Below are positions 1 through 64,000 of a stretch of 64,000 nucleotides of DNA, one piece after another. Numbering within the stretch: the stretch's first letter is position 1; each line of letters opens with the position of its first letter. Source of the DNA: Podarcis melisellensis (Eukaryota); assembly GCA_964234715.1 (NCBI GenBank), contig OZ174275.1; one strand, 5' to 3'. Under the pieces are notes generated by a model. That model had not been told where the DNA came from. It made no database searches and worked only from the letters and a program-made list of their open reading frames with translations. Position numbers and translations under genes: made by a program.

Positions 1-944
1 GTGCAGTTGGAAAGTGTTTCAAAAGACACATGAGAGGATGCTTGGCAAAGCCTCCAGAGAATAGGAAAGGGTAAAAGAATTGCGTTCTCTGACTGCTTAT
101 CTTTCGTTTCTTTAGAAAAATGTGAAAGGCCTCCTGGGCTCAAACCCAGGGCTCAAACTTCCCTGTATCCAGACCCCATGCACCTGCATAATGGGGGACT
201 GTTCTTTATCAGATATGGCAAACACCTGCAGCAAGGTGTCAATGGCTGCACATGGCAAAGACAGCAAGGATCTGTAGAGGAGGGAGCAGGCAAGCCTGTG
301 GGCCTGCCTATGGCGGGGAATCAGGTCTGTACTACTGCTTGTCTCTGCAGTGCTGTGTTACTTCCTGCTTTGGAGACCAGAAGCAAGAACACCATAGAGC
401 ACAGATGGTTGGTTATGGACGGAACTGTGCAACAGAGTCTTTATCTCATGTTTTGATCTTGTCCTCTGGCACACTTGCCTAAAAGACTAGTCAACAGACT
501 TTGAGATGGTTGTGCGGTGAAAAATGGGGGGGGGGATCCCACCCTGTAACAATTGACAGAACCACCCAAATATTATCGACCAAACACCTTATACAAGTGT
601 ATTTCACCTTGTATAAATTTCACATTTGGGACAGAACACTGACAAAACTGAGTTCAATGGAAGGTCAATGGAAAAACTATAACTGGACACAAACAAGGCT
701 TGAATGGTGTCAGCGCAAGTTGTTTATTACAAATTATATACTGCTACTTTTAGCAGCCAGTCTAATCTTCTGGTAGCCCAGGGAAAACTGACAAACTGCA
801 AGTCCTTTTTTGAATCAACACTCCCGTTATCACATTAATTCCACAAATACAAAGTAAATATAAAGTAAATTAATAGCTTAGAGTCTGTTGCCTCGCTCCT
901 AAACTTATTTTATTTGGCAACCGTGAATCAGATTGTAATAAAGT

Positions 945-1080
945 GCAGCCTGTGTTGCCCCCCAGAGATTTTTGACTACAACCTCCATCATCCCTGATCC
1001 TTAGTCATCTGGCTGGGGCTGATGGGAGCTGTATGTCCCCCCAAAACAACCCTGGAGGGCACCAGGTTGAACAAGGCTGC
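945..1080. mobile_element. Short palindromic squamate MITE (hAT-derived family)
   Basis: ccagagatttttgactacaacctccatc...gatgggagctgta...ctggagggc; related copies at ~8575-8690, 16263-16395, 25159-25580, 26703-26853, 46236-46358, 52264-52387. Confidence 0.65.
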
Positions 1081-1235
1081 TATAGAGGCATGATTATTTC
1101 AATTCTAGTTATACCTTCAGAAAGCATCTTCCCCACTAACTGCCTGAACCTGAATGGAAATAATACAATACCATGTTGTTATGCCTTCATTTTCCAACAT
1201 GAAACCAGGCTGCATTCTGCCACAAAGCACCTTAC

Positions 1236-1340
1236 CTCGCTTTGCATGTGCTGAGACTCCTTAGCCGTGAGGTACGTTGGTGTTTCAAAGTCCAGCATGG
1301 GCTTCCCTCTTTCCTTTTCATATTTTTCCTTGTACTTCAC
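1236..1340 (-). CDS. NEB: NEB exon 105 nt (~158)
   Basis: VKYKEKYEKERGKPMLDFETPTYLTAKESQHMQSE. Confidence 0.95.
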
Positions 1341-2137
1341 CTGCCGATAGGGAGATAAATGTTATATCCAGCGCATTGCTAGATATAGAATAGAAATGTA
1401 CAGGGGTGGCCCTGGAATGTGGAAGGGAATTAGGTCTCTTCCCCAAGCCGCGCTCAAGAAACAATCATGTCAGTGATGAAAACCGCATGTCTCGGTGAGT
1501 GACTTGTTTGGTGACCCCAACAAAGTCTGCTGCACCTCACAGAGGAGGGCAGCAGAATGCTGCTACCAGATGTCAAGGGTCAAGGCCAATTTCTATGCTC
1601 CGATGGCAACACGGTTGCCGTCCACTTCTTCACATGTCAGGGCCCCATTTTGCAGCTGTAAAGATAGGAAGACACAACTGTGTGGTTTGCATGGCTAGTT
1701 CACACAGCATTGCCTATGTGGAATTATGGCAATTTGTGAATAAGGGTTCAGAGAACGGTCTGAAAACCAATGTACAAGAGTTTTTCGTTCAGTCGGAAAA
1801 CAGCACAGATAGTTAGAAACAACATTAACAACAGGCAGGTCCCGAAACATTTTCAGACCTGGATTTAAGGCAAATTTTGAATTGGAGGATTCTAAGTATC
1901 TTTATAAAACTATTATTCCCGGAATTCCTTGGGAAAAACAACTTCTTCATTTATATTGTAAATGTACTCCAAGATCAAAAGGAGATTAATGTTGAAATAA
2001 CTTTACAGCAATACTTTTTTTAAAAAAAGTGGTGCATTTCCCCCTTCTTGGCAGACTGACCCTTCTAGATTCTAGAATGCAATGCAATGGGTTGTGAACG
2101 AGAAATAAAAAGCAGGCAACACTTATCCATGACTTAC

Positions 2138-2242
2138 TATGCTCTGAAGTTCTGAGGCCTCCTTTAGATGGATCTGTTCAAGGTTATCTGGAACCACATG
2201 GTAGTGACCTTTACTCTTCTCATATTTCTTCTTGTACTGGTA
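2138..2242 (-). CDS. NEB: NEB exon 105 nt
   Basis: YQYKKKYEKSKGHYHVVPDNLEQIHLKEASELQSI. Confidence 0.95.
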
Positions 2243-3077
2243 CTAAAGGGGAAGGTGTCAAAAACCACCTCAATAACAAAAAGGCCTAACCTGATCAGCT
2301 TTCTAGCTCCAGCCGATCCAACCATTTCAACAGAAAAACAAGAAACCCAAAGCATTTTTTTTAAAAAGGAAAAGAAGAAGAAGAAAAAGGAATAAATAAA
2401 GGGGTGGGGGAGGGAGAGAAAAAAAATCTCAGACTAATGCCGAAGCACTTGTGATAGCTACTTTTCCCTTGCAATATTATGCAAGAAGGAACAAAATATT
2501 GTAAGTAAATAAAAAGAAAACCCCCCAAAAAGAAAGAAGGAAGAACAAAAGAAATATAGTGAATATATGGTACAATTAAAATGGAAGACAACGCCACATC
2601 TTCTTCTCTTGTTAGCATATTCATCATTCTGTGGTCTAACAGCAGGATGATAAAAGTTCAGCAAAAGCAGAATTAATTTTGGAAAGGTTTTAAAAACTTT
2701 AAAGAAGAAGTATGTTGAAATAATATTAAGCACAAAAAATATTGAAATCAAAAGGAGGAAAATGGTATTCCTGTTAGTCAAAAAGGAAAGTTAAAAAGGC
2801 AAAAAAAAAGCGCCATTTACATGTGGTTAGAGGTTTTACAATATTAGCAGTTCTATAGCTAATAGAAAATGCTTGAGAGACTAGGGGTATTAATGCTGGT
2901 AGTCCGCATGAGGAACACTCATTAGGCAAGGGAGAAGAAAGATCACTACCAGGTGATTTCCTAGGAACAGTCAAGGAGGAAAGCTGTTACAGAAATTGTT
3001 AGCGGATATTATCTCAGAAAGGCAGATGGATGAAATGCTAAAGTGAATATGGTCTGAGATGAGCTTAAGAGGCTTAC

Positions 3078-3182
3078 AGAACTGGCTAGCTGGCTGGTGT
3101 TCAAGACATGATGCATCGACAGGGATTCAGACATGTCTGTCACTGGTTTGTGAAGTTTCTTCAGGTCCGCCTTATATTTAAT
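3078..3182 (-). CDS. NEB: NEB exon 105 nt
   Basis: IKYKADLKKLHKPVTDMSESLSMHHVLNTSQLASS. Confidence 0.95.
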
Positions 3183-3501
3183 CTGATGGGGGAAGTTCAA
3201 AGAAACGCAGTAAAGGAAAAGGCAAGCAACACTTAGAAATCGGACGCATTAAAAAGGAACAGGACTCAGTCAGACTTTGCATCAAAATGTTGTGGGGGCA
3301 GGGCCCTGGGCAAGAGATGGCTAATGAGATCTGAATTACTGCAAATGTTCCTTAAATGATTTGTCACAAAGTTGCCAGGCATATGTTCCGTTAGGGAAAT
3401 TCAGGTACATGGCCCAAGAAGGCTAGGAGATGGCTGAAGATGACAACTCAACATCACTATTTTCTGTGGTTGTGCTTGCTTGTGGAATGTGCTTGCCTGA
3501 C

Positions 3502-3589
3502 ACCTTCATTACATAACCTTAGGTGCCAGGCAAAAAAATTCCTCTTCTCCTAGCCCTTTGGCTAATTAAACAATCTGCGGCCTTTCAAA

Positions 3590-3627
<38 letters not shown>

Positions 3628-3733
3628 TGTTGTTTGATACTAAAGCATGTATTTTTGTATTTTTATATTGTAAACTGCCCTGTGATCCTCAGATGAAGGT
3701 TGGTATAGAAATTTAATATATAATAATAATAAT
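3502..3733 (+). mobile_element. L2-like LINE 3' fragment with internal (TG)n
   Basis: L2-type 3' end (gtaaactgccctgtgatcctc...ggtatagaaat plus (aat)n tail); (TG)n at ~3592-3626. Confidence 0.55.
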
Positions 3734-3944
3734 ATCCCTCCCTTCGGCCAGTATTATGTTCAGGGGCTCAACTCCCAGTTCTACCTCATACTCGGTTTCA
3801 TGGGCAAGCTGCTTCTCCCTTATGACTAGCTACACCCCTCAAGGCAGCCATTTTGTGACTAGCCATGGTCTCCCAGCTGCCATTATGTGGTGATACTCAT
3901 AAGCTTTTCCAAATGGGCCCATGAGCCTGAAAAGGGTTGGTAAC

Positions 3945-4213
3945 TGTTATGTACTGAAGTTCTCACCCTGGGCCAACAGGAGAATACTGTAGATAGTTAT
4001 GCAAATAAGGGATCGAAAGTGACGTTCAGTGATGGCCCAAGAAGTTTTAGAAAACTGGATAGTTTTAGAAAATTGTTACAGTTACGTTGTACTGGAGCTC
4101 TATATAAGCAGGCTGACTGAATCCTTCAGATCAGTTCTGTTCTGGCCTCTGAATAAACAAGAGCTGTTTGAAGAATCGCTGTGTCGTCTGATATGTTCAC
4201 CCACAACTTAACA
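3945..4213 (+). mobile_element. Solo LTR
   Basis: TGTT...AACA termini, 5-bp TSD GTAAC (3940-3944, 4214-4218), TATATAA at 4101, AATAAA at 4152. Confidence 0.85.
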
Positions 4214-4243
4214 GTAACTACTGGACTAAAGGCCCACACATAC

Positions 4244-4354
4244 CTCACTAGCGATGTGGTGGGCATCTTTTAAGGTCTTGTAGATCTTGGCTTCCTTCAG
4301 GTCGTATTGCGGCTTATTGCCCTTCTCCTTGTCAAACTTCTCTTTGTATTTGAT
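4244..4354 (-). CDS. NEB: NEB exon 111 nt (~155)
   Basis: IKYKEKFDKEKGNKPQYDLKEAKIYKTLKDAHHIASE. Confidence 0.95.
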
Positions 4355-5007
4355 CTAATTCCAAGAGGAACAAGCGTTAAAACAAGGTCCCGAATATTAG
4401 CTTGTCTGGTGCCAAGGGAGAAAGAGTGCACATTGTCAAAACTGATCCCGATTGCAAGCAGACAGGTAGAACAATGCAAGCCATAAGACCTCTTTGAAAA
4501 AGAAGATACCATTAACAAAGACCAGGAAAATTCACGTGATGCAGCAATGAACTTGGTACACACTGCATTTACAAGATTTCATGTTGCGTCTTTCATTCAG
4601 TAGTTGTGTTTCAGCTCCACATTTGAAATATATGACTCATTCATTGGGGGGCGGGAATCTGACTGTTGTGTGTGTGCAGCATGGCTATCAAGAGACACAA
4701 GAGCTAAATTATGACTGCATTGTGCATTTTTCTGTGGCCTAAAATGGGTGTTTCCTGATACAGGGCAATAGAAACACCTGACTTTCTAAATATTTCTTTC
4801 CTGCCTTCCCTCCAAGGGATTTTGAGCAGCATTCAAGTCTCAGGGTAGATCTACACACAGGGGAAAAACCACTATAAATAAGTCAGATCATTATAACAAA
4901 AAAATTAAAAACCCCTATGAAAAGATTTCCTGCTCTCTGGCGTCATCTGGTGTTGCATGTTATTAGTGCATTCAAATCATTGTTTCTTTACTAATAATGA
5001 AAGTAGG

Positions 5008-5090
5008 TTTGACGGAGACTGTAATTTGCCCAGTAAATTTACACCCAGTAAATTTGACGGAGACTGTAATTTGCCCAGTAAATTTACACC
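5008..5090. repeat. 45-bp tandem duplication
   Basis: tttgacggagactgtaatttgcccagtaaatttacacc twice, period 45. Confidence 0.9.
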
Positions 5091-7412
5091 TCAGCATGGT
5101 TTTGAACCAAGGTTTGCTACACTGGAGCCCAATGTTCTACCAATACACTGCCTAATCTAAGAGGCAGTTGCATTTGATCTGATAACTATTGGCTTTAAGA
5201 GAAATTGCAAAAGACTGTGATTTTAAATAAAAAGACATGTTCATGATAGAGTATAAAGGTCCTGCTAGATGCACTATTCTCTCAGCACTAGAATTCAGCA
5301 GACTACTACAATGCACTTTTATTTACAATGACTTTCCTATGTCCTCTGATGGACAGTCTGGTTCTGCCTGACAACTGAAGTGAGCAAATGCGGCTTGGTT
5401 ACTTTCATTCTAATGGAGGAATAAACAGATTCACCATGTTTTCAGTTGAAGAACTTGCCAGGGGATATTACTGCTTACTACTACTTTGCACTGTTAGTGT
5501 GCAAAGTACACAGAGCAAGGTTCTTAAGACTGAAAAGCTTCATTATCAAGCAACTCCATAAAAGAAGAGGTAAGATATTAGTCATTTGCTAGAGAGAGAG
5601 AAAAAATAGCAGTTATACAAATCCTGGCATGAACCAGCAAAAATTAAGCACCTGGATTCCAAATGATTTCAACGAGAGCTTATTTTAGCCCTCTCACATT
5701 GAAATCAATGGTTTGATATGCTTAATTTTACATGGATGGCACCCAATCTTCACCCCACCCCTGGGCAAGAGCTGATTGACGTAACTGATGAAAGGAATAG
5801 GTCATGCTAGGGAGCAATGCACATGGCTGAAAAGAAGAAAAGTTTAACGTTAGAAAACTGGAAGATGCTGCAGTGCAGATTTCAATTCCATTCCACGATT
5901 CTGGATGTCTAAAACATGTTGGCATGTTTTTATCCACACAACCCTGTATCCTTCATGCTGGATAGCCTCATCTTTTGGACATGGGTTGACAAAAGATGCC
6001 AGGGGTCAATATTCAAGTGACAGTCAAGTACGCTGTTTATGTTTACTTTTTAAAAAATGCAGGACACTCTGGGCACTGAGGCTCTTGAGAAGGACAAGAC
6101 TCTTCCTACAATGACACAGACACACACACAAACACAAATGACGTATTACAGGTAGGTGGGGACCATTATGGGCCACCACAATTCAGAGATGCATTTTGTG
6201 TCTGATTTCTGAATGAATAGTGGCTCCACAGGGCACAAGCTACTTTCTTAGAATACTCTGTGGGTTTCAAAAGCACTTTGACATTTGTTGTGAGGACCCA
6301 CTAGATCAAAATGCAAGTCTCTCGTTAATACTTGCGATTTCCATCAGGATTCCATACTTGCTAAACAAGATTTGTTAATGGATATGAGATAATGAACAAA
6401 AAACAAGAGGCAGGGGGACTTGTTTCAATATTAAAACAAAAAGCAGCAACAAAACCATAAGACACAGTATACAAGAGTATCAGTAGCAGTGACAACAGAG
6501 ATGACAAAAGACACTGTGTAGATGGTGTTTTGACAGTTTTCATGGCAAATTCCTGCTGTTTCTCACAAGTAGAAAAAGACGGTTTCTCTGACATGCAGCT
6601 GTCCCATGCAACAATCACAAAGAGAAATGGGAAATAAAAGCATCCCCCTTTATTCCTTATGAAATTTCTGTCCATAACCTGTAGAAAATTGGTGCAAATA
6701 TGTCATTTACTTTCTAAACCATTTGAGAGTGAGTGAAGAATCATCTGAAAATGTCTGTCCGCAAATAACAGTAGTTAAGGAGCTATTTGCAAGAGTTCAC
6801 GGAATTTGTTTGAAGGTAATTCATCAGAAGCCTTTTCCCTAAATTGGTGGCTTTTAATAGGGGTGTCCACATTGTTATATTCAATGAATGTAGACTTTGA
6901 GGACTGTGTACAGAAATAGCTGAGCTGTTCACTCATACAATTTTTTACATGCAGCATTCCACAAGAGCATATTTTGTGTACCTGCAGCAGTTGAGCTATA
7001 AGAGCTCGTACCTGTGCTCAGTGCAATGTGTGGACAAGCTTATTCTGTTTCAAGAAACTCTGGGTTCTTAGTGAGAAGGTCAGTAATGATGAACTAGCTT
7101 CCCTGAACAACAGCTTGTCCACTGCTACTGCTCTTCCTCTGCAATCCTAGAGAGGATTGGGAATGTTCCAGGATATATTCTCAGTTAATTAAGGGCAACA
7201 ATGCTGTAGAATGGGCAGCATTCTACATCAACTGACTGTGCATATGAACTGGGGAGGAAGCACACTGCAGAGTGCACAGTTGTATTCAAGTGCAGATAGT
7301 TGCCATAGTTCCCCACTCCCCATATATATATAGAGAGAGAGCATGTATTGTGCTCTTAACACACTGACATGAAAACTAGTGAATGCTTCAGGAATTGCCA
7401 CCAATGTCATAT

Positions 7413-7759
7413 AGGTAAAGGTAAAGGGACCCCTGACCATTAGGTCCAGTCGTGGCCGATTCTGGGGTTGCGGCGCTCATCTCACTTTATTGACCTAGGG
7501 AGCCGGCGTGCAGCTTCCGGGTCATGTGGCTAGCATGACTAAGCTGCTTCTGGCGAACCAGAGTAGCACACGGAAACGCCATTTACCTTCCCGCTGGAGC
7601 GGTACCTATTTATCTACTTGCACTTTGACGAGCTTTTGAACTGCTAGGTTGGCAGGAACAGGGACCAAACAACGGGAGATCACCCCACTGCGGGGATTTG
7701 AACCACCGACCTTCTGATCAGCAAGTTCTAGGCTTTGTGGTTTAACCCACAGCACCACC
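7413..7759 (-). mobile_element. Sauria SINE
   Basis: (AAAGGT)n tail on + strand followed by gggacccctgaccattaggtccagtc; tRNA-like head at the right end; closely similar to 56094-56431. Confidence 0.9.
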
Positions 7760-8039
7760 AGTGTAAATGTTTGACTAAATTCCCCACTTTCATGTATTTT
7801 GGGCACCTCGAGCCTTTTCTTGAAGCCGAGACATTCTCAGAACAAATTCCCAAGCAGAACTTTGCATAAGGAAGAAAGGGGAGGTCTCACAAATTCACAA
7901 GGTTTTAATGTTCTTTTTAAAAAATAAAAAAATAGAAGCAGTGCCTTGAACACTTAGGATTGTGCCAAGAATATAGACTCTAGCGAGAGACTCATGAAAT
8001 TGGTAGCAGCGTAGGAGAGCTGCTTAAAATCCATCTTAC

Positions 8040-8138
8040 ATGGCTACTTAGGACATTAGCTTTCTTAACGTGTCTCATCATGGGCGTGTCGTATGATGCA
8101 GCCCCATGGCCCCTCATGCGTCCTTTGATGTATTCTGC
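8040..8138 (-). CDS. NEB: Additional NEB module exon 99 nt (candidate cassette or mutually exclusive exon)
   Basis: ctttgtag|AEYIKGRMRGHGAASYDTPMMRHVKKANVLSSH|gtaaga; phase 0, no stop, Y at +3, DTP, terminal SS. Confidence 0.8.
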
Positions 8139-8952
8139 CTACAAAGCGTAGCAAGATAGCAAGATTAGAATGGCAAACCTCCAAGATGGACAAAGCAAGA
8201 AGCTGAGGTAGAAGAGCCGGTGATATTCTTGTCTTTGTAGGGGCAGGGAGTCTCGTGGGAAGCAGCATGGGTCAGAAACGCACCAAGTGAAGTCGGTCAG
8301 TGTTTGTCAGAGAGGAAAGAGGCATACGCTAGCACCAAAATGCAAAAAGTTAACACGTTGTTTGAAGTACTTTCCCTGAGGGGAAAGTCCAGTGCTGCTA
8401 CCCTCACTATAGAAATATATAACAGCACAAACATTAAAATGTCTGCCAAAGAAAATTGATAAGGGAATAACTGGAGAGAAGACAATAAAAAGAAACATTT
8501 TGCCTCCCAGTACACAGCAAATGACCAAACCTTTACGGCATGTTTTTTAACACAAAAATTGTTTCAGGTCATTGGTATGGGAGCCCGGTGCCTTCCATAT
8601 GTTGTTGGACTCCAGTTCCTATCACCCCCAGCCAGCATGGGCAATGGTCAGGGAAGATGGGAAGTGCATTCCTCAGGTTCCCATTGAAATCATTGTTATT
8701 ATGGCTAAAGAAAGGCAATTAGGATCAAAGTTTGGCATGGTCAGGAATCTGCTAAGGGCCAGCACTCTAGCAGGGCACCCACTGAACCTCTCTTCACCAC
8801 AACCAACCTCCTTATTCACTCATCTTTTGCTCTGGCTCAGACAATACTGGTGATGTAAAGGATGAGATGAACCCTTGGGGGGTTTTGTGGGGGATTGGGG
8901 GGTTCCATTGTATTCAAAACAGATATAAATCATTTTAAATGCAAGGTAAGAG

Positions 8953-9123
8953 NNNNNNNNNNNNNNNNNNNNNNNNNNNNNNNNNNNNNNNNNNNNNNNN
9001 NNNNNNNNNNNNNNNNNNNNNNNNNNNNNNNNNNNNNNNNNNNNNNNNNNNNNNNNNNNNNNNNNNNNNNNNNNNNNNNNNNNNNNNNNNNNNNNNNNNN
9101 NNNNNNNNNNNNNNNNNNNNNNN
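8953..9123. other. Assembly gap
   Basis: Run of N. Confidence 1.
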
Positions 9124-9404
9124 CACGAATCTGGATTACTTCGCTCATCAGTGCTACTTTGTGAGAACAGAGACTCTGAATACACAAGGAGTTCCTGTCC
9201 CACTCAGTATAATGGATGAGGCAGCTCCCTGTGTGTAAAGGGTGCTTTCAGCACAGTAATTGTCTCTTCAGTGAGCTAAATAGGAAGCTCACCTACACAG
9301 GGACACAATACACAGAGCATAGCATCCACGTACCACAGCAGACTTCAATAGGCCATCAATACCTTTCAAAACAATCAAAGCCCCTAGGTCAAAAGCTTGA
9401 TCAG

Positions 9405-9540
9405 GGATGGTAGAGTTGGAAGGGACCACGAGGGCCATCTAGCCCAAACCCCTGCAAGGCAGGAATCTTTTTGCCCGGCATGGGGCTCAAACCCACAATC
9501 CTGAGATTAAGAGACACAAGCTCTCCTGACTTCACTAACT
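9405..9540 (-). mobile_element. Squam3-like tRNA-derived SINE with CR1-type tail
   Basis: Reverse complement resembles 28504-28632 (A/B-box head, ttcctgc, ctagatg...ttccaac). Confidence 0.7.
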
Positions 9541-9966
9541 TTCGGGACGGGGTGGGTGAGAGGCTTTGGTGGCAGCAGTGAAACAAGGAGATACTGAAGT
9601 ACATACACCAAAGTCCAGCACCCGGATGTGGATGCAAATTGCCCATTCCCCAGATATCAGATTGATGATTGGATGACCAGAGATAAGGAAATAGTCTCCT
9701 CCCTCATTGGATCTGTACAGAACAGTGGAGGGGGGCTGGGCTCTTTGCTTGTACCGCATATTTATGTGCATATGAGATGGTGAGGTGGCCACAACCACGA
9801 TTGACAGACAGCCCTGGAAGATTTGGCCAGAAAATATTAACCACCCCGATCTCAAATAAATTATCTCTAAAGCTGCTTTATCTGTAAAGTCAACATTACA
9901 TCAAAATAATTGCAAAAGAAAATGTATGCCATATGGTTATAAGTTGAAGCAGCCACCTGTTCATAC

Positions 9967-10071
9967 CTGGCTTGTAAGTTTGGACACCTCCTTGGCAAGT
10001 TCAATATCTGGACGTCCAAGCATGCTGACTCCCAAACCAGCTTCTCCACGAGCTTTGGCTTTATATTCAAT
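9967..10071 (-). CDS. NEB: NEB exon 105 nt (~154)
   Basis: IEYKAKARGEAGLGVSMLGRPDIELAKEVSKLTSQ. Confidence 0.95.
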
Positions 10072-10217
10072 CTAAGACAAATATATGAATTGTCAAGGGG
10101 TTAAAAAAACAAAAACAAAACCCCCCTCTGGCTTCTACATACTGAAATGAAACTATTTATATGCATGCTGTCATATTGCCACAAGTTGCTGAACAGTTAC
10201 ACTGATAAAGTACTTAC

Positions 10218-10319
10218 ATCACTGACTAAATGGGAGACTTGGGTGGCTTTCTTAATATCAGGGCGATCCGCCACACTAGTGTAATGGAGCTTGGATTTGG
10301 CATCCTTTTTGTATTGGAT
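10218..10319 (-). CDS. NEB: NEB exon 102 nt
   Basis: IQYKKDAKSKLHYTSVADRPDIKKATQVSHLVSD. Confidence 0.95.
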
Positions 10320-10601
10320 CTAGGTGAACACAAGGATAAAGAGAAGCAGTTACTGTTGTGTTTTCTTTTTAAGGAAAGAACAAGATCCTCTTGATGATAA
10401 TGTTTTCACCAGAGCTATTGTTGATGCCCACCACCCATGCAAAAACTGCATACGTTTCACTGTAACGAAACAAAGTCGGCATGGAAAAGCTACAGCCACC
10501 CATGTCAACGTGTGTTTCTCCTATGGCCCATGGCTTTGAAAGGATTATTCCTTAGATTGCCCATCCAGGGTTTTAATGACACAACTGGAGGAACAACTTA
10601 C

Positions 10602-10712
10602 AGTGCTCTGATTCTTTGCAACTTCCATGGCGTGTTTCACATCAGGAGGCTCCAGCATGATTGAATAGTCTGACTTGCCTTTCTCCTTGTGGAATTTCTT
10701 TTTATAATTTGT
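10602..10712 (-). CDS. NEB: NEB exon 111 nt
   Basis: TNYKKKFHKEKGKSDYSIMLEPPDVKHAMEVAKNQST. Confidence 0.95.
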
Positions 10713-11858
10713 CTGTTTCGGAACAGAAAAGAGTTGTGTCACACATTCTTCACCTGAGGCTTACTTTGCCGACATTTATAATAAGAAACATAGGTGATGA
10801 CTTCTGCGCTTAAGGAAGACAGGTGCGCATTCGTGTGGGCGCTCACACATGCACTTGTAGGTTAACTAGCTTTGTTTCCTGATCTGCTGCAAGTTTTCCT
10901 CTACGGTCAGAAACTCTCCACATTAAAAAGAGAGAGGGAGAGATTCAAAGGGCAGCTACATAAATGAGAATAAAGTTGACTGTAAGGACTGGTCCCGATG
11001 TGGAAAGCCCATCAGTCAAAAACACTTTGCTTACAGCTGTCAACAAACAGATATTGCATTGAATGGGTGTTCCCCTGATGATTTATGGCTATTTAATCCA
11101 GCAGAGATTTTCGTCAGTCAAACAAAGATCAAGGTGATCTTCAGTGATTGCTCCTTCCTCCACCAACCCCGTGCTCCTGAGTGCTGGGGAACCCTTTGGA
11201 AGAATATAAAAGATGGGACACGTACCCAAAATCATAGGAGGCAAGCACCAAGCAATTACTTAACCTATGTCTCAATTGCTGCATCCATATTTTATTTACA
11301 GTTATTTTAAAATGACTAGAAAGAATTAACTGCAATGAACCCAATTCTGCGCACGCACGCGCGCGCACACACACACACTGTTATAGTTCTTCAGCCACTA
11401 CCACTGCCACTCATTTCTACCACACTCTTTAATTTGTAAAGCGTTTCAAAACCTATGTTCATAATCAAGTCCCTTACCAACATTTCATTCAAACAGGCAT
11501 GGATCATGCAAACTCATATCAGAAGAAACAATTTCCAGATTTGACAGCCTGCAGAAATATATTTGAAGGCATTCTCTCTCTTTTTCAACACGCTAAGCTT
11601 CCATCTACACACAATTTCAGAAACTCTGTACAACCACGTTATTAAACTTATGCTGATATTTAACTATGTGAGCTAACAGGCTGGTGTAAGTAACATTAGC
11701 CCTGGTGAACATGGAGCAGCACCCTTTTAGTAAGCCTTAATTGGCATGAAGTATAATTTATAGTGGAGAAACAACAGTTTCCCTCACCGAGTAAACAAAA
11801 CAAATGCAAGCGTCAACTCAACCGGTGATGTGACTATAGTAATGCAAAAGCAGTTTAC

Positions 11859-11969
11859 CTCACTGACATTCTTGGTTACATTTTTGACATGAACAGTGTC
11901 TCGTGTTTCTGGCAATTTTGTAAAGGAGCCATGTGGCAGGTGCTTCTTAACATGTTCTTTGTATTTGTT
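11859..11969 (-). CDS. NEB: NEB exon 111 nt
   Basis: NKYKEHVKKHLPHGSFTKLPETRDTVHVKNVTKNVSE. Confidence 0.95.
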
Positions 11970-12075
11970 CTGGTGATGAAGAGAAACAACAGTTATTGAA
12001 GTAATATGTATTAAATAAGGAATAAATGCTGAAAACTGGAGAATTATATACATACATATATAAATAATAAATTAC

Positions 12076-12180
12076 CTCAGACACGAGAGCACTAACAGTC
12101 TTTGCAAGAAGGATCTGAGGAGTATCTGGAACTGGGTGGATAGTTCCCCTTTCCTTGTTATGCTTCTCTTTATATTTTAA
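12076..12180 (-). CDS. NEB: NEB exon 105 nt
   Basis: LKYKEKHNKERGTIHPVPDTPQILLAKTVSALVSE. Confidence 0.95.
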
Positions 12181-12882
12181 CTGGGAAATGAAATGGAAAG
12201 GTATTAGTTTCAAGCAGTGTATAATAAACAGGGCTACACAAATGGGCTCGCCGCTGATGGGCATGTGTTTTATTCTGGTGTGAGTCTCCATCCTTCTCTG
12301 GACTACAGAAAGGCAAAAGCTAGCTCAAATTTTGCATTAACTATTGGAGAGCTTTGGAGGACTCTATTCTAAAGTCCGAACACAGTCTGGGAAAATTTCT
12401 GCCCTTCTACCAGTATGAGAGAAGAGTGGTGGATTTCCTGACATTGTACTGAGACCTGGTGATGTTCATTGTGGCAGAGACAACTCTATGCCCTTCAACC
12501 AGTTTGGCGTGGGGGCGCTGGATGGCATTAACAGTGCAATTGTGCTGGGCCCTGGAGATGTTTGAAGTACATCCAGAGCCCAGAAAGGCACTAGTAAGAA
12601 GGCAGTGACTTGGGCTGGTTACAAAGGCTACAGGAAATTCGAGGACCCCTGTAAATCATGGTAGTTATTTCTTTCCTTACCACTATTACCAGAACTGAAC
12701 CTGACATTAAAAGGTGCTTTTGTTATCCAATGCTGAAAATGTTTCTCGGTGTGATTGGTTTGCCACACCTACTTAGAAAAGTACAATCATTTGCTAAGGT
12801 TTACATGCTGATCTGGGTGTCCAAGACTTAAAAAGGGGTGGTGGTAGGGAAGCTTCCATTAAAAGGATTTTAGAATACTCAC

Positions 12883-12987
12883 ATCACTCGCCAAGATTGC
12901 ATTCTGCAAAGCCAACACTGTGTTTTTGTCATCTGTTACGGATAGCTTGCATCCTCTATAGTACTCTCGGTCATATTTGTAATCATA
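12883..12987 (-). CDS. NEB: NEB exon 105 nt
   Basis: YDYKYDREYYRGCKLSVTDDKNTVLALQNAILASD. Confidence 0.95.
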
Positions 12988-13098
12988 CTACAAAGAAACA
13001 GGAGAATAAAAAGTGTCAGAAGTGCAGCCTATGGCACCAGAGGTATGCCTTGCTATGTCAGGAAATAAAATGGGTGCATGTGGTTTTAGTTTCCTTAC

Positions 13099-13203
13099 AT
13101 CACTCTGTTGCAAAGATGATTTGGCAGCTTGGATGAAGTCCGGTCTGTCCACAGTCCAGTGCCAGTGAGCCTTGGCAGCTTCATATTTCTTCTTGTAATC
13201 CAG
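13099..13203 (-). CDS. NEB: NEB exon 105 nt
   Basis: LDYKKKYEAAKAHWHWTVDRPDFIQAAKSSLQQSD. Confidence 0.95.
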
Positions 13204-14032
13204 CTGTTCAAAGAGAAATAGATAAACAATGTAAACATAGACTCAAGCCATTCTTGTAAAAGGGTCACCATAAAACAAGAGTGAAAAGGATATTTTTGAT
13301 TCCCAAAAATAAATACGTAACTAAATGTTGGGTGGTGCAGATGCAAACTTTTATGTCTAGGAATTCTGACACTCCCCATAAAGTTTCACTTTCCCTTAGC
13401 CATTTATGTTGGCCATCCAAGGCTGAGCAGTTGATAAATCTCCTATTTTTACCAGTAGGCTGGGAGCGCAAAAAACCCCCCCACAATATATAATAATGAG
13501 TGGGCTATGTTTGCCATGGCTTGCGGACTGTACAAGGCTGCAGACAAACAGGTCTGCCACTTTCTACTTTTCCATCCATATCTGCCTTTTTCTTGCTCTT
13601 CTACAGAATTTTAGCTCTGCTTGTACTGCTGTGGAACAAGCATGGGAAAAGGCATAGCCTTAAAAGACAAAAGATTAAACAGGTAGTGGGTTTTATGTTT
13701 GGAACGACCACATTTTTTTAGCTGTCAGGAATACAGCATGTTAAAAAGGATGGTTTGTTCATACATGGCTCTTTCAGGAAGTTGGAACCTGGGAATTTGC
13801 ACCACCTACAATTTGTACTCTGCCCAAAGGGATGGGGGTGGACATTTCTCTATCCCACACATATCTAAAGTTGGCATGAGATGCACTGCCTCATCCGATC
13901 TGGCTAGGAGTTTCCGTAAGCGTATGGAAATTAGGCACCGAAAGAGGCCTCAGCAGAGTGGGACCTGAGAGCCCTACTCCCTCAGTTTCCTTTGTAAGGC
14001 TTAGTCACCGGCAACAATAGCACTGGACTCAC

Positions 14033-14137
14033 ATTGCTGTTTACTTTGTAGGCCTGCTTGGCAGCTTTGATATGAACGGAATCCGGTACAACGTTGCAGT
14101 GAGACTTATTCTGTTGATAGACTTCTTTGTATTTCAG
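14033..14137 (-). CDS. NEB: NEB exon 105 nt
   Basis: LKYKEVYQQNKSHCNVVPDSVHIKAAKQAYKVNSN. Confidence 0.95.
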
Positions 14138-14962
14138 CTGTCGAAAGAACAAGAAGGTTAACATTGCACATCTCTTTACACGGCTAAACAGAAATCACCC
14201 CAGGGAAAATTGTGTTAATCTGCCCTGGTAGGTCCAAGGAGGCACTGAATTTAGTGAACATCTGAGCAGTGGAGCCCCATTTGCCCTAAGAGAACAACCT
14301 TCGCTGCATTAAGGGTCCTCCTCCACTGCCAGCCCTACCTCCCACACTGTTCCAGAAGGTTCCCCACAGCCCACCAGAATTGCATGAGGGTTGTGTTGTG
14401 AGCTGCAGGAGAGAAACAGGGATTTGGCAAATGTCACTTCCAATTTTCTGCCAAATGGGAGAGCCTGCTCCTGCTGGTGGATGCAAAGTCTAGTACCAAC
14501 CCATAATACGTAAGCCTATGGGCCTTTCTCTTAATCCCCATAAAAAGGTAAGCAATCTGAGTGGTAAATAATGTGTAAATATGAGAAAATTCATTAATAA
14601 ATTCATTCATTCATTCATTCTCCTACCATGAATCTATTGTTTCAACAAGTATTGGCTTACAGCAAATAACCATACTTATAAACACTGCTATGAAATGTGA
14701 GCTACCTTGAAAATAAAGAATTATATTTAAATAGTCTAAGGCTTAGCTTTTATAGTGACGCAAACTAAATCTAATATGTATCATCTTACAGACTAATGAG
14801 CAAAAAATGAATTTGGAACTTTGCTAGACACAGTTTATATAGAACGATTGGTCTCACCTGAAGTGTAGATTTGAAAGTAGGGATGCTGGAGCCAATGAGC
14901 TGAGTCATGTCCTATCCCATTGGCTCCAGCATCCTGCAAGGTAAATGATAATGTTTACTTAC

Positions 14963-15070
14963 ATCGCTTACTCTGTCCTTGACCTTCCGTACGTGGAGTA
15001 ACATGGGAGTATCATGGATTGTGGTATATCCCTTTGGTTTGGCCTTGTTATATTCCAGTTTGTAGAGGAT
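14963..15070 (-). CDS. NEB: NEB exon 108 nt
   Basis: ILYKLEYNKAKPKGYTTIHDTPMLLHVRKVKDRVSD. Confidence 0.95.
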
Positions 15071-16684
15071 CTGGCAGCAAGAAAGGGCCAAGTTAGGTAC
15101 AAGCAGTCATTAGAAATAGCATTTTAATTTCTTTTTAAAAAAATACCCAAAGTGAACAGATATGTATACAACAATATGTATTGTTGTAGTTTACCTTAGA
15201 CTATCTGAAGGAACTGGAAAAGGCCTGCTCCATCCTCTATCCCATTCACTCCCATGGGTTTTCCACTGATGTGCTGAACAGGACTGGATTGGAGGATATA
15301 TCTCCCCAGTCAGAACCTTACCCACCCAGCGCACTGTCCCAGCCTCCAAGCCAGTCCTGCTTGTGGATTTCACAACTGGTTGGTGAGGATGCTGGACTGT
15401 GATGGGCCTTTTGACCTGATTCGGTGGGCTTCTTCTTACGTTCTTCTATCCTTAACCCACCCTCCATTGGCAGGAGGAAGCACACAGTTCCTCCCCATCT
15501 CCTAGTGAGCTGTCCCCTACCTGTAAATGTGGGACGGGATGTCCAAATGCTGCCCAGGTACACACAGTCTTGCCCAGGTGAAAAACTGCATGCTTGATTG
15601 CTGCACTAAAGTAGGAAATCAGCTAGGCAGTTTTCACCTTCACGATCTGAGCACTCTCTACACAGGCAGCACTGGGATGTTCTGCTTCGGCAGGTGGGAA
15701 GTGGTAGAGGGAGAGATGATGTGCTAAGCGTTTAGGATCACAATCATGGCTATCGGGCTTGGACTGCAACGCTTCCAACCATTGGCACTTATCTTATCTG
15801 GACCTGCTTTTTACTCAAAAGTCTGCATGAGCGCATCCTCCTGGTAAGCTTTCCACTTTCCTAATGTATGCTTTGAAGCGTAGGAAGAGCAGTGGAGAAA
15901 GCATGGTACATTGTTTCTTACACTAAGTATGTAACCTCTCACATGTGGGTGTGCTACTTGTGCCCAGTCAGTTGCTTCCTATCTACAATGGAGAGAAGGG
16001 AGAGGGTCAGGGCAGATTGTGGATGGAAACATGGGTTGGGTGGTGTAAGAGGATACTGGCTAGTATAAGGAACACGCCAGGCTCAAATCCCTCCATAGAT
16101 AATTGACCAATTTTTGGGTTAGCCACTGTTTCTCAGCCTAACCTACCTTACAGGGTTGTTGGGATAAATTAGACAAAGCCAATTTCGCCACTCTGTGCAA
16201 CTTGGAAGAAGAGTTGGATAGGTGTGGAGCTGTCCCATCTACCCCCAGCCACACAATGCATCCATCTTCCATAACACGGTGCATCCCAGATGTTGTCAGA
16301 CTGCAACTCCCATTGACCTCAGCCAGCATGGCCAGTAGTGAGAGATGATGGGAATTGTAGTCCAGCAGCTTCTGGAGGGCACCAGGTTGGGGGAGACAGC
16401 ACTAAGCAGTTGGTGGTTGCTGAAGTTCCCAAGCTCACTCATTTGCCTGAGCATTTTTAGGCAGACAGTCCTTGTTGCTGTTTCCCTCAGCTTCGCAGTT
16501 CCTAACACCGGTACTGACCCCAAACTGGCAAGCTGCGTTTCTCTTACTGTCCTCTTCCTCTCCCATCCCGTCAGTCAGAATACAAACCCTGGCTATCCCC
16601 ATTGTTGTCACACAAAGATTAGTCCAGAAAGACACCATACTGTTCATCCCCCCCCCCATTGGTCATGACAATTTCCACACTTAC

Positions 16685-16789
16685 ATCACTGATTTGCTTG
16701 TTGACTTTCGTCGTCCTCAGGTGTTCCGGAGTATCCACAATCGATGTAAACTTGTCCTTCTGCTTTTCATACAGCTGTTTGTATTTGTA
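16685..16789 (-). CDS. NEB: NEB exon 105 nt (~145)
   Basis: YKYKQLYEKQKDKFTSIVDTPEHLRTTKVNKQISD. Confidence 0.95.
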
Positions 16790-17395
16790 CTGTGGAATTT
16801 TTTTTAAAAAAAAAAGCAGCAGTGAATGGTGGGGAATGACAGCAAATCAACAACAATGCCCCACCACAAATGCACATTTTAAGAAGAGTCCTAGCCTTAG
16901 CCTGCCTGTTCCAGCAGCTGTCATAGAAGTCAACCGAAACTGTGTACGTGGGGGGAGCCAAGCCCACACGATGGAAATGCCGGAGTTAAGCTTGCTTTTG
17001 GTTACGCTGACTTCTAAACAGGTCAAGTGTGGGGCAGTGGCTGGAGCACTAGATTTGGACATGGGAGCTTGTATCTAAACACCCTTCAGGTATGTGGTTC
17101 CAGGGTTGGCCTTTGGCAAGTCATCATCTTTAACTTATCCCACGGACTTGATGCGAGGATAAAAATGGGATAATCCTTTGCATCATCCTTCCCTGGGCCG
17201 GAAGCAAACACAACCAATAAAGGAACTAAACTAGCAGGGTTTGCCGCTAGTGGATAAAACCCCAAACTCTACAATCGCACTAAGAAATCAAAGGAGCCAC
17301 TTAGCCGAATAAGAAGAGTGGGTGAGTAAGCATTTAAAAAATGGGTTTAAGAAGGGTCCCCACCTCCCCTGCTTAGTCAAGCCCACAGTCTACCA

Positions 17396-17716
17396 CAGGG
17401 GTAGGCAGACTAAGGCCTGGGGGCCAGATCCGGCCCAATCGCCTTCTAAATCCAGCCCATGGATGGTCCAGGAATCACCGTGTTTTTACATGAGTAGAAT
17501 GTGTCCTTTTATTTAAAACGTATCTCTGGGTTGTTTGTGGGGCCTGCCTGGTGTCTTTACATGAATAGAATGTGTGCTTTTATTTCAAATGCATCTCTGG
17601 GTTATTTGTGGGGCATAGGAATTCGTTCATTATTTTTTCCAAAGTATACTCCAGCCAACCACATGGTCTGAGGGGTGGTGGACCAGCCCATGGCTGAAAA
17701 AGGTTGCTGACCCCTA
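17396..17716. mobile_element. Non-autonomous hAT MITE
   Basis: TIRs caggggtaggca / gttgctgacccct, imperfect 8-bp TSD gtctacca/gtctactg, internal direct repeat. Confidence 0.8.
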
Positions 17717-17791
17717 GTCTACTGAGATGAATGAGGTTCTACCAGTTTATGACTGTGGATTGCAGCCCTGTAGAGACTCTGGTAAAGTTTA

Positions 17792-17859
17792 CTAGTCTCT
17801 TCATACAACAGTAAGATAGCTTTGGCTAGTCTCCTCATACAACAGTAAGATAGCTTTGG
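17792..17859. repeat. 34-bp tandem duplication
   Basis: ctagtctc(t/c)tcatacaacagtaagatagctttgg x2. Confidence 0.9.
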
Positions 17860-18138
17860 TTAACCATGCACCCAATCGACATTTAAATTGTAGCATAGGG
17901 GTGGGGAGGCTTTGCAATGTAAAACTGTTACTGGTGATTATGCCGATGACTTAAAAATTTATGATGTAATGCAATGAAATGTATTCATGGGAGAATAGAG
18001 AAGTGGGCGTTTCTCTGCAGAACATTCTGTGCAGCTGAAAATCTTGGTCTAGCTTACAGAAAAATTGGGAAGCCTTAGCAGTTGTCTAAAAACGATGCAA
18101 AAAACCCCGCTTTTTCAAATGTTGCTTCATTTTCACTG

Positions 18139-18178
18139 CATGCAAATACAGAGCATGCAAGGCAACACATAGCATGCG
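18139..18178 (-). promoter_or_regulatory. (U)GCAUG cluster, candidate RBFOX intronic splicing element
   Basis: TGCATG at 18139-18144 and 18154-18159, GCATG at 18173-18177 on the sense strand, downstream of the exon-144 orthologue. Confidence 0.5.
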
Positions 18179-18699
18179 TAAAAGAGGGGGAAGAAATGCA
18201 TGGACAAGGAATCGCAACACATACAAAATAATGGCAAGAATGCTCTAAGCAGGGCTTGGTGATCAGTACCACAAGTAAGAAGACATTTGTATAGGTTGGG
18301 TACAGAGAACCCAGTCTGTGTTATAGTTAATCCGGTGTATTTTGCTTGAAGGCGGCTGGCACTCCAAACCTAACCATATCTCCATGCAAATAAATTTCAT
18401 TGATTTCAATGCAAGTTACTTTTAAGTAAATGTGATTAAGAACACAGCCTGGCACCCTGATCTTTCCTTTTGCTTGGAAGATCAAGAGGGTTCTCTGGCT
18501 GCAGATCAAGAGGGTTCTCCTGCCCAACAGAATTTTACCATTTTATGTCCAAATACTTGCATCTTAATTTGATTGTGAATCCCAACCTCTAGAGTTTGAG
18601 TGCTATCTAATGCACCTGGTATTGGAGCTTTTCATGGATCCACATGGTAACTTACGTCCAATTTTGTAACAAGAAGCCTACAATCCTATGCACACTTAC

Positions 18700-18804
18700 C
18701 TGGCTCTCCTGAATTGTGTTGTACAATGCTGTCAGCATATCTGGTCGCAGAATTTCATTACATCCATGTTGCAGGAACAACTTGGCACTAGCCTTATATT
18801 TTTT
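18700..18804 (-). CDS. NEB: NEB alternative exon, orthologue of human exon 144
   Basis: KKYKASAKLFLQHGCNEILRPDMLTALYNTIQESQ; AG/GTAAGT. Confidence 0.93.
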
Positions 18805-19190
18805 CTGTGCATGCAAACAGCAATGAAGCACAAAAAGGACTTATGAAGACAAAGAACTACAAAAAAGCTCTAGATCCCAGAACAATGAGATTTAGGCCTT
18901 TGGGATATTTGTGTATTCTCAGAACTGCACCAATGCACAGCATTCACCAGGGGCAACAGAATCAACAGACACAGAACTGAATTTTAAAAATGGAAAAACG
19001 AGAGTATTACGGTGCCATCATTATGCAATAATCTGGTTTCCACGCCATTTTCCTTGTAGCACATTTTTGCCTTTGAGCTAAATGGCGCAGAGTTCATTCA
19101 TTTCTAGGTTATCTTTGCAACTCGACTGACATTTGGTGGAGTGACTTTGACAGTACATTGGTGCATAGTTTATGAGATCACAAAGTATGA

Positions 19191-19288
19191 ATAGGCTCAC
19201 TCAAAAAGCTGCTATGCTGTTTTGGGTGGCAAAGTACAGATAGGCTCACTCAAAAAGCTGTTGTGCTGTTTTGAGTGGCAAAGTATAG
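19191..19288. repeat. 49-bp tandem duplication between the 143/144 exons
   Basis: ataggctcactcaaaaagctg...ttttg(g/a)gtggcaaagta x2. Confidence 0.9.
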
Positions 19289-19445
19289 ATAGTTCCAGAT
19301 ACAAACAGAGGGGAAACCTTTGTCAATATCATAGGCAAAACCTATGACATCTTTGACTGCAGGCATTTCAGGCAGGTAAAGAAGTGGTCATCCAAGGGTG
19401 ACAATAGCCAGATTCTGGGTGTTCTGGCCAGCTCTGTCACAGTAC

Positions 19446-19550
19446 CTGACTGCTTAGTTCGCCTCCCAATTTGGCCAGCAAGGTTCTAGGGTCATCCACC
19501 ACAAGGGAATACTTATCCTTCTTCTTCTCATAATCAGATTTGTACAATTT
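19446..19550 (-). CDS. NEB: NEB alternative exon, orthologue of human exon 143
   Basis: KLYKSDYEKKKDKYSLVVDDPRTLLAKLGGELSSQ; AG/GTACTG. Confidence 0.93.
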
Positions 19551-20070
19551 CTGTTCACATCGAACAGTAGCAAAGTGAAAAAGTGGAGGCACAAAGATAC
19601 ATTGAGATCAATGCAAAAACCCATTAAACAAATCCACCCACTTAAAGAGTAACACCATAAAAAGGAGAACGGATATAGGCAATAGAAAACACAGAGCTAT
19701 AATAGCTTTTACAGAGCAATACTGTGCAAGTATTACTGAAACGTAAAACTTGCTGGTGGATCTTACTCCTAAGTAATCACGTAAAGGGTTGGAGCCTTAA
19801 ATGTACAACACTATAAGCCCTTTAAATCCTGCACTGCCACCCTCCATTTAGTTATAGTTATATAGTTATAGTTATAACTCTATGCATTTATCACTTGCAT
19901 AAATTTAGTATAAAATATATGCACATGCTATACTATAGTTCTGCATATAGTCTAGATTGGGACCTAGCTATTATTTATTATTCTTTATGTCTAAAGTCAA
20001 TGGATAGAAAAAACACCATTAGATGTACTGTTGGATAAGTGTTAAATGGTTCTTGTCCTTGTAGTTGTAT

Positions 20071-20275
20071 NNNNNNNNNNNNNNNNNNNNNNNNNNNNNN
20101 NNNNNNNNNNNNNNNNNNNNNNNNNNNNNNNNNNNNNNNNNNNNNNNNNNNNNNNNNNNNNNNNNNNNNNNNNNNNNNNNNNNNNNNNNNNNNNNNNNNN
20201 NNNNNNNNNNNNNNNNNNNNNNNNNNNNNNNNNNNNNNNNNNNNNNNNNNNNNNNNNNNNNNNNNNNNNNNNNNN
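20071..20275. other. Assembly gap
   Basis: Run of N. Confidence 1.
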
Positions 20276-20285
20276 ACCACAATCT

Positions 20286-20469
20286 AGGTAAAAGGTAAAG
20301 GTAAAGGACCCCTGGACAGTTAAGTCCAGTCAAAGGTGACTATGGGGTTGTGGCGCTCATCTCACTTTCAGGCTGAGAGAGCCAGCGTTTTTCCACAGAC
20401 AGCTTTCTGGGTTGTGTGGCTAGCATGACTAAACCACTTCTGGTACAACGGGACACCGTGATGGAAACC
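20286..20469 (-). mobile_element. Sauria SINE, 5'-truncated
   Basis: (AAAGGT)n tail and body similar to 7413-7759. Confidence 0.85.
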
Positions 20470-20592
20470 TGAGGCTTTAATCAGAAATATATCCCATTTA
20501 CGTAATGGAATTTGCAGTCCTAGATTCTCTTTCTTATTTTGTCTAACAAATTTAAATGGAATTGCAATTTAGAAGCCTATAGTTCTACTTAC

Positions 20593-20697
20593 CTCATTCA
20601 CCAGCTGAGTAGCATACTTAAAATGCCTATTAATTGGACTGTCAGCAACATACTTGAACTTGGACTTTATCTTCTCAAATGACTCCTTGTATTTACA
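20593..20697 (-). CDS. NEB: NEB exon 105 nt (~human exon 142)
   Basis: CKYKESFEKIKSKFKYVADSPINRHFKYATQLVNE. Confidence 0.95.
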
Positions 20698-21497
20698 CTA
20701 GAGGGACATAAAAGACATTTTTTCTAAAAAACAACAACCACCAACTAATCACTATATGGGTGTGATAAAAACACAAAAAGCATACATAAAAAAAAAATCA
20801 ATCAGGTGTAAAGGCGTGAAAGAAACATTGCAATTACTTCATGTAATTATCATGTCAGTAAGTGTGATATTTACTGATTTGTTGCTATAACTGCATCTGT
20901 TTATCTGACAGGGCCAGTCTGTATGGCACTGCAAAACTGGAATATGATACAGTGTTCCAAAAACCTGCTAAAGCTCATTATGTTCATAATTACATAAACA
21001 TTGCAATCCCATGCAGATTTGCTCAGAACTAATATTCAGTGGAGATCACTTCTAGGTAAGAGAGCATAGGATTGCAGCAGAGAACAGTTCAGACTTAGCA
21101 GAGGATAGACTCAATTACCAGGGAAATGACACCATCCCTTATTTATAAAAGGATATGCTGATGTGTAAATAGCACCTCCAAAAATAGAAGGCACAGTGGG
21201 TTTTTCACAGTGCTTTTTTTGTTTTTAAAACGAGGTGCTAGCAATCATATCTTGTTATGCATATACTTTGTTTAAAGTAATGTGTGATCTTGCAATGTTG
21301 CCCTTTGTTTCCGTGGAGCCTCAGTAGATATTCCCAGATACTTGGGCACTTTATATGTTATCATACCAATGATCTTTCGCCTGTGCAGTTATTGGGCAGT
21401 TCAGTCAAGCTGTGCATGCTCAGGTTGGCTGTGGAGAGTTAAAACCAATGACAAATCTTGTTTGTTCTGAGCAGAGAACTGCTTTATAACCATGGTC

Positions 21498-21857
21498 GAC
21501 AAAAGAGGTTTAAAGACTGTCTCAAGGCAAATCTTTAAAAAATGTAGTATAAACACTGACAACTGGGAAACACTGGCCTGCGAGCACTCCAGTTGGAGAA
21601 CAGCCTTTACCAAAGGTGCCGTGGGCTTTGAAGAAACTTGAACTCAGGATGCAAGGGAGAAACATGCTAAGAGGAAGGCATGCTTGGCAAATCCACAATG
21701 TGATAAACTCTCACCCGGGAACCTATGTTCCCACTGTGGAAGGACGTGTGGATCCAGAATTGGCCTCCACAGTCACTTACGGACTCATTGTTAAAACCGT
21801 GTTTATGGAAGACAATCTTACTCGGTTACGAGTGATCGCCAAAGAAAGAAGCAGAAA
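21498..21857 (+). mobile_element. RTE-clade LINE 3' fragment
   Basis: Degenerate ORF end KRFKDCLK...NWETLA...CSHCGRTCGSRIGLHSHLRTHC (CCHH motif), aaag/aag tail, TSD catggtc. Confidence 0.8.
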
Positions 21858-22022
21858 CATGGTCTCAAACTTTTTGTCTGTATTTGCATGCATCCATCCC
21901 TGCATGCAGTGCCTCACCTCAAATAAATATAAGATCGAATGTATGTGTGCAGAGCAAGTTGGGAAATAGACAGAGAGAAATCACCCTCTTTAAGCTACCA
22001 GGCAATATAGAACCACACATAC

Positions 22023-22127
22023 CGGACTGTACAGCGTCTTATTCTTTTCTGCAAGAAGAAGATCAGGAGTATCCCATGCATAACAGCCAATGCCTCTGAG
22101 CCACGTTAAATCTTCCTTATATTTAAA
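22023..22127 (-). CDS. NEB: NEB exon 105 nt
   Basis: FKYKEDLTWLRGIGCYAWDTPDLLLAEKNKTLYSP. Confidence 0.95.
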
Positions 22128-22407
22128 CTGTAAAAGCAAAATAACAAGAGCAAGGTTTACCACAACATGAGACAATTACAGGAGAGTAGAAAAAATTGTT
22201 ATTATGTGGCTTAGATATTCTTGATAGAAGTGAAGTTTAAATTCAGAATTCAGTTTAACGATCCAGGAGAGCCTGTCTCCAAAAGGTAGAAAACTATTAA
22301 TCATTTTTTCAATGCATTTTGCTCCCCTCAAGTAACACATCGCAGCCTATTGTTTTGGAAGGCTGTCAACATGCAATACCCAAGTGTCGAAGTTGATCCA
22401 CACTCAC

Positions 22408-22512
22408 ATCACTGACTGCATCGGTGACGGCACGGTGGTGGAAATGGTCTGGTCGATCTGGGATAGATCTCCAGATTCCTAATTGACTCATGTAGTTTTC
22501 TTTGTATTTCAC
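22408..22512 (-). CDS. NEB: NEB exon 105 nt
   Basis: VKYKENYMSQLGIWRSIPDRPDHFHHRAVTDAVSD. Confidence 0.95.
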
Positions 22513-23060
22513 CTACAAAAAAAGCATTTAATTTTTAAAATAAGCAACAGGGTTGACATCAGTGATGGTACAATCCTATACATGCGTACTCAGAGAAGCA
22601 ACTCCCATTGTGTTATTTATCTGTTAAACTTCTATCCTGCTCTTCTCCTGAAGGAGCTTCAAGGAGGCAATGGGACTTGCTTTCTAACGTTCAGTGGAAC
22701 TTGCTTTCCAATAAGTGGATTTAGAATGTCCTGGCACAGCTATGCTACTTTATAGAGACAACAGAGCTTAGCGCATGTAGGAATTTCTGGCCAATCCATG
22801 TAACACATGGGGAAACAGTCAGAAGAGGTGGAAGTATGACAGAAGCTCAGGTGGAGAATGGGGCCAGAGCACAAAGTATAGGGGAAACAAATGCTATAAA
22901 ACATAAAAAGAGGCAGGGTGGGCCAGAATTAGCTGAGGCTTTGTGTTAGGAGGACCAGGTGTCAAGTAGACTATAAGGCCTGATAAGACAGGTCACCCCT
23001 GCTTTCTCTCTGAAAGGAATCACATCCACCAGAGGCATGACCAGGGGTACTTACATTATA

Positions 23061-23314
23061 CAGTGGTACCTCGCAAGACGAAATTAATTCGTTCTGCGAG
23101 TTTTTTCGTTCTGCGAGTTTTTTCGTCTTGCGAAGCACGGATTCCCTGGGTATTAACGGTTTTAAGAAAAAGGAAACAAACTTGCAAGACGTTTTCGTCT
23201 TGCGAAGCAAGCCCATAGGGAAATTCGTCTTGCGAAGCAACTCAAAAAACGGAAAACTCTTTCGTCTTGCGAGTTTTTCGTCTTACGAGGCATTCGTCTT
23301 GCGAGGTACCACTG
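23061..23314. mobile_element. Tc1/mariner (Tigger/pogo-like) MITE
   Basis: TIR cagtggtacctcgcaagacgaa / ttcgtcttgcgaggtaccactg, TA TSD, repeated internal ttcgtcttgcga motif. Confidence 0.9.
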
Positions 23315-23535
23315 TATAAGAAAGGGGGAGGTAAAGGAGTCTGAAGTAGTGGGGAGAGAGAATAACCAGTGCCCCATAGTATATATAAATAAGGTACATC
23401 TATTGTATTTTACAGTTATCAAAACCAGCATATTACTCAGGGATATGCATATATATATCCAATATACATACTTATATATATATATATATATATCCAATAT
23501 ACATACTTATGTGTATATATATCCAATATACATAC

Positions 23536-23640
23536 TTTGCTGATATCATCAGTGACCTTGCGGTGATACACAATATCCAAGGCATCTTTCACTGTGTGGT
23601 ATTTACCCTTGGCTTTCTCAAATGTTTCTTTGTAGCGCAG
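23536..23640 (-). CDS. NEB: NEB exon 105 nt
   Basis: LRYKETFEKAKGKYHTVKDALDIVYHRKVTDDISK. Confidence 0.95.
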
Positions 23641-24764
23641 CTGATAAAAACAAAATAAAACAAAAAAGTACGAAGGCATCAGTTTTAAAATGTAGCAAAC
23701 ATTATCTTCACCTTTTCCTCAGAGGTTGTAATAGACAGGTAGAAAAAGCAGACCATCAAGTCCGCTTTATGCATATTATAAACAGCCAAGCAATCCTAGC
23801 TTACTCCATGGTGCTCCGTGTAAATGTAAATCCTACTCCCCATTTATGTATAGCTTTCATTTATTTAACTTTCTATTATAACCAGAGTTTTGCATATTCT
23901 CCCGTCTATTTCAAGACAAGAGTCCAGATCAAGAAACCATATTATCTATCTCCCCCCTCTCCCCAATTTCTTCATTCTTTCTCTGCTGCCAACACAATTA
24001 TACTCAAAAGTATCCATGTGGACAGAAAGGGTTGCATCCAGCTGAAACATGCTCAGAGCAGACCCACTGAAACCAGCGAACATTACTAAAGTCCATTGGT
24101 TTTAGTGAGTCTACTCTGAGTATGTTTTAGCTGGATAAAACCCAAGAAGCCAGATTCAACCAACCTAGTGCAAGGACTCCCACCAGTTCAATGGGGCTTC
24201 CCCCCTCCCCTTGCATTCCCCCCCACCTCTCCTAAATCTGCCTTGGAGCATCGAGAGAACCCACAGCCTAGCGCCCAGGAGGAGGAGAGAAGAGACTGAA
24301 CAAATTAGTATGATGTTGATTTTTACCCCAGCAATCTTGTGTCAAAACAGATTTATATAGATTTTTTATGTATTATTTGTTTTATGCTAGTATATAAGAT
24401 TTCACAGGCAATGAGAAATAGACTCCATATGAATGTCAGACCAAAGAAACTTGATCTTATGTGCAGTAGGCTCACTCCTCTGTGCCACTGCTTCTCAGGA
24501 AGAACTCCGTCACAACTGTTATAGAACTATGAATAGTTGTCTAATGGCTGCTGACTCTTTTGATCCTTTTTCCATATTAAAAAAAATGCATCATGAGTAT
24601 ATAAGCCATACAGAGCTAGAGTATAATCCAAATAAGTAAATGTTCTGGAAGAATTCTCACTGGTTTCAGGTTTAGTTCACAGAGCTTGCCTGAACATTAC
24701 TCTACATTCAGATCTAGACCACATAAAAAAAAAACAAACCATCCCATTTTCATTGGATACTTAC

Positions 24765-24869
24765 ATCACTGGCATTCAGGTAGGCCTTCTTAGCTCTAAT
24801 CAGGATTGGTGTGTCAGCGACAGTTACATACTTGTGCTTCAGCTTCTCATATTGGGATTTGTATTTATT
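24765..24869 (-). CDS. NEB: NEB exon 105 nt
   Basis: NKYKSQYEKLKHKYVTVADTPILIRAKKAYLNASD. Confidence 0.95.
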
Positions 24870-25263
24870 CTAAATTAAGCAGGGGGAATGGAAGAAAAAA
24901 TAAGTACACCAAGGTGCTCGTGCGATACAGCATTAACTGCATGCAACTGGGCACTTAAAAAGACACTCTGATGTATGAGTTAACTAAAGTAAATTTATTC
25001 ATCATGCCAACAATTTGTTTTTCCTTCCAATAAAGTCAGCTAGAGGCCTGCGGCTGGTATATTCACTGGCAAATTGCAAAGCATACCACCCTAATCTGCA
25101 GACAATCTCCCTGCCATTTCCATGTGTGCCCTTCCCTCCTCTGTGATGCTTGCCTAAATCAGCCTTCTCCAATGAGGTGCCATCCAGCTGTTTGGGGCTA
25201 CAGCTCTCATCAGCCCCAGACAGCAAGGCCAGCAGTCAAGGATGATGGGAACTGTAATCCAAT

Positions 25264-25552
25264 CAGGGGCAGAGGAAGGGGGTGCTGTGGGGACAGTCCA
25301 CCCCAAGTGTCACCACTGGGGGGGTGACAAAATGCCGGGCAGCACTCACCGCAGGGCCTACAGTGCGCCCAAGCCATGTGTCTCTCCTGGGAGTGACGTG
25401 GTGGCTCTGCGCTGCCCCAAATGGTCCGCCCGTTGCCTCCCCCTCAGCTGTAGGGCAGCTGAGTGGGATGAGACAGGCAGACTCCTCAGATGCCCCACGG
25501 AGCATCCTGCCCCAGCTGCCCCAAAGCGCCCAATCAGCTTGCTCCGCCGCTG
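25264..25552. mobile_element. GC-rich hAT MITE nested in an older MITE
   Basis: 8-bp TSD aatccaat; TIRs caggggcagaggaag / cttgctccgccgctg. Confidence 0.8.
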
Positions 25553-25846
25553 AATCCAATTACATATGCCAGATGACCTCTCACTTAAATGCCACCCCCG
25601 GAAATGAACAGTATAGAAGAAACCGAAACCTAAACAGGCAAAAAGTAAACGAATAAAAACAAAGCTAGATTGTGGCTTAACACATATGAATAGCATATTT
25701 AATAAAGATTCTGTAAAACAGTTTTGATAGACTGCATTGAATGTGTTTGCCAAACTCATTGTCTAATCTAGACTTTAATGGGCTGAAGTGTGAGGTGTTT
25801 GACGTAGTAATAAAAAGAAGAGAAGGAAAGGTGCTCACAGTCTTAC

Positions 25847-25951
25847 CTCACTGACCAAGTCCTTCACATGCTTAGCAAGTTTCAAGGCCGGTGTCTGATC
25901 CCCAGCATGGTGATGGGGTCTTTCCTTGGTTGCAAGTTCGACGTACAAGTA
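25847..25951 (-). CDS. NEB: NEB exon 105 nt
   Basis: YLYVELATKERPHHHAGDQTPALKLAKHVKDLVSE. Confidence 0.95.
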
Positions 25952-27642
25952 CTGGAGAAAGGGAAGAACCATAAATTGTCAAATTATGCTCCATACACAC
26001 AAGAGACCTTGGATATAAGCGATTCAGTCCTTCGCTCACTGCTTTTTGCAAACTGAATCAGTGTACTTTTCTTCCTGATTCAGTATATCCATTCTGACTG
26101 GCAGCACCTCTCTGAGGTCTCAAGAAGAAATACTTTATTGCCCTATTATCTTTAGATCATTTAATGAACGATGCTGATGAGACCTTCTGCACGCAAGGAA
26201 TGTGCTCTATCACTGAGCCACAGCCCCTTCAACTTTATTCCCCCCCCAATTAATTTTTATTGATTTTCAAAATTTTAACATCCAATTAATTCAAATTTAA
26301 CATAAAGTTTAAAAGTTGGTTTCCCAGCCCTTCACCCTTGATGCTTCTTCACCTACCCTCCTTGCTGCATCGTATAACAGTATTTTTATCTCTTTCCCAA
26401 TTAAGACAAATAACATTCCTGGAGGTGGCAGACACCCTGAATAATCTACTAGGTAATGGGGACAATTACAAAGCACAGGAAACAATCTAGGCTATGACAA
26501 AGGACAGGAAATGATTTGTAATTGTATCCACACAGTTTCAAAGCACATATTGATGGGAGGAGGAAGAGCTCTGAATATATCCATTTTGATGTGCTGAACA
26601 GATTCAACAGTGGTAGTTGGTGCTGCAGTCACATGGTGTAAGGTCCAGTAGGAGACGATACAAGATCTGGCAAATTCTTCATTCCTTATTGGAAATGAAG
26701 AACGGCCCTCCAGCTGTTTTGGGACTACAAAATGGCCCTCCAGTTGTTTGGGACTACAATACCCATCATCCCTGACCACTGGTCCTGTTAGCTAGGGATG
26801 ATGGGAGTTGTAGTCCCAAAACAACTGGCGGGCCGAGTTTGGCCACCACTGCCTTATGACTTTGACAACATTAGAAGAAGATCGGAGAACTGTGCCAGAG
26901 TTATGTTTTGATGAGGTTTCAGTAATATTACAGTTAGTGTTGGGGGAGAAATTCAGTTCAGTTAGTATTTTTAAGTGAAATTAACTAAATCTCGCTTCCT
27001 CAAATGGTACACAAAGCCAAAGACAGCTATCCTTTGAAAGCAGCACTTCACTGAATTTTGCAATGGAGTTTTCCTACCAAATAGTGGGCTGGTTCACACC
27101 CAGCACTAAACCAAACCATGGCTTAGCTCAACACACATAGGCATGCAGGTTCCCAGAGTGGAGATTGCAATTGCATTGCTCCTGTTCTGTTCCTGTGGCT
27201 GCCGTAAGCCAAGACATAGTTTGGCTCCATGTGTTATTTAAACCCAGGCTCAACATTGCAAAAACATGTGTCAAGAGAAATGTGTGCTAAGATGCTGACA
27301 TATTCATGCAAGGGCAAATTGAGGTGGAAATATGGAAAACTGGACTTAAGCTTGGAAATATGAGAAACAGACAGAAACCAAATCTGACAGATTCGTCCAT
27401 CCACCCCTAAGCGCAATGGAGGTTTATGCACATGTTGATTACCTATCAATATTTGCTAATTTGGGTGGAAACATTTGTTAAGGATATGATGCTATCACAA
27501 AGACAGCTTCTGTAATGAATGGGCAAGTGCAGATTGCTTTGTATCAGACGCCCCAGAAAATATCTAGAATGAGTTGTGCATTATTGAATGAGAATTCCAC
27601 ATGTACTATTCAGCTTTATTTCTGTTCAGTAATGGGTCTTAC

Positions 27643-27747
27643 CTTACTCTGTAGTTTTTGCCCTCTTTTGGCCCTGTTGAAATCTGGTGTATCAAGGATA
27701 GATGTGTACTTGGTCTTTTGTTCCTTGCCTGCGGCTCTGTACACAAG
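27643..27747 (-). CDS. NEB: NEB exon 105 nt
   Basis: LVYRAAGKEQKTKYTSILDTPDFNRAKRGQKLQSK. Confidence 0.95.
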
Positions 27748-28132
27748 CTAGAAAGAGAAACAACAATGCACTTTCGTCTTCCGTAGCCAACTTTACAGCA
27801 CAGGTGTATTAGAAAACAAAGAGAGTTAATAAGCTGACAGTGAGCAGAAGGAAGTCTGATATGGTTGACTGACAGACTCTGTCCTTACCTCTAACTGAAC
27901 TGGCATAAGCTTATCACATCCCATTGTCATTTTTACTGAAAGGAGATTATTGAAATTGCTGGATCTAACATAGCCACATCCATTACTTTCTGTGGTTCAA
28001 CTCTGAGTGAATCCGAGTTGAATATCACCCAATCTGATTAGAAGACTTGACCCTCCACAAGTGCTTTATGACAGAAAAGTCTACAAATTGCTGCATACAA
28101 GATAGTGTTTTGATAGCTTGGTGTTCTTGTGC

Positions 28133-28229
28133 GGGTTCCCCACAGGCACCTAGCTGGCCACTGTGAGAACAGGATGCTGGACTTGATGGGCCATTGGCCT
28201 GATCCAGCAGGTTCTTCTTATGTTCTTAC
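28133..28229 (+). mobile_element. CR1-like LINE 3' end
   Basis: gatgctggact...gatccagcagg...ttcttatgttctta tail; related piece at ~15375-15447. Confidence 0.6.
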
Positions 28230-28247
28230 ATTATGAACTTGGAGCTC

Positions 28248-28293
28248 CTTGGTATCTGAAGAAGTGTGCATGCACACGAAAGCTCATACCAAG
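28248..28293 (+). ncRNA. Minimal type I hammerhead ribozyme
   Basis: cttggtat-CTGAAGA-a-gtgtg(catg)cacac-GAAA-gc-TC-ataccaag: stem I, catalytic core, stem II, palindromic AGCT stem III. Confidence 0.75.
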
Positions 28294-28380
28294 AACTAAC
28301 TTAGTTGGTCTTTAAGGTGCTACTGGAAGGAATTTTTTTTGTTTTGACTATGGCAGACCAACACGGCTACCTATCTGTAA
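28251..28380 (+). mobile_element. Penelope-like element terminal-repeat fragment
   Basis: 12-bp TSD ttggagctcctt; cacgaaagctcatacc...taaggtgctactgg motif; same family as 52898-53102. Confidence 0.8.
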
Positions 28381-28503
28381 TTGGAGCTCCTTCGACATCA
28401 CTGCTGCCTCTCAGTGCCCTATTCCCATCCCAGCAAGTGGCAGCAAGTGGCAGCACCGCTAGTGGGTGCCTGAAGCTCCATACACACACCCTCCACCTCT
28501 CAC

Positions 28504-28632
28504 AGCTCAGTCAGTAAAGCATGAGACTCTTACTCTCAGGGTTGTGGGTTCAAGCCCCATGTTGAGCGAAAGATTCCTGCATTGTAGGTGGACTAGATGC
28601 TCCTTGTGGTTCTTTCCAGCTTTGCAGTTCTA
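28504..28632 (+). mobile_element. Squam3-like SINE
   Basis: agctcagtcagtaaagc A-box-like head, ggttcaagcc B-box, CR1-derived tail. Confidence 0.7.
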
Positions 28633-28871
28633 CTGCAAATCATAATCCTATTATTCTATATGCTGCTGGCTGTAAAACTAGCTCAGCCAAAATATTCTGC
28701 ATAGCATGAACCTTAACCATGGTCTCTTGCTAAAGAACAAAGAACTTCTCTTCATCTGCAAGTCTACTTTAGAGCAGCTGCCGTAGAAGTACACTTAAAA
28801 TGATCCAAGCATCCCTTTAAATTCACTTTAAAACATTTCAGTGCAGAAGGATTAAAGAACATCAAACTTAC

Positions 28872-28982
28872 ATCACTCAAATGGGTCTTTAGCTCCTGAA
28901 CGGTCCTGTAGACGGGAGTGTCCAGAACCACACGATATTTATCTTGTGACTTCTTTGCAGCTTCAGTGTAAACGTAATTAGA
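28872..28982 (-). CDS. NEB: NEB exon 111 nt
   Basis: SNYVYTEAAKKSQDKYRVVLDTPVYRTVQELKTHLSD. Confidence 0.94.
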
Positions 28983-30335
28983 CTGAAAAAGAAATGTGCT
29001 TGCGTCAAAAGAACATGCAGTCTCCATCAGCCCAACAATAAAACTTTGAATCCTAACAAAGAAGATTAATGAAGTCACAGCCCCTTGCTATAACTCCACA
29101 AGAATCTCTGGAATGTACAGGTTAACAGTACAACGTAAAACATCACTTTAGTTGCTTTGTAAGTGGGCCATAACGTAACATCCATTCAAACACATTAGGG
29201 TGGCTTCTGTAGAAAACATTAGAGTCAAGTCACTAAGCATAGAGCAACAACATCTTAAAATCTGCACCCATACATCCAGTAGCGAACCTTGGGGCCTCAA
29301 ATTTCAGTGGGATGCCAAAATTCCACATGCCCCTACTTCTTACCTTCCATTCTACATAATAGCTGTGGCACCCCATGCAACCATAATCTACCTCTGATAC
29401 ATCTGCTTCTCTATAGCTGTAAACAGGAAGGAAGTGGGGGAGGTGTGCTATGGAAGAGATACTAATCAGCACACACATTTGAAACTGTAGCTCATGATTT
29501 GGCACACAGTGGTTCTGTTAGTCGAGTTGTACCAGCAGAAACCAACACAGGAATGGGCGCAAGTCACATGTAGTTTGCAGGTGTTAAGTTCACTGATTGC
29601 ACACGCTTGCTACTTGCAAAGGACAGTGTCCATGTTCAGACATCATGGCAAGCCTGCTTACTATGCACAACCCAAATAAGCCACCTTTGCTCTTGCTCAC
29701 TCCTCCTAGCTTGTGCCAGGAGATAACAAACCATAATTCCAGAGATCATTGTTTTGTTTTGTTCCAATAAAGCACAATCAGTAAGCCAAGAACAAGCCTT
29801 AGCTAGAGCTCATGGTTTCCTGGGAGCAAAACAAACCATAAACCCCAATTTGGATGTAACAGGAAGCCAGGAATTGTGGAGCAAAGCACAGCAAAGTGGG
29901 ACTGATTTTGCTCATGCACAGTGTTTATGTCTTACCATGATGTGTGAACAGAGTCAGTGATGGGGTGGCACTTTTAGCTACTAATGAACATTATGACAAA
30001 GGACTGCTGTGGGATAAAGAGACCCAACACATCTAAACAAGCATAGGGCCTCACTTCCAAGAACAATGTCCACAGCATATCTAATGGCCGCACATAAACT
30101 TTGGTATGGCATTGCCTGGTCTGAACTCATGCCCAGCATAGTACAGTTCACAGTTTATAGTGGGAACGAACTTCACTTTTAAATATAAAAAGGTATAACT
30201 TAAATCAAGGCAAACCAACCAAACAGACAACAACAAAAAACCACTTGAAAATTGCAGTGTTTCACCTCTTGATTATTTGTCAGCAAAAAATTAAGGAGTC
30301 ATCCAACAGAGATAGTCATGAAAAAAGAAACATAC

Positions 30336-30434
30336 CCAGAGCTTGCGCAAATGTCGAGCACGGACCATATCAGGGGTATCATAGAGGAAGCAGCCCAGGC
30401 CTCTCAGCCACTGCAGATCAGTTTTATATTTAAC
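30336..30434 (-). CDS. NEB: NEB exon 99 nt
   Basis: VKYKTDLQWLRGLGCFLYDTPDMVRARHLRKLW|GTATGT. Confidence 0.94.
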
Positions 30435-30688
30435 CTGCCAAACAATGATAAGGATGTAATACCATATCTATTACATAAATAAACCATCATATTATGTGTT
30501 ATAATCATAGTGTTTTGAATAATTATGCAATAACTGAATAGTTTTAAAAGATGGCAAAGAAAAGATGATAAATAATATAGAATGTGTGCATGACACACAC
30601 ACACACACACACAGTGAGAGAAAAAGAGAGGGGGGGCCAAATAAGAGTAGGAATTGAGCCACTAATGCTACTAAGTCCAAAAGCTTAC

Positions 30689-30793
30689 ATCGCTTGTAAT
30701 CTCTCCAACGTAACGGTTATGTATTGTCTCCGGAGTATATGGCAAGGAAATCATGTGCCCCTGCATCTTGAAGAAGTCAGTCTTGTAGATCAG
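30689..30793 (-). CDS. NEB: NEB exon 105 nt
   Basis: LIYKTDFFKMQGHMISLPYTPETIHNRYVGEITSD. Confidence 0.95.
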
Positions 30794-30910
30794 CTGAGAT
30801 ACAAAAACAAAGGGGGTGGGTAAAGAATTAGGGTGATTTTTTCCCCATCACATCAGACATTAGTGGAATTTGTCTATTTATTTATTTTTAAATGTATAAG
30901 AGAGGCATAC

Positions 30911-31015
30911 ATCACTGATGGATTCCTGGTTCGTTTTCACTTGGCGAATTTCAGGCGTGTCGGGCGTGGTATGAATCTTATCCTTGTTTTTGTGATATAC
31001 TTCCCTATAGAGCCT
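30911..31015 (-). CDS. NEB: NEB exon 105 nt
   Basis: RLYREVYHKNKDKIHTTPDTPEIRQVKTNQESISD. Confidence 0.95.
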
Positions 31016-32013
31016 CTGTAACAAAAGAGAAGGAGTTCTTGCACATGGTACTGAAACCAATAAAACAAAAGACACCCTGATCTAGAATTCCATGGCCTGC
31101 CTACCACTGCTGGGAATCCTGCAGGCAGTACTTCTGCTCACCCGCCCATTCAGTTGGCAGAACATGCTGCTCTGCACCATCAGAGTGAGGCTGGCATTAC
31201 TCCATGAATGGAGGCCGGCATCTCAGCCCAATCCAATCCCCCAGTGCAAAAGAGGTTTGAACAGCAACAGCAATTTCTTAGGAGTAAGCCCCATTGAACT
31301 CAGTAGGACTTACTTCTGAGCAGGCATGTGATTGTGCTGCAAAGTCTACCTTTGACAGCGAACATTTGTTTTCTTTCTTGCAAAATAACTTCCTATTTCT
31401 TTTGCTGATTCAAGTAAGTATGCTCTTTTAATTTGCACTCTGGAGCAAAATGGTTAAGTTTTTGCCTGGTTATGGGATCTTCTCTGTTCACATTGTTGGC
31501 CAGTTTGGTCAGGCTCTAAGATTTCAATGAGAGTGACTAGAATTCACATTGGACACTGACCACCTGTAACAAGGCAGAAGCCTGGAAATATACTGACCTC
31601 AGAAGGGATAATACAACTACCATACATCTGTGTCTCTTTCCACCCAGACCCAGGTAGTGAATCAGGAAAGTTGTAGCAGCATTGCCCATGAAGAAGGAAC
31701 CAAAGAGTGTTTCACACTTGATCTCATGGGATCAGTGTAAGTGTGCCCCTTTCATTACATACCCCAATAACAAACATTTATAATAAGGGGAGAATCATCG
31801 TTCAAATTATATTTACATTTAAGTCATTAACTATAAAAAACTTACATGCTTATTAAGAGATTTTATAGCACATGGGGTCCTGAGTGTCTGACAAAATCAT
31901 ACCATGGTTTTATAATGAGTTGCATAAGATTCCAACAGTGATCTTATTTTTTAAATTTTTGCATCATCAAGTACCATATAAATGCCAGTTTCCTTAAATA
32001 CTATTCACATTAC

Positions 32014-32121
32014 CTCATTGAGAATTTTGTTGACTTTCCTTATGTTTACAAATGGAACAGCTTTGGGTCCAAAATTGTAACCTTTATCCTTGATGTGTTC
32101 ATAGACTTCCTTGTATTTCAG
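32014..32121 (-). CDS. NEB: NEB exon 108 nt
   Basis: LKYKEVYEHIKDKGYNFGPKAVPFVNIRKVNKILNE. Confidence 0.95.
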
Positions 32122-32515
32122 CTGAAATCATACAAAAAAAATTCAGAAAGGTATGTATTTTAGACACAATAGCTGTTTATAATAGAACCTAAAAATGAAG
32201 TCATACCATTTAGCAGAACATGAATATATACTTACATCCATGCTAACCTTTAAGGTATCTAGGATTGGAGTTAAGCCCTCTTGCCCATTTCCTGATACCT
32301 CCCCATTCCCTTTCGTTGCCTTATTAACACCCCCCAAGATCCTATGGTTTGGTTGCATTTTCCCATTTCTATGAAATAATATAAAATTTATATGGTCATG
32401 TTTTCAATAAGTATAATATTGCAACCACAATTTTTGTAACTGAACACGTATCTATTTATTCATGCAACTATATTTATTTGGAATAGTATGAGTTCAAAAA
32501 TGATCCACCACTCAC

Positions 32516-32623
32516 ATAACTGCCAAGGTATTGGGCATGTTTAGCATGCTTGAAACCAGGGGTATCTGGTGGGAGTTTGTATCCAGTGGGAAGTGCATGC
32601 CAGCCAGCTTTTCGGTAGAGACC
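32516..32623 (-). CDS. NEB: NEB exon 108 nt
   Basis: GLYRKAGWHALPTGYKLPPDTPGFKHAKHAQYLGSY. Confidence 0.95.
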
Positions 32624-32948
32624 CTGCCAAAGAAAAGAAAATTCATGACAATGTTTAAACACTGATTTTGCAATGAAGTGCAACACTATGAATACATTCC
32701 CACTCAATTAGGTATTGAGCATTCATTCTCATTTGCTTGGGGGTGGTTATATGATATTGTGTCAAGCGGTGGCTATCCCATATATCCTGTTGCTTTCCTT
32801 TCCACAAAAAGTCTAGGGTTGTTGTTGTTTTAATGGATTTGTTGCACAAGAACACCAATAATTGCTCAACTTGAATTTTCAAGTATGCACTTGAACCCCA
32901 CCCACAAAGCAGGAAAAATCTGGGGGTAGCTCCAGCTCCAGCACTTAC

Positions 32949-33056
32949 TTCATTCTGTATCCTGTAAGCATGAGTTGCCCGCTCCAAATCCACCGTCTTA
33001 TCTGTTGGAGTGTATTTCCCTTTGACATTGTGCACATAGTCATGGCGGTAAACGGC
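32949..33056 (-). CDS. NEB: NEB exon 108 nt
   Basis: AVYRHDYVHNVKGKYTPTDKTVDLERATHAYRIQNE. Confidence 0.95.
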
Positions 33057-33662
33057 CTAAGGAATATAGAAAATGTAAAACTGATGCTGAGTGATACAGC
33101 AAAAGCTTATGTGCTGAATATGAGCTGGGCATACATGTGGAGAAAGCAAAGTATCAGTAGTAACAGTAACAGTAATTTGTACCCTGCCCATCTGACTGGG
33201 TTGCCCCAGCCACTCTGGGCAGCTTCCAGCATATATAAGACCATAATAAAACATTATACATTAAAAACTTGAATGCTGGGGTAGAGGTAATGCACCATCC
33301 AACCACAGGGGTATTGTGGGGATTAAAGGAGGAAAAGTGAGAGCCAAGTACACCACTTTGAGTTCCTCAGAGAAAAAGGTGAGCCACCAATGCAATAAAT
33401 AACTAAATAATAAAACCACAAGTAAAATAGGAATCCACATACAACTGTAAACTGGATCTGGTGATTAAAGTGGGGGGAGGTAGCTATGAATGCTGACTGA
33501 ATCTCTGAACAGGATACACAGCCTACTAACTAATTGGCTGGTTTGATGTGCATTACTAAGGCACTGCTACTATTGTTAATGAGAGCGTAATTGAAATGTG
33601 GGGGAGGGGGGAGGAACAAATATTACAATGAAGCTGCGGTGAACCGAAATGGAGATCCTTAC

Positions 33663-33767
33663 CTCACTCAGATTCATGGCACTCTGGACATTCTGAACAT
33701 AGAGAGGCGTGTCGGTGACCACGGTGTAGTTGCTCTCCATTTTCTTGGCCTTTGACTTGTATTTCAA
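33663..33767 (-). CDS. NEB: NEB exon 105 nt
   Basis: LKYKSKAKKMESNYTVVTDTPLYVQNVQSAMNLSE. Confidence 0.95.
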
Positions 33768-34553
33768 CTACGAGAAAGAGAGAGAAAGCACCTGAACCTT
33801 CCCTTTCTCATTCCCACCACTGACTTTGTCAAATGTCCCACCCATTCGGCAACTTTTCTTAAGGCACTCCAACCAACCACTCCTCAAATATGCCAGATAT
33901 ACCTGGCAGCTGCCCTGAAATAAGAGCCTCTCCTCCAACTTCCCAAGAAGCTGAAGTAAAACTCCAGAAGAGGAAGAAGCAATAATAATAACAACAACAA
34001 CAATAATAAGGCTGCCACATTGTTTCAGTCTTGCCTTATCATCATCATCAAACCTTTTATTGGCATCACATACAAACATCCAAAACAAATCAATACAGAA
34101 TTACCACTTCCCCAGCGGCACAAAACATTATCACCTGACTATTGTATCCCGCGTTCAGTTAATTAGCAATTTAAAAATATATATCAAAGGAAATTGAAGA
34201 GAGGGGAAAGGAGATGTGTGTATTCCTAACTCCCCTGAATTCAGAGGAGATAATTAAGTTTATTGTTAAAGCAGTGGTACTTCTGCTTTTATAGTAGGGA
34301 AACCACAGCAAAAAAAATTAAAAACAAAAACAAATAGCAGGCTGTTGTATCATGTATGTTTTACTGAGTGGCAAAAGTGTGCAAGGCTGACTGACAAAAC
34401 TGCAGTCCGATATAAAATACATGAAGCAGACAGCAGTCAGTTTTCAATTCAACCTACTAACCATGCCCCCGAAAGAGCTGTAAGAGGAGCTTGAAGGAGA
34501 GCTGGGAAGGAAGCTTCAGAACGAAGCAATTTGCTATCATCAGTTGTACTCAC

Positions 34554-34658
34554 GTCATTACGAAGGTCATAGGCATGTTTGGCATGGAGAATTTCAGGGG
34601 TGTCCCAGACAAAGCAACCTATGCCTTTGAGCCAGTTGAGGTCATCTTTGTACACAAT
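34554..34658 (-). CDS. NEB: NEB exon 105 nt
   Basis: IVYKDDLNWLKGIGCFVWDTPEILHAKHAYDLRND. Confidence 0.95.
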
Positions 34659-35254
34659 CTAAGATAGTGGATTAAAAATAGAGAAGAGTGAGAATTTCAT
34701 AGCAAAACATAGCAAACATTCATTATACACAAATTAAGTAATTTAATCGTGATTGAAACTTTGCTACATAATGGAAACCAGCTTAGAGCATTAGCATTAG
34801 TTTCCATTGGCTGCCATTATGTTGTTCGATTTTCTAAGTACTCCTTTCTTCAGCAACCCGTTGTTTCCTCAGATTCCTGCTTTTCAGCCAGTTCCTATTT
34901 AGTCCTAGTAATACGACTTGTATTATGGTCAGTTTGATTCAAATGTCTGTCTGTCTGCACACAGATAGCAGGCGCATGATAAACTGAAAACGTTTGCTGC
35001 AAAAACTTCCAGATTGAAACTCTGAAAGGTTCTCTGTTCATTAAAAGCCCAATTAATTGTCCTTTTGAAGGCAAGCACCTCCTGCATCCACCAAACAGCA
35101 ATTAAAGGGGGGTGGTCTGACGCCCGTTGACAGGCAATGAACACAGCCTGTAAGCTTATAGATGTAGTTTGTCAACCATTAATGCTCCTTTTCCTGTCAT
35201 GTGCAAATATAATAGTTTTTCCAAAGGCAGACCTGGTATCATTTGCAGACTTAC

Positions 35255-35452
35255 ATCACTCAGCTGGTCGTTGACTTTCCGAGCAAGAGCATTGGCATGA
35301 AGATCTGGGATGTTGGCCCATTCATGGAGACGGATGCGATAATCGATTTCACTGACTTTCTTCTGAGTGCTCTTAGCTGACACTATGTCCACCATGTCTG
35401 GTGCAATATGGATTTTGGCCTTGTTCTTTTCATAGCCTTCTCTATATAAGCG
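35255..35452 (-). CDS. NEB: NEB exon 198 nt
   Basis: RLYREGYEKNKAKIHIAPDMVDIVSAK...KVNDQLSD. Confidence 0.95.
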
Positions 35453-36724
35453 CTAGGGTAAAATAGAATTATTATTATTATTATTATTACTACTACTACT
35501 GCTACTACAATTATTATTTCTTCTTACCCATCCTTTATCCTAAGGTCCCACAGCAGGTTACAACCATTTAAAATTATGTATTAAAAACAGTCTAAAACAA
35601 ATACAATACCAGGAGTTAGCTAACGACTAACAAACAATTCATGAAGTCATATCTGAGTAGGCCAGAATATTAGCTTCCAGTATTATTTTTATAATAATAA
35701 TGGGAAGCTTCTAATAATGGGGGGAAATATAAATAAGATATTAAACCATGCGAAGAGTGACAATCTGGAACAAGCATGACATCATAGGAAACTACAACTC
35801 TAAGAGGGGAAACAGCAGAGTGGAGTGCCTGCTTGACCCTTTTGGTTCCAGCTATTCTTCTGCTCAGAATCCCAGGCTTTTCCATCCGTAAGAATGGGGA
35901 AACCAACCCATAATGAAATCCAATGGCACCTGCCTCCTTTTAGAACAGATACCACTAATAGAATAGATTTCTCCTCCCACCTGCAGCTCTCCATGTGCCT
36001 TCAAAACCTGCTCTGGAGGGTTGGGAGAATGTCCGGAGCAGATTTAGAGCTTGGGATGGACTGCAAGGCAGGAGTTGGGAAGAAAAATTGGCATTGATGT
36101 CACACCTTGGAACTCTGTGTACCTGTACATTTAGTTTGGCCCTTAGTGATCTACATGCACTTGTGTGAATGAAGGTGACCTATATCAACATATTGTTATA
36201 GCTCCTGGGTAAATCACCCTTTGTTAAGCTGATTATCTGATACCTGCAATGATCAGCTGACATTCCCTGAATGGGTACAGCTTATGAATTGAAATTACTT
36301 TTCCCAACCCATCACCAAGTAGAGGGGCAGAAAACTATGGTGTTGCAGTTTGAGCAGTTAAGAGAGACAGAGAGTTGGAAGTTCTTCTGCTGAACTACGC
36401 CTGAGCAAGAAGCAGCCTGCAGGAGGCTACAGAAATCTGAGCAGTTGCTGTCTTTGTGAATCTGATGCATGACTCGTGGTTGTGCTGACCACTATGGCAG
36501 TCTATTGCTTCCAATAAGTTCTCCTCTGGGCAGAATAATTCTCCAGTGTGCTCTCTTCCAATGAACACTAAATCCTGTAGCACTCCCATCTCTTGGGGAA
36601 GTGAGGGGTGCTAAATAACATAACCTTTCAGTATCTAAAACCAGCTATTAATGGAAATAATCTGATTTTAAAAGTGTAAGTTGGCACTTTTCTTATTAGA
36701 TGTTATATCAGAAATAAACCTTAC

Positions 36725-36838
36725 ATCAATATTCAGCTTGCCAACCCTTAGGCATCTGGCAGTGTTGGGATCATCCTGAACCCCTCTGGGTAGAGTGTAA
36801 AGCGCTTTAAACCGATCATACTCCTCTCGATACTTTAC
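36725..36838 (-). CDS. NEB: NEB exon 114 nt
   Basis: VKYREEYDRFKALYTLPRGVQDDPNTARCLRVGKLNID. Confidence 0.95.
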
Positions 36839-36931
36839 CTATGCGGAAAAAGAAAATGGAAATCCAAGTTACTTAGAATGATACATCATTCGTACGACAT
36901 CTTTAGGAATGTGTTGCTTGGGTACACTTAC

Positions 36932-37039
36932 AATACTGGCATTGTGCTTCAGTTCTTTGGCACGGACAAATGGCACAGCATCGGGAGGCAATGTGAAACC
37001 AGTGGCCTTCACTTTATCCCAGGCGTCCTTGTACAGGTT
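36932..37039 (-). CDS. NEB: NEB exon 108 nt
   Basis: NLYKDAWDKVKATGFTLPPDAVPFVRAKELKHNASI. Confidence 0.95.
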
Positions 37040-38101
37040 CTGTAGAGGCGAGAATCAAAGCACTGTGGTCTATATATGCTACTATACACTAAGGCCTTGT
37101 CTACACTGGAGCACCTGCCTGTCTCCCCATTAATGTAGGTGTGTATACAGGACACCCTCCCCATCAAAGTGTTCTCCTGTCCTCTTCTTTAAATGTGGGG
37201 CCTTCTGCTCCTGGGAAACGTAGAAATCCAAGGATTAAAAATCCCACATTTAAAGGGGGGGCAGATTTGGGGAAATGTTGGGATGCTGAAGATGTCATGT
37301 AGATGCCCTTATTATTAACGGGGACAGGAAGGTGCAAATCCATATTTACCTCTGGTGTAGACAAGCCCAAATATTTTGAGCTGCCTTAGAGTCATCTTCT
37401 ATGAAGCCCCAAAGCAGTAAGAACCATGAGTAAGAACCAAATATTAAGACACCTTTTCTGCCTTTTAAAGCAGAAAGGCCTAGAGCTACACATTCTTTCA
37501 CATAGTCGGGGAAGGAAACAATTGCTTAAATCCACACAAACAAAATGGATACTAAAAATCATGGCCTTCCACACCCCAACTTAGAAAAGGCAACCCAAAA
37601 GGAAAGAAATTTCAACACTACACATCAAGCTCAGGTTTGATCTGTCATCCTTCAGGATGGGGAAATTCCATAATTTTTGGAGCAGGGCTGAAAAACTTCA
37701 GTTTCTCCTAAGTGTATTATGATTAGCCACAGGTGGCAATTTCAAGAGGCATACCAGATTGTAGGGATGTAAACCCATGTATGCTAGCCCCGAGTCATGC
37801 TATGTTCCAACATCCGGTGAAAACATTCCCCTTTTGCTGGGTCCTCAGACAGCAGTAGCAATATGCTGTTAATCAGAGACCTGTGTTCTGTGAATTTTAA
37901 TTGAAATAGTTCTAATCTGTGTACAGCACTCTGCATTGTTGCTCCGTACTTTGGGTTAAGCCTCCCTGACACCATGTGAAGGGAAGAAATAAATATTGGC
38001 TAGCATACCCAGGTACTTATAGCTAAAAGAATTCCAAGATAAACCACCACCCAAAAACAGCCCATCTCATTAGCCCCTGAAAATAAAGTTTAAACACTCA
38101 C

Positions 38102-38206
38102 ACTACTGAAAAGGTGCTTGAGGTTCTGAATCCTATCATGATCAACTGTTTCCAAAACTGTGGTATATTGGTCCTTCATTTTATGGTATTGTTCTTTGTA
38201 TTTCAC
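38102..38206 (-). CDS. NEB: NEB exon 105 nt
   Basis: VKYKEQYHKMKDQYTTVLETVDHDRIQNLKHLFSS. Confidence 0.95.
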
Positions 38207-38308
38207 CTATAATCAAAGGCAGATTCAGTCATTACTGTAGTTCCCTTTACAATTCAAGGGAAGGGAAGAGAATGAACCAGGGCAAAGGAAAGGAGGAGAA
38301 TGACTCAC

Positions 38309-38413
38309 GTCACTAGCATTGATACCACTCTCAATAGCAGTTACATAAACTGGAGTGTCCATAACCACACCGTAGTTCTGTAAATTGTCTTTTCCTGCTT
38401 TTGTGTAGAGCAA
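38309..38413 (-). CDS. NEB: NEB exon 105 nt
   Basis: LLYTKAGKDNLQNYGVVMDTPVYVTAIESGINASD. Confidence 0.95.
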
Positions 38414-39000
38414 CTGTGAAACCAAGACAAAAAGAAGGCATTAGGACAAAGAACAGCTACACTGGATTATTTAGCAACTCTAAGCACACTGTGTAGCAAT
38501 AGGATTCCTTCTTTGGTTTCTCTGAAGTCCCTTTGGCAGGTATGGGGAATAAATCACCTTAATATAGCATAGTGCTACTAATCAGATGTGGTTTTTAAAA
38601 ATGTTAGTTAGTGCACTTAGCACTTTCAAGGAAGCTAACGGCTGTTTTAAGTACAGTGGCTTGCTTTATTCTCTGGAAGGAAAGATGGCCGCTGTCATAT
38701 TTTAATGAATTTATGCCTGCATTTATCCACAAGTGGGAAATTCCAACAATTCTAAGGATTTGTCTTATACTGAGTCAGGATCATTTGGTTAAGTACTGTC
38801 TATGACTCTGATTGAAAAGAGGTCTCTGAGGCCTGAGGCAGGCATCTTTCCTAATCCTGCTACCCAATATTCTTTAGCACCTCTATGAATGGGAAATGGT
38901 GCAAACCCCAAACTGATCAAATAAGGAAACCTTATAGAGAGACATGGTTCCCAGTTCCAGCACCACCACCACCATCCCCAGGCGAGATCCATTTGCTTAC

Positions 39001-39105
39001 TTGACTCTGAAGATCATAAGACTTCTTGGCGTGCAGGATTTGAGGTGTGTCCCACACATAGCATCCAATTCCCTTCAGCCATGTTAAGTCATCCTTGTAC
39101 ACAAC
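39001..39105 (-). CDS. NEB: NEB exon 105 nt
   Basis: VVYKDDLTWLKGIGCYVWDTPQILHAKKSYDLQSQ. Confidence 0.95.
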
Positions 39106-39815
39106 CTGCACATGACAGTAGTGGGGGGGGATGCAATGAACTCATTATACATTGTTTCAAACATCTCCAGTCATACTAATGTTTTGGTCCAGTGCAGAAA
39201 AGTGAGGAGTGGAAGTGATATAAGAGATTTACGTGTGTTCTGGGGCTGCCTGCATGGGTTCCAGATGACTTCTACCATTCCCACTTTGAGAATTCTCTTA
39301 GAATAACAGTTAGTATTTCTATAAAGCTATAGAGTTCTTCAAGCATGATACATACATCACCTAAGGCTGCTGTCCAAACCTGCCGCTGCAGAGCAACCAC
39401 TGCAGCTGCAACCAAGCCATTCACGGTGGTGGCAGAAGGTGGAGCAAACAGATCCAGACTCATTCCTGTACCAGCTTCAGGCTGCCATAGCAACTGGACC
39501 TGGAACATGCCTGATGTGAGAGCAACTCAGGATCCAGCAAATCCTGGGCCAGTTCAGTACACTGAGACGGTATTTGGCCATAGTGGTCACCTACCCCTCA
39601 TCAAATTGTCCATTGGGCTGAGATAGGAGGAATGATTTGCCCAATGCCTTCCTATGACTTTATGGGTCCAGCAAGATTTGGGTTGGATGCTTCTTCTTCA
39701 CGAACCACACTACCCCAAATTGTAAAGCAAAAGAGCAAGCTACTCACACCACCACCTTTTCCTGCTTCTCTATAGCAAATGAAATGGTTCTCAATTTGAT
39801 CGGGTAAATACATAC

Positions 39816-40013
39816 GTCGCTTAGAATTTCCTGGGCTCTTTTAGCCATAATAACATCGTGCTCCTCAGGTGAACAGTTCCACTGATGGAGGTAAGTTCGG
39901 TATTCAAGGTCACTAAGGATGTACTGGCATTTCTTAGCCAACACGTGGTTTATCATGTCACTTGGGATATGAATGTGTGCCTTGGTGTCCTCATAATTCT
40001 TCCTGTAAGCCAG
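39816..40013 (-). CDS. NEB: NEB exon 198 nt
   Basis: LAYRKNYEDTKAHIHIPSDMINHVLAKK...AQEILSD. Confidence 0.95.
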
Positions 40014-40117
40014 CTAGAAATCAGGAGATTAAGATGGAAAATATGTGTTTGTTTTTTCACATTATTCAGACTCAAGGAAGAGCCCCACCCAACAACAACA
40101 ACAACAACACTACTTAC

Positions 40118-40231
40118 CGCACTCCTTATTTTTTGGAAAGCAAGAGAATGGACAACACTTGGGAAATCATTTATTTGTGTCCCAGCCAGATAATGGCCCT
40201 TCTGCTTCTCATACCCTTCTTTATATTTGAG
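40118..40231 (-). CDS. NEB: NEB exon 114 nt
   Basis: [38 protein letters not shown]. Confidence 0.95.
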
Positions 40232-40332
40232 CTGTGAAGTGCAAACATGGGACACGTTAGATAAGACACATAGCAGCCCCACAAGCAAAGAGCGGCAAAG
40301 TAGTTAACAAGGGAAAGAAGGGTCACACTTAC

Positions 40333-40440
40333 CTCGCTGTTAATGTAATCAGCATGTTTGGCACCGACAATAGGGATGTAGTCTGGAGGCAGAGTGTACC
40401 CAATGGCCTTGGTGGATTCCCATGAATCCTTGTACAGGTT
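40333..40440 (-). CDS. NEB: NEB exon 108 nt
   Basis: NLYKDSWESTKAIGYTLPPDYIPIVGAKHADYINSE. Confidence 0.95.
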
Positions 40441-41152
40441 CTAGATGGCAAAAGGTGCACATGGGATATAAATGAGCAGGATGCTTTCCAACAAATGTAA
40501 TCATTGGAGAGCAAAAGCAAATCAACTAAACCACTATGCATTCTCTACAGCACAATCTAGGACTCTTTCAATAGCACAACACTATATAAATACTTCCCTG
40601 AATTAAATTTCATTACCTTCACAGGGTTGTCTACTATATGTCTAACTATATATGGCAGCAGCCCTCAAGGGTCTCAATGAGATGCTCTTTCCAGCTATAC
40701 CTGGAGCTCCCTGGAGCAGAACCAAAGATGTTCTGCACTATGTCCTAGTGCTGTACCACTAAGATATGGCACCTTCCCAATGGGTGAAGCTAGTAGATGG
40801 GGACTTGTTTAAGCTAGGACCTAAAGTTCCCTGCCTGTAGCACCTATTTTCATATAATATCCTCAATGTGCTGTTCACCCAGAAGCCTGAAACTTTATCA
40901 TCGAAAACAAACACTTCCTAATTTTGTGAAAACAGTAGGCCAACTTTTGTACAGAAGGCTACATTCCAGTCGTGCAGAAGTCAGGACTTTCTACACATGC
41001 ACAAGCAAGAGGATTGTTGCAATGAAGCAATCAAGGAGAAGGTGGAGAAGGATCACAGGCCTGGAAGGGATAACAAGTGGCCTGAGGTTCCCTACCCCTG
41101 TAGTAACACATTGAGTTTTCATGATTTGATACACGAACAGCCAGAAACTTAC

Positions 41153-41257
41153 ATCACTGTACAGTTTAGCCATATCTCTAGAATGACTCAGGGCTGGAGT
41201 GTCATCAGAACCAATGTAGTGGCCTCTTTCAAGGTTAAAGGTTTCTTTGTATTTCAG
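41153..41257 (-). CDS. NEB: NEB exon 105 nt
   Basis: LKYKETFNLERGHYIGSDDTPALSHSRDMAKLYSD. Confidence 0.95.
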
Positions 41258-41874
41258 CTAGAGAGAAAAATTAAATAGAGTGTTAACCCATCATTCCACG
41301 TGCTACCACACACACACCAGGATGACATATTCAGTATGCTGTGCTTCTTAAGGGAGGAATGTCTTAATCAGCTTCTTGATGCATGAGGTGAACATACTAA
41401 ATGCTTCATGCTGGGGTGTTTTCTTTTATCCTTCAAATTCACTAAGGTATGAAGATCATTTTGAGCTCCTTTGAGGTGTCTCGTTGTTTACCTATGTTTG
41501 TTATTACTTCTGAATGATATAGCAAATTCAATGTCATACCATCATTTTGACAGAATTATTCTATTTATTTAAAACAAATTATACAACACATATTCTGTTT
41601 AAACATTTCATTCTTCATGAATTGTGAGGCAACTCTTCCATATGCCATCTTAAGGGATATGCCACAAAAAAATATTTACACAAAAATACTGTCATTTCCT
41701 TTCGCAGGACTACTTTGGCATGTGGTCGTTTTTAAAATATTGTTGTATGTTCCCGAACATTTGAGTTACACAAATACCTTCATAGTACTAGCTGCGGTGA
41801 TCAAGAGACATGACACTTTTATAATATATGAAAGTATGTATTTACTCAGAAATTCTGATTTAAAGGATACTTAC

Positions 41875-41979
41875 ATCACTCTGATTAATTGCGTTTGCCT
41901 TTGCCAGAACAATAGCTGGAGGGTCTTCCACAGGTGTGAAATTGGCAAAATTATTAATAGCCTCTTTTGTGTAGAGTCT
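41875..41979 (-). CDS. NEB: NEB exon 105 nt
   Basis: [35 protein letters not shown]. Confidence 0.95.
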
Positions 41980-42068
41980 CTGTAGGTAGACATGATTAGA
42001 TTATCATAAATAACAGTAACAGGAAATGAATAGGATGCTGCCACAAATGTGTGAAAATTGCATCTTAC

Positions 42069-42173
42069 CTTATCAATCAAGTTCTGAGCGTTCTTCACTT
42101 TCCGATGCTCCACTGAATTTAAGGGAATCCAGCCACAGCCGCGGATCCATTCCAGATCAGATTTATAAATATT
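42069..42173 (-). CDS. NEB: NEB exon 105 nt
   Basis: NIYKSDLEWIRGCGWIPLNSVEHRKVKNAQNLIDK. Confidence 0.95.
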
Positions 42174-42325
42174 CTGTATATATTAAAAAAGTTGAAGAAT
42201 ATTATTCACACCTATGCAGACAAAAGGACAAGCTGAGCCTTGATTTCCCTTCCCAGGCAATTGCTCTTGGGTATACCAATATCAAACTCTTAAACTGGTG
42301 CGATCTGATTGCAAAAATCACTTAC

Positions 42326-42637
42326 ATCGCTTTGAAGGTCATATGCTTTCTTTGCCTGGATGCAGTCATTCTGATCAGGGTGGCAAGTCCATTCATGAAG
42401 GTAATGGCGATACGGAATTTCACTGACAACATGCTGGCAGTCTCTGGCTGCAATGACGGATAGTATATCTGGAGGTATATGAATTTTGGACTTGGTTTTG
42501 TTATACGCCTGTTTATACAATCTGTCGTTCTGGATCTTGCCGGCATGTTCAAACCACACCAGTTTCGGGTCCTCTCTCATATTATTGACACCGACATAGT
42601 GACCTCTTTGGTGGACATAGTCTGCCTTGTATTTCAG
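42326..42637 (-). CDS. NEB: NEB exon 312 nt
   Basis: LKYKADYVHQRGHYVG...[10 protein letters not shown]. Confidence 0.95.
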
Positions 42638-42874
42638 CTGAAATGGGAAAACACAGGTTCTTTAAATATCTGCACTGGATCTTTCCTAATCCTAACTCTC
42701 TGGGTTATCCTTATGATTTCATGAAAGCATATCTGCTTTGTTTACTTGGTGGTCTTCCATAGCATGAAAGAGTTTTCTTTAAAAGAAGATGAACCACTGA
42801 AACGAAAGATATGAAGGATGGGCTCTTTGATAGTGACAGAAATCTGTGTGATTTTAAAGCTAAAGAGTGTTTAC

Positions 42875-42982
42875 CTCGCTTTGGACATCACTTGAATGCT
42901 TGGCATGGCGGATAGGCACACTGTCATGAGGCAAAAGATAACCAGTAGCTTTCTCTCTTTCCCAATTCTCCTTGTACAGATG
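42875..42982 (-). CDS. NEB: NEB exon 108 nt
   Basis: HLYKENWEREKATGYLLPHDSVPIRHAKHSSDVQSE. Confidence 0.95.
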
Positions 42983-43063
42983 CTGTAAAACAGAGAATTA
43001 AAGGGTTACACAAGGACTGTCACAGATTCCATTAAAACAAAACAAAACAAGGAAAGTACATAC

Positions 43064-43165
43064 ATGATTAAGAATCCTGGCTGCTTCTTTAGCTGCATCT
43101 AACTGTGGCGTGTCTGTCAGCGTATAGTTTGTCTTGATGTTATTCCATTCCTGGTGGTACTTAAT
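43064..43165 (-). CDS. NEB: NEB exon 102 nt
   Basis: IKYHQEWNNIKTNYTLTDTPQLDAAKEAARILNH. Confidence 0.95.
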
Positions 43166-43361
43166 CTGAAAAAATAAAACATACATAATAAAAATCTTTT
43201 AGATTTACAAGTTATATATGTATAACTAGACTCACACAATAAAACTCGGTGAATTATTAAGGCCCCAGTTTCCACAGATACATGGTTTAGTTTTTGTGGA
43301 TGAAGAAAATCTGTCTGACATGCGTACACTGAACTGAATCAAAATAAGAGGTAATACTTAC

Positions 43362-43460
43362 ATCACTTAGTATTTCCCCGCCTTGTTTGGCTGTGATATA
43401 ATCAACCCTGTCAGCCACTGGTGTAAACGGTTGTTTGTCAACTTTTGTGCGATACAGTCT
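43362..43460 (-). CDS. NEB: NEB exon 99 nt
   Basis: RLYRTKVDKQPFTPVADRVDYITAKQGGEILSD. Confidence 0.95.
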
Positions 43461-43859
43461 CTGTGCAGAAATAAAAGAAAAGCAATGAGGCCATACAATT
43501 GATTGCACCAGCAATAAGTGAAAAGCGAGAGAGTTGAGGGGAAAATATTCAAGGACAGGGACTGTCTCCTTTTTAATGTTTATCTTGCTTTCTGTCCTCT
43601 CCATACCACACTCAGTAACAAAACCACCACTGCTGAGTTAGGATCTCTCATATGATAATGAGGCACTAACTTTCCAAAAAGGTTTTTTCCCCCAAGTATA
43701 AAATACCCAGACCTTAATATCAAGGCTAGATATTGCCTATCCAAGCCCAAAGTGCTGGGTGAATGAGCCAAAACATAAGTGGGGAAACTCAACTTCCTGT
43801 TCCCCCCCCAAACAAAATTACTTTTGGAACCACAATAATAAAATAACAATAAATAATAA

Positions 43860-44190
43860 CAAAATTTTATTTATATCCCGCCCTCCCCAGAGCGGCTAAC
43901 AACAGTAAAATGATGCAACATTCTAAAATCAGTTCATTATAAAATAAGATCAAATCAGATTAATGGCAACCATTGGGCTCTGTGAGGATTGCCAAAGGAG
44001 GGGGTTAGGTTGTGCCCTGGCCAAAGGCCTGGTGGAACAGCTCTGACTTGCAGGCCCTGCGGAAAGATGTCAAGTCCTGCAGGGCCCTAGTCTCTTGTGA
44101 CAGAGCATTTGACCAGATCGGAGCCACAGCCGAAAAAGCCCTGGCTCTGGTTGAGGCCAGCCTAACCTCACTGTGGCCCGGGACCTCCAA
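43860..44190 (-). mobile_element. L2 LINE 3' fragment
   Basis: RARAFSAVAPIWSNALSQETRALQDLTSFRRACKSELFHQAF, typical of the L2 ORF2 C-terminus; gggcgggatataaat tail. Confidence 0.8.
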
Positions 44191-44698
44191 GATGTTTTTG
44201 TGTGGCGAGGGAGGGGAAGATAATCCTGCCTCAGGAAATAGCTACGTGAAGGATAAGGTATAGTAACAAACAAGAAATGTCACTGGCAGGATTAGTTTTA
44301 ATAAGCATCATTCTTTCCCAAATATGGGGCCGCAAGATGGGGACACTAATGCCAGAAAGTGGAGCCTCCTTATTGAAGAAATTATCTAGTCTGCAATCCT
44401 ATGTACATTTACCTGAGAGTAAGTTTTATTGATCTCAGTGGGAATCATTTCTGAATATACACTTATAAGATTGCGCAGATAACAGGTCTTTTGTATACTT
44501 GACAATATTTTGACATGAATTTGCTTTGACTTGCTTTCTATTTTGCTAGATGCCATGTTTTGTTATACTGACATGCATTTTGCTATTTTGTGCCAGTTGT
44601 GCTGCTTTCTGCTTTGCTTTTAGCCACTTTGGGCTTCATTTGGGAACATCAAAAATATAAACATAAATGAAATGCAAACAAAAGAAGGCCAATTTAAG

Positions 44699-44841
44699 AA
44701 GGTGGCGGACTCTCCTTCCTTCGAAGTTTTTAAGCAGAGGTTGGATGGCCATCTGTCATGGAAGCTCTAGCTGAGATTCCTGCATTGCAGGGGGCTGGAC
44801 TAGATGACCCTCGAGTCCATTCCAACGCTAGGATTCTATGA
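44699..44841 (+). mobile_element. CR1 LINE 3' fragment
   Basis: tctccttcc...ttttaagcagaggttgga...gactagatgacc...attctatga. Confidence 0.8.
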
Positions 44842-44880
44842 AAATCTCTGCGAATGATACTTTTAACTAGTTGTTATTAC

Positions 44881-44985
44881 CTCACTTAAAATGTCCTGAG
44901 CGTGTTTGACGTGATTGACAGAGACAGAGTCATTTGGCATCCAGCCAATTCCACGCATCCATTCCAAGTCAGATTTATAAACAGC
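44881..44985 (-). CDS. NEB: NEB exon 105 nt
   Basis: [35 protein letters not shown]. Confidence 0.95.
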
Positions 44986-45642
44986 CTGCAGAGTCAGGGG
45001 AAAATAAGAAGAGTTATTTGCAACACTTTTTTCACTGCATGGAGTGTTTCATACCAAACTTGATTGTTTTTAACTAAAAGGGAAAAGAGGGCTTGTTTTC
45101 CAAGAGCCTACAAAAAGAATGGGATAATAGAAAACTGAAAGGAGGAACTATTCAGGTACAGAATATGCCAGGATCAAATATTACACTCCCCACTTTGATT
45201 ATGCTATGTCTACCACCATCTTGCCTTCTGTAGAAGGCAAAATGGTGCTATATCCTATGTTTGCTCGACATATTCAAATCAGGTAATACAATCATGAAAA
45301 GAATGAGAGCTCAAATCTATACATAATGGAAAGCAATTAACTTTGTATGCATAGATGCATGTGCAGAAGTGAGGCCTCAATGTCCTTCCGTGTGCTTTCT
45401 TAAAGACGTCTGATGATTGTCCAAACAATACTGAATTTATATTAAAAAAATTCACATATAGTATGGATCTTACCTGTTCACACAAGTATTCTAACTATTT
45501 ATTATTTTTTATGAAAAGGAATGTAATAATTGTGGAGACAAAATATCAAACACTTATCATTGTAGAGGCAAATGAGAGACAGAGAGTGATAGACAAGAAA
45601 CTATCAAGAAAGAGGAATTTCAACAACAACCAAATCACTCAC

Positions 45643-45954
45643 GTCACTCTGTAATTCATACGCTTTCCTGGCTTGGATGACATCATTCTGGTCTGGCAGG
45701 CAGGTCCATTCATGTAGATAGCGGCGGTAATCAATGTCACTAACAAGCTTCTGACAGTTCTTGGCCAGCAAGACGGACAGCATGTCAACAGGGCTATGGA
45801 TCTTCGTCTTCAATTGATTATATACTTTCTTGTACTCCCGCTCACTTTGCATTTTAGCTACATGCATAGCCAATACCATCTTGGGATCGTCGTTAATGTC
45901 TCGGCATCCCACATGGTGTCCAAGTTGCTTACGGTAGCCTTCTTTGTATTTGTA
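45643..45954 (-). CDS. NEB: NEB exon 312 nt (copy 2)
   Basis: [25 protein letters not shown]...[10 protein letters not shown]. Confidence 0.95.
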
Positions 45955-46496
45955 CTAATAGGATTTGAAAAAATACATATACAATTAGAATCTTCATCTT
46001 CGTTATCTCAGACTGTAGAAAGATTGATAAGATTGGCAAGAGTTTTCCATTTAACTGTGTTCCTAAGATGCTAAACAAAGGCTGCATTCATGCTCACATT
46101 TACTTGCAATCTATTGAGCAAATCACATATTTTTGAATTCTGTGCGTTACCTATCCTTTACCTGACCTTTTTTTGACCAATGGGAGAGCATAATATTTCA
46201 TCAGGATACTTGACAATTTATTTGGAGCACATGCACAGCCTTCGCCAAGATGGCACCCTTCACATGTTTTGGACAACAACGTCCATCAGTCATGTTGGAT
46301 GAGGCTGATGGATGTTTTAGTTCAAAACATCTGGAGGGCACTAGGTTAGTGGAAGCTGGCCCATAATGTCCTTATATCTTGCCTTGAACTGAGAACTTTA
46401 ATATATTTTCTGTTTCCTGCATTTTAATTCCATTAGATACAAAAGTCCAGAGACAATGGATTACCAAACACTATCAAATTCTATTTGCATACTTAC

Positions 46497-46601
46497 ATCA
46501 CTGGCAATTTCCCTTGAGGCTCTGGCTGTTTTGATTGGGACTGCATCAGCTCTCAGGTCAATATATTTCTTCATGTCATCCCAAGATTCCCTATAAAGTT
46601 T
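46497..46601 (-). CDS. NEB: NEB exon 105 nt (copy 2)
   Basis: KLYRESWDDMKKYIDLRADAVPIKTARASREIASD. Confidence 0.95.
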
Positions 46602-46997
46602 CTACAATAAAAAACCAAAAACATTATATTGTCATTATCCTCTTTCAGCACTTACATATATATGAAAGCTCACTGTCAATCAGCTTTTACTTTTTCCTAA
46701 TCACTCCTGTTTTTGCAGGTAAGAGTTACAGATTATCTCCATATAAAACTATGTAAGGAAAAGTATTTAAACTGCGTGTAAGTAACTGTGGATAACAAGT
46801 GCTAACATCTGTTTTGTGGCATCTCCACAAGCACAATAGATTGCCAGTTTGCACCTATGCAGGTGCAATAACCCACATAGAATTTACATGGGTGCTTGCT
46901 GCATAATGAACTTGTAACATCCAAAGCCCACCTCCTCTGAGTAACTGAAGAAGGTTGTAGAGTTGTAACATAAGAAGAATGGTAGCAATTTACTTAC

Positions 46998-47102
46998 ATG
47001 GCTCACATTGATAGCATTAGCCCTGGACAGCACGATTTCTGGTGTGTCTGGCATCACATGGATCATAACTTTATCTTTATCCCAAGCTTCTCTGTATTTT
47101 GC
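46998..47102 (-). CDS. NEB: NEB exon 105 nt (copy 2)
   Basis: [35 protein letters not shown]. Confidence 0.95.
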
Positions 47103-47164
47103 CTGAAAAAAACATCAAAATTATCTCGTAATTCCTTCTACACCAGTGCTCACATTCCTACATA

Positions 47165-47333
47165 CCGTATTTTTTGCACCATAACACTCACTTTTTTCCT
47201 CCTAGAAAGTAAGGGGAAATGTCTATGCATGTTATGGAGGAAATGCCTATGGGTGGCATGCCTACGGATTTTCCTCCTCTAAAAACTATGTGCGTGTTAT
47301 GGTCGGGTGCGTGTTATAGAGCGAAAAATATGG
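47165..47333. mobile_element. Tc1/mariner-type MITE
   Basis: ta|ccgtattttttgcaccataac ... gttatagagcgaaaaatatgg|ta. Confidence 0.8.
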
Positions 47334-47464
47334 TAATTTCCCTTTAACTTTAGGAACATGAATAACTTTTCTATTAATACAAATAGATGTTTCATGTTAC
47401 AAACAGATAGGGAGGTTCGTAGCATACTTAAAATAATGCCACATTACTCAAAGGAGTTACATAC

Positions 47465-47668
47465 AAGACTCAGTTGCTCAGCATTAGTTTTGGCAAGGAC
47501 AACTTCAGGCGTGTCAACGATGTTGGTAAATTTCAAACGATCCCGAGGAGTGCGATAAACGTTGTCACTCAGAATTTCCTGGGCGAATTTCACCCTCTTC
47601 ACTATTGGAGACTCATGTGGGATCCATCCAACCCCCCGGAGCCATTCAAGATCTGATTTATACACAGC
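47465..47668 (-). CDS. NEB: NEB exon 204 nt (copy 2; ~human exon 106)
   Basis: AVYKSDLEWLRGVGWIPHESPIV...TNAEQLSL. Confidence 0.95.
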
Positions 47669-48325
47669 CTGTGGGAGAAAATTTCAGAGAGGGAGAGCAA
47701 AATATTTCAGTTCAATTCAAAAGAAATACTTCATGTGGTAAATACTGTAGAATGAATGGAACTTCAGAAAGTCAGGACAAACTTGTCTCAATTACATCAT
47801 CAGGATCTAAGCAGTACTATCTCTCTGGACTAGGCCGAAATGGTTCTTTGACCTCCAGTTATATTTCACACCAGCATTTATAGCTTTGATCAGCACTATG
47901 CTGGCTGGGGAGTTGTGGACCAAAACATCTGGAGAGTTCCAGACCTGTGTAGATTGGGCTAGATAGAGTGGGCAGAAAGGTAATCAAATCCATACATATG
48001 ACAGCCCTCCAATCGGTTATGGATTCATTAGCTATTTTTAGATATGCCAATCTATCACATCACTCTTGTCTGTGTTGGACATTCTGAATTAACAACATTT
48101 CAGTTCTTCCTCCCAAGGTACTCATGATGAAATCAAGGGAAGATTAAATTACGTGAAAATGTGACAAGACAAGTTTTCATTAACACAACAAAGTAAACAT
48201 TAAGAAAAGGAAATCTTCCACAACTATCTATCATAATGTGTCTTTTGCTTTCTGTCCCAGCAGTAATGTGTGTTTGCAAAAGACAGATATACTTACATCA
48301 CTTTGCAAAGGACAGATATACTTAC

Positions 48326-48637
48326 ATCGCTCTGTAGATCGTAGGCCTTCCTTGCCTGGATCACATCATTCTGGTCGGGCAGACAAGACCACTGGTGCAG
48401 ATGTTGGCGATAGTCCACCTCACTTACTAAAGACTGGCATTGCTTGGCTGCTTGGACAGACAGCATGTCCACCGGTATAGTAATATTGGCTTTGGATTTG
48501 TTGTAAGCTTGCTTATACAACCGGTCATTCTGCATCTTCAATACTTTAGCAGCAAATGAAAGTTTAGGGTCCTCCTTCACTGAAGGGCATCCAATGTAGT
48601 GGCCTTTCTGTTTCTCATGAGCTTCTTTGTACTTGTA
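48326..48637 (-). CDS. NEB: NEB exon 312 nt (duplicated block, copy 2)
   Basis: [25 protein letters not shown]...[10 protein letters not shown]. Confidence 0.95.
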
Positions 48638-49742
48638 CTGAGCAGGAAAGAGAATTGGAAGTTACAGTTATTTGATCAATTTCCAGGAGAAAAGTTAGAA
48701 GTTCTTGAGGCTTCAGTTTTTAAGGGATTTAGCTATGGAATAATGAGAGGGTAAATAAAACATAGTACGGCTCCCTAATTCTGTCTTTATGAAATATTTA
48801 CCTGGATTTGTTATTAGGGATGAGAGAGAAATGCGGTTCATTTTACATTTAAAGTCACACTTCCATAATTCACACTTTATGAATACTGTATACAGAAGTG
48901 TATATGTATTATGAAAAATTCGCACAAAAATGCTGATGAATTTTTATTAGAACTAAAAAAAACCCCAAAACAATGTGGAAATGTGGAGAATTGACATTTT
49001 TGGCCATCCCTAATTGTATACATCCTGAGCCTAAGTAAAAAGATGTATTTTTTTCAAATAACCGAATATATATGTGGTTGCAAATTATACAAAGTCACAA
49101 TGTCTTTTGAAAGGCACAGACCACTTTGTTTAATAGTGAAAAGCTACTGATGAAATTTGGCTATCCAAATAAATAGTTCAGAAATGGCAATCATATGCAT
49201 TTTTACTTGGAACAAAGCCCAGTTGGGCATGGTGGAATTTACCCATCTGAGTAAAAATGCATAGGATGGTGTGCTCAGGGTGCTAAACTTGATTTGGAAA
49301 CTATGCAAGATTATTTTATTATTATTATTTAATTAATTTATATACCACCTTATATACAGAGGTCTCTGACATTCCACAACTTAAGAGTAAACTTTAAAGT
49401 GATTGTAAAGAAAGGGGAGGGGGGAACACTTGAGTGTTTTTAACAACAGGAAGCAACAGATTTAATTATTGCAAAGTCTTTACAGTGCCAAATATCTCCA
49501 AATTTATCACAGTTAGCTCTTTGGCATTTAAAATAATGGACTATATTAAACTTTGTTTGAAAGAAGACACTTTCATAAATTGTAAAAGAATGGAAAGAAT
49601 GATGTCATAGACATGCAGTAGAGGATCTTGTATATGGGTGGATAAATACGGTTTTGAAATTGTTCATATACTTTGACATGTACACTCATCATATGAAGAT
49701 ATAGCCATTTGAGAAGTAAATGTTAAATAAAAGAGATTGTAC

Positions 49743-49850
49743 CTCACTGGCAATTTCTCTGGAGGCTTTGGCATGCTTGACTGAAATAGCATCACCTCTT
49801 ATGTCGTATCCTTTTGCTTTGGCCTCGTCCCAGGCTCCAGTGTAATGTTT
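49743..49850 (-). CDS. NEB: NEB exon 108 nt
   Basis: [36 protein letters not shown]. Confidence 0.95.
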
Positions 49851-50206
49851 CTGCAATCAGAATAAAATGCACAGTTTTCAATGTAATCATAAAATACATG
49901 ATGAAAACCACTATAGACATTCTTCAATCAACACTGCGATCCAATGCAGGTTTACTTAGAAGTAAATCCAACTGTGCTCAATGGGCCTTACTCCGAAGTA
50001 AATATGGAATGCATAGGACTGCAGCCAAAAGAGTAAAAATGTGAATGCTGTGTAATATGACACATACAAACACTGCATAAATATAGCTTATACAGATATA
50101 TTTGTTTGCATGCATGCATACGTCTTATATAACTGACGCTGACAATTTATTTGGGGCCTAGATAAGAAACAGAATGATTGTGGGGAAGTACAATTTAGTA
50201 ATAATA

Positions 50207-50351
50207 GAGCTTGACAGGCAGAAGATATTGAAGAAAGACTGACATTATCCAAATCACAAAATCATCAAAGCGTGTAACAATGAAACACTCTGACAACGTT
50301 GGGATTTGGAACAAGTCAGTCTCTTTTTAATATCTTCTGTCCATGAAGTTC
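50207..50351. repeat. Imperfect ~53-bp inverted repeat (old MITE-like foldback)
   Basis: cagaagatattgaagaaagactgac..ccaaatc pairs with gatttgga..gtcagtctctttttaatatcttctg. Confidence 0.75.
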
Positions 50352-50522
50352 AGTTAATTCTCTTTATTACGTCTGAATAAAAACTCACAAGTAAGACCCA
50401 AATGCCTTATTGTTTTTAAGAACAGTTAATGATGGGAAGTTGCATTTGACACAGTTGAACAGGTACAGATGCATCACTACCCACATTCCACTCATGAGTA
50501 TATAGTTAGTTAATTCTCTTAC

Positions 50523-50627
50523 ATTGCTGATATTCAGAGCATTAATCTTGGACTGCAGCATCCCAGGGGTGTCTGAAGGAAGATGGAACTGAGTCTTCTC
50601 TTTATCCCAGGCTTCACGATACAGATT
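50523..50627 (-). CDS. NEB: NEB exon 105 nt
   Basis: NLYREAWDKEKTQFHLPSDTPGMLQSKINALNISN. Confidence 0.95.
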
Positions 50628-50771
50628 CTAAGAAGGAAGTGAAGGCATAAATGATTGCAATGCATCACAAAAACCTCTTATTTTTCAAAGGTATGCAATT
50701 ATAATTCACCTGTTCCCAATACCAATTTGTCATCATAACGAATACAGTAACTGGGTAATTCCCAAGCTTAC

Positions 50772-50975
50772 CTCACTGACTTGTTGGGCATTGATCTTAG
50801 CCAGGACAACGGGTGGTGGGTCAGCAATACTTGTAAATTTCAGTGCATCTGGACGTTGCTTATACAATCTGTCATTCAGGATATCTTGGGCGTGCTTCAC
50901 TTTGAGCACTTCCACAGAGCCCTCTGGCATCCAGCCAATACCACGCAGCCATTCTAGGTCTTGTTTGTAGGCGTT
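50772..50975 (-). CDS. NEB: NEB exon 204 nt
   Basis: [20 protein letters not shown]...INAQQVSE. Confidence 0.95.
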
Positions 50976-51665
50976 CTGCAAAGGAAACAGTTATTAACAA
51001 TATGGCTGAAAATGTTTCCTCCAATTTATTAAGAAGGCTGTTGCTGCCTCTCCGGCTCTACCCATCATAATACAGAACTGCTCAGCTTCCATGGCTGGTC
51101 AATCACAAGAAGTACATACCACTAATGTGGTATTAATAAACAGCACTCTTTTTATCCCTTTTCAAGCTGTATATGGCAGAACAACAGTACTGGCCATGAG
51201 TAATACAGATTCTAGTAAATAACTCCAACACCTAAAATTCTCTGGAATAGAAAGTAAAAGACCAATTGAAATGGACACCTCTAGAAGCATTTAGTTCTAT
51301 GCAAGTGCCACAAATTCAGGTTTTGGTGCCTCACTTCATCAGGTTTGTATGCATGGATACATGTGTTGAACTGAGTTCTCAATGTCCCCTTGTGTTATTT
51401 CTTAAAGAAGTATGATGATTGTCCAAACAATACCGAACTTATATGTTAAAAATTCACATGTACTATGGCTCTTAAGATGTGTCACGTGTTCACAGAAGTA
51501 AAACGTTTATTACTTTTTAATGAAAAGATATGTAAGAATTGTGGAGACAAAATATCATTGTAGAGCCAATAGTAATAATCCACCAAATGTCATGACAGAG
51601 GAAAGAGAGTGACAGACAAGAAGCCATCATAAAAGAGATATTGCAACAATAACAAAATCACTCAC

Positions 51666-51977
51666 ATCGCTCTGTAATTCATACGCTTTCCTGGCTTGGA
51701 TGACATCATTCTGGTCTGGCAGGCAGGTCCATTCATGCAAGTAGTGGCGGTAATCAATGTCACTAACAAGCTTCTGACAGTTCTTGGCCAGCAAGACGGA
51801 CAGCATGTCAACAGGGCTATGGATCTTCGTCTTCAATTGATTATATACTTTCTTGTACTCACGGTCACTCTGCATTTTAGCTACATGCATAGCCAATACC
51901 ATCTTGGGATCGTCGTTAATGTCTCGGCATCCCACATGGTGTCCAAGTTGCTTACGGTAGCCTTCCTTGTATTTGTA
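51666..51977 (-). CDS. NEB: NEB exon 312 nt (copy 1)
   Basis: [25 protein letters not shown]...[10 protein letters not shown]. Confidence 0.95.
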
Positions 51978-52523
51978 CTAATGGGATTTGAAAAAATACG
52001 TATACAATTAGAATCTTCACCATAGCTATCTCAGACTCAGAGCTTTTTTTCAGCTGCAACTCACTTCTGGCACTTGGGTGCCATTGTATTGGTAATGTAA
52101 ATATTCAGCACATGCATAGATCTTTGAATTTTACACATCCTTCATCTGACATTTTTTTGACCAACAAGATGAAAGCTTTGGTTCTAAGAGATTAATATTC
52201 TACTTCAGAAACCTTCATCAGGATACTGGACATTTTACTTGGAGCATATTTAAAGCAAACAGCAGCCTTTGCCAAGATGGCACCCTTCACATGTTTTGGA
52301 CAACAATGTCCATCAGTCATGCTGGATGAAGCTGATGGATGTTTTAGTTCAAAACATCTGGAGGGCACTAGGTTAGTGAAAGATGGCCCATAATGTCTTT
52401 ATATCTTGCCTTGAACTGAGAACTTTAATATATTTTCTGTTTCCTGCATTTTAATTCCATTAGATACAAAAGTCTAGATACAATGGATTACCAAACACTA
52501 TCAAATTCTATTTGCATACTTAC

Positions 52524-52628
52524 ATCACTGGCAATTTCTCTTGAGGCTCTGGCTGTTTTGATTGGGACTGCATCAGCTCTCAGGTCAATATTTTTCTTCA
52601 TGTCATCCCATGATTCCCTATAAAGTTT
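52524..52628 (-). CDS. NEB: NEB exon 105 nt (copy 1)
   Basis: KLYRESWDDMKKNIDLRADAVPIKTARASREIASD. Confidence 0.95.
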
Positions 52629-52897
52629 CTACAACAAAAAACCAACAACATTATATTGTCATCCTCTTTCAGCACTTACATATTTATGAAAGCTCACTGT
52701 GCATCAGCTTTTACTTTTTTCTAATCACTCCTGCTTTTTGCAGGTAAACATTACAGGTTATCTCCATATAAAACTATGTAAGGAAAAGTATTTAAAGTGC
52801 ATGTAAGTAATTATGGATAACAAGTGCTAACATCTGTTTTGTGGCATCTCCACAAGCACAATAGATTGCCAGTTTGCATACAAACAGCTAAATAAAT

Positions 52898-53102
52898 TCC
52901 TCCAGTAGCACCTTAGAGACCAACTAAGTTTGTCATTGGTATGAGCTTTTGTGTGCATGCACACTTCTTCAGATACGGAGTGTGCATGCACACGAAAGCT
53001 CATACCAATGACAAACTTAGTTGGTCTCTAAGGTGCTACTGGAAGGAATTTTTTAATTTTGTTTCGACTATGGCAGACCAACACAGCTACCTACCTGTAA
53101 CT
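52898..53102. mobile_element. Penelope-like insertion with inverted arms and a mutated hammerhead
   Basis: 12-bp TSD agctaaataaat; ~68-bp inverted arms; absent from the paralogous intron (~46850). Confidence 0.82.
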
Positions 53103-53251
53103 AGCTAAATAAATGCAGGTGCAATACCCCACCTAGAATTTACATGGGTGCTTGCTGCATCCAACTTATAACATCCAAAGCCCCCTTCATCTGAGTAACT
53201 GAAGTAGGTTGTAGAGTTGCATCGTAAGAAGAATGGTAGCGATTTACTTAC

Positions 53252-53356
53252 ATTGCTGACATTGATAGCATTAGCCCTGGACAGCATGATTTCTGGTGTG
53301 TCTGGCATCACATGGATCGTAGTTTTATCTTTATCCCATGCTTCTCTGTATTTAGC
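53252..53356 (-). CDS. NEB: NEB exon 105 nt (copy 1)
   Basis: [35 protein letters not shown]. Confidence 0.95.
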
Positions 53357-53438
53357 CTACAAAAATACAGAATTATCTGTTAATTCCTTTCCGCTGAATA
53401 ATTAAAATAATGTCATGTTGCTGAAAGGTGTTACATAC

Positions 53439-53642
53439 AAGACTCAGTTGCTCAGCGTTGGTTTTGGCAAGCACAACTTCAGGAGTGTCAACGATGTGGG
53501 TAAATTTCAAACGATCCCGAGGAGTGCGATAAACGTTGTCACTCAGAATTTCCTGCGCATATTTCACCTTCTTCACTTCTGGAGATTCATTGGGGATCCA
53601 TCCAATCCCCCGGAGCCACTCCAGATCTGATTTATACACAGC
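53439..53642 (-). CDS. NEB: NEB exon 204 nt (copy 1)
   Basis: [23 protein letters not shown]...TNAEQLSL. Confidence 0.95.
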
Positions 53643-54293
53643 CTGTGAGAGAAAATGTCAGAAAGGAAGGGCAAGATATTTCAGTTCAATTCAAAAGAAA
53701 TACTTCATGTAGCAAACAGAATGAATGGAACTTCAGAAAGTCAGGACAAACTTGTCTCAATTACTTCATCAGGATCTAAGCAGTACTATCTCTCTGGACT
53801 AGACCAAAATGTTTCTTTGACCTCCAGTTATATTTCACACCAGCATTGATCAGTACTATGCTGGCTGGGGAGTTGTGGACCAAAACATCTGGAGAGTTCC
53901 AGACGTGTAGATTGGGCTAGATAGAGTGGGCAGAAAGATAATCAAATCCATACATATGACAGCCCTCCAGTTGGTTATGGATTCATTGGCTATTTTTAGA
54001 TATGCCAAGTCTATCATGTCAATCATGTCTGTATGATGTGTTGGACATTCTGAACTAACAACATTTCAATTCTTCCAAGGTACTCATGATGAAATCAAGT
54101 GAAGATTAAATTACGTGAAAATGTGACAAGGCCAGTTTTCATTAATAAAGCAACTACAGATGTTATCAGCGAAACAAAGTAAAAATTAAGAAAAGGAAAT
54201 CTTCCACCACTATCTACCATGATGTCTCTTTTGCCTTCTGTCCCAGCAGAGTTGTGCTGTTTGTTTGGCTTTGCAGAGGACAGATATACTTAC

Positions 54294-54605
54294 ATCGCTC
54301 TGTAGTTCGTAGGCCTTCCTTGCCTGGATCACATCATTCTGGTCGGGCAGACAAGACCACTGGTGCAGATGTTGGCGATAGTCCACCTCACTTACTAAAG
54401 ACTGGCATTGCTTGGCTGCTTGGACAGACAGCATGTCCACCGGTATAGTAATATTGGCTTTGGATTTGTTGTAAGCTTGCTTATACAACCGGTCATTCTG
54501 CATCTTCAATACTTTGGCAGCAAATGAAAGTTTAGGGTCCTCCTTCACTGAAGGGCATCCAACATAGTGGCCTTTCTGTTTCTCGTGAGCTTCTTTGTAC
54601 TTGTA
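54294..54605 (-). CDS. NEB: NEB exon 312 nt (duplicated block, copy 1)
   Basis: YKYKEAHEKQKGHYVGCPSVKEDPK...[10 protein letters not shown]. Confidence 0.95.
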
Positions 54606-55471
54606 CTGAGCAGGAAAGAGAATTGGAAGCTTAAGTAATCTGACGAATTCCAAGGAGAAATGTTAGTAGAAGTTCTTGGTATTTCAATTTTCAAGGGATT
54701 CGACTATAGAATATTCAGGGGGTAGATAAAGCATAGTAAGGCTCCCTAATTCTGTCTTTATATTATAAAATATTTACCTGGACTTGCTATTAGGGATGAG
54801 AAGGAAATGCAGTCCAGTTTGCAGTTAAAGTCACACTTCCATAGTTCACACTTTTTGAAATGAGAACCAAAAGAAGCACAACTATGCTTTGAAATTCACA
54901 TTCTGCAAATTTTGTAGTGCACATCTGTGGCCAAGTAGTGCATGCAGAAATGGATACTCTTGTGTAAAGTATGAATATGAAAACATGCATTAGTGAAAAT
55001 CATACAAAATTTCATTAGGGAAAATGGTTTCGCAAAAATGTGTATATTAGGCAAAATTGCACACAAAAATTATATTAGGAGAATTTCTCGCTAAGATGCT
55101 GATGAATTTCCATGAAAGCTTTTTTTAAAAATACAAGCCAATGTGGAAATGTAATAATTTACTATAAATGGCTGTAAAATCAGATTTAATATGTCTGCTT
55201 GAAAATATGCCTGCCATTTTGGGACCAGTTAAACTAAGATTGTGAAAAATAGCTCATCTTGGCTTAACTGGCAATATCCAATGCTGGAAGAAAAGATCTC
55301 TACAGCTTGAGAACCAATGTAAGCAAATTTCAGGATGTATCCGTGCCAACAGTCTAAAAACTGAAAATGCTAATCTAAAATCAGTTTCCTAATATTTACC
55401 AAAATATTAGCCACCTGTTTAGCCTTTTAGGAAATAACATTACAGAAATAATATACAACAGTTGACAGTAC

Positions 55472-55579
55472 CTCACTGGCAATGTTTCTTGAAGCCTTGG
55501 CATGCTGAATTGCAATGGCATCCACTCTTAAGTCATAACCTTTTTTCTTGGCTTCTTCCCACCCTGCTTCATAATGTTT
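55472..55579 (-). CDS. NEB: NEB exon 108 nt
   Basis: [36 protein letters not shown]. Confidence 0.95.
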
Positions 55580-56093
55580 CTGTGAAGGAAATGAGTAACG
55601 CAGCATTCATATCAGCGTATTTCAATTTTTTTTTTAGTAAGGGTCCTGAATATTAACTCATGTGCTTAAGATCTTCAGGTTGTAATTCTAAGTGCAAGTA
55701 ATGGTAAATTTGATCAAACAATATGAAAAACACTAAACAAAAATGGATTGACTTAATAATTTATGAAAACATTAATTGGCCTCATTATAAAATAGTAAGT
55801 CAGTGTGCCGAATAAAATCATCACAGTAAAGCAACAACATGTTCCAAGCACAAATGCCACAACAGAGCCAGCACTAAAACATCATTGATTAGGAAGGCCT
55901 TTGTGAGTATGTGTGTTTAAACCAACCAGAGGAATATCATCACTGTAGATGCCCATTGTAACTCTAGGGGAAGGTCATTCCATGGCACGGGATGCATTAA
56001 ATATTACCATGTTGCCTTTTCTTCCATGTCAAGCTCCAATAGAATTTTATTGCTATGGTGTATACCGGTACATGTATTCAAACTTATAATGTA

Positions 56094-56431
56094 GTAAAGG
56101 TAAAGGGACCCCTGACCATTAGGTCCAGTCATGGCCGACTCTGGGGTTGCGGCGCTTATCTCGCTTTATTGGCCGAGGTAGCCGGCGTACAGCTTCCGGG
56201 ACATGTGACCAGCATGACTAAGCCGCTTCTGGCAAACCAGAACAGCGCACGGAAACACCGTTTACCTTCCCACCGGAGCGGTACCTATTTATCTACTTGC
56301 ACTTTGACATGCTTTCGAACTGCTAGGTTGGCAGGAGCAGGGACCGAGCAACAGGAGCTCACCCCGTCACCAACCTTCCGATCGGCAAGTCCTAGGCTCT
56401 GTGGTTTAGACCACAGCGCCACCCGTGTCCC
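56094..56431 (-). mobile_element. Sauria SINE, near full length
   Basis: 5' gggacacgggtggcgctgtggtctaaacc on the minus strand, (ACCTTT)n tail. Confidence 0.9.
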
Positions 56432-56996
56432 TAGCATATAATGTATCTTACTCAAATAAATGCTGAAAAATGTATGTTTTTATACTGAGCCTAAAAATAA
56501 ATGAGTTAAAACTGAGGAACGAAGGGATGAAATAAAATATAAAATTAAATCCTCTTACTTACTGCTATCTAACTTCACACTAAGAAACATTGCAATGTTT
56601 TTTCTAATATTCAGTATTATGAGAAAGATCAAACATCATTCCAGTAGATGTGACAAAACTTCCTCTACTTTGCCCCACCCAATCTGCTCCAGAAAACCCC
56701 CTAGCTTGATATAAGCTATCAACAATATCATATTTTTCACATTAAAGACATTCCTGCTTCCCACCTTCCATTTGTTTGCTCAAGTCTAGGGAATCATGAA
56801 TTCAGTGAAAGGGCATTACTCATAGCTAATCAGAATTGGTTACTACATAGAGAACTGAATGGGCATTTCATATATTCATCCTTTAGTATTCTCAATTCCA
56901 ATCATAAAACAATTTTAATTGAAAGGCAATTCTTACCCAAACCCCTTATTTAAAGGTCAGAATTGCTTTACAGATGTATTCACATTTAATTCTTAC

Positions 56997-57101
56997 TTTG
57001 CTGACGTTCAGAGCATTCATTTTGGACAGAACCATCTCAGGAGTATCAGCTGGAAGAGTAAACTGTGTCTTTTCTTTATCCCAGAGTTCACGATATAATG
57101 C
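56997..57101 (-). CDS. NEB: NEB exon 105 nt
   Basis: ALYRELWDKEKTQFTLPADTPEMVLSKMNALNVSK. Confidence 0.95.
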
Positions 57102-58005
57102 CTAATGAGGGAAAAAATACGGTACTTCTTTCTGTCATAATGTACAAAGTACATATTGAGATTATACATACAAAACCCTCCATACAAGCTACTTGTGTAA
57201 GTGGCCTAATCGTGTGTGCAGCATCACATAAGGCTTTTTTATTGGGGATTTATTAAAGAACAGTGGTTACTCCACTGTTAGAAAAATTGCAATGTTTGGC
57301 ATTTCTAATCACAGAAGCAATCTTTTGCAAGACCTGCCCCTGCATCTATGTTCCTCAACAATCAGATAAACATACAGAAATATGTTCCAAATGCAGAGGT
57401 GCATCCAATAGTATCTTTGCAGTTGTAAGGAGGTACTTTTGTTTGATAAAGATGGCGCACACAATTTTCATATATGCCCACCTACCCACTGCTCCTAAGG
57501 CTTGGGAGACCTTCTGGCATGGAAGGATTCAATAGGTAAGGGAGTGTGGCAAAATGAGGTGGTATCACCTTATACGAATGGTATTACCATTCACTACTGG
57601 AAAGCTGATACTGGATACAACCTATACTTTTGCATTGCATTTATTTGAATAAATAAAGGTGTTTACTATGATAGCAGTCAGAATGGGACGGTTTTCAAGC
57701 ATTAACTCAGTTTAAAGGCTCTCTAGCTAAGTGTACAGATCATGAAACAAACTGCAATCTCTGCACCCCAATTGCCCCAATGGAAAGCCTTCTTTGACTT
57801 CAGAGGGATCTAAATGTGATCTTAAATGAGAGCATAGGCAGCCTCAAGTGACTGTTGAAAATCAAAGCTGCATGGGTTTTGTGCTTATTATTTTCATATA
57901 TCTCACTTGATTCCAGCATGCTGGAGTGAGCATCTAGAAGTACATTCTCCTCACATCCAAAACGCAGATACCCGAGGACCAAAAGGCAAATGCAAAGTTT
58001 CTTAC

Positions 58006-58209
58006 ATTGCTCTGAAGCAGAGCATTGGCCTTTGCCAAGACAATTTCTGGAGAATCAACAATAGCGGTGAATTTCACAGAGTCTGGTCGTTGACGGTACA
58101 GTCTGTCATTCAGGATCTCCTGGGCCTTCTTCACTTTTAAGACTTCCAAAGAACCTTCTGGAATCCAACCAATACCACGCAGCCATTCTAGGTCTTGCTT
58201 GTAGACGTT
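58006..58209 (-). CDS. NEB: NEB exon 204 nt
   Basis: [15 protein letters not shown]...ANALLQSN. Confidence 0.95.
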
Positions 58210-59214
58210 CTGCAAAGGAAACAATTGGGCTATTAACAATATGGTTGAAAATGTTTCCTCCAATTTAAGGTCTGCCAATTCGTACTATCATATGTTTGAT
58301 CCATCCCATGCTAAATCTTGAAGACTAGGGGTGAAATTAATGGACTTAACCATGGTTATTAATTTCAGTGGGTCTACTTTGAGTAAAACTGAGGTGAATA
58401 CTACACTTGCTCTAAACACAACCCTTGTACCAGGCCCAATAACTCTTACACTGCAGTCCTTAGCATGGTTACATAAAAGTCCCTACTGAGCAAAGTGTGG
58501 CTTGTTCCCTAATTATTGTATTTAGGACTGCTAATCCAAATTATTTGTAGCAGCACCAGCACAAATAGGTTTAGGCACTTTTACTTACCATATATTAGTT
58601 TACATTAGTTTTAGTTGTGTGTTTGTTTTTTTAAGTGTTTTAAATGCATTATAACATCGTGACTCCAGATGGCGCTGTAGAGTTTGGCCTTTCTGCAATG
58701 TGATTTCCCATTATGAGGTTTACAACGTGTTTTCCTGAAATGCTTTTATGATGTGTCTCAATCCAGCCCAGGGACATTGGAATTTTATCTTTATTGATGC
58801 TCACTTTTTACAGCCTGCTTAACCAAGTAGAGTGTTTCTGTGCAGCCCTGCACAGTTTTGCATAAGAGAGCTCAGCTGGAGTTTCTGGACTGAAACGCAT
58901 CAGACTTTTATTTCTTTATGAATAGTCTAAACATATTTTAATCCCATTCAGAAATTTATGGAAACATAGGAAGCTGTCTTTATATCGGCTCAGACTATTG
59001 GTCCATCTAGCCTAGTCCTGCCTCTCTGATCAGAAGCTAGGGTCTCAGGCAACGAGAGAGGTACCTGACCTTTTAAACTTGGTACTAACTCTTTTCAACT
59101 CAATAAGCCATAGACTGAACCTGAGAGACCTTCTGCTTGCAAAGTAGGTGTTTTGCCACTGAGCTGTGATCCCACCTCCATGTACCCAGGTGCTTTATGT
59201 TTGCTTTTACGTAC

Positions 59215-59526
59215 ATCACTTTGTATGTCATACACTTTCTTAGCCTGAATGACGTCATTCTGGTCAGGCAGGCAGGTCCATTCATGCAGGTAGTGGCGGT
59301 AATCAATGTCACTAACAAGCTTCTGACAATTCTTAGCCAACAGGACTGACAGCATGTCAACCGGACTATGGATCTTCGTCTTCAGTTGATTAAATACTTT
59401 CTTGTACTCCCGATCGCTCTGCATTTTAGCTACATGCATAGCCAACACCATTTTGGGATCATCTTGAAGGTTTCGGAACCCGATATAGTGCCCTTTCTGC
59501 TTCTCATATGCCTCTTTGTATTTAAA
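59215..59526 (-). CDS. NEB: NEB exon 312 nt
   Basis: [16 protein letters not shown]...[10 protein letters not shown]. Confidence 0.95.
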
Positions 59527-59851
59527 CTGCAAAAAAGAAAAGAAACACATTTTAGAGCTATTATTACTATTATTATTATTTATTAATTAAAAGCATTGGA
59601 CATGCTTGCTGAGACTAAGAAGAGTGGCAATCCAAAACTTTTGTAGGGCATCAGGCTGGGGAATATTGCTCTTGCGTATTACAAATGTTGAAGATATCAA
59701 CATAGGGTCAGTCGAAAGGACCTGCATCGCCACCCTAGAAGACCGAACACCCTTCGTTTGAATTAATTATTTCTATAATAGTCATTTTGAAAACCACAGG
59801 GTTGTTACTTGCATTTCTTTGCAGAAGTGTGTAATCAACACATCCACTTAC

Positions 59852-59959
59852 ATCACTAGCTATGTCCCTTGATGCCTTTGCAGATCTGATTGGAATTGCA
59901 TCAGCTCTCAAGTCATATCCTTTCTGCTTCGCCTCTTCCCATCCCTCGATATAAAGTCT
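59852..59959 (-). CDS. NEB: NEB exon 108 nt
   Basis: [36 protein letters not shown]. Confidence 0.95.
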
Positions 59960-60100
59960 CTACAGAAGGAGTCATAAAAACAACAACCATGAATGAAAAC
60001 TCACTCACATAGAATTTGTGCATATACAGTGTACAGAATCCCCAATTATTTAAGAAAACAGATGCATTTTTAAAACCCATCCTTAAAAAAATGCTCTTAC

Positions 60101-60205
60101 ATGGCTAATGTTGGCTGAGTTTGCCTTTGCCAGCATAATCTCTGGGGTATCTGGCATGACATGAATGTTTGTTTTATCAACATTCCAGGCTTCAGTGTAT
60201 AATCT
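60101..60205 (-). CDS. NEB: NEB exon 105 nt
   Basis: [35 protein letters not shown]. Confidence 0.95.
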
Positions 60206-60458
60206 CTGTGGGAGAGCAGAAGAAATAGTTAGCATTTTGTATTTTGAAAAGCATCAAATAACATGCACTCTTAGGAACTGATGCTATGCTATTATATTTA
60301 TATGCTATTTATATCCATAAACAAAAAATGTATTGTAGCATGCCCTACAATATAAATTTACCAAATAACACCAGGATTTTCTAACTAAAATAATTTTGTT
60401 AAATCATATTTCATTATATTAAATATTTTGTTGCCACACTTACTCCTATCTGAACTGA

Positions 60459-60587
60459 AATCGGGCTCCGGTGGTGCGGCGGCAGCAGGAGGCCCCATTA
60501 GCTAAAGTGGTGCTTCAGGTTAAGAACAGTTTCAGGTTAGGAACGGACCTCCGGAACGAATTAAGTACTTAACCCGAGGTACCACTG
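60459..60587. mobile_element. One end of a Tigger/pogo-like MITE
   Basis: ...cgaggtaccactg|ta TIR like that at 23314. Confidence 0.7.
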
Positions 60588-60646
60588 TATTGGCATTAGA
60601 GAACACACACAGAGAAGTCCTAGAAATGCCTAATCATAAGACTCAC

Positions 60647-60850
60647 CTTGTTCATTGTCTCGGCATTATGTTTTGCCAACTCCATCTCCAAAGAATCTGT
60701 GACGCTGGTAAACTTGAACTTATCAGGTGGCTGTCGGTACTTCCTGTCACTTAGGATTTCTCCTGCTCTCTTTACTTTCTCAACTTCCAAAGAGCCAGAA
60801 GGAATCCAACCAACACCTTTCAGCCATTCCATATCTGATTTGTAAAGCAC
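60647..60850 (-). CDS. NEB: NEB exon 204 nt
   Basis: [15 protein letters not shown]...AETMNK; AG/GT. Confidence 0.96.
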
Positions 60851-60940
60851 CTGGAATACGAACACAGATTATCCTTGCATTCAGAGAAACTATCAACTTC
60901 ACACATAACAACTACTATTGCAGGGGAACATTTCTGGGTT

Positions 60941-61202
60941 TAGTGGCGGAGCTTCATGCTCCAGCAGCGGAGGGCAGAGAGCAGGGGGGGGGCAGGGCTG
61001 GCACACGTCCCGGGGACGTGGTGTGCCGCCTGTAGGGGCATGGTGCGTGTCCTGGGGGCGTGGCGTGCATCCTGGGGGCGTGGCATGCCACCTGTAGGGC
61101 TGTGGCACCCAGCACAGGCAGGGGGGCAGCCGCAATGGCACCCCGCTGGGATCGCAATGCCAGGGCTGGTGTGCTCCCCCCCCACCTCTTTCTCCGCCAG
61201 TG
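60941..61202. mobile_element. GC-rich hAT MITE with ~20-bp internal repeats
   Basis: 8-bp TSD tctgggtt; TIRs tagtggcggag / ctccgccagtg. Confidence 0.8.
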
Positions 61203-62060
61203 TCTGGGTTATAAACATAGAAATTAAACATTAAATATGTGTAAACTGAAGGACCAATACATCACACTTACAACCACTATAACTCCTGCTTTTGCAGCTA
61301 CATATTCATTTAGCCCAAACTTGATGATCCTATGCAGTCTGATTCACGCTCCCTTGTTCATTGCTTGGCCTCTTGTCACATGTTTAATTACTTGGGAGCA
61401 AGCCCAATTGAACGAAGTGCTACTTCTGAGTAAATATCTGTAGAATTGTGCCATTGATGTCTCATTCCTGACATTGCTTAGAATGCTAATGGAATCTGCC
61501 TATACTGAATTTCAGCTTGGATTTTGGTGTTTCACGTTATCGTAACTCAACTAAAAGTATCTGGTGATATATTTCCAAAATGTTTGCAAGGTATCTTAAA
61601 AATAATTATCTTGAAATTGTTCATTTAAAAAACTAGCTTATTTTTTCAGAATTACACAATTTTGCTACTGCATTTTTTAAAAAATGATATAAATATTGTA
61701 TATGTTTCTAAAAACTGGAAGTGTTGTTTTAACTTTAAAAAATAATATCCCCAATTAAAAACATATCTTTTATTTTATGTGTCATTGGGGTGGTTAGCTG
61801 GTTTTTGTTTTAGGTTTACTTTTAAAATTATGAACAAAAGCCTTTCCTGACAATACAAAACCCAGAGTTCGTTCCAGGGTTCAAACAGAAGGCAACCCAA
61901 GGAAGAGTGAACAATAACAGAGAGGAATGGATGGAATCCATTCATCTCCACTTATAACACATTGATTTCCAGATATATTTGAACTGTCTACATAAAAAAG
62001 CATATATTTGGGGAAAGACACAAATTCACTGGCTGTGTTTATTCTGCATAGCTTACTCAC

Positions 62061-62372
62061 ATCACTCTGGAGATCATAGGCCTTTCTAGCTTGGATGACG
62101 TCATTCTGATCTGGAAGGCAGGTCCACTGGTGCAGATAATGACGGTAATCAATATCACTGACCAACTTCTGGCAATTCTTGGCGTGCAACACTTCCAGCA
62201 TGTCCACAGGGCTAATATACTTAGTCTTCCATTTCTCAAAGTCCTTCTTATACTCCCTCTCACTCTGCATTTTGGCTACATTCATAGAATGCACAAGTTT
62301 CGGGTCATCCTGCACACTGCGTGCTCCAATATGGTGGCCAAGCTGCTTGCGATAGCCTTCTTTGTATTTGTA
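62061..62372 (-). CDS. NEB: NEB exon 312 nt
   Basis: [16 protein letters not shown]...[10 protein letters not shown]; AG/GT. Confidence 0.96.
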
Positions 62373-63554
62373 CTGAAATAGATATACATGTGTAAGCCGT
62401 CTACCCATAAGAATATTCATCAGATAGCTGCATTGGAAAATCCCACATTCTGAGAGGATTGTGACAGTATTTTTCTCATCTAGATAGCATCTTTTGTCCC
62501 TATGCTTGTCCCTTCATCTTCCTATTTCATCATACATATTTTCTAATAATCTTTAAAGATTTTGTTCCTTTGGCAAGATAAGCTTTTTTTCTTCTTCAAT
62601 CCTTTATTATTCATGGATAGGAATGAAAAAGCTCTTTAGGTAGTTCCGATGTCTTAGGTAATACTTAAGCACCTCCCGCCATCTTTCCAGTTCAAAAACT
62701 ACTTTGCTATGTAGCGATCAAGTGGGGGCTTTCATGAACCACAAGTCCATGGTCCCTTGGAGATGCAGAGCTTGTTCACAGTTCCTTGAATCTCAGCTCT
62801 AAATTAATCCCAATATTTCCCCTGGATTTCATCTCTTTTTTTTCTTTTCTTTTTTAATCTATTATGCAGCTGCCTTCAAATATTTTTCCTTTCTTTTCCA
62901 GTAAGTTATAAAGAAACATAGTAAACACAAAGCAAAGAAACAAGGCTAACATCTGGCTAAGTCCATTTCACCACACTGTGAAAATGTCCAGTGGGTTGAT
63001 AACAGTTCCAAAATGGGAAGAAAAGACCAAGTTTCTGCTTGAATTATTATTTTCCTTCCCATAAATGTTTACAGTGAGTGATCCTATTGATTAATATTCC
63101 ACACAGTAAACATTTCCTGCTAATAATAGCTGAGCTGCAGTTAATACATAATTAACTTTGACTTTGAGTTTTCTTTTAACTTGCCCTTTCACTAACCATG
63201 AAATAATTGTTTCAGGGTTTCATTGTAGCTTGTATCATATTAAAACCCTGTGAAACATTACTGTCTTCCTATATCGTGCCTAGGACTCTCCTCATGCCAC
63301 TCTGCTTTCTATTTACTACATCTCCTCAGGTACCTTTTTCAATACTCTGTTCTTAATGCTACTAAAGAACCCTGTTCTTTTATCCCCATAATTCACAGAA
63401 TAAATTAGTCCCTTAACAAATGAAACCAAAATCGTGGAAGGAAATGTAGCTTCTCTCTAATACTGCCTAAAACATCCACCACAGTCACACATACTGTATA
63501 AATGCTTTCCCCTTTAAAAAAAAAAGCTATACATAGAGCATATTGGGTACACAC

Positions 63555-63662
63555 ATCACTGGCAATATTTCTGGAAGCCTTGGCAGCTTGAATTGGGATA
63601 GCATCCAAACGTAAGTCATAGCCATCCTTCTTTGCCTCCTCCATAGCAAGTCTGTATAATTT
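63555..63662 (-). CDS. NEB: NEB exon 108 nt
   Basis: [36 protein letters not shown]; AG/GT. Confidence 0.95.
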
Positions 63663-63943
63663 CTGTAAGGAAGAAGAACATGTTTACTTCATCGTTATCT
63701 ATGCCTGTGTCCTTCATGTCCACACACATAATTTTACATAACTGACAGAGGTGCAACAACTTGACTGTGCTGCACTTAAACAAAAAACTCCAGGGCAACT
63801 CTAGCCTACTGAGCCTCAACAAATCCAAGCCATCTGGTGACTATGGGGCTCACATCCCTTGCAAGAACCACAGACGTTGGCTGAAATATTTGCAATCTCC
63901 CTTGGTATGGAGGAACTCCTTTGTTTATCCAAGTGGCACTCAC

Positions 63944-64000
63944 CTGACTATAGTTTAGCTTGTTGAATTTTGACAGCATGATTTCAGGTGTATCAGGCAT
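63944..64000 (-). CDS. NEB: NEB exon (truncated by window edge)
   Basis: [19 protein letters not shown]|GTGAGT. Confidence 0.93.

Follow-up and report, generated by a model that had tools for sequence, protein, structure and literature searches.

The stretch at positions 8040 to 8138 on the minus strand of the window is, with a probability that we put at about 0.9, a genuine cassette exon of nebulin, old in evolutionary terms, that adds one module to the protein. The window is the whole stretch of Podarcis melisellensis DNA that was analyzed, 64,000 nucleotides long; its minus strand holds the 3' part of the nebulin gene, whose super-repeat exons lie at about 35 to 64 kb and whose single-module exons lie at lower coordinates. 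When included, the exon would be spliced between exons 9967-10071 and 4244-4354, and it would insert one further module of 33 residues into the stretch of single modules that separates the last super-repeats from the Z-disc repeats. When skipped, 9967-10071 would be joined straight to 4244-4354, as in the canonical mammalian protein. Since the exon is in phase 0 on both sides, the reading frame should be kept whether it is in or out. The features concerned, all on the minus strand, are the following:

4244 to 4354, minus strand: downstream module exon, beginning IKYKEKFDKEKG, defined by its translation, the joint 4354/9967 and the mapping of the Anolis sagrei protein.
8034 to 8039, minus strand: donor gtaaga, seen in the sequence; its use is deduced from the end of a contig of run X5 at 8040 and from orthologous models that join to the orthologue of 4244-4354.
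8040 to 8138, minus strand: cassette exon encoding one nebulin module of 33 residues, AEYIKGRMRGHGAASYDTPMMRHVKKANVLSSH, defined by its sequence and translation, the joint 9967/8138 in runs X5 and X11 and orthologous annotated modules.
8139 to 8172, minus strand: acceptor region, with the ag at 8140-8139 and a pyrimidine tract, defined by its sequence and by the joint end at 8138 (CT..AC on the plus strand, which is GT..AG on the minus strand).
Within 8139 to 8172, minus strand: possible branch point ctaat for the acceptor at 8138, about 27 nt upstream of the ag, picked out by eye.
9967 to 10071, minus strand: upstream constitutive module exon, IEYKAKARGEAG...KLTSQ, in full IEYKAKARGEAGLGVSMLGRPDIELAKEVSKLTSQ, defined by the joints 10071/10218, 9967/8138 and 9967/4354 and by A. 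sagrei protein mapping.
10218 to 10319, minus strand: next module exon upstream of 9967-10071, IQYKKDAKSKLHY...LVSD, defined by the joint 10071/10218 in X11 and by A. sagrei protein mapping.

The stretch is an open run of 33 codons (99 nt, phase 0) without a stop, and it is in register with its neighbors, having 33 residues, an AEY... start, DTP at residues 17-19, an ...SSH end and phase 0. Its acceptor side reads ...gctatcttgctacgctttgtag, where an in-frame TAG that overlaps the ag closes the frame, and gtaaga stands directly 3' of it. The sequence-only reading had described a clean 99-nt phase-0 exon with a nebulin-like module at this place, and the sequence, the acceptor ag, the donor gtaaga and the translation bear that description out; the translations of the neighboring exons 9967-10071 and 4244-4354 also match those given there.

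Profile scores for so short a module are low. Against the Pfam Nebulin model (PF00880), the module obtains 15.2 bits (E=0.022), under the cut-off of 20.1, and an undoubted neighboring exon obtains just 16.3 bits. An HMM built from the other modules of the window, with the candidate left out, gives 8040-8138 a weak 8.8 bits (E=0.25, rank 67 of 801 open frames), similar to the 6.9 bits of the true exon 4244-4354, and this model alone could not tell the candidate from noise. It is a weak sole criterion because an open frame on the plus strand at 42989-43099, which is antisense to nebulin and overlaps the minus-strand open frames 42863-42997 and 43001-43198, scores above the candidate with 11.4 bits. 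In pairwise comparison, the best local score of the module against the other modules of the window is 56, and shuffled versions reach 28.2 +/- 3.3 (0 of 300 attain 56); by this measure, its likeness to nebulin modules exceeds chance. The score of 56 belongs to the exon near 14960-15070 (LEYNKAKPKGYTTIHDTPMLLHVRK), which is therefore the closest paralogue within the window. The idea that 8040-8138 is an old paralogue of 9967-10071 finds no support here, as the latter is not among the eight best pairwise matches of the module within the window. The exon at 14960-15070 on the minus strand, LEYNKAKPKGYTTIHDTPMLLHVRKVKDRVSD, is almost unchanged in the pig nebulin model, where it reads LEYNKAKPRGYTTIHDTPMLLHVRKVKDEVSD.

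The splicing of the exon was followed in public sequencing runs. Of those found, 18 are probably RNA and have small word shares, and six are DNA holders; four of the runs (X1, X2, X5 and X11) were aligned to positions 4290-10289. These runs are Logan contigs whose label, "RNA?", is a guess, and their depths are rough. X5 comes from organism A and X11 from organism C, the latter from another study. X1 and X2 had been picked through the abundant repeat at 7290-7889 and not through NEB exons, and neither of them contains NEB joints.

Exon 9967-10071 is spliced from its donor to either of two acceptors in X5 and X11. The inclusion joint 9967/8138, which skips 1828 nt and is GT..AG on the minus strand, has a depth of 9.4 in X5 and 17.7 in X11, while the skipping joint 9967/4354, spanning 5612 nt and likewise GT..AG on the minus strand, has a depth of 5 in X5 and 297 in X11; the joint 10071/10218 is found in X11. 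Since both alternative joints are present in both runs, the acceptor at 8138 is used jointly with exon 9967-10071, and the skipped form occurs in the same samples. The sequence-only reading had named the junction from 9967 to 8138 as the sign of additive use, and it is this junction that X5 and X11 contain.

On the donor side, a 129-nt contig of X5 carries 8040-8137 with 0 differences together with 31 nt of exon 9967-10071, and it ends exactly at the predicted donor. This end probably reflects a branch of the assembly graph at the splice site, and together with the gene models of other species it suggests that this species uses the donor at 8040. The joint 8040/4354 is absent among the 15 of 22 joints listed for the four runs over 4290-10289.

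A different account of the donor side is suggested by X11, in which the contig with the joint 9967/8138 passes through the donor at 8040 into the intron, to 7760 and beyond. Cover in this run is about 15-18 from 8137 to 6553, and there is none in the upstream intron (8139-9966) nor in 4490-6489. In organism C, the read-through reflects either intron retention or another 3' end of the transcript. On this account, some lineages or samples would use the acceptor at 8138 but not the donor, so that the exon begins an alternative 3' end or keeps the following intron. Nebulin would then stop 15 codons past the module (at ...SSHVRWILSSSPTLLPIS* in the genome analyzed) and would have neither the Z-disc end nor the SH3 domain. 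We consider this unlikely as the explanation of the exon. Contigs do not show RNA ends; no AATAAA lies 10-30 nt from 6553 on the minus strand, the nearest being about 95 nt upstream; and the X11 contig ends in 30 letters that have no match, as would be expected if it broke at a repeat in organism C. The X5 contig, moreover, halts exactly at the donor, and every annotated orthologue splices on to the next exon.

The introns on both sides of the cassette exon contain repeats or presumed repeats. A SINE-like repeat of 345 nt at 7415-7759 begins 280 nt downstream of the donor, and it has a depth of 1e4-1e5 in RNA-type contigs of all four runs. It is missing at this site in X1 (organism A) and X11 (organism C), where 7414 is joined to 7760 with AGGGA between, and it is therefore a recent insertion, confined to the genome or lineage of the window. 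At 7680-7704 it contains tRNA-like text, GGTTCAAATCCCCGCAGTGGGGTGA, and ARAGORN called no tRNA in 7415-7759. A CT/TA microsatellite occupies 7311-7348; contigs break there, and it was skipped as a repeat in the read alignment. In the upstream intron, 8490-8689 and 9290-9489 have contig depths of 150-1900 in all four runs and are presumably dispersed repeats expressed elsewhere, and a run of N extends from 8953 to 9123.

The same module is present in the nebulins of other vertebrates. A phmmer search with the 33 residues of the exon against 1.84 billion representatives gave five matches, three of which have it exactly where the window does, with the orthologue of 9967-10071 before it and that of 4244-4354 after it: the lamprey Petromyzon marinus (XP_032807711.1, VEYTKQKPRGHGAASYDTPLMRQLKKASNLISH, residues 5857-5889, 22 of 33 identical), Brienomyrus brachyistius (XP_048862253.1) and Dissostichus mawsoni (KAF3843598.1). 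When the lamprey region 5821-5927 was used in a word search, 841 matches resulted, of which the best 120 were taken. Among these 120 are lampreys, sharks and a chimaera, sturgeon and paddlefish, teleosts, frogs, birds and lizards, and more than 100 nebulin models among the matches listed cover the module in full. The residues identical to the window module number 32 of 33 in Anolis sagrei nebulin isoform X26 (XP_067328664.1, residues 5067-5099), 31 of 33 in Sceloporus undulatus nebulin X3 (XP_042334160.1, residues 6036-6068), 30 of 33 in Phrynosoma platyrhinos, 26 of 33 in birds, 24 of 33 in frogs and 23 of 33 in sharks and chimaera. The 48-residue open frame at 7995-8138 gave no candidate in a word search, which is uninformative, as full-length nebulins lie beyond the length band of that search.

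From lamprey to lizards, protein identity of the module is 67-97%. Compared with lamprey, the module is 67% identical and the constitutive neighboring exons are 56-60% identical; judged by these values, it is as conserved as its constitutive neighbors. Eleven columns of the aligned modules are invariant (H11, G12, A14, S15, T18, P19, M21, R22, K25, K26 and S32), and the core HG-AS--TP-MR--KK is among them. For the window as a whole, nebulin has about 87% protein identity to both A. sagrei and Sceloporus nebulin. The A. sagrei protein is colinear on 10080-9967, 8138-8031 and 4354-4241, and its module starts exactly at 8138. The exons of the window were searched singly. In predicted nebulins, the module occupies the same position from lamprey to lizards. 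By the same results, the exon is not the unrecognized one that the sequence-only reading had supposed: it is already present, in included as well as skipped form, in gene models (RefSeq and others) of lizards, birds, frogs, sharks, ray-finned fishes and lampreys.

The annotated isoforms describe the choice in which the exon takes part. Of the 15 isoforms listed per taxon, Sceloporus, the ducks/penguin cluster and Carcharodon each have 14 with the module and 1 without, while in Xenopus the split is 12 with it and 3 without; one lamprey isoform likewise lacks the module. In all module-bearing nebulin models (184 of 184), the orthologue of the upstream exon directly precedes the module, and the isoforms that skip the module retain the orthologue of 9967-10071.

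These counts bear on the suggestion that 8040-8138 is a mutually exclusive partner of 9967-10071, so that a transcript would carry one or the other, in the manner of human NEB exons 143/144. Both are single-module, phase-0 exons and they adjoin each other, and the 15 of 22 joints listed leave room for a rare joint 10218/8138. However, that joint, which exclusive use would produce, is absent among those listed for the four runs over 4290-10289. Two runs instead have the acceptor at 8138 spliced to the donor of exon 9967-10071, the two exons are not each other's closest homologues in the window, and the skipped isoforms keep the upstream exon, so that the choice is between inclusion and skipping and not a swap. 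Mutual exclusivity is therefore rejected on the additive joint and the 184 models that hold both exons, and we regard it as highly improbable. Least credible of all is that 8040-8138 is the unused remnant of an ancient module duplication whose reading frame is open by chance: the weak HMM score, the pig model without the module and the empty word search with the 48-residue frame would fit such a pseudo-exon, but the spliced joint in two runs, the conservation of the module with its invariant core from lamprey to lizards and its presence in annotated models rule it out.

We therefore return to the cassette exon as the preferred reading. It is one more true coding exon of NEB, missed by the filter on open reading frame length, and it should be annotated as alternatively included. 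As the sequence-only reading had proposed, the module comes in addition to those of the canonical mammalian protein: in the pig model of nebulin (UniRef A0A8D1G5Z3), ...MLGRPDIEMAKKAATLSSQ (...KKAATLSSQ) is followed directly by VKYRENFNKEKG, without the module. To our knowledge, human nebulin has no module at this position either, and the pig model agrees with what the sequence-only reading had stated for human. The known alternative regions of human NEB are exons 63-66, 82-105, 143/144 and 166-177 (PMC7109182), none of them at the place of 8040-8138.

As to its role, the exon may supply an extra actin-binding or linker module. The strictly conserved core HGAASYDTPxMRxxKK suggests that the module may offer a specific contact or binding surface and not a mere spacer. 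By position, its neighborhood would correspond to the linker repeats M163-M170, a putative desmin-binding region; these linker repeats have been reported to bind desmin (PMC7109182). It is conceivable, and for us a tentative proposal that we doubt as a whole, that the module is more than 500 million years old, as its presence in lamprey would imply, that its core is a specific ligand site in the putative desmin-linker region, and that it is regulated by skipping in non-mammals and was lost or silenced in mammals.

Canonical mammalian nebulin, the reference for work on nemaline myopathy, appears to be without a module that is kept and alternatively spliced in every other vertebrate group examined. 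This difference may be of interest for comparisons of nebulin length, of the architecture of the Z-disc edge and of the partners of the linker repeats across vertebrates. The broader weight of the finding is small, and it opens no new mechanistic question.

Compared with known systems, the closest are the orthologous exons of A. sagrei, Sceloporus and Petromyzon, which have the same 33-residue module, both neighbors, the same frame and annotated isoforms with and without it; there is no difference of substance from them, just one to a few substitutions, and they are the same exon in other species. Human NEB exons 143/144 (S21a/S21b) are similar in being alternative, repeat-coding and near the C-terminal part of the repeat region (PMC7109182, PMC6200726). 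These two replace each other, whereas 8040-8138 is added or skipped, always together with its neighbor. The human Z-disc exons 166-177 (M176-M182) and the mouse Neb cassettes share with it the single module, the preserved frame and the variable inclusion (PMC7370890). Exons 166-177 lie further 3' and encode simple repeats of the TPExxRVKxNQ type, whereas 8040-8138 belongs to the single-module exons upstream of them and has an invariant core of its own, HGAASYDTPxMRxxKK. The mouse cassettes, conserved and unannotated exons found by long reads elsewhere in the gene, are a precedent for conserved nebulin exons that are absent from a reference annotation (PMC7370890).

Follow-up and report, generated by a model that had tools for sequence, protein, structure and literature searches.

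The window (i.e., the whole stretch of 64,000 nucleotides analyzed here, with runs of N at 8953-9123 and 20071-20275) covers the 3′ part of the NEB (nebulin) super-repeat region of a Podarcis wall lizard. Twenty-two exons lie on the minus strand between 63662 and 45643, and AG/GT borders and an open frame were found in every one. Matches of the exons to the Pfam Nebulin repeat (PF00880) had E values of 5e-11 to 5e-16, and all of the eight exon peptides tested against this profile scored 36.6 to 58.5 bits (curated cutoff, 20.1). Exon sets of 312, 204, 105, and 105 or 108 nt encode 242 or 243 aa, which corresponds to a seven-module super-repeat; the spacing of the heads was 242 to 246 aa in the nebulin head lists of 19 species. 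SDxxYK actin motifs are present, with a WLKGIGW-type tropomyosin motif once per super-repeat, in each 204-nt exon, and the actin motif spans exon joints (..SD at the end of one exon and xx.. at the start of the next). The window is collinear with residues 3219-6416 of Lacerta agilis nebulin (64 ordered tblastn matches), and it is closest to P. muralis nebulin (11 mismatches across 22 exons; most exons 100% identical). On the basis of the Pfam matches, the super-repeat period, and this collinearity, the window is assigned to the NEB super-repeat region. The features in and around the duplicated zone are as follows.

59215-59526, minus strand: A′ head exon (312 nt) of the super-repeat preceding the duplicated zone; AG/GT borders, open frame, 100% identical to P. 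muralis residues 3517-3620
55472-58209, minus strand: T1 trio, an old super-repeat tail outside the duplication (T1 clade; AG/GT borders, open frames); exons 58209-58006 (204 nt), 57101-56997 (105 nt), and 55579-55472 (108 nt)
51340-55162, minus strand: copy 1, read as derived (self-comparison; clade of the U1 tails from five lacertids); exons B1 54605-54294, U1 53642-53439 / 53356-53252 / 52628-52524, and A1 51977-51666
54888-55074, unstranded: high-copy repeat at the upstream block edge, in copy 1 only (summed contig depth)
54307-54515, minus strand: perfect-identity tract of 209 nt inside the B exon, identical to 48339-48547
52883-53113, unstranded: 231-bp foldback repeat, in copy 1 only (gap in copy 2; self-inverted match)
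49743-50975, minus strand: T2 trio, an old tail sitting between both copies (T2 clade; AG/GT borders, open frames); exons 50975-50772 (204 nt), 50627-50523 (105 nt), and 49850-49743 (108 nt)
45340-48995, minus strand: copy 2, read as the parental position (self-comparison; T2-to-B junction common to other squamates); exons B2 48637-48326, U2 47668-47465 / 47102-46998 / 46601-46497, and A2 45954-45643
47138-47415, unstranded: 278 bp in the intron that separates the 204-nt exon from the first 105-nt exon, in copy 2 only (copy alignment)
42326-42637, minus strand: B″ head exon, belonging to the first 245-aa super-repeat, the anchor from which super-repeats were counted

The main homologous blocks (54880-51340 and 48900-45340) each hold five exons (312-204-105-105-312 nt) with their introns, and self-comparison by blastn and MAFFT placed them at an offset of 5958 to 6256 bp. 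A preliminary description of this DNA had reported such a block occurring twice, about 6.0 kb apart, with 2/104, 6/68, 4/35, 1/35, and 2/104 amino acid differences; the spacing was borne out, and the counts were exact. The exons are 95.9% identical between copies (995/1038) and the aligned intron columns 86.0% (1861/2163), with identity dropping to 72 to 82% at the block edges. Chance similarity is ruled out by a blastn E value of 0 and by the 209-nt perfect tract. The trios preceding the blocks were likewise correctly described as paralogous and more diverged: their nucleotide identity is 77 to 81%, within exons alone, and their introns are unalignable. At the upstream edge of copy 1, clear homology ends at 54880 and returns faintly (72%) at 55073-55162, behind the copy-1-only repeat, whose summed contig depth is about 6900 versus about 60 to 160 alongside. 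The foldback repeat has a further copy at 28252-28380 and a summed contig depth of about 10^6; it was inserted later than the duplication. For the segment found only in copy 2, no further copy was found in the window.

When super-repeats are numbered backward from the first one of 245 aa, Pseudonaja shows the simplest squamate layout, A′T1 / A T2 / B U / A T3, and the lacertid layout is A′T1 / B1U1 / A1T2 / B2U2 / A2T3. Lacertids thus equal Pseudonaja plus one super-repeat between A′T1 and B″. The net gain is one super-repeat (i.e., four exons, 726 nt, and 242 aa, comprising seven actin-binding modules and one tropomyosin site), with frame and register kept; preservation of the seven-module register had been correctly proposed. 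The new super-repeat stands one super-repeat upstream of the parent copy, and the copies are interleaved. As in an in-register expansion, the gain is an integer number of super-repeats and the copies, introns included, are closer to each other than to the orthologs of other lineages (the comparison of breakpoints and introns covered the window alone).

Full-length nebulins of other species were reached via a one-exon search of a representative library, in which the matches were mostly lamprey- or fish-like or fragmentary. The layout was the same in all 15 isoforms sampled, which came from the RefSeq models of four lacertids (Lacerta agilis, Podarcis muralis, P. raffonei, and Zootoca vivipara). 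Given this common layout, the duplication is old, shared by lacertids, and already in the RefSeq annotation; it is older than the Podarcis/Lacerta/Zootoca split. The layout was absent from the sampled gecko, skink, anguid, snake, turtle, bird, and mammal nebulins, in a squamate sample that included no teiid, amphisbaenian, Gallotia, or iguanian nebulin. The number of 242-aa super-repeats before the anchor was exactly two in every sampled non-lacertid amniote except Tiliqua, which has five. The U-type trio (VYRTP / NAE / KLYRE.WD.MK), which is duplicated here as first described, occurs once in each of the species examined for it (eight mammals, two birds, two turtles, three snakes, the anguid, and the gecko); in the sampled non-lacertids other than the skink, the best paralog of the U tail reached 47 to 55%, and none was close. 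The preliminary description had named a duplicated U-type super-repeat in birds and mammals as a case that would refute it, and the sampled birds and mammals lacked one. Its proposal of an independent lizard expansion holds for an origin in the lacertid lineage, apart from the mammalian and avian expansions, and fails for a change private to this genome, as the duplication is lacertid-wide.

In phylogenetic trees (exon translations were joined for alignments and trees only), U1 and U2 were sisters within squamate U, with support of 88 in one tree and 62/90 in another. The U1 copies of five lacertids formed a clade (97/99), and the U2 copies fell unresolved. The trees suggest, with modest support, that lacertid U1 and U2 form one clade.

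Of the 209-nt perfect runs such as that inside the B exon, 4e-8 would be expected at the mean divergence, and this run is a recent gene-conversion tract. At B columns 27, 59, and 66, both copies of a species are alike and the species differ; Zootoca and P. raffonei have additional converted stretches. Five U204 residues remain copy-specific across lacertids. Interlocus gene conversion is indicated by these species-specific substitutions in both paralogs together with the over-long identity tracts, and the higher identity of exons than of introns (96% against 86%) points the same way. Conversion between the copies is continuing, and its effect is strongest in the 312-nt exons. Given that the block edges are far less alike than the center, the event could far predate the age suggested by the center, or the edges could represent older paralogy.

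The reading that we favor (probability, roughly 0.85) is that the lacertid lineage gained one B-U super-repeat, the copies of which have been kept alike by gene conversion. On the lineage leading to the sampled lacertids, a B-U-A segment of about 3.5 kb with introns was copied and placed at the former upstream A head site. By one route, a break beside the upstream A head would have been repaired with the nearly identical A head downstream as the template, and repair synthesis would have extended through U and B. By the other, an unequal crossover of two super-repeats would have been followed by the loss of one A-T2 unit. We infer that the unit originated by one of these routes, i.e., break repair or crossover plus loss.

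Of the alternatives, the one that survives best is a second B-U super-repeat of early squamate or greater age that was lost outside lacertids and that looks young through gene conversion; we regard it as improbable. The 72 to 82% identity of the block edges would fit such an age, as would the demonstrable activity of gene conversion, the modest support for a lacertid-only U1-plus-U2 clade, and the many lineages that gain and lose units in this region. However, it would require independent losses in gecko, skink, anguid, and snakes, on top of the lack of the unit in turtles, birds, and mammals. In addition, all five copy-specific U204 residues are retained throughout the lacertids, which shows that U is not being overwritten completely, and U1 nevertheless groups with U2.

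The preliminary description also implied an 8-exon, 6-kb unit. A tandem duplication of such a unit (two super-repeats, as in the human TRI array described below), with its trio part diverging faster, would account for copies about 6.0 kb apart and for a trio of the same 204-105-108 class before each, yet T1 and T2 fall into separate clades. The T1 clade (support, 99) includes skink, anguid, gecko, and snake orthologs, and the T2 clade includes orthologs from skink, anguid, and snake, in which T2 precedes B-U. Given these orthologs, T1 and T2 split before those lineages separated and well before the B-U-A copies diverged, and the two trios are ancient paralogs common to most squamates that lie outside the duplication. 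Moreover, the introns of T1 and T2 are unalignable, and the lacertid gain relative to Pseudonaja is one super-repeat, not two. The 8-exon unit is accordingly replaced by a copied segment of B and U (with A) alone, and we consider the tandem duplication to be highly improbable. Two four-part tandem units were tried and rejected: B-U-A-T, for which T2 is unlike T3, and T-B-U-A, for which T1 is unlike T2.

Sequencing evidence for the extra copy came from Logan contigs throughout. A spliced 775-nt contig unites T1_105b, B1, U1_204, and U1_105a at exact exon borders (from a related organism; the RNA status of the run is presumed); thus, in that related organism, transcripts include the extra unit after splicing. 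DNA contigs from two samples span the block edge (54600-55061/55073). An assembly artefact, in which two haplotypes, or a repeat that was collapsed or expanded, came to be written as two copies, has nothing in its favor beyond the general risk in repetitive genes and is excluded by the spliced T1-to-B contig and the edge-bridging contigs; it is also at odds with the 2.4 kb of unrelated sequence holding three distinct exons between the copies, the 14% intron difference, the insertion of its own in each copy (the argument made originally), and the layout repeated in four other lacertid assemblies, so that its probability is negligible.

The length of nebulin is regarded as setting that of the thin filament; judging from the literature, one additional super-repeat would be expected to extend this ruler by about 38.5 nm. 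For annotation, the near-identical 312-nt exons in the duplicated zone of lacertid NEB are real paralogs, not assembly errors. The lacertid example is added to nebulin expansions with a corrected picture: the gain is a single super-repeat of old date that lies interleaved with units older still and is kept similar to its parent by conversion.

The same few units have been amplified, in different registers, in a number of squamate and bird lineages: B-U in lacertids and skinks, T2-B in snakes and anguids, and the same T-B type in raptors and cranes. Units 2 to 6, counted back from the first 245-aa super-repeat, are those expanded in the skink, snakes, anguid, and two birds. By a rough count from the head lists, the regular array ranges from about 18 to 23 heads, and the gecko model has two super-repeats fewer than that of a lacertid. 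Tentatively, and with more doubt than confidence, we suggest that squamates offer a natural series for the nebulin-ruler idea, in which the same three to four super-repeats near the 3′ array end were amplified independently in different registers; the non-tandem lacertid unit would probably have arisen by break repair off a paralogous 312-nt exon, with the heads kept nearly identical by exon-centered gene conversion since at least the Podarcis/Lacerta/Zootoca ancestor. If so, the 312-nt exons would serve as substrates for recombination, both generating and policing the number of super-repeats, and lizards would be expected to show thin-filament lengths that follow these counts.

The human TRI is a tandem array of three highly similar 10-kb, 8-exon (two-super-repeat) blocks, comprising exons 82-89, 90-97, and 98-105 (PMC9109913, PMC7863720). 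Like TRI, the lacertid case is an intragenic duplication of whole super-repeats with introns that keeps the seven-module register, it lies in the 3′ half of the super-repeat region, and its high similarity invites further non-allelic exchange. Unlike the head-to-tail blocks of TRI, the lacertid copies are two interleaved copies of a 5-exon segment, with 2.4 kb and the old T2 trio between the blocks, introns about 86% identical, and one super-repeat gained relative to Pseudonaja rather than two per copy. The U-type tail also forms part of the lacertid unit, whereas each of the eight mammals checked has one copy of that tail; recent mammalian duplicates were at units 4 to 12 and never with a U tail. 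The lacertid duplication is fixed across several genera.

Lineage-specific nebulin super-repeat duplications were reportedly described by Björklund et al. in 2010 (J Mol Biol 402:38). Among 53 vertebrates, super-repeat number ranges from 21 to 31, with independent duplications in multiples of seven modules and units that differ between species; the reptiles in that survey were alligator, turtle, and viper, with no lizard (Gohlke et al. 2021, PMC7754682). A literature search for nebulin and lizard gave no relevant paper among the matches listed. The lacertid case is the same phenomenon and a further example of this known type of expansion (Björklund 2010; Gohlke 2021), the copied unit being number six when super-repeats are counted from the end of the regular array; the expansions described here reach nearer to the C-terminal array end than those in the published 53-species survey. 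Other squamate expansions (B-U ×4 in Tiliqua, T2-B ×2 in Elgaria, and T2-B ×3-4 in Crotalus and Ahaetulla) amplify the same few super-repeats as in lacertids, in whole-super-repeat steps. The arrays of these four genera are tandem, with units 94 to 100% identical in protein, whereas the lacertid copy is non-tandem and older.

The window encodes the 3' part of nebulin on the minus strand, from position 64000 to about 1200. Pfam assigns the exon peptides to its Nebulin repeat family, and a tblastn comparison with Lacerta agilis nebulin (P0337) gave 64 matches in order (residues 3219-6416). The closest protein found was the nebulin of Podarcis muralis (P0395), which is not identical (11 mismatches over 22 exons); the window thus stems from a Podarcis species other than the two compared or from a different individual. 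All exons are open in frame and flanked by AG/GT. We classified the exons as heads (312 nt; types A and B) and tails (trios of 204, 105, and 105 or 108 nt; types a0, T1, T2, U, and T3), with one head and one tail making a super-repeat of seven modules. The layout established in this way, 5' to 3', is A0 a0 / A' T1 / B1 U1 / A1 T2 / B2 U2 / A2 T3 / B''. The main features are as follows.

59526-59215, minus strand: A' head
58209-55472, minus strand: T1 trio
54880-51340, minus strand: copy 1 (B1, U1, and A1 exons with introns)
50975-49743, minus strand: T2 trio
48900-45340, minus strand: copy 2 (B2, U2, and A2 exons with introns)
42637-42326, minus strand: B'' head

The preliminary description had reported that a five-exon block (312-204-105-105-312 nt) and its introns occur twice, and its counts were exact: residues differ at 2/104 (B1/B2), 6/68, 4/35, and 1/35 (the three U exons), and 2/104 (A1/A2) positions. 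The introns are also alike, with 54880-51340 matching 48900-45340 at offsets of 5958-6256 bp. Identity between the copies is 95.9% in exons and 86.0% in aligned intron columns, the latter being uneven (92% in two long introns, 78-82% in the outer parts). The T1 and T2 trios match within exons only (77-81%), and the statement that they are much more diverged than the block was likewise borne out. Three segments are specific to one copy.

52883-53113: foldback repeat of 231 bp, copy 1 only (relative at 28252-28380; contig depth, about 10^6)
47138-47415: 278 extra bases, copy 2 only (from the copy alignment)
54888-55074: high-copy repeat, copy 1 only, at the upstream edge of the block

Beyond the edge repeat, faint homology returns (55073-55162 versus 48907-48995; 72% identity; local score, 31, versus ≤19 in shuffles). 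Contig depth over 52270-52456, 53766-53952, and 54888-55074 is 10 to 100 times that of the surroundings; thus, these three short stretches represent dispersed repeats. Both copies have the first two, which are therefore older than the duplication or were co-converted; only copy 1 has the third.

For comparison with other species, full-length nebulins were reached from a single-exon search, and named proteins were reached by word searches started from them. We cut 19 nebulins at the 104-aa heads into super-repeats and counted units back from B'', the first 245-aa super-repeat. In these, the non-lacertid amniotes, the skink apart, have exactly two 242-aa super-repeats (units 1 and 2) before this anchor, and the units that come before those two are of 243 aa. 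In Lacerta, position 4 is occupied by a third 242-aa unit, and the skink Tiliqua has five consecutive ones. Layouts were assigned by best match and tree.

Super-repeat layouts by taxon
Lacerta, both Podarcis, Zootoca: the window's layout (15/15 isoforms read)
Pseudonaja: A'T1, A T2, B U, A T3
Heteronotia (gecko, isoform X4): A'T1, A U, A T3
Elgaria: one extra [T2 B]
Crotalus, Ahaetulla: three to four [T2 B]
Tiliqua: four [B U], identical
Buteo, Grus: three to four [T B], identical

Runs of super-repeats 94-100% identical adjoin the U unit in Tiliqua ([B U] x4; P0277) and in Buteo (P0172), Grus (P0283), and Crotalus (P0275) ([T B] x3-4). Such runs may reflect either very recent tandem amplification or repetition in assembly or annotation, which have the same appearance in proteins. 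The Heteronotia binoei model (P0266, isoform X4) joins an A-type head to a U tail at residues 3760-4001 and is without T2 or B; the [T2 B] unit may be absent from geckos or may be skipped in this isoform. In the caecilian Rhinatrema bivittatum (P0151), three 242-aa units precede the anchor (units 1-3), with tails 2 and 3 being 99% identical. This is a duplication at the same site that arose independently in an amphibian.

In the tail tree, the T1 clade (99*) includes skink, anguid, gecko, and snake T1, and a separate clade unites T2 with its skink, anguid, and snake counterparts. T1 and T2 are therefore old paralogues outside the recent event. Lacertid U1 and U2 are sisters within the squamate U clade (88). 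In the U-tail tree, the U1 copies of five lacertids (Lacerta, Zootoca, both Podarcis, and the window) group together (97/99*), with support of 62/90 for U1 and U2 jointly. In other squamates, B-U directly follows T2; copy 2 therefore occupies the parental position, and copy 1, between T1 and A1, is derived. By these layouts, lacertids have gained a single super-repeat relative to Pseudonaja (B+U; 726 nt, 242 aa) rather than two. The copied segment takes in the A1 head together with its preceding intron; thus, the A head formerly there was either replaced by the copy or fused with it. The preliminary reading holds for the most part, except for the unit size and for the event being old, common to lacertids, and already in public gene models.

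Sequencing runs with the stretch were represented by contigs, on which the following results rest. The upstream block edge is bridged by contigs in two samples of the organism best represented in these runs (54600-55073 and 54600-55061). A 775-nt contig joins 55579-55472, 54605-54293, 53641-53438, and 53355-53278, that is, single exons of the T1 trio (T1_105b), B1, and the U1 trio (U1_204 and U1_105a), without introns and within one base of the exon borders; over T1_105b, it agrees with the window at every base. The T1-to-B junction is peculiar to the derived layout, so RNA splicing does include the extra unit, the RNA status of the run being a guess and the contig coming from a different organism. 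An assembly artefact, already argued against in the preliminary description, is excluded by the bridging contigs, the spliced contig, and four other assemblies.

Gene conversion between the copies is also established. B heads cluster by species, with species-specific residues common to both copies at columns 27, 59, and 66. The window's B exon contains a 209-nt tract perfectly identical between copies (4e-8 such runs expected at mean divergence), and the A exon contains tracts of 115 and 95 nt. Five U204 residues are copy-specific throughout lacertids; in P. raffonei, three U1 residues were taken over by U2. The exon that precedes B1 in Zootoca (P0392 residues 3723-3758; orthologue of 55579-55472) is 100% identical to the T2 exon T2_105b and only 69% to T1_105b, and the conversion tract there seems to extend one exon beyond its upstream limit in Podarcis and Lacerta. 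A heads of units 1 and 3 cluster by species also in skink, anguid, snakes, and gecko. The A' head (59526-59215) groups with A1/A2 (51977-51666 and 45954-45643) of the same lacertids rather than with other squamates' A' (clade 99*), which fits exon-confined homogenisation among the three 312-nt exons. Upstream, the protein sequence of the A0 head (62372-62061) matches at 100% that of the Lacerta head lying one super-repeat further upstream (P0337 residues 3031-3134/3274-3377), and in P. muralis the tails of units 8 and 9 are 100% identical to each other; additional duplications or conversions of recent date thus lie upstream of the window.

The derived copy may have arisen when a break was repaired with the paralogous A head as primer and synthesis continued across U and B, or when an unequal crossover added two units and one A-T2 was later deleted. 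The predicted effect under the ruler model is about 38.5 nm per super-repeat (PMC7863720).

The feature is real, was correctly observed, and is of a known type of nebulin expansion. Super-repeats number 21-31 among 53 vertebrates, which has been ascribed to independent duplications, mostly central and not observed toward the C-terminus (PMC7754682). The human triplicate region consists of three tandem 10-kb blocks of eight exons each (exons 82-105) coding six super-repeats (PMC9109913, PMC7863720). The single unit-2 tail of the mouse has the motifs quoted in the preliminary description; in eight mammals, this tail has no close paralogue (best, 48-55%) and recent duplicates lie at units 4-12. 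Thus, the lacertid event differs from the mammalian expansions in both unit and register and maps to the 3' margin of the zone in which expansions are known.
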